From an uncultured virus (IMG/VR IMGVR_UViG_3300011785_000002) (lineage: Duplodnaviria > Heunggongvirae > Uroviricota > Caudoviricetes): 20,000 nt of DNA. Shown in pieces: positions 1 through 20,000 of this stretch. Made by a program: the position numbers and the translations under genes. Positions within the stretch are counted from its first letter, which is position 1. The number at the start of each line of letters is the position of its first letter. Location: the IMG/VR virus record IMGVR_UViG_3300011785_000002, positions 56,343 through 76,342 of that record; one strand, written 5' to 3'. Under the pieces are notes generated by a model, which was given only the letters and a program-made list of their open reading frames with translations, did not search any database and had not been told where the DNA came from.

Positions 1-19
1 TAGGGTTTCGCATTGCCAT
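1..19 (-). CDS. 5' end of a gene running off the left edge (MAMRNP...)
   Basis: ATG at 19 preceded by AAGGA SD (28-32), overlapping the stop of the upstream ORF; only 6 codons visible. Confidence 0.6.
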
Positions 20-30
20 GTTTGTTATCC

Positions 31-294
31 TTATGATCCGTATTCTGTTAAAACACCAGTGGAGACTCCTTTTTCATGTCCTTTTTCTAATCCTACACAG
101 AACATTTTAAAAACCGCTAAAGTGGCGCAGCACATATAGTTGCCTGAAGAATCTTTTCGTTTAAAAGACATTTCTTCTTGTAATTCAAAATGATCATACA
201 TAACACGGTCTGCGATTGCTTGTTCAAATAACGTTTGTGCTTCCTCAAGAGAAATGCACGTAACTAACGGTTGATCTTTTAAGTTTCGAATCAT
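31..294 (-). CDS. hypothetical phage protein (87 aa)
   Basis: ORF with GAG-containing SD (AAGAGAG) in the same orientation as all neighbours. Confidence 0.75.
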   Translation of the reverse strand: MIRNLKDQPLVTCISLEEAQTLFEQAIADRVMYDHFELQEEMSFKRKDSSGNYMCCATLAVFKMFCVGLEKGHEKGVSTGVLTEYGS

Positions 295-324
295 GGTTTT
301 ACTCTCTTTAAAAATTTAGGGTGC

Positions 325-353
325 AAAAAAGAGCAACCTATCGGTTACTCTTT
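325..353 (-). terminator. rho-independent terminator
   Basis: minus strand AAAGAGTAACC-GATA-GGTTGCTCTTT followed by a T-run. Confidence 0.75.
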
Positions 354-416
354 CTATCTGGTTTGATTAGCTTCGTTTATTTTTTAAAACTTGTCAACAT
401 GAAATGTCGATTTATA

Positions 417-1151
417 TCATAAAGTTTCTAAATAATTTTTCACTTGCTGGGTTGAATCATAGTGGCTCAGGATACGATCACAATGTTCTTTTGCCCATCG
501 GATCCACTCCAACTGGTAGTGGCAGTCGACTGTTGCATTGTGCGCTTCATCTTCTTTGCCTTTGTCACGGATCTTTGCGTAGTCATTGAACAACCAGTAC
601 ATTTCAGTATTCGCACCCAAAGGTAGTGGGTATTTATACAAGGCATAGAACACATGCTCAAACATGCTCATTACATAAGTTTTCATATCCATCACTTCAC
701 GGTAGTGGAAAGGACTAGGCACCTGATATTCCTGATACAAACCATCCAGGAAGGGATAGTCAAAACCTACCGGCTTTGCCCAGAACTGTGTCTTGACCTG
801 GCCCTTTGACTTGACCCCATTTACTTGATTCAAACACCATTGGTAGGTTTCAAGTAGTGCTTCATTCATGGGTTTAGCAGCATTCACACCTTGAAGAATA
901 TAATTCAAAACATCACGACGTTCAGGTTTTTCCCACCACTCTACCGTAGACGGATTTGGTTTACGCCCTTTTCTGATCTGTTCATTCAACGGAAGAAAAA
1001 TCTCAAACTCGTCCTTTGCCTCAAAAGTTTTTGGGTCAAAAGAAACCAGTGCGAGTTGCAGCACTGGTGTTGTATTTGGGGTAGTTCCTAATGTTTCACA
1101 GTCAAACATAATGGGAACGTATTGTGTATCAAGGCTGCGAATAGTAGTCAT
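417..1151 (-). CDS. DEDDh 3'-5' exonuclease (Rv2179c/ExoVIII-like phage family)
   Basis: Motifs FDCETLGT, FWAKPVGFD, REVMDMKT, AHNATVDC; start reassigned to ATG 1151 (GGAG SD 6 nt upstream), overlapping the end of the resolvase gene. Confidence 0.88.
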   Translation of the reverse strand: MTTIRSLDTQYVPIMFDCETLGTTPNTTPVLQLALVSFDPKTFEAKDEFEIFLPLNEQIRKGRKPNPSTVEWWEKPERRDVLNYILQGVNAAKPMNEALLETYQWCLNQVNGVKSKGQVKTQFWAKPVGFDYPFLDGLYQEYQVPSPFHYREVMDMKTYVMSMFEHVFYALYKYPLPLGANTEMYWLFNDYAKIRDKGKEDEAHNATVDCHYQLEWIRWAKEHCDRILSHYDSTQQVKNYLETL

Positions 1152-1608
1152 AAAGCTCTCCGGTGGTCCATGGGTATTTCTTAATAGTTTCAACGCTGAT
1201 TGATTTTTTACCTGCTTGGAGTGCTTCTAAAATCTCAAACGATGGAACCAAATATAAATTTTCTTTGTCTTTTAAAAATTGAAAGACAATAAAATAAGGG
1301 AGCTTTAAGTTATATGCTCGTTGCATACCTTGAAGCTGCCCTTTCTGGAAAGTTGACTTTATATTAAAACTGGTCTTGGTGGCAAGTGTTTCTTTTGATT
1401 CAATATAAAAAGTATTAGGTAAAAACTTTTCCAAAGCAACATCACGGCCCAGGCTAACAATATGGTCGCAGGGTCTGGTGTCTTCATAATTACCAGTGTC
1501 GTATTTGTCCGGAAGTCGTTGAATATCGACGCTAAGTTTGTAAGCTTTACGAAGCATACGAACCACTTGGTTTTCTGTAGATTTTCCTGAAGGGCGAAGC
1601 ATTGCCAT
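1129..1608 (-). CDS. Holliday junction resolvase, RecU-like PD-(D/E)xK nuclease
   Basis: GKSTE N-terminal helix, PCD...YIESKE motif, GQLQGM, replication-module context; GAGGA SD. Confidence 0.78.
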   Translation of the reverse strand: MAMLRPSGKSTENQVVRMLRKAYKLSVDIQRLPDKYDTGNYEDTRPCDHIVSLGRDVALEKFLPNTFYIESKETLATKTSFNIKSTFQKGQLQGMQRAYNLKLPYFIVFQFLKDKENLYLVPSFEILEALQAGKKSISVETIKKYPWTTGELYDYYSQP

Positions 1609-1621
1609 GTAATCCTCTTAC

Positions 1622-1840
1622 TCAATACAGTCTGTGTTTTTCTGCACGTTTACGTTTTTCATAATCGTCCCGACAATCTATGTCACAGAACAATTGAGTG
1701 TCCTTGTCCAGTACCTCGTCACAATTGTAACATTCGCCGGTAGGTTGTAATCGTGCATTCATTTTTTTCACGTTGCTCATTGCTTGCTGAAAATGCAATT
1801 CAATTGTTTGCTGTTCCAGTTCGTCTTCTTTCTCTGACAT
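1622..1840 (-). CDS. small C4 zinc-finger protein (TraR/DksA-like or DUF2116-like)
   Basis: Acidic N-terminal helix followed by CYNC-x10-FCDIDC, a pattern common in phage small proteins. Confidence 0.75.
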   Translation of the reverse strand: MSEKEDELEQQTIELHFQQAMSNVKKMNARLQPTGECYNCDEVLDKDTQLFCDIDCRDDYEKRKRAEKHRLY

Positions 1841-1859
1841 TTTACTTCTCTGCAGTTAT

Positions 1860-1885
1860 AAAAAGCCCACGCATGGACACGTGGG
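1860..1885 (-). terminator. rho-independent terminator
   Basis: CCCACGT-GTCCA-TGCGTGGG-CTTTTT on the minus strand. Confidence 0.65.
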
Positions 1886-1914
1886 AAAGTTTGATTATGC
1901 CATGTTTTTGATAA

Positions 1915-1962
1915 AAGAAAAACCTGTCTATATAGACAGGCTGATCCTTACATGGCAATGTT
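1915..1962 (-). ncRNA. candidate ~45-nt antisense small RNA
   Basis: Bounded by a sigma70 promoter (1968-1996) and a terminator hairpin CCTGTCT-ATAT-AGACAGG-TTTTT (1918-1940); 5' end CATTGCCATGTAA is complementary to start-codon regions at 1600-1612 and 11-21. Confidence 0.55.
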
Positions 1963-1967
1963 TGGTT

Positions 1968-1996
1968 AAGTTATCAAGTATTTCCTTTGTTGTCAA
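1968..1996 (-). promoter_or_regulatory. sigma70-type promoter
   Basis: TTGACA (1991-1996), 17-bp spacer ending in TGA, then TAACTT (1968-1973). Confidence 0.7.
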
Positions 1997-1997
1997 A

Positions 1998-4559
1998 CTA
2001 AGCTGCTTTTCTTTCAGTCAAATAGTTCAAAATAAGATCCCTTTCCTCACTACTCGCTCGTTCTTCCCAACGTTCTTTAGGAATACACGGAACACCTTTC
2101 TGAATCTCATGCAATTCAATTTGTCCATAAGGAGCCTGAACAGGGTCGAATGGTTGGAAGGTGTAACCGACGGCTACTGAACTATCGATTTTCACGTTCG
2201 GGAACAGGTCACTGTCCTGAATCATTTCGTTATACAGGAAATCACAAAATGCTGCAACTTCTTGTTTTTTAACGGAAAATAATAATTCATCATGAATAAG
2301 GAGCATGAAACGTGCACTAAACCCTTGTTCCTGAGCATTATTCACAGTACGGATAATGGTTCGTTTCGCCAAAGCAGCACACATCCCTTGGATTGAGAAG
2401 TTCACAGCCTGGTTCAAAGAACGACGATGAATACGACGCATTGCTTCACGTGCAAAGCTCATGATTGCGTCTGACTCATAAGACATAAATACCTCTGTCA
2501 TCAAATCCGACCATTCCTGGGTTGCTTCAAAACGTACCCGAGTGTGATGGTCACCAAGCTTGATAAACCCACGGTTTTTGACCTGTTCCTGGACACCTAA
2601 ACGCCAGGATTCCGCAACTGGGAATTCACTTGTGTAGCCTTTTACAGCTTCTGCAGTACGGTCCATATTCCAGCCCATTTCGTCAGCGATTGTACCTAAC
2701 CAACCAGAATACCAATAACCGAAGTTTGCCACTTTACCCAGCACAGTACGGTAGAATTTTTTATCTGGCAATTCAGAAAATTCTTCAACGGACATACCCA
2801 AGATACCGGCAGCTGCCTTACTATGTAAATCTTTATGCGGTCGTTGCGAATAGGCTGCCAACATTGCCGGATCCTGGCTGTTTGCTGCCACACCTACCAA
2901 TTCAATAGCAGACCAATCGGCTGAAACAATAACACTATCCTCGTCATCCGCCAGGAAGAAGCCACGGACGAAGACCGAATCACCACGCTTGGCCAACTGT
3001 TGTCCGTTTGGTGACGAACAACTGGTTCGACGTGTCGCCAGCATGGACGTCATTTGTGGGTGCATCAACCCTGTTTCTGGATCTACCAAACATAGGTATG
3101 GCGTGATATACAGCTTGAACGCTTGTTCTGCAGAAGCAATTTTCGCGTAAGCTTCCAATAACGGATGCCCTTCCTCAAACTCTGCCAACATCGCTGCCCG
3201 GGCATCTTTATCCGACTGGATCTTGCCACCGGTTGCTTTGCAAGGTAAATCAAAAATCACAAACATTACATAGCGCATGGCCATGTAGTGGTTAATTGAT
3301 AACTGAGCACTTGGTTTAGCGTTCATACCTAGACGGTCTTCAATCCATGCGTTGCTTGGGGCACACTTCACCTGTGTAGCGATTGAATAGCTATCCAGAT
3401 TATCTGGTGATTCAATCCACTGCTTAAATAGACGATAGTATTTTTCATGAGAAGCTGGTTTATACCATTTCTCGTACTTTAATAACTTTTCGTGCATTGG
3501 AGGCATTTCATCTGGGAAATGTTCCCGGACTGCTTTTTTAAGATCCAGCAAGGATTCCGTAAAGGACTCACGCATCGTATCACGACGCATTAAAATTTCC
3601 TTTCGGTTGACTCGCATACCGCCAATGGTGGTTTCAGCAAAGATCCGGGTGATTGGATTCTCTGTTGATAAATAGGTGCCAATCACATCTGGATTTACTT
3701 GCTGTAAGTATTGGTAGACACGGAAGAATAAACGATAGGCCCAAATAGCATCGTCGGCACCATATTCCAGCACTTGTGCAGCTGTTAATGCTTCCATGTC
3801 ACATTCATCACCAAGCGTGTCTTTAAACTCAGCCATTTGGTAACCGAACCAGGATTTGACTGCTTTCTTTAAACCATAACCGTATGAAATATCTTTCACG
3901 ATCCCTTCATAGGAATGTGTCGCTTTCCCAGACTTTGCACAGAACTTGCCTAAGACTTCTTCCTGTTTAAAGGTGAGTTTACCTTGCTCATAATTTGAAA
4001 ACTCACGTTCAATTTCCGGAATCAGTGGTTTAATTCCGCGAAGGACCGCAGCCTGTAAATTATTCTTGTGATATTCATCTGGATTATACGCAGTCACACA
4101 TAGCTGCATAGAACACAAAGTATTCGGCAACACCTGATCGTAACTACCACGATGCACACAATATTCATAAGGTACGTTATGAATGATCAACGTATCGTTA
4201 TGTCGCTTGGCTGTTTCCATCCATTTAAGCAGGTAGGAAATATCAATGGTGTTTTGTGTGTCGGCATGGCCGAAGTTAATGTAGAAAGCTTTATCAGGAT
4301 GTGTTTTACCGAAGTAAAAAGATGCACCTGTAATTTTGGTGCGTTTGAAATCAAACAATAACTTTTTACCATGGGAGAAGCCTTCATCGTCCACCTTCAT
4401 CAATTTCTTGATGCCTTCGTGAGCGTCTCTTTGTGAGGTCTCTATGTCGTAACCTATTAAATTGTTTGGTGTTTTTACTTGTTCCATGAAAAAAACATCC
4501 CAATCCTGTATGTTATTTCGGTCAACAAGTATGTTCTGCACCGGTGCGTGGTAGTCCAA
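1998..4559 (-). CDS. DNA polymerase family A with N-terminal 3'-5' exonuclease domain
   Basis: ExoI YDIET, ExoII HNVPYE, ExoIII YGADDA; TRRTSCSSPNGQQ; motif A DWSAIEL, motif B R..GKVANFGYWY, motif C IHDEL. Start set to TTG 4559, 7 nt after AAGGAG, rather than 4607. Confidence 0.96.
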   Translation of the reverse strand: MDYHAPVQNILVDRNNIQDWDVFFMEQVKTPNNLIGYDIETSQRDAHEGIKKLMKVDDEGFSHGKKLLFDFKRTKITGASFYFGKTHPDKAFYINFGHADTQNTIDISYLLKWMETAKRHNDTLIIHNVPYEYCVHRGSYDQVLPNTLCSMQLCVTAYNPDEYHKNNLQAAVLRGIKPLIPEIEREFSNYEQGKLTFKQEEVLGKFCAKSGKATHSYEGIVKDISYGYGLKKAVKSWFGYQMAEFKDTLGDECDMEALTAAQVLEYGADDAIWAYRLFFRVYQYLQQVNPDVIGTYLSTENPITRIFAETTIGGMRVNRKEILMRRDTMRESFTESLLDLKKAVREHFPDEMPPMHEKLLKYEKWYKPASHEKYYRLFKQWIESPDNLDSYSIATQVKCAPSNAWIEDRLGMNAKPSAQLSINHYMAMRYVMFVIFDLPCKATGGKIQSDKDARAAMLAEFEEGHPLLEAYAKIASAEQAFKLYITPYLCLVDPETGLMHPQMTSMLATRRTSCSSPNGQQLAKRGDSVFVRGFFLADDEDSVIVSADWSAIELVGVAANSQDPAMLAAYSQRPHKDLHSKAAAGILGMSVEEFSELPDKKFYRTVLGKVANFGYWYSGWLGTIADEMGWNMDRTAEAVKGYTSEFPVAESWRLGVQEQVKNRGFIKLGDHHTRVRFEATQEWSDLMTEVFMSYESDAIMSFAREAMRRIHRRSLNQAVNFSIQGMCAALAKRTIIRTVNNAQEQGFSARFMLLIHDELLFSVKKQEVAAFCDFLYNEMIQDSDLFPNVKIDSSVAVGYTFQPFDPVQAPYGQIELHEIQKGVPCIPKERWEERASSEERDLILNYLTERKAA

Positions 4560-4630
4560 TTCATAACTCCTTAAGTTATTTTTGGTATAGAAAAAGGACA
4601 GTAGCAATTGCCCTGTCCGTTGTTACATCT

Positions 4631-4660
4631 AAGATAGTTCATTTGTCACTTGAAAGTCAA
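4631..4660 (-). promoter_or_regulatory. sigma70-like promoter for DNA polymerase
   Basis: TTGACT-18 bp-TATCTT directly after the terminator at 4662-4684. Confidence 0.55.
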
Positions 4661-4661
4661 C

Positions 4662-4684
4662 AAAAAACCCAACTGGAATTGGGT
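4662..4684 (-). terminator. rho-independent terminator
   Basis: ACCCAAT-TCC-AGTTGGGT-TTTTT on the minus strand. Confidence 0.75.
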
Positions 4685-4990
4685 CGTTTGTCGTTTCTTT
4701 CAGTTTTCTGGAAAACTATCCAGTTTTGATTAAGCAGTGAGAATTACTTAATCACAATTAAGGTCCGTTTTGCTGTCTCCACATTAGCAAAATAAAGGAT
4801 GATCCAGTCCCGGACGATTAATTAAACCTAACATATTTTACTTTTAAAGTTAAACAACACACCATCGAAGAAGCTTAACTGGTCTTACCTGACTCTATGC
4901 GATGACCCATGTTTTTCTCGCGCTTTTTGGATCTAAGGAGAAGCGAGAAGTAAGACCTTTTAGATATGAATGGCTAACATCCTGAGAGTA
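4685..4990 (-). ncRNA. candidate structured ncRNA / structured 3' region (ncRNA-3)
   Basis: ~300 nt without a credible ORF, with nested helices 4727-4736/4745-4754, 4756-4767/4811-4823, 4768-4774/4786-4792, 4881-4888/4950-4957, 4915-4920/4944-4949. Confidence 0.5.
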
Positions 4991-4998
4991 ATCTACTA

Positions 4999-5421
4999 TT
5001 ATTCTTTAAGTTTATCAATCTCTTTGTTCATACTTTCACGGATTTCATCCAGGTATTTTTGGTGTTCTTCAAAATCAAAACCCACACCTTCCAAATGCTG
5101 CCAAACATTTTCAGCGTGAGTTTTGTAGTGTTGGGCTTTTTCTAAACCTTCCGATGGTACTTTACCCATCATGGCCAACATAAAAATATCGCTTGCAAAC
5201 AGGCTTTCTTCTAACACATCAACTGAAGACATATTTATCTGTCCGTCCAGGATCACTTCCATGCTTTCTATTTTGGCTTGATTGTTTGGTAGCAAACCCA
5301 TTGTTGCAGTAAACATAGTCAGAACCGGTTGGGTTCCTTGCTGTTTGAAAAGCATATTGGTTTGCAGAATATTCATTGCACGTTCTGCAGCTGACATAAG
5401 CGGTGCTAGTGTTTTAGCCAT
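4999..5421 (-). CDS. hypothetical protein (140 aa)
   Basis: ORF with AAGGA SD, natural helical composition. Confidence 0.8.
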   Translation of the reverse strand: MAKTLAPLMSAAERAMNILQTNMLFKQQGTQPVLTMFTATMGLLPNNQAKIESMEVILDGQINMSSVDVLEESLFASDIFMLAMMGKVPSEGLEKAQHYKTHAENVWQHLEGVGFDFEEHQKYLDEIRESMNKEIDKLKE

Positions 5422-5442
5422 TGGTAGGTTCCTTGTGTTATG

Positions 5443-5466
5443 AAAAACCCCAGACAGTGTCCGGGG
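5443..5466 (-). terminator. rho-independent terminator after the tRNAs
   Basis: CCCCGGAC-ACT-GTCTGGGG-TTTTT. Confidence 0.75.
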
Positions 5467-5491
5467 TTGGGTTTATTTTCGTGGAATAAAC

Positions 5492-5567
5492 TGGTGCTCA
5501 AAGTAGGACTCAAACCTACGACCTGATGCTTACAAGGCAACTGCTCTATCAACTGAGCTATTCGAGC
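5492..5567 (-). tRNA. tRNA-Thr(UGU)
   Basis: Cloverleaf: acceptor GCTCGAA/TTTGAGC, D stem GCTC/GAGC, anticodon loop CTTGTAA, T arm GTAGG-TTTGAGT-CCTAC, encoded ACCA. Confidence 0.95.
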
Positions 5568-5572
5568 TAAAA

Positions 5573-5648
5573 TGGCTGCCTCAACACGGTTCGAACGTGT
5601 GACCAACGGATTAACAGTCCGGTGCTCTACCAACTGAGCTATGAAGCA
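5573..5648 (-). tRNA. tRNA-Asn(GUU)
   Basis: Cloverleaf: acceptor TGCTTCA/TGAGGCA, anticodon loop CTGTTAA, T arm ACACG-TTCGAAC-CGTGT, encoded GCCA. Confidence 0.96.
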
Positions 5649-5658
5649 ATAAACTTTG

Positions 5659-5865
5659 ATTTACTTAAAGGTACGTTCTCCGATTGGTTGACTAGACCAG
5701 TCTAGGTTTTCGCAACAGTGATAATTAGTCACCCTTACTTTGGGTACAAACCTTTGAAAATGCCCTCATTCAGTAGTGCTTACTTCCTAGCTTCATTGGG
5801 AGATTAATCCCTCCACTATTACCTACACACCTTCTGGTTCGTCGAGAACGCACCTTTAAGTAAAT
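5659..5865 (-). ncRNA. candidate structured ncRNA (ncRNA-2, ~207 nt) closed by a 22-bp terminal stem
   Basis: Inverted repeat 5659-5680/5844-5865 (21/22 identical; the difference is a G-U pair on the minus strand) enclosing several short hairpins; no ORF. Confidence 0.7.
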
Positions 5866-6222
5866 TGGACATAGAATGTGATTAAGATTCCTTCTGGATC
5901 CACTACAGTATCCAAAGCCTTGTCCAAGGCTAGTCAGCGGAAGTTAATGTAGTTGCTTACATTACCTGGGTCTGTGTCCGTGACAGTGATTAAGTCACCA
6001 GCTACCTTTTAACGTCAATTAGGCTACCGACAGGATTTCATTTTAGGCTACTTTACTGCTTTATTAGTACAGTATTCAGCTCCTAAAACTACTCAGCCTT
6101 TTTAAGAAGAACTTAATCTTCTTAGTCCAACAAGGATTGACTTAGTCTGACGTAAGATTGAAACCTTGCTGGCTAAGAAAATCAAAACACCAACCTTGCG
6201 GTTAGTGCTTCGTTCTCTATGT
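5866..6222 (-). ncRNA. candidate large structured ncRNA (ncRNA-1, ~357 nt)
   Basis: Starts at the predicted TSS; 5' ACATAGA pairs with 3' TCTATGT followed by CCA; GCAA-tetraloop hairpin; several long helices with minus-strand G-U pairs; no ORF. Confidence 0.72.
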
Positions 6223-6227
6223 GGTTG

Positions 6228-6257
6228 ACTATACAGATGTTCATGTGATCTCGTCAA
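6228..6257 (-). promoter_or_regulatory. sigma70-like promoter for the ncRNA/tRNA operon
   Basis: TTGACG (6252-6257)-18 bp-TATAGT (6228-6233). Confidence 0.65.
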
Positions 6258-6360
6258 CATCATTTTTCTGGTCTTTTTTACGCTTATGTTTGTCTATAAG
6301 ACGAATACCTATGTAAAACAAAGCCTTAACTATATCTACAGCAAGTTCTCGTTTGTTCAT
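6241..6360 (-). CDS. 39-aa cationic amphipathic peptide, putative lysis accessory
   Basis: Read manually: AGGAAGGA SD, then MNKRELAVDIVKALFYIGIRLIDKHKRKKDQKNDVDEIT*; directly after the endolysin; below the ORF-track length cut-off. Confidence 0.7.
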   Translation of the reverse strand: MNKRELAVDIVKALFYIGIRLIDKHKRKKDQKNDVDEIT

Positions 6361-6389
6361 TTTTTATCCTTCCTATTTTTCTGTAACAA

Positions 6390-7115
6390 TCAACGACCTT
6401 TAAAGTAGCGTACTGCTGCAGCCAATTTACCATGATAGTCGTTTTTAGCGTAGAGTTTACCATTGTACATCTGGGCAAAAGGACGACAAGCATCTGGTTT
6501 TTCAGATAAAGCCAGGAATTTAGACTGCCCTCGGTTCATTTCAATAAATGATACTAATAAATCATACTGGGCTTTTTCCGTGTGCGTACATGCGTAAAGC
6601 ATTTCCCATGGGGTTTTGTATCCCATCTGAATATAATATTCACCCATTACCTGGAAGGCACCCATAGACACGGCCATAAAAGCAGCACGTGGGTCATACT
6701 GACAAGCATGGATTAATTTATCGTAACTGTCATTGACGCCATTATTATCTGCGTCTGTTGTGTAATTTCCCCATGATGGGTAATTAAAGAAAGTAGACTT
6801 CGGTGCTGACACGTCATCATTATGTGCCCAGAACTTGTGGCGTTCATACAGGATTTTAGGCATACCATCATTGAACCAGCCTGAGCCATTGGCCTCTACC
6901 TTGGCCACGGCCTTGATCCGGACAGTGTCTGTGTCACCTAAACGACGTGCTAGTTGGAATTTTTCTGATTCAGAAATGGCTGGAGCTTTCTTATTTCGGA
7001 AGCAAGCTAAGATCGCGTCTTTCGAACCGCGGCCGATGATTCCATCAATGGCTCCAAAATAGAATCCTTTATCCTTCAGGAATTGTTGAAATTCCTTGCG
7101 CGTTTTTACAGACAT
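6390..7115 (-). CDS. modular endolysin: N-terminal peptidoglycan-binding domain + N-acetylmuramidase (DUF3380-type)
   Basis: QQFLKDKGFY..IDGIIG (PG-binding); AVAKVEANG, PKILYERHKF, SMGAFQVMG, FAQMYNG..Y..KL motifs. Confidence 0.92.
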   Translation of the reverse strand: MSVKTRKEFQQFLKDKGFYFGAIDGIIGRGSKDAILACFRNKKAPAISESEKFQLARRLGDTDTVRIKAVAKVEANGSGWFNDGMPKILYERHKFWAHNDDVSAPKSTFFNYPSWGNYTTDADNNGVNDSYDKLIHACQYDPRAAFMAVSMGAFQVMGEYYIQMGYKTPWEMLYACTHTEKAQYDLLVSFIEMNRGQSKFLALSEKPDACRPFAQMYNGKLYAKNDYHGKLAAAVRYFKGR

Positions 7116-7117
7116 AA

Positions 7118-7148
7118 AATAACCCTCAGAATACTGAGGGTTATTCTA
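7118..7148 (-). promoter_or_regulatory. SD-sequestering hairpin with overlapping -10 box upstream of the endolysin
   Basis: 12-bp perfect stem AATAACCCTCAG/CTGAGGGTTATT containing the GAGG SD, ending 2 nt before ATG; TAGAAT overlaps the 5' arm. Confidence 0.65.
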
Positions 7149-7172
7149 CATCATTTGAAGTATCACTTGAAC

Positions 7173-7436
7173 TTAATGCCTATTTTTTATCTGTTGGCAC
7201 TTTTTAAGATAGGGAAAATAATCTTTGTACATCCAGAATAAAGCCCCGATCACAATAAGCAAAGCTGGAATATGAATTTGACGCATACCCAGCCCAGAAG
7301 CAATTAAGAACAAAATAAGGTACTTCTGGCTTGTAATAAAAACAAAGATGTTTCTTCCCCGATTAAAGAAATATAGTCCTGTTAAGCTAAACAAAGCCAG
7401 AAGTGCCCAGACGATTGTAAAATAAGTAACTGGCAT
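7173..7436 (-). CDS. holin-like membrane protein (87 aa)
   Basis: About 3 hydrophobic segments, basic C-terminus, directly upstream of the endolysin. Confidence 0.65.
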   Translation of the reverse strand: MPVTYFTIVWALLALFSLTGLYFFNRGRNIFVFITSQKYLILFLIASGLGMRQIHIPALLIVIGALFWMYKDYFPYLKKCQQIKNRH

Positions 7437-7438
7437 GA

Positions 7439-7852
7439 TTAGTCACCACTTTTTGGTATATTCATAGCTTTAGTGTACTCTTTGAACTTTGCTCGTAAGT
7501 TGAGAATTGTTACAGGTAGTACAATAGATGCTACGGTAATCCAGATGGGGTTAAGGAGTGTTAGGCTTTTATCTTTGTAAAGACAGTAAACAAAAGCTAA
7601 AACTCCACCTAATAACGCAGTTACGAACTTCACACTGGAAGGTAGATCTTTCTCACTATTTTCCGCCGGTAATTTCATCCCTAACCATGAGGAAACTAAT
7701 AACACGAACAAGCAAAGACCGAATGTGAATTCATTTTTATAGAAAAGTACAAATTCAGTAGATGCTGTGCTTTGTGCAAAAGCTGGATGACTTAACAACG
7801 CTAAAATAGCAAGAAATCCTGTTAAAAAATAACCGAATTTAAAACGCCACAT
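7439..7852 (-). CDS. holin/antiholin-like membrane protein (137 aa)
   Basis: About 4 hydrophobic segments, basic tail; start moved to ATG 7852 (GAGG SD) because the GTG at 7921 lies inside a terminator. Confidence 0.65.
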   Translation of the reverse strand: MWRFKFGYFLTGFLAILALLSHPAFAQSTASTEFVLFYKNEFTFGLCLFVLLVSSWLGMKLPAENSEKDLPSSVKFVTALLGGVLAFVYCLYKDKSLTLLNPIWITVASIVLPVTILNLRAKFKEYTKAMNIPKSGD

Positions 7853-7908
7853 GCGTTTTTCCTCTATAGTGGTTCTCCGCGATATTACCATTTTTTGGTA
7901 TATCAGCG

Positions 7909-7940
7909 TTAAAAAACCCACCTCTAGGGTGGGTTTTTAA
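7909..7940. terminator. bidirectional rho-independent terminator
   Basis: AAAAAACCCACC-TCTAG-GGTGGGTTTTT. Confidence 0.8.
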
Positions 7941-7982
7941 TCAGATTTTTGTTACATCTGGGTTTCTTTCTTAATACCAATC

Positions 7983-9116
7983 TTAGTATTTCGGTTGGTA
8001 TGCAGGGCGACCACAGTAAGCGTCAGCTGATGAAATTTGTGGTTGAACTGTGAAACCTGTCAAGTATGGACCTGAGCTTGTTCCCATAGGGACCCCAGAA
8101 TGGATTGGTGTATATTGCTCAGTCATTTCTGTACTTGGTTTAATCTCTTGATGTAGAGCGAAAGTATTCAAATCTGCGGAGAAACCGTCGATTGGGTACA
8201 TACCATATTCACGTAAAGTTCTAACACCGGCTTCGCTGATTTTATTAGTTCCACCAAGTGAGAATTTAGCTGCTTGGAAGGTGTCCCATGGGTGGCAAGA
8301 TAGTGTGTAGTCCGCAGGATCCCCTAAAACTGTAGATAAACGGATCGAACGAGGTGTTGTCGGGCGATATGTCTTATCCGCAAGATTACCTAACCATGTT
8401 GGTGTAATCAAATCGCCTGTTACAGCATCAATTGCAGCCCAAGTACCAATTTCAGCGTCTGTAAAAATGTCCGTATTTGCAGGGACATTAAACATATTAT
8501 TGTTTACAGACACTTGTAACTCGCCAAAGCAGTTACGGATACCCGTTACACGTTGCCAAACACCACCGGTCATATCATGAATACCTGTTGGCGAACCATC
8601 GTGGGTCCATGCTGCACCGCCAGAACCTGCATAAGTTTGATCTGCGCTACCTGGCACCAATACACCTGCATGACCTGTAATGTCGCGACCACCCAGTTGG
8701 TTCCCCAAGTATTTACCTCCGTTCATACGACCATGAACTGTTGCAGCATCCCATTCCAATTGGTTTACTAAGTGGAATCCAGGACCGCAGTTTGCTGCCA
8801 AACGCATTAATTCACGTGTGGTTTGATAACCTCCTGCCAATGGGTCTGTGTATGGTTGGGATAAAAGTTCACCATCTTTGATAGAGCCGTGATATGTACC
8901 AATTAAAATGCTATCAAATTCAGATTCCCAACCTTTTCGGAACGCTCGGTGTGTGCCTGATAAACCTACGTCTGCACCGTATGCTGACATATCAAATCTA
9001 GGAATAACCGTCATGAACGATGGTTGCCCTTTGGCTGTGTAAACTACGGTTTGTTTACCACCGCTTGCTGCTTCCACAGAAAGACGAAGTTTGTCACGAA
9101 TTAAAATATCTACCAT
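7983..9116 (-). CDS. major tropism determinant-like (C-type lectin/FGE-fold) receptor-binding tail protein
   Basis: N-terminus LRLSVEAASGG.QTVVYT..GQPSFM; FGE-like GFHLVNQLEW and THDGSPTGIHDMTGGVWQ; C-terminal GRPA. Confidence 0.72.
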   Translation of the reverse strand: MVDILIRDKLRLSVEAASGGKQTVVYTAKGQPSFMTVIPRFDMSAYGADVGLSGTHRAFRKGWESEFDSILIGTYHGSIKDGELLSQPYTDPLAGGYQTTRELMRLAANCGPGFHLVNQLEWDAATVHGRMNGGKYLGNQLGGRDITGHAGVLVPGSADQTYAGSGGAAWTHDGSPTGIHDMTGGVWQRVTGIRNCFGELQVSVNNNMFNVPANTDIFTDAEIGTWAAIDAVTGDLITPTWLGNLADKTYRPTTPRSIRLSTVLGDPADYTLSCHPWDTFQAAKFSLGGTNKISEAGVRTLREYGMYPIDGFSADLNTFALHQEIKPSTEMTEQYTPIHSGVPMGTSSGPYLTGFTVQPQISSADAYCGRPAYQPKY

Positions 9117-9121
9117 GAGAT

Positions 9122-11374
9122 TTATCCTGAAAAGTTAAATTTGTTGTCTAGGAAGACAATACGTTGTTTCACCCACTCCATAACATCTGGAAAACTGGTA
9201 TAAGCAAGTGAGGGTAAAGGCCATTTTTGGTATTCCAATTCTAACAATTGGGATGGGTACATATCCATTAATACTTTCATATTTTTATAAATATGATCTA
9301 CAGTAAATAAACCATTTCTACGCAACTCTGCATATCTAGCTTCAATATCTGAACGATAAGCCACATAAACCTTAGCCCAGAAATCATTTCCTTGGAAGGT
9401 GTCAAAATTGGGTGGAAAACGTCCTGTTGTCCCATCAAAGTCTAAACCATAGGTCATGTCCAAATCATAAGGCATGATAAACCATTTGGTTCCGTCCCAT
9501 GTGATGAATTGCAAGTTTTTAAATACAAAATCAGCCCCTGCTAAAAAGTCAGCGAAGCAGTAATAATCTACTACGTTGTTTTTATCTAGGTATGTATTTT
9601 TCTGAGCAGTAAAATCAGCTTGTGGTAAATTAGCAAAAGTCAACCAACGCTGTTTGTTTGCTTCTGCACCTGCACCCCAAGTTGATGGTGCTTTAACATC
9701 AATAGCTTCTGGTGATAATGTTGATAATGAAGTAATACCGCCAATGTCGAAGTGAATTTGATTTTGGTTATTTTTGGCAATGTTATAGTTGCCACGTTTT
9801 TTACCAATGCCGATACAACCTACACCATAGAAGCTACCATTGATGTAGACCACTGTTGGATATTGAATTGGATGACCTGTTGCACCAGTTTCCATAGCTG
9901 CAGCACCAGTTTTACCTACATAGGTGTGGTCAATATCACGCTTTGGATAACCTTTACGAGTATCCATTACTTGTGCCCAAAGATTATAATTTGACATCAT
10001 TCGTACTTGAATGTGATCAATCCAATTGGCTTTGAATACCCAAGTGCTGTGACCCATTACTCGACCAATTTTTAGTGATGCTTCCGTTTGGAACTCAGGG
10101 TCTGTGAATAGATCAAAGGACCAGTTTTTCTTTGGGAAACCTGCAGAAGAAGAACCTTGCACACCAAACTCGGTGAATGCGGAAAACTTAACACCATCTA
10201 CAGTAATAGCAAATTTACCATTGATTGTTCCTTGATCCTTACTTACTGGTAAGGTCATTTCCGTTTCTATGTCAATGATGGTGATGCTTTGTGGTGCTTG
10301 TAATTCAAATAAGTTTTTACCTAAATTACGTGCTTCGGAACCACCTGTTCCTCCTGAACCTCCTGAGCTTGTACGGATACCTATGATTGCTTCTGTCACA
10401 ACATGGCTCAACATAGTAAGTGCAGTTTCAAACTTAATATTATTTAAACGAGTATCCGCTTCTAATTGAGTTAAGATTTGCTGTGTAAACAAGATCGACG
10501 AAGTAAATTGCTCCCCTTGTTTAGTGATTTTATTATCGAGATCAGCTAAAGCTGAAATCACAATATGTTGAAACAACAAGTCTTGAACTTGATCTTCTAA
10601 AACATTGTCTCCAATATCTGAAACTGTTTGCACCAGTTTGTTATAACTTACGACTAAGCCTGAGATATAGTTTTCATGTTTATCAAGGAGTTTTCGCAGG
10701 GAATCAACATGTTCTTGTAACGCTACAAGCGCATCATTATCTACATCTTCACTGATTAGATGTTCATTGAAAGTTTGAACAAATATATGAAAGCTAAGAA
10801 CCAGTGAGGCTAGGGAATTACGTGTGATCATTATTTGCTTATCAACGTATGCTTTAGTCAGGGTGAGCGAATCATACTGAGACTTGGTCAAGGTCGTTGA
10901 TTCTGCTGTTGCTTTATACCATAGTCCTCCGTTAGCATCCTCACCAACCTGGACAGGCTGATTAACCTCTAGGTTTGCAATATCCGCATTAGCTTCTGCC
11001 AGTGTTGGGTAGAACTTTGAAGCTTGTGTACTAAGCTGAGATAGAGCAGTGACAACATAATCCATTAGTGCTGAATCTTGTGAATCCACATAGGTATTAT
11101 CAGCTTTATTTCTAGTCAATAACAATTCAGCTTCTATAGCTCTTTTTTCTTCATTATTCAATCTTTGAATAATTTCTTCAATTTCTTCTTCTCGTCCTTC
11201 AGCTGCTAATTCTCTAAGCATCCCCACAGTTATTGCTTCATTTCCAGCATAATTTGATGGAAAGTTACCAGCTACGAGTTTGATTTGATCAAAAGCATCC
11301 GGGTCTGCAGGTAAATTACTTGGGGTTGTGAGGTCTTTTACAGACCGGGCATGTATATTGGTTAATTCGGACAT
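9122..11374 (-). CDS. tail fibre/spike-type protein with C-terminal CotH kinase domain
   Basis: N-terminal tail-attachment-like segment (YPTLAEANADIANL), coiled coil, SSGGSGGTGG linker, then CotH motifs QGSSS..PKKNWS, WVFKANWID, YINGSFYG, D..KN, WFIMPYDLDMTYG, WVKQRI.FLD. Confidence 0.78.
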   Translation of the reverse strand: MSELTNIHARSVKDLTTPSNLPADPDAFDQIKLVAGNFPSNYAGNEAITVGMLRELAAEGREEEIEEIIQRLNNEEKRAIEAELLLTRNKADNTYVDSQDSALMDYVVTALSQLSTQASKFYPTLAEANADIANLEVNQPVQVGEDANGGLWYKATAESTTLTKSQYDSLTLTKAYVDKQIMITRNSLASLVLSFHIFVQTFNEHLISEDVDNDALVALQEHVDSLRKLLDKHENYISGLVVSYNKLVQTVSDIGDNVLEDQVQDLLFQHIVISALADLDNKITKQGEQFTSSILFTQQILTQLEADTRLNNIKFETALTMLSHVVTEAIIGIRTSSGGSGGTGGSEARNLGKNLFELQAPQSITIIDIETEMTLPVSKDQGTINGKFAITVDGVKFSAFTEFGVQGSSSAGFPKKNWSFDLFTDPEFQTEASLKIGRVMGHSTWVFKANWIDHIQVRMMSNYNLWAQVMDTRKGYPKRDIDHTYVGKTGAAAMETGATGHPIQYPTVVYINGSFYGVGCIGIGKKRGNYNIAKNNQNQIHFDIGGITSLSTLSPEAIDVKAPSTWGAGAEANKQRWLTFANLPQADFTAQKNTYLDKNNVVDYYCFADFLAGADFVFKNLQFITWDGTKWFIMPYDLDMTYGLDFDGTTGRFPPNFDTFQGNDFWAKVYVAYRSDIEARYAELRRNGLFTVDHIYKNMKVLMDMYPSQLLELEYQKWPLPSLAYTSFPDVMEWVKQRIVFLDNKFNFSG

Positions 11375-11377
11375 AAA

Positions 11378-11407
11378 AATACCTCCAGTGTTGGAGGTAT
11401 TCTATCA
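11378..11407 (-). promoter_or_regulatory. SD-sequestering hairpin with extended -10 promoter upstream of the CotH-tail gene
   Basis: AATACCTCCA-ACAC-TGGAGGTATT-TTT-ATG; TGA-TAGAAT overlaps the 5' arm. Confidence 0.65.
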
Positions 11408-11415
11408 GATAAAGA

Positions 11416-11823
11416 TTATTTTTTTCGATCAACTTTTACAGATTCTTTTTTATCGTCCATGCTCGTATCCAAACCGACGACTACACCTGTGTCTGTTGCT
11501 ACAACCCCAGCTAATGGTGCTGCAGAAACATCAGTTTTAGCTTCAGAAGATTTATCGCCTGTTAAGTAATCTTTTACAAAGGCAACAGCTATTTTTGGAT
11601 CTTCAGCCACGTTGAAAAGAACTACCTTCCCTGTTTGATTGGTCCAGCATTTGGATTTTGGTTCATAATTAAGCTTGGTTGGAATTGTATATTTATTATT
11701 CTTTCCAAACTTAAGCATTTCTTCCTGAATACGTTCACCTTCACCATTAGCTGCTTGGATAGCGACGTTGCCGTTGATTTTCAATTGTGATTTGTCTTCA
11801 CTGTTGCGAGTTACTGTAGTCAT
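11416..11823 (-). CDS. hypothetical protein (135 aa)
   Basis: ORF starting 1 nt after the exonuclease stop codon. Confidence 0.75.
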   Translation of the reverse strand: MTTVTRNSEDKSQLKINGNVAIQAANGEGERIQEEMLKFGKNNKYTIPTKLNYEPKSKCWTNQTGKVVLFNVAEDPKIAVAFVKDYLTGDKSSEAKTDVSAAPLAGVVATDTGVVVGLDTSMDDKKESVKVDRKK

Positions 11824-11824
11824 A

Positions 11825-12646
11825 TTAAAAGTCCATTGTCATGGCTGGTACATTGGGTTGGACCAGTTGTTGTTTGGGATAGAAGCGAGTGTGTTTAATT
11901 AACTCAGCATCTGGTATCTCCATGTAGTTTACCACACGCCAGTACATTTTTAATGTTTCCCAATGTTCGCTAATTTTTTCACACAATTTAATAAAATACT
12001 TTTCATCTAATGGAAAAGCATTATTTGGAATGAATTTTGGAAAATCATTCTGCAACTGATAATGGATCATTTTTCTTTGCTGTTCAGATAAACGTTCCCA
12101 GGCTTTTTCACCAAAACCGCTGAGTCCTTTTAAATTATCCGAACTATCACCCACCATTGTTTTGAAAAGATTTAATTCATCACAGTTGTTGACGTTCTTC
12201 GGCATAACTGCTTGTGGTTGAATCACGTTTGGCAAATGTGAAAGGTTAAGAATATCGACGTCATTTGATGAAATCGTAATGTGGTTCCGGCCATCAGCCA
12301 AAGCCATGGCTAGTTTGCGGATAATGTCATCGGCTTCTGTGTATGGCCGTTCACAGATAAAGATACCGCCCTGGTTGGGTAGATCAATCTTTTTGAAATC
12401 GTTGAGCATGTCATATTTTGTGGTGTCTAAACGATTCTTGGCCCGGGCAGCTGTGTTTTTATATTCAGGGTAAAGCTCCCGTCGGGGTTTTCTGGAGTCA
12501 TAGCCGTCGAATACCCAGTAGACCTGATCAAAGCCCCAGTTAAGTTGAATACATCGATTAACTAAATCCTGGTAACTTGTGGCCTTTGCATATTTTAAGA
12601 AGAACTGATTGTTCCCATCGATAAGATGGATTTTTTGTGATGCCAT
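11825..12646 (-). CDS. 5'-3' exonuclease / flap endonuclease (PolI N-terminal, T4 RNase H-like)
   Basis: LIDGNN, VFDG, R..LYPEYK..R, EADDII, SSNDVD, MVGDSSDNLKGLSGFGEK (H3TH). Confidence 0.93.
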   Translation of the reverse strand: MASQKIHLIDGNNQFFLKYAKATSYQDLVNRCIQLNWGFDQVYWVFDGYDSRKPRRELYPEYKNTAARAKNRLDTTKYDMLNDFKKIDLPNQGGIFICERPYTEADDIIRKLAMALADGRNHITISSNDVDILNLSHLPNVIQPQAVMPKNVNNCDELNLFKTMVGDSSDNLKGLSGFGEKAWERLSEQQRKMIHYQLQNDFPKFIPNNAFPLDEKYFIKLCEKISEHWETLKMYWRVVNYMEIPDAELIKHTRFYPKQQLVQPNVPAMTMDF

Positions 12647-12648
12647 GT

Positions 12649-12861
12649 TTAGTGTCTCAATGATGAAGTTACTTTGTTTCTTTCCGCAGCCTTTAACTTT
12701 TCACGTAAGAATGTGTTTTCAAGTTGCGTGTTTTCAAGTCTAATCTTCATGTGAGATATAATCATAAGGCAGATTAGAAAAATAAAACCAATAACACCTA
12801 CGGCTATTTGTATTTCTTGATATGTGCAGGTAAACATAAATTTTCCTATTGTTGAATCCAA
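12649..12861 (-). CDS. small single-pass membrane protein
   Basis: One TM helix plus a coiled-coil tail; packs between neighbours; exact start uncertain. Confidence 0.6.
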   Translation of the reverse strand: MDSTIGKFMFTCTYQEIQIAVGVIGFIFLICLMIISHMKIRLENTQLENTFLREKLKAAERNKVTSSLRH

Positions 12862-13136
12862 AAAGGTCTATCCCCTAACTTAAACCATGAGGACCACGTG
12901 GGTCCTTGTCTAACTCTTTCAAAAATACCTTGGTTTGTTTGAATACGAGTTTTGGTTTCTGTGTTAATTAAATAAGAATAAAGTGCCAGGGGTTTGTCAC
13001 TTTCTTTTCTTCTTTTAAAAACACAATCAGCATGTATGGTAAGCCATTGGCCATGGTCTGATCTTTCAAAGTGTCCTTGTCTTACTGCCACATTTGTTCC
13101 GCAGAAATAGCAAATACCTGGATAGTGATTACGCAT
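12846..13136 (-). CDS. hypothetical Zn-binding protein
   Basis: GGAGG SD; CxxC...HxxC pattern. Confidence 0.75.
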   Translation of the reverse strand: MRNHYPGICYFCGTNVAVRQGHFERSDHGQWLTIHADCVFKRRKESDKPLALYSYLINTETKTRIQTNQGIFERVRQGPTWSSWFKLGDRPFWIQQ

Positions 13137-13151
13137 AAAACCTCCAAATAA

Positions 13152-13181
13152 AAATAAACCTCCGGTTAAGGAGGTTTATTT
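13152..13181 (-). terminator. terminator / SD-interacting hairpin
   Basis: AAATAAACCTCC-TTAACC-GGAGGTTTATTT followed by T-rich sequence. Confidence 0.65.
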
Positions 13182-13193
13182 GTTTTTGCCAGA

Positions 13194-13934
13194 TTAACCA
13201 ACAACGTTCATGATCAATTTCTTGAACTCATTTCCGTCTTTGGAAATTTCTTCACCGGAAACTTCAACGATGATGGTTTCACCTCGTTTACCTTCACGGA
13301 TCGCTTTATCCCAAATCGCTTTCACAGTTTTTGCAGCTGTGTAAGGAGTTGTGTAACCAAACAGGGTGCCAGCTTCGAAAGTGACTTTCTTGTCTTTAGA
13401 TACAACATCTTCCAACAATTCAAGAACAAGCTCGAAACCTACGAAAGAATATGCTTTCGGATTGAGTTGCATAATCTGTTGGCAATTTTGCTGCCATGGA
13501 AGACCATTATGGCTTGGGTTGCTACTTGAAGTTGTGAAACCGTCGTAAGACTTGGTATACACATAACCTGCAGCACCTTGATAGTTCATGCAGTGACACG
13601 GACGGAATGAACCACCGTTTTCTGCACCTTCAATCACCATTTTAAATTTAACAGGATCGAATTTACCATCGCCTAATTTTAAACCTGCATCGCCAAGCTT
13701 GATGAATTCAGTAACTGACCCTACTGAAGCTACATCGGCTGAGTCCATTGACAATGGAGCTGCTGCTACCGGTGCCGGAGCGTAGTTCACTGCTACTGCT
13801 GGAGCTGCTGCCTGAACTGGAGCTGCTTGTTGGATCGGAGTTGCTTGTTGAATAGGAGCTGCTGCTTGAGCTGCTTCTGCTTGTCCAGCAACTTGGTTTA
13901 ATTGGTCTTGAAGTGGATTTACTGCTGTGTTCAT
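13194..13934 (-). CDS. putative single-stranded DNA-binding protein
   Basis: Between helicase and exonuclease; low-complexity Ala/Gln/Pro N-terminus followed by an aromatic beta-rich domain; function inferred from context only. Confidence 0.5.
   Translation of the reverse strand: MNTAVNPLQDQLNQVAGQAEAAQAAAPIQQATPIQQAAPVQAAAPAVAVNYAPAPVAAAPLSMDSADVASVGSVTEFIKLGDAGLKLGDGKFDPVKFKMVIEGAENGGSFRPCHCMNYQGAAGYVYTKSYDGFTTSSSNPSHNGLPWQQNCQQIMQLNPKAYSFVGFELVLELLEDVVSKDKKVTFEAGTLFGYTTPYTAAKTVKAIWDKAIREGKRGETIIVEVSGEEISKDGNEFKKLIMNVVG
13790..13880 (-). repeat. degenerate 18-nt in-frame tandem repeat (APIQQA/TPIQQA/APVQAA)
   Basis: Repeat visible in both DNA and protein. Confidence 0.7.
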
Positions 13935-13973
13935 ATGAATCACTCACTGTTAATGTTTGTGTTACTGTTAATT

Positions 13974-14098
13974 TTAAGGCAAAAATTATCGGCTTACTTG
14001 GACGCCTCCACTTTTCGCTGTAAATCATTTAACGAGTTAAAATCATTCAGTTACTTGGGCGACTTCACTTTTGGGCCGATGAAAAGATATTGCCTTAA
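13974..14098 (-). other. pseudo-symmetric hairpin element containing two 22-nt direct repeats
   Basis: IRs 13974-13982/14090-14098 and 13988-13993/14075-14080; DRs 13994-14015 and 14051-14072 (19/22 identical). Confidence 0.7.
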
Positions 14099-14144
14099 CT
14101 TGAAAAATTAAGCAATACCTTTCGAGAAAAATATTGCTGATTGT

Positions 14145-14354
14145 TTACTTATTAAGCACTCTATAGTTGAAATATCGTCGCAGAGCATAACTTCTGATCA
14201 AGCTCCAGATGAAACACAACGCGGAAATAATCGTTGCGGCCGTCATTGGTTCAAGATCTAGCTTGATTACAGATAAAGTAATTAACCAGCTGATGATTAA
14301 ACCACCTATGGTGTTGGCAGCGGTTTCAAGCATTGATTCAGTTTTGGATTGCAT
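14145..14354 (-). CDS. small two-TM phage membrane protein
   Basis: MQSK.ES..E...N...G..IS ... RSY.LRR.F pattern typical of a conserved phage family; AAGGT/AGGT SD. Confidence 0.75.
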   Translation of the reverse strand: MQSKTESMLETAANTIGGLIISWLITLSVIKLDLEPMTAATIISALCFIWSLIRSYALRRYFNYRVLNK

Positions 14355-14355
14355 C

Positions 14356-15939
14356 TTAACCTACCTTTAAATAATCCATACTCAAACCACCTAAAGCATC
14401 ATCGTGATTTGTAGTTGCTTTAGGGAAATAAATCACTGGGTTGTCCGGGTTGGCTTTGTTACTGCTTTTAGAGTTGTGATGGACTGCCCACATCACATAT
14501 TGATCAGCGGTTTCTTCATACTCCAAAACAACAATACGAAGTGGTTCTTTACGAACACCTCGCTTTGCCCTGGCCACGGCTTGTAAAAATTCATCGTCAC
14601 CATAGTTTAAACTGTGGAAAATTACAGTATTGACATGCCCCCAGTTAAAACCGATTCCGGCTGTTGCTGCAGAACACACCACAATATCTAAATTACCTCT
14701 TTGGAACTCCAGGTCGATGTTATTACGACGATTTTGTGGAACACCACCATGAATAACACCTACCTTATATTTCTTGGATGCCAGGTACTCTGCAATTTTT
14801 TCTATTTCTGCCGTGAATGTGCCGAAGATAATGAGTGGTTCACCTTCTTCTGCGTACTCCAGGATTCGGTCAAGCTTTGGTGTAACTCCATCAAAGATAT
14901 TGGCTTTCTCGAACTTGATCGGATTTCCTTTAAGATCCCAGTCAATTGGTAAATTGATTGCGTGAGGATGTGCAAGCATTTGTCTAATTCGGAGGCTGTT
15001 TGTACCTCCTGTTTTTGCTTCCAGGACAATCTCTTTAATTTCCGCAATCCCTTCCTGTTCAAATTGGTTGTAGATTTTGGCAACTTTTTCCTCCATTGGT
15101 AAAGCATCCCGGATGATAAACTCCGGAACATCACCATACATATCTTTGGTGGTCCAACAGATAGAATAATTTTCCAGAAATGTTTTCAGAATGTGATGGT
15201 TTTTCCACTCCATGACCGATCCGTATTCATCAAGATCAGCATGGGTTCGCATAAAGAAATCTATTGTTCCGTAGTAGCTTTTCTGGATCATGTGAGCATA
15301 AATATAAGCCCCCTGCAATTTCCCACGTGGGGTTGGGGTTGCAGTCATGAAATTAACACGGTTCCAGTCTGGGGTATTAAAGACGAATGCTTGGGTACGT
15401 TTACTATTGAACCCACGGTAATATAGATGGGGTTCATCACAAATCACTTGAACAATATCTGTAAACTTGGAACGCATGTCTCCAATATACTTAGCATAAG
15501 CCTCTGCAGTCATTAACCACACAAGCGTGTTTTCATCCAAAGATATTTTGGTACGTTGATTATGAGTGCCTTTCACAATCTTGACCTGATCCGGTTTTAG
15601 ATCAGGGTTCCAGTCCAGTAGTTCTCTTTGATTTTTGTTAAGCAAAGAACTCGGTTGAATCCAAATGATTCGACATGAGAGCTGCCCTTTGGTTACGTTG
15701 AACGCTGAAAAACGATTAGCTCTGATCCACGAAGTTAAGGAGGTCGAAGTCAACGTCCCACTCAGCTGTAGCTTCTGTTCTAGCGTCTCCGGTGTCATTC
15801 TCAATAAGAATCCGGTCAGAGCACAATGCGGTGCTGTTTTCCCCGTCCCGGCCTGGGATCTGTCCAGGAAGCGGTGGTTGATAATTAGATGTTGAAAGGT
15901 CTTGATCTGTTTCTCTCTCAACAGTAGCGGTTCTGACAT
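14356..15939 (-). CDS. superfamily 2 DNA helicase (DExH)
   Basis: LREKQ Q-motif, GTGKT, DEPH, TATP, IHGG, GIGFN, QAVARAKR; GGAGG SD. Confidence 0.92.
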   Translation of the reverse strand: MSEPLLLREKQIKTFQHLIINHRFLDRSQAGTGKTAPHCALTGFLLRMTPETLEQKLQLSGTLTSTSLTSWIRANRFSAFNVTKGQLSCRIIWIQPSSLLNKNQRELLDWNPDLKPDQVKIVKGTHNQRTKISLDENTLVWLMTAEAYAKYIGDMRSKFTDIVQVICDEPHLYYRGFNSKRTQAFVFNTPDWNRVNFMTATPTPRGKLQGAYIYAHMIQKSYYGTIDFFMRTHADLDEYGSVMEWKNHHILKTFLENYSICWTTKDMYGDVPEFIIRDALPMEEKVAKIYNQFEQEGIAEIKEIVLEAKTGGTNSLRIRQMLAHPHAINLPIDWDLKGNPIKFEKANIFDGVTPKLDRILEYAEEGEPLIIFGTFTAEIEKIAEYLASKKYKVGVIHGGVPQNRRNNIDLEFQRGNLDIVVCSAATAGIGFNWGHVNTVIFHSLNYGDDEFLQAVARAKRGVRKEPLRIVVLEYEETADQYVMWAVHHNSKSSNKANPDNPVIYFPKATTNHDDALGGLSMDYLKVG

Positions 15940-16204
15940 TTTGACCTCCCAAATTAACTGTTTTCAATTTAAAAAACCGTTCCGTGAACTCAGCATTGTT
16001 CAGGGTTCGGATAAGCTCAAAAATGCTGGCCGTTGTAGGTACGTCATACCCAGCATAGACTTGAGCCAGTTGGTTTTTGTTCCGAATGTTTAAGGAGCTG
16101 CAAATAATTTCCAGCTCTTTTTCACGTTCAGGACTTGCAAACAAGTGATTTTCTAACAACTGGCCAAATTCTAAAGCGAAGATTGTGTCCAGGTTTTTCA
16201 TCAT
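15716..16204 (-). CDS. hypothetical protein (162 aa) overlapping the helicase 5' end
   Basis: Start overlaps the upstream stop (ATGA); open for a further 224 nt into the helicase gene. Confidence 0.7.
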   Translation of the reverse strand: MMKNLDTIFALEFGQLLENHLFASPEREKELEIICSSLNIRNKNQLAQVYAGYDVPTTASIFELIRTLNNAEFTERFFKLKTVNLGGQNVRTATVERETDQDLSTSNYQPPLPGQIPGRDGENSTALCSDRILIENDTGDARTEATAEWDVDFDLLNFVDQS

Positions 16205-16473
16205 TTATGGATTACCTTTGCAAGTTGATTGGAAATTGATCGTAGTACCTTCATAACCCAGATCAGGATTTTTTCAATGAAGGATAGAATAAATAAGAGA
16301 ATTAAAATTGGAGCTGAGATCACTAAAGCATATAAGGCCCACCAGAGGTGGTTTCTCTTTTTAGGATCAGCCATGTGGGTTTTAATATCCAGAACAGATG
16401 GAAGAATAAACCAAATAATTAAAATCCCCAGATAAGTAAGCAGGGTTTGGTTTATTGTTATTTCAAAAGTCAT
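16201..16473 (-). CDS. small membrane protein
   Basis: Two TM segments; ATGA overlap with the upstream gene. Confidence 0.75.
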   Translation of the reverse strand: MTFEITINQTLLTYLGILIIWFILPSVLDIKTHMADPKKRNHLWWALYALVISAPILILLFILSFIEKILIWVMKVLRSISNQLAKVIHK

Positions 16474-16703
16474 ATCACTATTTCCTTAATTTCACCGGTG
16501 GCTATTTTACGGATTGTTTCACGAGAAAGGTGAATAATAACACCTAAGTGAGTATCACGAATACACATTCGTTCCGCTTCCAGATAATCCGTGGAGGCAT
16601 AAGCGATAGGCATTGATAAAGGATCCACAACGATGAATAAATCACCGTCGTGGGCCTCGACCATATCCATGCTTAAACCTATGTGTTTGTTTGGGTCAAA
16701 CAT
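16470..16703 (-). CDS. hypothetical protein (77 aa)
   Basis: AAGGA SD, tight packing. Confidence 0.78.
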   Translation of the reverse strand: MFDPNKHIGLSMDMVEAHDGDLFIVVDPLSMPIAYASTDYLEAERMCIRDTHLGVIIHLSRETIRKIATGEIKEIVI

Positions 16704-16712
16704 GGTTGGTCC

Positions 16713-17135
16713 TTATTTGAAATAATGTTTTTTCGATCCTGGTTCCATCACGTACAGCCCAGGTACTTTGTCCATTAAGGCTTTCACAACTGGTGCTGTT
16801 GTATCTGCTTTGGCATACATTAGAGGATCATAACCTTCTTTACTCAAAGCCTTAAATACTTTCAAGTTATCAATCACTTTCGTTTGAGTATTTGAAACTT
16901 TTAACGTGTAAGTTAGCCCATAACTTCCTTCAGGTAGTTTCAACGCTTTGATTTCATCTTCAACACGTTCAATGGTTTTGATGATTGGCTTGAACTTGTC
17001 CAGGAGTTTTCCACGTAGTTCTAAAAGTTCGGTCACATACTGTTCCCGAGTTTTTTGATCTAAGCCTTCTTTTTTCAACAGCCACACAAGTTCGCTTACT
17101 TTGTCTTGAACTTCTTCAATTGACGATATTTTCAT
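16713..17135 (-). CDS. hypothetical protein (140 aa)
   Basis: GGAG SD, coiled-coil N-terminus. Confidence 0.8.
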   Translation of the reverse strand: MKISSIEEVQDKVSELVWLLKKEGLDQKTREQYVTELLELRGKLLDKFKPIIKTIERVEDEIKALKLPEGSYGLTYTLKVSNTQTKVIDNLKVFKALSKEGYDPLMYAKADTTAPVVKALMDKVPGLYVMEPGSKKHYFK

Positions 17136-17151
17136 GATTTATTTCTCCGAA

Positions 17152-17535
17152 TTAGATTACGCTGAACAGCACATTAACGTCTGAACGTACAAGACGAGCT
17201 AGATCATTAAGTGCTTCATAAGTTTGAACAGTTTTTTTGTTTGCAGTTTGTCGGATAGCATCTTCCAACATGTGTCGAACATCTACATAGAAACCCAGTG
17301 GGCCAAATCCGTTGACGTTGTCTTCAACCATTGGTTTTCCATCTATAATTTCAAGTTTCTTGTGATCAGTGCATTCAAACAGCTTTACTACTTTTCCATT
17401 CTCCCACCAGACATAAAGACTATGTGTGAGCTGGTATCTGTTACGATCCTGATTACCTTTGTAAATCTTACTGTGGATATTTTTGACGATGTTGTTTAAG
17501 TTCTGGTATGAATAATCAGCTAGGGCATTTCCCAA
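17152..17535 (-). CDS. hypothetical protein (127 aa)
   Basis: TTG start with AGGAG SD. Confidence 0.78.
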   Translation of the reverse strand: MGNALADYSYQNLNNIVKNIHSKIYKGNQDRNRYQLTHSLYVWWENGKVVKLFECTDHKKLEIIDGKPMVEDNVNGFGPLGFYVDVRHMLEDAIRQTANKKTVQTYEALNDLARLVRSDVNVLFSVI

Positions 17536-17550
17536 TTTTGTTTCTCCTAT

Positions 17551-17582
17551 AAAAGAACCTCAGTGGTTAGACTGAGGTTCTT
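17551..17582 (-). terminator. rho-independent terminator
   Basis: AAGAACCTCAGT-CTAACC-ACTGAGGTTCTT-TT. Confidence 0.7.
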
Positions 17583-17601
17583 GGTTTAAATTACGCTGGG
17601 T

Positions 17602-18441
17602 TTAGCGTTTTTCAAAAGTACCGATTAAGGTGTCTTCAATTTTATCACTTACTAAGGTTTGGAAATTTTCCGCTGCTTTCAAGTAGTGGTTGAGTAAACC
17701 TAATGGACGTAATGAATACAACGCTTTTTGGCCACCGTTGTCTTTACTTTGGAAGCGAACATCGACAGCGAAGGTTACTTCCTGTTCTGCCAGGTTTAAA
17801 TAGATCGGTGTTTTGAAGCCAAAGCTGTCAGCCAGGTTTTTATCTGCAGACTCAATAGCGATCTTTTCAAAATCAGATCCTGTGTACTGAAGACCAGTGG
17901 TGTTCAATTCAGAAGTTGATTGTTTATCAATCTTGGCGTTACGAATCGCTTTTACAGCATTAGCCAGTTTGATTTGCTCACCTTCTTTCATGCCCCAGAT
18001 ACTTTCGGTGCCTAAGAATGCTTCCAGTGTTTCAGCAAAGTCAGTGGCTTCTTGAGGACGACGAGTATCTTCCAAAAACTTCACAAACAAAGGATCTTTG
18101 ACCAACACCAAAATAGCTTTATCATCACAGAAACCTGGCAGTGCTGTTTCACCAAAGTTAAGCACTGTTTCAGCAAACAGACGTGTTTCTGGATTTTCAG
18201 CATTAATGAACGTGCGGTTGTTCTGAGCACTGGTCTCGTTGGAACGATCATTTACGTATGCAAAATAAGATTCTGGATTGTTCGTGGTAAACGTACCCGA
18301 GAAGCGACGATCTACATCGGTGTTAAACTTTTGAAGATCTACAAGACGGAAATCTTGATGAACAATCATTGAGTTGCTTGGAACTTCAACATTGTCGTTG
18401 TAATCCTTAGCGAATGAATAATCTACTGGTTGCTTTTCCAT
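17602..18441 (-). CDS. YfdQ-like (DUF2303 family) phage protein
   Basis: Length, RRFSGTFTT motif, PGFCDDKA motif, and pairing with a YfdP-like gene. Confidence 0.75.
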   Translation of the reverse strand: MEKQPVDYSFAKDYNDNVEVPSNSMIVHQDFRLVDLQKFNTDVDRRFSGTFTTNNPESYFAYVNDRSNETSAQNNRTFINAENPETRLFAETVLNFGETALPGFCDDKAILVLVKDPLFVKFLEDTRRPQEATDFAETLEAFLGTESIWGMKEGEQIKLANAVKAIRNAKIDKQSTSELNTTGLQYTGSDFEKIAIESADKNLADSFGFKTPIYLNLAEQEVTFAVDVRFQSKDNGGQKALYSLRPLGLLNHYLKAAENFQTLVSDKIEDTLIGTFEKR

Positions 18442-18495
18442 GTTTTGTTCCTAAATATAGGTTAATTTAAAAGTAAGGGGATTAAAACGTGATTC

Positions 18496-18876
18496 TTACG
18501 AACCACGCATATTGATTCCAGCCGGCATACCGCTTGCCATACTGTCGTTATTAAATTCTTCTTTACGTTTTGGCGGTGTGTCCACCAAGCCCTTTTGTGG
18601 GTCCAGGAAGAAGACACTTTCACGTGTTTCGTTCTCAGTCTTGTCACCACGTTTGGTTGGGATTTTGTATGATACTTTAGCATCTACTTTGACACCGACG
18701 TCTGAATCTTCTGACATTTTGGTCAGTTTAAGTTCCAGTTTTACGTCTGCAGTCTTTTTCCCATCCAGCACAAGTACCGCAACTGCAGCATCTGAAAGGA
18801 CTTTTGAGATAATTTGTTCAGTAACACCAGCACCTAAAGAGCCGATAAATTCTTTTACATCTGTTGGTTTAGACAT
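18496..18876 (-). CDS. YfdP-like phage protein
   Basis: MSKPTDV.EFI..L.AGV.EQ.IS..LSD.A.AV and PTKRG...E motifs; start moved to ATG 18876 (AAGGAG SD). Confidence 0.72.
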   Translation of the reverse strand: MSKPTDVKEFIGSLGAGVTEQIISKVLSDAAVAVLVLDGKKTADVKLELKLTKMSEDSDVGVKVDAKVSYKIPTKRGDKTENETRESVFFLDPQKGLVDTPPKRKEEFNNDSMASGMPAGINMRGS

Positions 18877-18904
18877 TTCTGTCTCCTTTTGCCATGGTTG
18901 AATC

Positions 18905-18932
18905 AAAAATATACCCAGTTTCGTAACTGGGT
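18905..18932 (-). terminator. putative terminator
   Basis: ACCCAGTT-ACGA-AACTGGGT-ATATTTTT. Confidence 0.55.
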
Positions 18933-18971
18933 GAGAATTAAGACTAAATGTTTTTCAATTAGCCGTCAAGA

Positions 18972-19340
18972 TTAAAATCTGGGTTGAACTGCAATTACTT
19001 CAAAAGCTCCCATTTTCTCGTGAACTGGATCGACTTCCAAACCGAGTAAGCCATGGGTGACTTTACCGTCGTTGATAAAGTGCACATCCAGTGTCACGTT
19101 ATTTTTCCCAGCCTCGGCAGGGTCAATATCTATTTCAATACTGTCCCATTCGATTAAGGCGATTCCATGTTTACGAATACGATCCAGGGCATGGCCTATG
19201 ATCCGTTTCGTTAAAGCAAGGTGGCCAAATGGTTTTGCTGTCATCGTTTTTGTGTTTGGGTTTTTGATGTAATACTCAACCTTATGTGGGTTGAGTACAC
19301 TCACTTTGCGTTCTTTCACTGCTTTAGGGTTCTTTGCCAT
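18972..19340 (-). CDS. hypothetical protein (122 aa)
   Basis: TAATG stop/start overlap with the upstream gene. Confidence 0.78.
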   Translation of the reverse strand: MAKNPKAVKERKVSVLNPHKVEYYIKNPNTKTMTAKPFGHLALTKRIIGHALDRIRKHGIALIEWDSIEIDIDPAEAGKNNVTLDVHFINDGKVTHGLLGLEVDPVHEKMGAFEVIAVQPRF

Positions 19341-19915
19341 TAATTTTCAGATTCCTGTTGTTTAGCCTTAGCCATAAGTTTTACCAGTAAACCTTCCGGG
19401 ATCAGGTCAACTTTATAACCAAGGAATTTATCAGTACCTTTGCGTGTAGTTGCTCGTTGGTATTGATCAGTGATTTTAACTCCCATAATTTGGGCAATTC
19501 GTTTCATACAAGATTCACCACATGAGCCGTCTATGTAATACTTTCGTTCTCGAATTGCTTTGCGAACTTTGGAAGCAACGTATTTTCCATCTTTCTGCAA
19601 GGTTTCACGGTCTCGGAAACTTAAACCGTATGGGATTCCTTCACCAGCCTGGATCTCTTTATACATCCCAGTTGCCAGGGCTTCTAAAGCGTGTTCTTCG
19701 TCAATAAGAAGTTGTTTTAAGTAAAAACCTAAGTCTTCTCCTGTCATATCATAACCGCCCCCCATACATTTAAACACTTGCCCTGTTCTGGAATGTGTCA
19801 AACGAACGATTGGGTAACCTTGCGTTTCATAGCCTCGGCTTACGCCTCGGCTAAAGCTTAGGAAACAGTTAATGTCAGAGTAAGTAGCGATTTGATTTAA
19901 AGTTTGCTTGTTCAT
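19340..19915 (-). CDS. conserved-looking phage hypothetical protein (191 aa)
   Basis: AAGGG SD; motifs GGGYDM and IDGSCG. Confidence 0.8.
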   Translation of the reverse strand: MNKQTLNQIATYSDINCFLSFSRGVSRGYETQGYPIVRLTHSRTGQVFKCMGGGYDMTGEDLGFYLKQLLIDEEHALEALATGMYKEIQAGEGIPYGLSFRDRETLQKDGKYVASKVRKAIRERKYYIDGSCGESCMKRIAQIMGVKITDQYQRATTRKGTDKFLGYKVDLIPEGLLVKLMAKAKQQESEN

Positions 19916-19961
19916 GAGAATTTTCCCTTATTTATCAATAAATTAGATTTAACTGTTGAAT

Positions 19962-19989
19962 TAAAATCCGGACTTTAAAGTCCGAATTT
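19962..19989 (-). terminator. putative terminator hairpin
   Basis: AAATTCGGACT-TTAA-AGTCCGGATTT-TA. Confidence 0.55.
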
Positions 19990-20000
19990 ATTCATTTCTT

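Follow-up and report, generated by a model that had tools for sequence, protein, structure and literature searches.

A candidate phage-encoded base-pairing regulatory RNA with complementarity to the start regions of two nuclease genes

Results

Gene organization downstream of the phage DNA polymerase gene

We analysed a stretch of 20,000 nucleotides (referred to here as the window), which is the final 20 kb of a 76,342-nt IMG/VR record from an uncultured virus. Near-identical DNA is present in wastewater and other metagenome runs belonging to 11 studies. The nearest cultured relatives are five Acinetobacter siphophage records, TCUP2199, EAb13, fJoAci01, fJoAci04 and Mystique, and the polymerase encoded in the window is 68.7-71.3% identical to theirs at the amino acid level. 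EAb13 has been described as lytic. All genes on the left side of the window are encoded by the minus strand; those that concern us here are listed from right to left.

4607..1998, minus strand: polA, family A DNA polymerase (Pfam DNA_pol_A, E=1.3e-42)
1840..1622, minus strand: DksA-like zinc-finger ORF of 72 aa, between the element under study and target 1 (phrog_54, E=6.3e-8)
1608..1129, minus strand: Holliday-junction resolvase (phrog_843, E=1e-9)
about 1151..417, minus strand: Rv2179c-like exonuclease
294..31, minus strand: ORF of 87 aa
19 and running off the left window edge, minus strand: SbcD-like metallophosphoesterase, a nuclease (phrog_100, E=6.9e-14; Metallophos, E=9.3e-12)

The polA ORF is listed from a TTG at 4607 and a crude gene call begins it at 4559; its stop codon is the TAG at 2000..1998. 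Several other features of the phage were noted. The DksA-like ORF is kept in all relatives examined, always behind a CCCACG..CGTGGG hairpin. In the Acinetobacter phages L001-L003 an extra gene of ~730 nt, which overlaps the polA stop, lies between polA and the DksA-like ORF, and this gene is absent from the phage of the window. Further to the right the minus strand encodes two tandem tRNA genes (5495-5648) and a 750-aa protein with a CotH kinase domain (9122-11374; Pfam E=1.4e-14). Outside the window, the intergenic region G000:C1:16240-16367 contains five copies of TGTGGATAA, the complement of the DnaA-box consensus TTATCCACA. Host DnaA may be recruited here, in which case the region would be an origin of replication.

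A candidate transcription unit directly downstream of the polA stop codon

Between the stop codon of polA and the polA terminator we found a candidate unit that occupies 1996..1911 on the minus strand. Its elements, together with the sites that follow it before the DksA-like ORF, are listed below.

1996..1991, minus strand: TTGACA, the P1 promoter -35 hexamer, immediately past the stop of polA
1973..1968, minus strand: -10 hexamer TAACTT of P1, separated from the -35 by a 17-nt spacer
1963..1961, minus strand: predicted transcription start in a run of A, 5-7 nt past the -10, which is the usual hexamer-to-start distance
1960..1948, minus strand: seed CATTGCCATGTAA, the predicted RNA 5' end, exact reverse complement of 1600-1612
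1942..1911, minus strand: intrinsic terminator T1 (stem 1940..1923, U-run 1922..1912)
1902..1894, minus strand: extended -10-like TGGCATAAT, a conserved sequence and possible promoter P2, between T1 and T2
1885..1860, minus strand: second hairpin (listed at 1885..1866) and U-run T2, CCCACG..CGTGGG then CTTTTT, from the scan for terminator-like sites

The original prediction for this DNA had called for a near-consensus promoter right after the polymerase stop and a terminator downstream of it, and when the minus strand was read both were found where they had been placed. The description of the promoter as near-consensus holds for the -35 and for the spacing, but not for the -10. This hexamer agrees with TATAAT at 3 of 6 positions (T-12, A-11 and T-7 are retained), and its weakness put P1 below the threshold of our promoter scan, so that P1 is missing from the resulting list; this counts against the reading of the unit as a small RNA gene. 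The genome contains 41 copies of TTGACA of which only 2 are intergenic, the -35 of P1 among them. Promoter-like sites taken together are not enriched in the window (35 vs 48.9 ± 7.8 in shuffles). Terminator-like sites are enriched (35 vs 15.0 ± 4.4 in shuffles).

The T1 hairpin has a stem of 9 pairs, CCTGTCTAT/ATAGACAGG, and a loop of 4, with an energy of -11.6 kcal/mol, and is followed by the U-run TTTTTCTTTTA. A stem that leads into TTTTTCTTTT is, at the sequence level, the kind of terminator expected of a trans-encoded small RNA. The predicted RNA of 52 nt folds with an energy of -16.7 kcal/mol (z = -4.66), and the seed holds only a weak local stem of 4 bp. A scan of the whole window against Rfam 15, with E values up to 1, gave 9 matches, none of them at 1900-2000.

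Immediately downstream of T1, TGGCATAAT overlaps ACATGGCA (1905..1898), which is a partial copy of the target sequence. It is possible that TGGCATAAT is a second promoter, P2; if active, it would give transcripts without the seed. TGnTAnAAT sites that follow or overlap terminator hairpins were observed at 1894-1902, 7880-7899 and 11399-11407 of the window and at 28426 and 45606 of the genome. At some of these extended -10-like sites transcription would begin inside the 5' arm of the hairpin, so new transcripts from them would escape the terminator.

We also considered what the plus strand might encode at this position. A gene or peptide at 1948-1960 (ATG GCA ATG TTT GGT TAA) was rejected, as it would have 5 codons and no ribosome binding site. 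Promoter-like sites on the plus strand, including TTGCCA at 1602, are at or below the shuffle expectation and were rejected as well.

The seed is complementary to the start regions of the resolvase and SbcD-like genes

The seed had been predicted to be antisense to the starts of three genes. The corresponding sites in the window are the following.

1612..1600, minus strand: target 1, resolvase start TTACATGGCAATG (ATG 1608..1606, second ATG 1602..1600)
21..11, minus strand: target 2, SbcD-like start ACATGGCAATG (ATG 19..17)
12641..12648, minus strand: ACATGGCA, matching 8 nt at the 5'-3' exonuclease (flap nuclease) start, judged to be at chance level

We found that the seed 13-mer is a perfect complement across the resolvase ATG, and that the match extends to 16 nt if one mismatch is allowed. 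The resolvase Shine-Dalgarno sequence, AAGAGGA, is at 1619..1613. The 11-mer CATTGCCATGT is also present at 11-21, where it lies over the ATG of the SbcD-like gene. Both predicted matches are thus exact. Both main targets begin ATG GCA ATG and hence M-A-M, as had been noted, and this is true of 2 of the 103 crude gene calls in the genome. In the predicted fold the seed is accessible, and it could pair without mismatch over 13 nt at one start codon and 11 nt at the other.

When duplex energies were calculated for 103 start regions the resolvase ranked first (-20.8 kcal/mol) and the SbcD-like gene second (-17.9 kcal/mol). Cofolding gave ddG values of -14.7 and -14.6 kcal/mol for the two targets. 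The proposed third target fared less well. The 8-nt match, TGCCATGT at 12641-12648, is present and covers the ATG of the flap nuclease; however, this start region ranks 8 of 103 with -13.6 kcal/mol, and the 8-mer is found 6 times in the genome. We rejected it as a target at this chance level. The suggestion of a nuclease regulon therefore fits two genes, the second being SbcD-like, but not the third.

Chance estimates and internal controls

Shuffled seeds reached the best of these energies in 3 of 300 cases and the second-best value in 0 of 300. A stricter control counts against the prediction: among random genomic 21-mers that contain CAT, 20 of 300 reached both energies. Because these 21-mers do equally well, the energy-based ranking of targets is weak evidence.

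We then considered the 11-mer itself, which has 3 copies in the 76,342-nt genome, all no more than 2 kb apart, and none when a reversed control pattern is used. There are 203 canonical 11-mers with at least 3 genome copies, of which 6 are clustered within 2 kb; 4 of these 6 are tandem or low-complexity sequences. Counted over the whole genome, 10 13-mers, at about 7 loci, are complementary to a start region located elsewhere; 3.5 were expected. We estimate the chance of such complementarity at this particular spot of ~21 nt as about 1 in 1000, which becomes perhaps 1-2% after allowing for the many places that could have been chosen. That two targets share 11 nt is by our estimate only mildly unusual when taken alone (about 0.1).

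Three other units in which a sigma-70-like promoter is followed by a hairpin with a U-run were found in the genome. One lies after the exonuclease stop (window 397..312, minus strand) and consists of TTGACA, 17 nt, GAAGCT and a hairpin with a U-run; one lies before polA (window 4590-4660, minus strand) and consists of TTGACT, 18 nt, TATCTT and a hairpin; and the last is at genome 52522..52430 on the minus strand. In all three the hairpin is within ~20-30 nt of the promoter, and two of the three stand directly after the stop codon of the upstream gene. They may be attenuators or further small RNAs. As an internal control we compared complementarity to start regions among the four units and found long matches (13 and 11 nt) only downstream of polA, with a maximum of 6-8 nt at the others. 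Since at least three other promoter-hairpin units lack long complementarity, the architecture alone is no mark of a small RNA gene.

Conservation of the unit in close relatives

Comparison with relatives provides the main evidence in favour of the unit. A scan of metagenomes using the resolvase yielded two useful relatives, L011, which is 99% identical, and L012, which is 83% identical by tblastn and 84% in the alignment. A weak partial match, L013, was left out of the comparison. In L011 the element is identical to that in the window. In L012 the promoter retains TTGACA at 6 of 6 positions, the -10 (TACCTT) at 5 of 6 and the 17-nt spacing, while the spacer is identical at only 8 of 17 positions. 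The polA stop of L012 overlaps TTGACA and is placed differently than in the window, so coding constraint cannot explain the conservation of this hexamer. A contig from run X15 gives a third context for the -35. It is identical to the window over 1918-1978 and then diverges (5 of 12 spacer letters agree), but has TGTCAA in register, exactly at 1991-1996. The comparison of runs covers the best-supported differences, with 99 more lying outside it, and so does not bear on whether the seed is invariant in the runs. P1 as a putative promoter is thus supported by comparison, with the hexamers kept across the diverged spacer of L012 and the -35 kept in X15.

The same comparison bears on antitermination. 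A lambda-type Q module, in which a promoter and a nearby terminator give a short RNA, has a conserved protein-binding element between the -35 and the -10, and here the spacer is the least conserved block in both L012 and X15. The leader is also unstructured, and a put-like or Q-like antitermination site was therefore rejected as the main reading.

The part of the seed given by AAACATTGCCATG is conserved in both L011 and L012. L012 retains AACYAAACATTGCCATG, and the linker from the seed to the hairpin has diverged. In the T1 stem of L012 the fourth pair has changed from G:C to A:U, a compensatory change, and the loop has changed; the U-run and the next ~45 nt are kept. The TGGCATAAT block is identical in L011 and L012.

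Covariation between the seed and the start regions in related phages had been suggested as a check on pairing, and we found evidence on both sides. The resolvase start of L012 is CCATGGCAATG vs the seed CATTGCCATGG. Here an A to C change at position -2 of the target is matched by a T to G change in the seed (U:A to G:C), and a duplex of 11 bp is kept. This is a single position in a single informative relative, and the odds of such a match by chance are about 1 in 4. In L011, however, an A replaces T at target position -4 and the terminal, 13th pair is lost.

The second target could be followed in L011. There, unrelated sequence has taken the place of the gene that precedes the SbcD-like gene, yet the TAAGGATAAYAAACATGGCAATG block is kept. 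The region of the 87-aa ORF (window 31-310) is a hot spot of mosaicism: L011 and runs X12, X15 and X16 have in its place a cassette, 215-239 nt long, that is unrelated to it. The cassette junction is at 23-34, just upstream of the start region of the SbcD-like gene. Because the 87-aa gene is replaced there, parts of 75-296 are uncovered in the runs. Run X16, which is from an RNA library, has one assembled contig across 1151-2045; as a contig carries no information on RNA ends, it speaks neither for nor against a small RNA.

Seed module and nuclease starts in more distant relatives

The seed, T1 and the TGGCATAAT block are lacking in L008, L015 and L016 (52-59% resolvase identity), in L009 (38-39%) and in the Acinetobacter phages. 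In these seed-less relatives the resolvase starts MS.., MAS.., MAAI.. or MIKK.., and the SbcD-like protein starts MID/MLK/MFE-RNP. Starts other than M-A-M were found for both genes in L008, L009, L016 and TCUP2199, and for the resolvase only in L015, EAb13 and Mystique. The M-A-M starts of both nucleases occur together with the seed module in the window and in L011, whereas the L012 sequence allows this to be seen for the resolvase only. In the set of relatives compared, M-A-M starts of both nucleases are thus found only in the seed-bearing lineage.

The downstream hairpin has a wider distribution. The T2 stem is conserved in L008, L011, L012 and L016, L015 has A/T for G/C at the sixth pair, and the loops are variable. 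In L016 the polA stop is followed by TTGTCA, 17 nt and TAATTT, then by the CCCACG..CGTGGG hairpin and the DksA-like ORF. L008 has this hairpin with a weaker promoter candidate, and the L015 locus begins inside the hairpin. From these sequences, it seems that in distant relatives a promoter at this position drives the downstream operon directly. A promoter-like site before the T2 hairpin and the operon in L016, and less clearly in L008, suggests that the unit in the window may be an operon promoter with an attenuator.

Additional searches gave little further material. Nucleotide searches of the phage collection found nothing for 1100-4700 in near mode or for 1100-2100 in distant mode, and the resolvase as a single-protein query found 0 relatives among viral contigs. 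Three degenerate DNA patterns, searched in viral contigs, returned the contig of L008 or nothing. In genome contigs, one degenerate DNA pattern had no match and a profile search returned only an irrelevant match of 21 residues (L018).

Discussion

The elements of the unit, their conservation and the complementarity to the two start regions are present, and from the sequence we regard the unit as a candidate phage-encoded base-pairing regulatory RNA. We propose, with a probability of roughly 0.4, that 1960..1948 is a functional anti-start-site RNA element which acts mostly as a ~50-nt RNA running from P1 to T1 and lowers translation of the resolvase and the SbcD-like nuclease. The RNA would start near 1961-1963 from P1, a sigma-70-type promoter whose -35 is consensus, whose spacer is 17 nt and whose -10 (TAnnnT) is weak. 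The product would be ~48-52 nt long, its first ~14 nt largely unpaired and the remainder consisting of the terminator hairpin and the U-tail. A polA mRNA that terminates at T1 would likewise bear the seed sequence in its own 3' end. The 5' segment of the RNA would pair with the resolvase mRNA from -4 to +9 (13 bp) and with the SbcD-like mRNA from -2 to +9 (11 bp). Pairing over the start codon would block binding of the 30S subunit, and when the RNA is abundant translation of the two DNA-cutting enzymes would be held down. Production of the RNA, its pairing with the targets and repression through that pairing are all plausible readings of the sequence. An RNA of this kind would probably act in trans, which is favoured by the strong terminator directly after the seed and by the presence of two separate targets 0.35 and 1.9 kb away. 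In read-through mRNA the seed may act in cis as well, the sequence by itself being compatible with either mode. Overall, the original interpretation of a multi-target repressor appears to be partly supported.

How the element arose can be proposed only more tentatively. A siphophage may have inserted a module of seed, terminator and promoter in the leader of a recombination operon, after which both nuclease starts would have co-evolved to ACATGGCAATG, encoding M-A-M. Translation of the nucleases would then be coupled to transcription of the polymerase region, either through the ~50-nt RNA or through the 3'-terminal part of the polymerase transcript. We consider this full account somewhat doubtful, and less probable than the anti-start-site RNA element itself.

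The arrangement in L016, with its TTGTCA-17-TAATTT after the polA stop followed by the conserved hairpin and the operon, and the weaker candidate in L008, would fit a null view in which the unit is a promoter for the DksA-like, resolvase and exonuclease operon followed by an attenuator or terminator. The complementarity would then be incidental, arising by chance or as a relic of a small inverted duplication, and the match would have been retained through unrelated constraints on the first transcribed stretch. The three other promoter-then-hairpin units that lack long complementarity, the roughly 7 genome loci with a 13-nt complement to some start region and the 20 of 300 in the stricter energy control are all consistent with this. 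We nevertheless think it rather unlikely. It leaves unaccounted for the retention of the seed in L012, where linker and promoter spacer have diverged, the matched change at -2, and the 11-nt start sequence that is common to both nucleases only in the seed-bearing lineage. Moreover, a strong terminator with a U-run of 9/10, positioned 21 nt past the start, would largely defeat an operon promoter. With a single informative relative behind the comparison, however, this reading keeps some weight. The clustering of the 11-mer, with three copies in a 76-kb genome all within 2 kb, could instead point to a DNA operator, in which ACATGGCAATG would bind a phage regulator in either orientation. The copy at P1 would be at +2 to +12, the classic position for blocking initiation. 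Independence of orientation is natural for DNA sites, and the concerted A-to-C change at both copies in L012 is compatible with a shared binding specificity. However, two of the three copies lie in the same register on start codons (ATG GCA ATG) with no promoter evident there, which points to RNA or translation rather than to DNA. The motif is also not palindromic, and no candidate regulator was identified. We regard an operator as highly improbable.

Pairing between the seed and the resolvase start could also take place within one molecule. In mRNA that reads through T1 and T2, whether from polA or from P1, 1960..1948 would fold onto the resolvase start 335 nt downstream and silence the resolvase. 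Transcripts from 1902..1894 would be without the seed and would be translated, and the small terminated RNA would be a by-product. The minimum free energy fold of the 394-nt leader (1963..1570) closes with exactly the 13-bp helix, although long-range pairs in such folds of ~400 nt are unreliable. Inhibitory helices at the starts of T4 e, soc, 49 and I-TevI provide a precedent as described in PMC3014915, but those are local hairpins, and here two terminator-like hairpins and a whole translated ORF separate the arms. A ribosome that finishes translation at the TGA (1624..1622) would pull the helix apart. The TGGCATAAT block is fully conserved in L011 and L012 and resembles the other extended -10 sites that follow terminators, but P2 is itself a predicted promoter, and a start from it would put T2 at the very 5' end of the transcript. 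Conservation of the seed and the compensatory change fit pairing in cis as well as they fit pairing in trans. The second target also weighs against it: one seed in one molecule cannot serve two targets, and the 11-nt site 1.9 kb away is left unexplained. We consider both silencing by such a fold and its relief by transcripts from 1902..1894 to be unlikely, more so than a simple operon promoter and less so than an operator, and we prefer the small RNA acting in trans.

If the trans-acting RNA is real, it would be a compact and testable case of a likely lytic phage that restrains its own DNA-cutting enzymes by means of a trans-type seed RNA. It would also show how such a regulator can originate from an operon leader. 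The element is small enough for full testing in synthetic reporters although the phage is uncultured.

Comparison with known systems

Type I 3'UTR-derived small RNAs of enterobacteria, such as DapZ and MicL, have a promoter at the end of the upstream ORF and share a terminator with the upstream mRNA. They are short and consist of a seed and a Rho-independent terminator; they are host-encoded and Hfq-dependent, and their transcripts have been shown experimentally. In the position of its promoter and in sharing its terminator with the gene before it, the candidate element resembles them. It differs in being encoded by a phage and in having its targets in the same operon region.

Phages P1 and P7 make an antisense RNA, c4, from a site upstream of its target and in the same direction of transcription. 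It is described as pairing with complementary sequence in the ribosome binding site region of a phage mRNA, whose translation it blocks (Citron & Schuster 1990, as summarised in PMC12197685). Of the known systems, this is the one that the candidate RNA would work most like. In that account, however, c4 presents its sequences in loops of a structured RNA and controls the antirepressor and immunity in temperate phages, whereas the element here has a single linear 5' seed, its own promoter and terminator, and two nuclease targets, and the cultured phages nearest to it are Acinetobacter siphophages, EAb13 among them being described as lytic. The structured two-loop form and homology that define c4 are thus absent, the seed being linear and the element being without an Rfam match.

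Other small regulatory RNAs of phages that are bounded by a promoter and a terminator include lambda OOP and P22 sar (PMC12197685) and lambda PreS/LPR1 (bioRxiv 10.1101/2024.10.31.621285). The RNAs treated in these two sources are, in the accounts given there, mostly from temperate phages or directed against the host. As described, OOP and sar are cis-antisense RNAs from the opposite strand, while the candidate shares a strand with its targets and would pair with them through a short trans-type seed. PreS differs in that its reported targets are host mRNAs.

Gene 49 of phage T4 encodes a Holliday-junction resolvase, endonuclease VII. The start regions of e, soc, 49 and I-TevI are reported to be sequestered in long early transcripts, with late promoters inside the structure (PMC3014915). 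In these cases, as outlined in that source, the Shine-Dalgarno sequence or the AUG pairs with an upstream arm, so that early read-through transcripts stay untranslated, and a downstream promoter gives transcripts without the inhibitory arm, which is similar to the arrangement of seed, TGGCATAAT and resolvase start described above. The T4 structures are local hairpins. In contrast, 335 nt separate the arms here, and an ORF and two hairpin/U-run sites fall within that interval; TGGCATAAT is located there too, without a compact hairpin around it, and a second complementary site is present 1.9 kb away. If the candidate RNA acts as proposed, pairing between two RNAs would do in this phage what folding of the mRNA does for T4 gene 49.

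Follow-up and report, generated by a model that had tools for sequence, protein, structure and literature searches.

A structured non-coding RNA family, uncatalogued in Rfam 15, in the tRNA operon of a clade of tailed phages

The locus and its transcription unit

The stretch of DNA analysed here (the window, 20,000 nucleotides) comes from the end of an IMG/VR virus record of 76,342 bp, of which it forms the last 20 kb; the completeness of the record is estimated at 93%. Nearly all genes of the window are carried by the minus strand. According to PHROGs and Pfam, they constitute a tailed-phage replication and lysis region that includes a family A DNA polymerase, a helicase, exonucleases and an endolysin. 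Read along the minus strand, the endolysin gene (7115–6390) is followed by an ORF of 39 aa (6360–6241) and then by about 590 nt that contain no ORF longer than 53 aa. The final 207 nt of this non-coding stretch (5659–5865, minus strand) form a structured RNA cassette delimited by folding, an inverted repeat, alignment and a covariance model. The 3′ end of this element lies 10 nt before a tRNA-Asn gene (GUU; 5573–5648), which is followed by a tRNA-Thr gene (UGU; 5492–5567); both tRNAs were identified with ARAGORN and Rfam on the minus strand. Beyond the terminator at 5468–5443, a single ORF precedes the DNA polymerase gene, which is located about 1 kb downstream of the element. The element itself contains no ORF longer than 29 aa. 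The 76-kb genome has 99 ORFs of 60 aa or more. A domain scan of 94 of them found no reverse transcriptase, RNase III, Ro/TROVE, RtcB, integrase, transposase or invertase; the other five ORFs comprise two that cross locus borders and, within the window, three more, of which one overlaps the tRNA genes.

The element and the tRNA genes are enclosed by a predicted promoter and an intrinsic terminator. The sigma-70-type promoter (6228–6257, minus strand) consists of TTGACG and TATAGT with an 18-nt spacing, matches the consensus at 10 of 12 positions and overlaps the end of the 39-aa ORF. A motif of the form TTGACG-17/18-TAnnnT occupies the equivalent place in the related contigs L014, L009 and L010 and in phage fJoAci01, that is, in five lineages including the window. 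It is not kept by a protein, because the hexamer is read in another frame in L009 and lies outside coding sequence in L010. The intrinsic terminator (5443–5468, minus strand), a 10-bp GC-rich hairpin with a U-run, marks the end of the unit, and hairpin-plus-U terminators that differ in sequence follow the last RNA unit in L014, L010, L009 and fJoAci01, again five lineages with the window. All units of the operon are co-oriented, and the promoter and the terminator together enclose the cassette, tRNA-Asn and tRNA-Thr.

The leader between the promoter and the cassette is also structured. A terminator-like hairpin located just after the predicted start (6183–6212, minus strand) is a possible attenuator or the terminator of the upstream lysis genes; the Acinetobacter phages possess a much stronger hairpin with a U-run at the matching place (about 1557–1581 in L006). 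Transcription from the promoter would meet this hairpin before reaching the cassette, so that either read-through or a further promoter that escaped recognition must be assumed. The next leader hairpin, M1 (6112–6186, minus strand), has a 15–16-bp stem and is conserved in L014 and L010; its counterpart in L009 is expanded to a 91-nt module with a 24-bp closing helix. The conserved leader core (5983–6027, minus strand), UAGCCUAAU..GAC..AAAAGG..GUGACUUAAUCAC, contains a hairpin and is kept in the window, L014, L009 and L010. The leader meets the cassette at the junction motif AUGUCCAAUUUAC (5860–5872, minus strand), the equivalent of which directly precedes tRNA-Asn in L014 and L010. A relic of the cassette 3′ end, with 73% identity, is found at 6202–6234 (minus strand), where it overlaps the −10 box and the predicted start.

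Four public sequencing runs were compared with this unit, all of them as contigs. In X9, a wastewater run labelled as RNA by guess and possibly of DNA, a contig spans the element; in the transcriptomic run X15, the contigs comprise only tRNA-like parts and the segment 6039–6270. The contigs of both runs carry no strand, ends or level.

Fold, family and strand of the 207-nt element

An earlier note on this DNA had described an RNA of about 207 nt, closed by a 22-bp terminal helix, directly 5′ of tRNA-Asn, and this description is borne out. The arms of the closing helix P1, located by an inverted-repeat search and by the comparative model at 5844–5865 (5′ arm) and 5659–5680 (3′ arm) on the minus strand, are 22 nt each, are 95% complementary and enclose 163 nt. 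The helix has 22 bp, comprising 21 Watson–Crick pairs and one G.U. This sole deviation, A5673 against C5851 on the plus strand, becomes a G.U on the minus strand, just as the note had read it. Folding of the minus strand of the 207 nt yields −72.1 kcal/mol, compared with −46.3 ± 3.7 kcal/mol for shuffled sequences (z −6.95; none of 200 shuffles as good); folding of the plus strand is weaker (−61.8 kcal/mol, z −5.23).

The closest cultured relatives of the phage are TCUP2199, fJoAci01, EAb13, fJoAci04 and Mystique, five Acinetobacter baumannii siphophages with DNA polymerases 69–71% identical to that of the window; further relatives comprise three IMG/VR contigs and three contigs from metagenome collections. 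With blastn, the element shows no similarity to sequences of the Acinetobacter phages. A search for closing helices, in turn, revealed in all five of these phages a module of 206–208 nt, helix included, with the same architecture. Together with the window and the IMG/VR contig L009, they provide seven copies, one in each of seven phage genomes, of a family of RNAs of about 207 nt with eight helices, and the alignment of the seven copies has clear conserved blocks.

RNAalifold applied to the seven copies gives eight helices with 57 pairs, 34 of which have compensatory double changes; covariation had been proposed in the earlier note as a check of its reading, and it is present. Standard pairs are formed in 95.2% of 398 cells, compared with 79.9% after column shuffling (observed value reached in 0 of 500 shuffles), a control that overstates the significance, because the copies stem from only about three lineages that are independent (effective sequence number 1.51). 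A second control is independent of this limit: when the 3′ partners are slid by 1–3 columns, the share of paired cells falls to 33–43% and pairs with double changes number 3–11 against the 34 observed. The closing helix has 21 modelled pairs, with 100% of cells paired and nine pairs changed on both sides; its length is 21–23 bp in all seven copies.

Within P1, the 5′ domain comprising P2–P5 (5771–5836, minus strand) is variable. In the window it is modelled by the pairings 5836–5834/5773–5771 (P2), 5829–5827/5779–5777 (P3), 5820–5815/5791–5786 (P4) and 5811–5808/5801–5798 (P5). This domain is the least conserved part of the family, and about 160 unalignable letters take its place in one metagenomic variant. 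The P6 hairpin (5741–5766) has a near-invariant loop UUUUCAAAGGUU at 5760–5749, in which GGUU is invariant in all seven copies. The P7 hairpin (5712–5738) contains 10 pairs, eight of them with changes on both sides, and the X9 contig adds compensatory changes at two P7 pairs, 5719+5731 and 5721+5729. The last part of the core (5682–5710) comprises an invariant AACC (5708–5705) and the P8 hairpin, the loop of which contains an invariant UAGUCA within 5695–5686. All four modelled pairs of P8 covary, and in the alignment the pairing GACTGG/CCAATC (5702–5697 with 5687–5682) around the invariant loop is backed by the relatives. The inner hairpins proposed in the earlier note fared unevenly. GGGA/TCCC (5811–5808 with 5801–5798) and GTGA/TCAC (inside 5738–5712) belong to the comparative model, whereas CTAGAC/GTCTAG is present in the window but not conserved. 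The window copy has the features shared by the family, namely a P1 of 21–23 bp and the invariant blocks GAC, GGUU, AACC, UAGUCA and GAGAA.

A covariance model built from the seven copies (R1) scores them at 159–243 bits on the gene strand and at 22–31 bits on the opposite strand. The window copy matches R1 at positions 1–215 with 195.4 bits (E 6e-63), a match given by construction, as this copy is among the seven sequences from which the model was built. The same strand is indicated by imperfect pairs in the closing helices. Duplex-DNA repeats would be expected to have equal numbers of G.U and A.C mismatches. Among the non-Watson–Crick positions in the closing helices of 15 modules from the window and its relatives, 22 are G.U, four are A.C and 10 are others when read on the gene strand; helix extension treats both mismatches alike, and 15 of 16 anchors were usable, one having been lost to a bulge. 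When distinct sites are counted once by hand, about 15 G.U stand against two A.C. This strand-specific excess points to selection of the fold on the tRNA strand, and the selection at the RNA level that the earlier note had read from a single G-U thus has support from the whole set of modules and from the strand preference of R1.

According to searches of catalogues and genomes, the family is confined to a narrow group. With Rfam 15, the two tRNAs are the only matches in the window at the gathering threshold, nothing else is found in 5600–6400 at E up to 10, and the rest of the genome has no matches at the gathering threshold; in six relatives, searched at E up to 1, only tRNAs and sub-threshold hairpin noise appear. 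ARAGORN reports tRNA-Thr and tRNA-Asn, and none in the element. The earlier note had been unable to match the RNA to tRNA, tmRNA, RNase P or SRP and had named a confident Rfam hit as a sign against its novelty; no Rfam family, tRNA or tmRNA corresponds to the element. In a blastn search of 50,697 phage records, the window region matches through its tRNAs only and the element alone finds nothing, and the fJoAci01 copy matches only the five Acinetobacter phages. Pattern scans of IMG/VR returned just two already known contigs and two chance matches that the model rejected, and a pattern scan of 185,579 prokaryote genomes returned 30 loci, none of which was confirmed by R1. Searched with R1 over their whole records, five distant phages (Achromobacter phages JWF and 2-1, Pseudoalteromonas phage KB12-38, Caulobacter phage Seuss and Xylophilus phage Lumi), with polymerase identities of 34–42%, have no match; the same R1 search did recover the copy in G001. 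A metagenome scan with the endolysin gave three loci, two of them too short to reach the RNA region. The element is thus a member of a structured non-coding RNA family that is uncatalogued in Rfam 15 and restricted to one phage clade, and it is very probably a functional structured RNA.

Several known classes were considered as identities of the element and rejected. The earlier note had likened the long closing stem to 6S RNA and to the a1/a2 arms of retrons, and neither likeness holds. Against a 6S RNA stand the lack of any 6S match in Rfam at E up to 10 and the multi-branched fold, a junction with seven inner helices rather than a rod with a central bubble. A retron msr-msd fails because no RVT family occurs among the 94 ORFs scanned, out of 99 in the genome; a 22-bp terminal inverted repeat resembling a1/a2 is present, but this feature is unspecific. 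As for tRNA and tmRNA, neither ARAGORN nor Rfam at E up to 10 finds a cloverleaf or a tRNA-like domain in the element.

Presence, absence and order of the cassette in relatives

The cassette is not a constant part of the operon. The endolysin and the leader of L014 are 97% and 90% identical to those of the window, yet L014 lacks the cassette and runs from ...AUGUCCAAUUUAC directly into a different tRNA-Asn. The segment of the window that is absent from near relatives has 211 nt (5650–5860, minus strand) and is flanked by TTTA at 5864–5861 and 5653–5650. In L014 the gap does not stop at the ends of the inverted repeat: 6 nt at the start of the 5′ arm remain, and the 10-nt spacer is gone. Both states occur in the run X2, where one contig contains the element and another has a joint 5649→5861 that skips 5650–5860, with four ambiguous letters (TTTA); this joint is supported by a single contig, whose shorter flank has 24 letters. 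No copy of the cassette exists anywhere in G002 (L010) or G003 (L011), two relatives with 100% complete genomes. Since complete relatives do without it, any function of the cassette must be conditional.

These absences bear on a role at the level of single-stranded DNA in replication, as an origin, a primosome assembly site or a single-strand initiation site. The element codes for no protein and is found some 1 kb before the DNA polymerase gene, and since G.T pairs also stabilise hairpins in single-stranded DNA, the strand asymmetry by itself would be compatible with such a structure. However, an origin would not be expected to be absent from the complete genomes G002 and G003 and from L014, to sit inside a tRNA transcription unit or to vary in its position within an array; moreover, a repeat search detected no iterons. 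A replication structure is therefore very improbable.

In those genomes that carry the cassette, the order of units varies. It is leader–207–tRNA in the window and L009 and leader–X–Y–86–207 in TCUP2199, where X and Y are tRNA-like units and numbers denote modules by their length; fJoAci01 has the order of TCUP2199 with tRNA-Asn added after the leader. In EAb13 the 86-nt module sits between X and Y, and Mystique has only tRNA-Asn–X–207. In the Acinetobacter phages the cassette thus lies behind other units, several hundred nt downstream of tRNA-Asn. The two genes also occur separately, the cassette without tRNA-Asn in TCUP2199 and in one X1 contig, and tRNA-Asn without the cassette in L010 and L014. 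A passage of the EAb13 announcement likewise describes TCUP2199 as being without the tRNA (PMC10508131). The element behaves as a dispensable cassette that moves within the operon between relatives.

The Acinetobacter phages possess a whole array of such units. The 1.4 kb following tRNA-Asn are unannotated in their published records or filled with tiny hypothetical ORFs. They hold two tRNA-like units, X and Y, both of which possess a T arm, acceptor stem and CCA, together with modules of 86 nt, 206–208 nt (the family member) and 145–164 nt (called the 148-nt module), each of them closed by a helix of 23–28 bp; across the relatives, closing helices of neighbouring modules have 22–28 bp. In L009, three more helix-closed modules lie around the family copy, with 15–24 paired positions in an unbiased count. 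Closing helices of the Acinetobacter phages end alike, in CCAAUAUUUA/UAAAUGUUGG, and have a U.G that is constant; this motif is concentrated in the RNA region of the 77–82-kb genomes; in TCUP2199, all four forward copies of CAATATTTA and three of the four reverse copies of CAACATTTA lie within 1.5 kb. The resemblance of the helix ends to the cores of integron attC sites, judged by eye, is weak, and no integrase was found among the 94 scanned ORFs. The CCA with which the module helices begin belongs to the tRNA-like unit before them, as its 3′ terminus; in several modules of the relatives this CCA in the 5′ arm pairs with UGG at the module 3′ end. The earlier note had described the element alone; its wider context, comprising a promoter-to-terminator tRNA operon, arrays of helix-closed modules in relatives and the dispensability and shuffling of the cassette, goes beyond that description.

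The tRNA-like units in the arrays of relatives, which are 130–190 nt long and include T arm, acceptor stem and CCA, raise the possibility that the element is a degenerate or intron-bearing gene of this kind, or a remnant of a small group I intron. This origin is highly unlikely: models of tRNA, tmRNA and group I introns do not match at E up to 10, ARAGORN reports nothing, a T arm of the GGTTCGA type is absent from the element, and a closing helix of 22 bp is foreign both to tRNA-like genes and to group I introns.

The CCA–UGG pairing is in favour of another explanation, according to which the element acts in cis within the tRNA precursor, as a 5′ leader that controls the transcription, maturation or stability of tRNA-Asn and tRNA-Thr and does not exist as an RNA in its own right. 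The element ends 10 nt before tRNA-Asn within the same promoter-to-terminator unit, and closing helices that begin with the CCA of the preceding unit and pair it to a 3′ UGG could gate 3′-end processing. Against this, the place of the cassette is not conserved: it lies upstream of tRNA-Asn in the window and L009 and several hundred nt downstream of it in the Acinetobacter phages, and each of the two is found without the other (in TCUP2199 and the X1 contig, and in L010 and L014, respectively). Eight helices with invariant loops also exceed the needs of a processing signal. The cassette-like behaviour consequently favours an independent RNA, and a cis-acting leader is judged improbable, if less so than the replication and tRNA-like explanations.

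The mobility of the cassette could also be that of DNA, the 22-bp arms being the terminal inverted repeats of a miniature mobile element or part of a recombinase or inversion site. A long inverted repeat, presence/absence polymorphism in near relatives with the 4-nt TTTA on both sides of the 211-nt indel, and a cassette order that varies between relatives all fit this explanation. A repeat bound by a transposase would not, however, account for the covariation of seven inner helices or for the 22 G.U against four A.C on one strand. Each carrier genome has a single copy, with operon and orientation unchanged throughout, and none of the 30 pattern loci from 185,579 prokaryote genomes is a further copy; the indel borders are offset from the repeat ends, and the domain scan of 94 out of 99 ORFs revealed no transposase, integrase or invertase. 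With one copy per genome and an indel offset from the repeats, bordered only by the 4-nt TTTA microhomology, the element is not a MITE, and a DNA-level nature in general is quite unlikely. The structured RNA, moved as a cassette, remains the preferred reading.

Possible processing and function, and related systems

The reading that joins these observations is of a co-transcribed non-coding RNA cassette, cut at its closing helix as an RNase III-type stem and acting in trans; as a whole it has about an even chance of being right. The minus-strand RNA operon would comprise the promoter (6257–6228), a structured leader of about 360 nt, the cassette, tRNA-Asn, tRNA-Thr and the terminator (5468–5443), so that the cassette would be transcribed together with the tRNAs. 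P1 may serve as a processing stem for host RNase III, as its length suggests; no RNase III gene was found among the 94 scanned phage ORFs. RNase III requires about two helical turns (at least 20 bp) of nearly uninterrupted duplex. P1 has such a length, 22 bp with one G.U in the window and 21 modelled pairs in all seven copies. A likeness to RNase III substrates in helix length is the best mechanistic lead, and cleavage of P1 by RNase III is plausible at somewhat less than even chances. In favour of a processing stem are also the constant 21–23 bp of P1 across the family and the long closing helices of adjacent modules in relatives, with their common ends in the Acinetobacter phages. A cut at P1 would free the cassette from the leader on one side and pre-tRNA-Asn on the other, leaving a stable core of about 165–185 nt.

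In this core, the invariant unpaired blocks UUGAC, UUUUCAAAGGUU, AACC and UAGUCA would build a tertiary fold or a binding surface. Possible tertiary contacts are GGUU:AACC and UUGAC:GUCAA, which lie beyond the covariation test because the bases concerned are invariant. The released RNA would then act in trans on a partner from the host or the phage, and its role would be accessory rather than essential. With regard to that role, the earlier note had suggested a decoy or an anti-defence RNA; a decoy is possible, and a putative anti-defence function is unlikely.

A broader proposal is that the element belongs to a class of RNA cassettes, so far undescribed, that are closed by helices, can be exchanged and are strung together with tRNAs and tRNA-like units in phage operons for stable RNAs. 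The closing helices, often with CCA–UGG, would provide a shared grammar of processing and recombination, and the enclosed RNAs would represent a swappable accessory toolkit, directed, for example, against host defences that target tRNA or other RNA. This proposal is speculative, and the chances are clearly against it.

Among the known systems, species 1 and 2 of the T4 tRNA cluster (rnaC/rnaD) are close counterparts. They are small stable RNAs, co-transcribed with tRNAs and released by processing, and they are matured like tRNAs. The element resembles them as a structured RNA encoded by a phage, one to two hundred nt long and set beside tRNA genes; unlike them, it is shut by 22 bp, stands in an array with other modules closed in this way and is shuffled between relatives as a cassette. 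The comparison is by description only, as species 1 and 2 have no model in Rfam 15. Stable RNAs of phage tRNA operons are thus a known kind of RNA, of which the element, from a family that is new, represents a cassette-like variant.

Long stems of the RNase III type are familiar from rRNA operons and from the intervening sequences of 23S rRNA, where they flank stable RNA in polycistronic precursors that contain tRNAs; the 23S intervening sequences are sporadic among close relatives and dispensable. Here, too, a long helix surrounds an RNA in a presumed tRNA-bearing precursor and is sporadic and dispensable. The stems of rRNA operons and 23S rRNA, however, enclose rRNA or a piece that is discarded, whereas P1 encloses a conserved RNA with eight helices and its cleavage is presumed. 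In Y RNAs and YrlA, the 5′ and 3′ ends form a long stem; these RNAs are found in some phages and are associated with tRNA-like modules. Their size is roughly similar and a long stem likewise closes the ends, but the element contains no tRNA-like domain, has no Rfam match in 5600–6400, and no Ro60/Rsr gene was found in 94 of the 99 ORFs. The absence of a TROVE domain from these 94 ORFs and of an Rfam match at E up to 10 exclude a Y RNA or YrlA as the identity of the element.

Larger RNAs are also encoded close to phage tRNAs. ROOL has a length of about 580 nt. The element of 207 nt lies in a leader of about 590 nt overall, and no ROOL or GOLLD model matches it at E up to 10, so that this identity, too, was rejected. 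In the relevant passages of Kretsch et al. (10.1101/2024.12.08.627333), ROOL and GOLLD are described in phages and prophages as ‘often near tRNA islands’, with complex folds supported by covariation, no protein partner and no assigned function, and many GOLLD members exceed 800 nt. By that description, the element is similar in being encoded by phages near tRNAs with a covariation-supported complex fold; it differs in its length of 207 nt and in the lack of a model match at E up to 10, and nothing suggests multimeric cages.

Phage tRNA clusters are usually annotated as tRNAs separated by empty spacers or by spurious small ORFs. In the genome papers of TCUP2199, EAb13 and Mystique, the passages found by word search mention no non-coding RNA, and ‘non-coding’, ‘noncoding’ and ‘intergenic’ are absent from the main texts. 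At least one such spacer in the present clade is a conserved, elaborately folded RNA that behaves as a movable cassette. Four of the carriers are in culture as candidates for phage therapy, and their host is genetically tractable, which makes the function of the RNA and the role of its closing helix directly testable. Should the cassette grammar prove to be general, it would indicate that phages widely carry a layer of accessory RNA genes overlooked by current annotation. A scan of the 76,342-bp genome for long closing helices indicates just two loci with at least 22 paired positions: besides the element, the second is located at 14,853–14,997 of the genome, beyond the window.

Variable presence of tRNA-Asn and tRNA-like units

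The tRNA-Asn gene, located 10 nt downstream of the 207-nt structured RNA cassette, also behaves as a presence/absence cassette (5565–5644 in the window). The Acinetobacter baumannii siphophage TCUP2199 lacks it, and one 8.8-kb metagenome contig skips it while keeping the 207-nt element and tRNA-Thr. The place of the window's tRNA-Thr is taken in the near relative L014, which lacks the 207-nt cassette, by a tRNA-like unit (~5340–5530). Similar units are located in an Acinetobacter phage locus (L006, ~1838–1998 and 2003–2133) and in the locus of another relative (L007, 1892–1971). These units, described as 130–190 nt in length, possess a GGTTCGATTCC-type T arm, a 7–8-bp acceptor stem and CCA, as well as large internal insertions. 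They were not called with Rfam at E-values up to 1; ARAGORN called just one tRNA-like unit, as ‘tRNA-Pyl cta’ in phage EAb13.

Promoter-proximal elements

The conserved sigma-70-type promoter (6228–6257, minus strand) is followed by terminator-like structures. In the Acinetobacter phages, a strong hairpin-plus-U terminator is located about 85 nt downstream of this promoter (~1557–1581 in L006); the corresponding hairpin-plus-U terminator in the window (6183–6212) is weaker. Possible readings of the hairpin after the promoter are attenuation of transcription, a short leader RNA and termination of the lysis genes. Sequence comparison also indicated a 33-nt stretch (6202–6234, minus strand) that resembles the 3′ end of the cassette with 73% identity and has 75% complementarity to the cassette's 5′ arm. 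This stretch shares positions with the −10 box and the predicted start of transcription; the sequence at the matching place in the close relative L014 is different. The stretch may be left over from an earlier cassette, or it may serve as an alternative partner for pairing.

A second structured non-coding locus

Outside the window, in locus L018, a 514-nt non-coding gap contains a rod-like hairpin of about 145 nt with arms of 25–27 bp, and a 60-nt hairpin adjoins it (genome positions 14,850–15,100, minus strand). The fold of this locus has an energy of −80.3 kcal/mol (z = −9.36). No Rfam family matched the locus at the gathering threshold, nor did R1, the covariance model built from seven cassette copies.

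Protein-coding genes in the window and in related phages

Among the proteins of the genome, only one was noted as a candidate for RNA processing: a 258 aa protein (417–1193, minus strand) with a Pfam Rv2179c-like 3′–5′ exoribonuclease domain (E = 1.6e-20), labelled as an exonuclease in PHROGs. It could be an exonuclease that proofreads DNA or an enzyme that trims RNA. Between its endolysin and a small ORF, the near relative L014 (~4236–4672) has an additional ORF, about 145 codons long, that is missing from the window. Pfam places a CotH kinase-like domain (E = 1.4e-14) in a 750 aa protein (9122–11374, minus strand). In phage Mystique (L005, 5037–7630), the DNA polymerase gene is annotated in four pieces, and its coverage by tblastn needs five, which suggests frameshifts or sequencing errors in this record.

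Follow-up and report, generated by a model that had tools for sequence, protein, structure and literature searches.

Large folded RNAs encoded beside tRNA genes are a recurring and unexplained feature of phage genomes. The best-known classes are GOLLD and ROOL, and to our knowledge their structure has been solved but their function has not. ROOL RNAs are about 600 nt long. Phage T4 makes two further stable non-tRNA RNAs, species I and II, which lie in its tRNA transcription unit and are released from it by tRNA-processing enzymes; we know of no function for these either. Kretsch et al. 2025 (PMC12286853) describe a 3' region of GOLLD that is universally conserved, a 5' region that is less so, and a linker in which phage tRNAs are sometimes found; according to the same paper, many GOLLD members exceed 800 nt.

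The RNA described here, RNA1, appears from its phage tRNA context and its predicted pseudoknotted fold to resemble the GOLLD and ROOL kind most closely, while lying outside both families. Like them, it is phage-encoded, highly structured and pseudoknotted and adjoins tRNA genes; like GOLLD in particular, it combines a 3' domain that is conserved with a 5' part that has diverged and a variable central arm, which in one relative holds a tRNA-like gene. Unlike them, RNA1 is only ~350 nt long, at most about half as large, and has unrelated helices; no Rfam model matches it, and its family is known from only five contigs. The T4 species I and II RNAs share the tRNA-unit context with RNA1 and are, in a comparison by description only, much smaller. 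RNA1 can be viewed as a further family, much smaller and simpler than GOLLD and ROOL, with a similar context and layout, and this makes it more convenient than they are for studying the role of such RNAs. The phage that carries RNA1 counts among its relatives cultured Acinetobacter phages of therapeutic interest (TCUP2199, EAb13 and Mystique).

Genomic setting and relatives of RNA1

The stretch of DNA analysed here (the window, 20,000 nt) forms the final 20 kb of a virus record that is 76,342 bp long and an estimated 93% complete. The virus is an uncultured siphophage whose nearest named relatives are Acinetobacter phages (DNA polymerase ~70% identical); compared with the polymerases of five Acinetobacter baumannii siphophages, TCUP2199, fJoAci01, EAb13, fJoAci04 and Mystique, that of the window shows 69-71% identity. 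All large ORFs of the window, including a helicase, exonucleases and a resolvase, are carried by the minus strand. The RNA1 locus sits amid lysis genes on one side and replication genes on the other, and its features are as follows.

7115-6390, minus strand: endolysin (ORF)
6359-6243, minus strand: 38-aa ORF, whose 3' end overlaps the RNA1 promoter
6257-6228, minus strand: sigma-70-type promoter, TTGACG-18-TATAGT, 10 of 12 consensus positions
6222-5866, minus strand: RNA1, 357 nt, predicted 5' end placed from the promoter, 3' end also predicted
5860-5650, minus strand: RNA2, a 211-nt cassette with a 22-bp closing helix (arms 5866-5844 and 5680-5659), from its fold
5648-5573, minus strand: tRNA-Asn (GUU), found by Rfam and ARAGORN
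5567-5492, minus strand: tRNA-Thr (UGU), found by Rfam and ARAGORN
5466-5443, minus strand: intrinsic-terminator-like hairpin of 8 bp with a 3-nt loop and five U's, read from the sequence
4607-1998, minus strand: DNA polymerase (ORF)

Read 5' to 3' on the minus strand, the order is endolysin, 38-aa ORF, promoter, RNA1, RNA2, tRNA-Asn, tRNA-Thr, terminator and an ORF at 5421, whose ATG is the next one and lies 21 nt beyond the terminator hairpin. Because promoter, RNA1, RNA2, tRNAs, terminator and ATG follow one another in this order, RNA1 heads a dedicated non-coding unit: it is the first cistron of an operon of ~780 nt that runs from promoter to terminator. The terminator scan did not list the hairpin at 5466-5443; at E<=10 an unrelated sRNA model aligned there with its own terminator. 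A further non-coding stretch, 4660-4998 (339 nt), folds no better than chance (z -1.9).

Relatives were gathered through an alignment of the polymerase, which gave one viral contig (L006) and 16 metagenome loci. A sensitive blastn search and an nhmmer profile found RNA1 in four of these: L009, with a polymerase 98% identical to that of the window and an RNA1 ~90% identical; L010, a contig that starts inside RNA1 and holds a 3' fragment; and L011 and L006, both with a polymerase 70% identical. Counting the window, the family has five known lineages, four full-length and one a fragment, with an Infernal effective sequence number of 2.0; apart from the first 60 nt, the window and L009 hardly differ. 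The promoter that the original prediction had placed ahead of RNA1 is present in the window and occurs at the same place in L009, L011, L006 and TCUP2199 (L004), as TTGACGA followed after 17-18 nt by TAATNT or TATAGT; in L006 and L011 it falls in non-coding sequence. Of promoter and RNA1, the Acinetobacter phages share the promoter stretch only, and the nhmmer profile did not find the RNA1 body in the stretches from TCUP2199 and Mystique (L005) or in the other loci. Nor did a covariance model, R1, find a further member in the searched loci or in the whole TCUP2199 and Mystique records, where the next-best matches scored 13-15 bits (E 0.15-0.43). Compared by blastn with 50,697 phage records, positions 5640-6270 gave no match, the L011 homologue likewise gave none in the phage records, and the L006 homologue matched there just a 74-nt stretch of five Acinetobacter phages and tRNA-Met genes. 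Single-protein searches of viral contigs with the endolysin and the 5421 ORF returned no relatives.

Conserved structure of RNA1

The minimum free energy (MFE) of RNA1 is -111.4 kcal/mol against a mean of -85.0 for 100 dinucleotide-preserving shuffles, none of which folds as well (z -5.26), and that of its antisense is just -88.8 kcal/mol (z -1.7). The folds of all four full-length homologues have z scores of -4.4 to -7.3, and in each the sense strand beats the antisense by 12-25 kcal/mol. The original prediction of an undescribed large structured phage RNA, neither GOLLD nor ROOL, holds against Rfam 15. At gathering scores, cmscan with 4227 families matched only the two tRNAs in the window, and a permissive scan of 5400-6500 at E<=10 gave no match inside RNA1 or RNA2. 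The GOLLD model matched RNA1 neither at its gathering score nor at E<=10, and the ROOL model failed to match at the same thresholds; for the L006 homologue, no GOLLD, ROOL, RNase P or ribozyme model of Rfam 15 matched at E<=5, and the homologous loci of L006 and L004 gave tRNAs and noise alone. RNA1 is genuine: a structured RNA, conserved and strand-specific, whose small family is not yet catalogued.

Searches for more familiar classes agree. The RNase P models of Rfam matched neither the window at E<=10 nor L006 at E<=5, and a short likeness of CACAGACCCAGG to a conserved region of RNase P RNA does not extend to L006 or L011. The group I and group II intron models and those of the small self-cleaving ribozymes gave no match, and neither did the riboswitch and T-box models. 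The sole terminator-like hairpin of RNA1 is at its 5' end, and its 3' end runs directly into RNA2 or a tRNA; the 3' end has no expression platform (a hairpin with a U run), which argues against a riboswitch-type leader. The four sequencing runs used consisted of assembled contigs, and a rise in depth at 5865-5949 in the one labelled RNA is due to short contigs of relatives and is no sign of expression.

The structural elements of RNA1, from its 5' to its 3' end, are these.

6212-6183, minus strand: H-a, a 13-bp stem capped by a GCAA tetraloop, with a U-rich run behind it (MFE fold)
6181-6117, minus strand: H-b, 9 bp, a bulged A, 9 bp and a variable tip (fold and covariation)
6118-6105, minus strand: 5' strand of H-c, the long-range closing helix, GAUUAAGUUCUUCU
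6104-6027, minus strand: variable central arm, with GGCUG at 6098-6094 and a hairpin at 6088-6041 (sequence comparison)
6026-6000, minus strand: core strand UAGCCUAAU...CGUUAAAAGGUAG, the most conserved part and mostly unpaired (alignments)
5999-5985, minus strand: hairpin A, 95% paired, G-C to A-U in L011
5984-5933, minus strand: helix B (GUCACGGA/UCCG-C-UGAC) around the conserved unpaired CACAGACCC, and hairpin C (covariance-model alignment)
5931-5916, minus strand: hairpin D, AGCCUU/AAGGCU, with the loop GGAC (5925-5922) as 5' strand of the pseudoknot (fold and covariation)
5913-5896, minus strand: hairpin E, 85% paired, 2 of 4 pairs changed on both sides
5895-5880, minus strand: 3' strand of H-c, AGAAGGAAUCUUAAUC
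5870-5867, minus strand: 3' strand of the pseudoknot, GUCC, which pairs with the loop of hairpin D (90% of cells paired)

Conservation is strongest in the core and the 3' domain. A 29-nt block (about 6010-5982) comprising the 3' end of the core and hairpin A shows one mismatch between the window and L006, phages with 70% polymerase identity. The loop of hairpin A, CUUAA, is kept in all four lineages that cover this part and includes the self-complementary UUAA. In the region of helix B and hairpin C, helix 2 pairs throughout (100%), and in two sequences one of its pairs is changed on both sides; helix 3 pairs at 92%, and 5 of its 9 pairs are changed on both sides. Both short hairpins of the original prediction are found in the MFE fold: UAAUGUA/UACAUUA inside 5967-5942, and AGCCUU/AAGGCU as hairpin D. 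A covariance model of the 3' domain (177 positions, 32 pairs) scores the five members at 90-201 bits and the next-best match at 15 bits. Across the five sequences, 91.0% of 134 cells are paired, a share that none of 500 shuffles reaches (80.3%), and both sides are changed in 11 pairs, where the shuffles give 4.9 and 1 of 500 does as well; slid structures pair at 30-44%. These figures are indicative rather than proof: pair counts from alignments built with the model favour the structure, L011 is displaced by one column in hairpin D, and the few sequences are related to one another.

Comparison of the lineages also brought out a tertiary pairing, newly recognised here: the 3' tail of RNA1 pairs with the loop of hairpin D as a covarying pseudoknot. 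The loop and tail read GAACC and GGUUC in L006 and GAAC and GUUC in L011, so that the pairing survives a G-C to A-U switch of one pair. An extra A-U pair, which would overlap the closing pair of hairpin D, is C-G in L006. Two further ideas were set aside. A pairing of the core with the 3' end of 16S rRNA is broken by the covariation of hairpin A in L011, and the stretch UUCUUAGCC, which resembles a boxA antitermination site, is base-paired and covarying.

Patterns drawn from these elements returned few sequences. The 29-nt core DNA pattern found the L006 contig alone among viral contigs, and a 25-nt core pattern found nothing in metagenome contigs; a 20-nt version matched a bacterial MAG beside an unrelated tRNA and was taken as chance. 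A gapped pattern for H-b found L006 and L011 and no further member in viral contigs, its two extra matches reading as coding sequence and likewise being taken as chance.

The 5' part is built of two long hairpins and the helix that closes the whole. H-a, predicted at 11 bp, has 13 bp in the MFE fold, three of them G-U pairs. At its position all four full-length homologues have a 13-16-bp stem closed by four loop nucleotides (GCAA, UCAG, UUCG or GAAA), the stem sequences being unrelated. A tetraloop-receptor pair was considered and rejected, the H-a loop being GNRA in just two of the four. The terminator scan listed H-a as terminator-like only ~10 nt past the predicted start, and H-a could stop most transcripts, or could belong to the upstream lysis operon. 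The covariance model of the 5' domain, R2, inherited a MAFFT misalignment of H-a and was therefore used for H-b only; H-a rests on single-sequence folds.

H-b corresponds to the long helix of ~16 bp in the original prediction. It is paired in 72 of 72 cells in four sequences, with five pairs changed on both sides and the bulged A kept in all four, whereas slid structures pair at 34-62%; its covariation is 0.472 as against 0.218 in shuffles (0 of 500 as high). The predicted long-range helix closing a multibranch domain is likewise there, as H-c. Its duplex, two runs of 7 bp on either side of a 2-nt bulge, is worth -12.7 kcal/mol in the window (z -2.6), and L006 repeats this arrangement with changed pairs (z -3.2). 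The best H-c duplex lands on the homologous strands in all four full-length homologues; taken singly, H-c in L009 or L011 pairs in its distal half only and is not above shuffles. L011 is without the proximal half of H-c and without helix B and hairpin C as such. A junction helix GGCUG/UAGCC, possible in all four but never above shuffles, was dropped from the supported set. The conservation of helices that had been expected of homologues is thus seen as compensatory changes in relatives, in a small number of related sequences.

The central arm is the least constant part of RNA1. It differs by one base in L009, near its 3' end, is an unrelated hairpin in L011, and in L006 extends to ~450 nt, part of which is a tRNA-like gene with a score of 36 bits. 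The candidate loop-E-like internal loop, GAA/AGUA, falls in this arm; since the arm differs completely in L011 and L006, the candidate has no comparative support.

The 3' end and possible functions of RNA1

In the window, the first nucleotides of RNA1, ACAUAGA (6222-6216), can pair with UCUAUGU (5875-5869), which is followed by CCA (5868-5866). The original prediction had made this stem and CCA the end of the RNA, and they are present in the window but are not conserved. L009 keeps the 3' tail letter for letter, yet its first 60 nt, including the 5' strand of the stem, are replaced; against 300 shuffles the leader-tail duplex has z scores of -2.9 in the window, -1.4 in L009, +0.6 in L011 and +1.4 in L006. 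CCA occurs in two of the five lineages (the window and L009), with CCU, CAU and UUC in the others, and its CC lies within the pseudoknot with the loop of hairpin D. That RNA1 is itself tRNA-like, with an acceptor-type stem and CCA, its own RNase P processing at the 5' end and perhaps aminoacylation, would account for the 7-bp stem and CCA of the window; but this stem is lost in one relative and unsupported in two, in the window the stem runs into CCA without a discriminator base, a T arm is missing, ARAGORN found the two tRNAs and no tmRNA, and the Rfam tRNA and tmRNA models are silent in 5866-6222 at E<=10. We regard such a function as extremely improbable. By comparison of the lineages, the terminal stem is specific to the window and the CCA end is part of the pseudoknot, not a tRNA mimic, which corrects a tempting misreading of this RNA.

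Homology among the lineages ends a few nucleotides past the pseudoknot pairing, and a tRNA then starts: 7 nt after the last conserved pairing in L009, 12 nt in L010, 6 nt in L011 and 7 nt in variant contigs of the window's own phage that are free of RNA2. Since a tRNA follows 6-12 nt downstream in these three relatives and in the RNA2-free contigs, the 3' end of RNA1 is probably made via RNase P cleavage. Of the earlier proposal that the tRNA-processing machinery matures RNA1, this part remains plausible, while the tRNA-like end does not stand. RNase P would cut at the 5' end of the following tRNA and so generate the 3' end of RNA1; in variants with RNA2 inserted, a cut by RNase III or RNase E might fall in or beside the 22-bp stem of that cassette. 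The end would then be trimmed back to the pseudoknot, with the pseudoknot and the 5' hairpin protecting the two ends. A comparable mechanism is known from MALAT1 and mascRNA, in which RNase P cuts before a tRNA-shaped element to make the 3' end and a terminal triple helix protects it. The likeness is one of mechanism only, an RNase P-made 3' end protected by terminal tertiary structure; MALAT1 is eukaryotic, has a triple helix rather than a pseudoknot, and is followed by a tRNA-shaped element rather than a real tRNA.

We favour, with a probability of roughly 0.55, the reading that RNA1 is a stand-alone gene for a released, stably folded RNA that acts in trans, because it has no 3' expression platform, both of its ends are structurally protected, it keeps long, strongly conserved unpaired stretches and its locus is accessory and fast-changing. 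The mature RNA would act during infection by binding a protein or by self-assembly, in an accessory role. RNA1 could instead be a cis-acting leader, with H-a as an attenuator or terminator, or with processive antitermination expressing the 5421 gene and beyond. Its place directly behind a conserved promoter fits this, as do H-a and its U run, terminator-like in all four homologues, and the terminator 21 nt before the next ATG, a layout shared by L010, L011 and L004; with the terminator so close to the ATG there is no room for a separate promoter before the 5421 gene. The put RNAs of phage HK022 work by processive antitermination, the folded RNA staying with RNA polymerase through later terminators, and they too are made up of hairpins that follow a promoter directly, in a transcription unit with terminators to be passed. 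They are, though, far smaller, and the first hairpin of RNA1 is itself terminator-like. Moreover, transcription passes H-a before the remainder of RNA1 has been made, the folded body therefore comes too late to control it, and the Acinetobacter phages without RNA1 have the same promoter, the same terminator and the same terminator-before-ORF layout, so RNA1 is not needed for it. At ~350 nt, with a freely variable central arm, RNA1 also far exceeds the antitermination RNAs known to us. We consider a cis-acting leader possible, though on the unlikely side.

If RNA1 were a structured spacer that shields the precursor from Rho and nucleases, offers cutting sites and is functionless once released, it would suit a locus made entirely of modules that are closed by long helices and come and go among close relatives; one would not then expect the nearly invariant block of core and hairpin A across phages with 70% identical polymerases, the conserved unpaired GACCCA, the conserved bulged A or a covarying pseudoknot, and we think this doubtful. 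A self-cleaving or otherwise catalytic RNA helping tRNA release is suggested by the pseudoknotted conserved core, the invariant unpaired nucleotides and the position flush against a tRNA, but no Rfam 15 ribozyme family matches even at E<=10, no cleavage site can be named, and the tRNA-linked ribozymes known to us are small and lie behind tRNAs rather than in front of them, which makes catalysis very unlikely. The position between lysis and replication genes might point to a DNA-level element such as a replication origin, a packaging site or protein-binding palindromes. Against this, the helices hold G-U pairs, which are A-C mismatches on the other strand (H-a has three), the sense fold is better than the antisense throughout the full-length homologues, and the promoter and tRNA genes flank the locus on the same strand, so that a DNA element seems hardly credible. 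A bolder version of the preferred trans-acting RNA, drawn by analogy, would make RNA1 a compact counterpart of GOLLD and ROOL: the pseudoknotted 3' domain and the two long 5' arms might form an RNA-only multimer, for example via the UUAA loop of hairpin A, with the central arm as a cargo linker (as the tRNA-like gene of L006 might suggest), all within a fast-changing anti-host RNA island shared with RNA2 and oversized tRNA look-alikes. Taken whole, this is speculative and improbable.

RNA2 and the variable island

The RNA1 locus is highly variable between close relatives. RNA2, which follows RNA1 in the window, has a fold of -72.8 kcal/mol (z -5.93) and is absent in L009. Runs X2 and X3 hold contigs in which 5649 and 5861 are precisely joined, four letters at the junction (TTTA) being ambiguous, and in both runs RNA2-carrying contigs coexist with RNA2-free ones. 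Judged by these joints, RNA2 is an insertion or deletion, optional among close variants. The fold of the oversized tRNA look-alike of L009, taken whole, does not stand out (z -0.46). The published descriptions record one tRNA for Mystique and none for TCUP2199, and in a word search neither paper names non-coding RNA. At the same locus, without RNA1, TCUP2199, EAb13 and Mystique carry unannotated RNA modules of like kind, 1.4-1.6 kb long, and TCUP2199 has an RNA2 homologue with a different closing-helix sequence.

RNA2 and a possible exchange of RNA modules

The optional element RNA2 lies between RNA1, the ~357-nt folded RNA that heads the operon, and tRNA-Asn.

RNA modules of the array
Window 5650-5866, minus strand: RNA2, a folded cassette of 211 nt closed by a 22-bp helix
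L006 3174-3332: module between tRNA-Asn and tRNA-Met, with a closing helix of ~20 bp
L004 2831-2970: counterpart of L006 2320-2454, also present in four other Acinetobacter phages

RNA2 folds far better than its shuffles (z -5.93), and near-identical contigs differ by its exact presence or absence, with TTTA at each edge of the indel. Its homologue in Acinetobacter phage TCUP2199 (L004 2194-2400) has a changed closing-helix sequence with the same pairing. RNA2 resembles a mobile RNA module, with a long stem that may be an RNase III site. In L006, a contig with an RNA1 homologue, the module between the two tRNAs has ends (UUUACUUAGAG ... CGUCUAAGUAAAU) similar to those of RNA2 in the window, and a T-arm-like GGUUCAAACCC lies inside it.

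In the central insertion of the L006 RNA1 homologue, positions 2320-2454, which include the 5' strand of the long-range closing helix H-c, are 73-84% identical to a module of the five Acinetobacter phages. All five otherwise lack RNA1. This sequence match suggests that modules are swapped among these RNA loci.

Oversized tRNA look-alikes and a one-tRNA variant

Oversized tRNA look-alikes (~100-195 nt)
L009 2979-3175: in a contig with an RNA1 homologue
L004 about 1868-1968: in TCUP2199
L004 about 1969-2105: in TCUP2199

These elements combine a 7-8-bp acceptor stem with a T arm and a 3' CCA, but a large insert occupies the place where the D and anticodon arms would normally be; a 20-nt stretch within the insert is common to L009 and L004. 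ARAGORN made no call on the look-alikes of either locus, and the TCUP2199 paper reports zero tRNAs. In the window's own array, an 8.8-kb contig of sequencing run X1 skips 80 nt (window 5565-5644), which fuses tRNA-Thr with the beginning of tRNA-Asn, and therefore represents a variant with one tRNA rather than two.

Terminators, promoters and the downstream genes

Terminator-like hairpins ending the non-coding arrays
Window 5443-5466: next start codon at 5421
L010 200-255: in a contig with a 3' fragment of RNA1
L011 3195-3250: in a contig with an RNA1 homologue
L004 3078-3142: in TCUP2199

At all four loci the hairpin lies only ~20-30 nt upstream of the next gene's start codon. No promoter fits into this gap, and the gene therefore seems to rely on read-through. 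A strong hairpin-plus-U terminator lies ~100 nt downstream of the conserved promoter of TCUP2199 (L004 1493-1640); this arrangement would yield a short RNA or be a promoter-terminator pair, as with H-a, the terminator-like 5' tetraloop hairpin of RNA1, in the window. At window 4625-4690 (minus strand), upstream of the polymerase gene, a hairpin and six U's are directly followed by TTGACT, 18 nt and TATCTT, an arrangement that resembles a terminator-promoter pair. Before it comes a 339-nt non-coding stretch whose fold is no more stable than expected by chance (z -1.9).

Both the window and TCUP2199 carry the DNA polymerase gene as a single uninterrupted reading frame. In phage Mystique (L005 4037-6630) the tblastn match is split into 5 pieces, and the gene is annotated as four 'putative DNA polymerase' CDS and one hypothetical.
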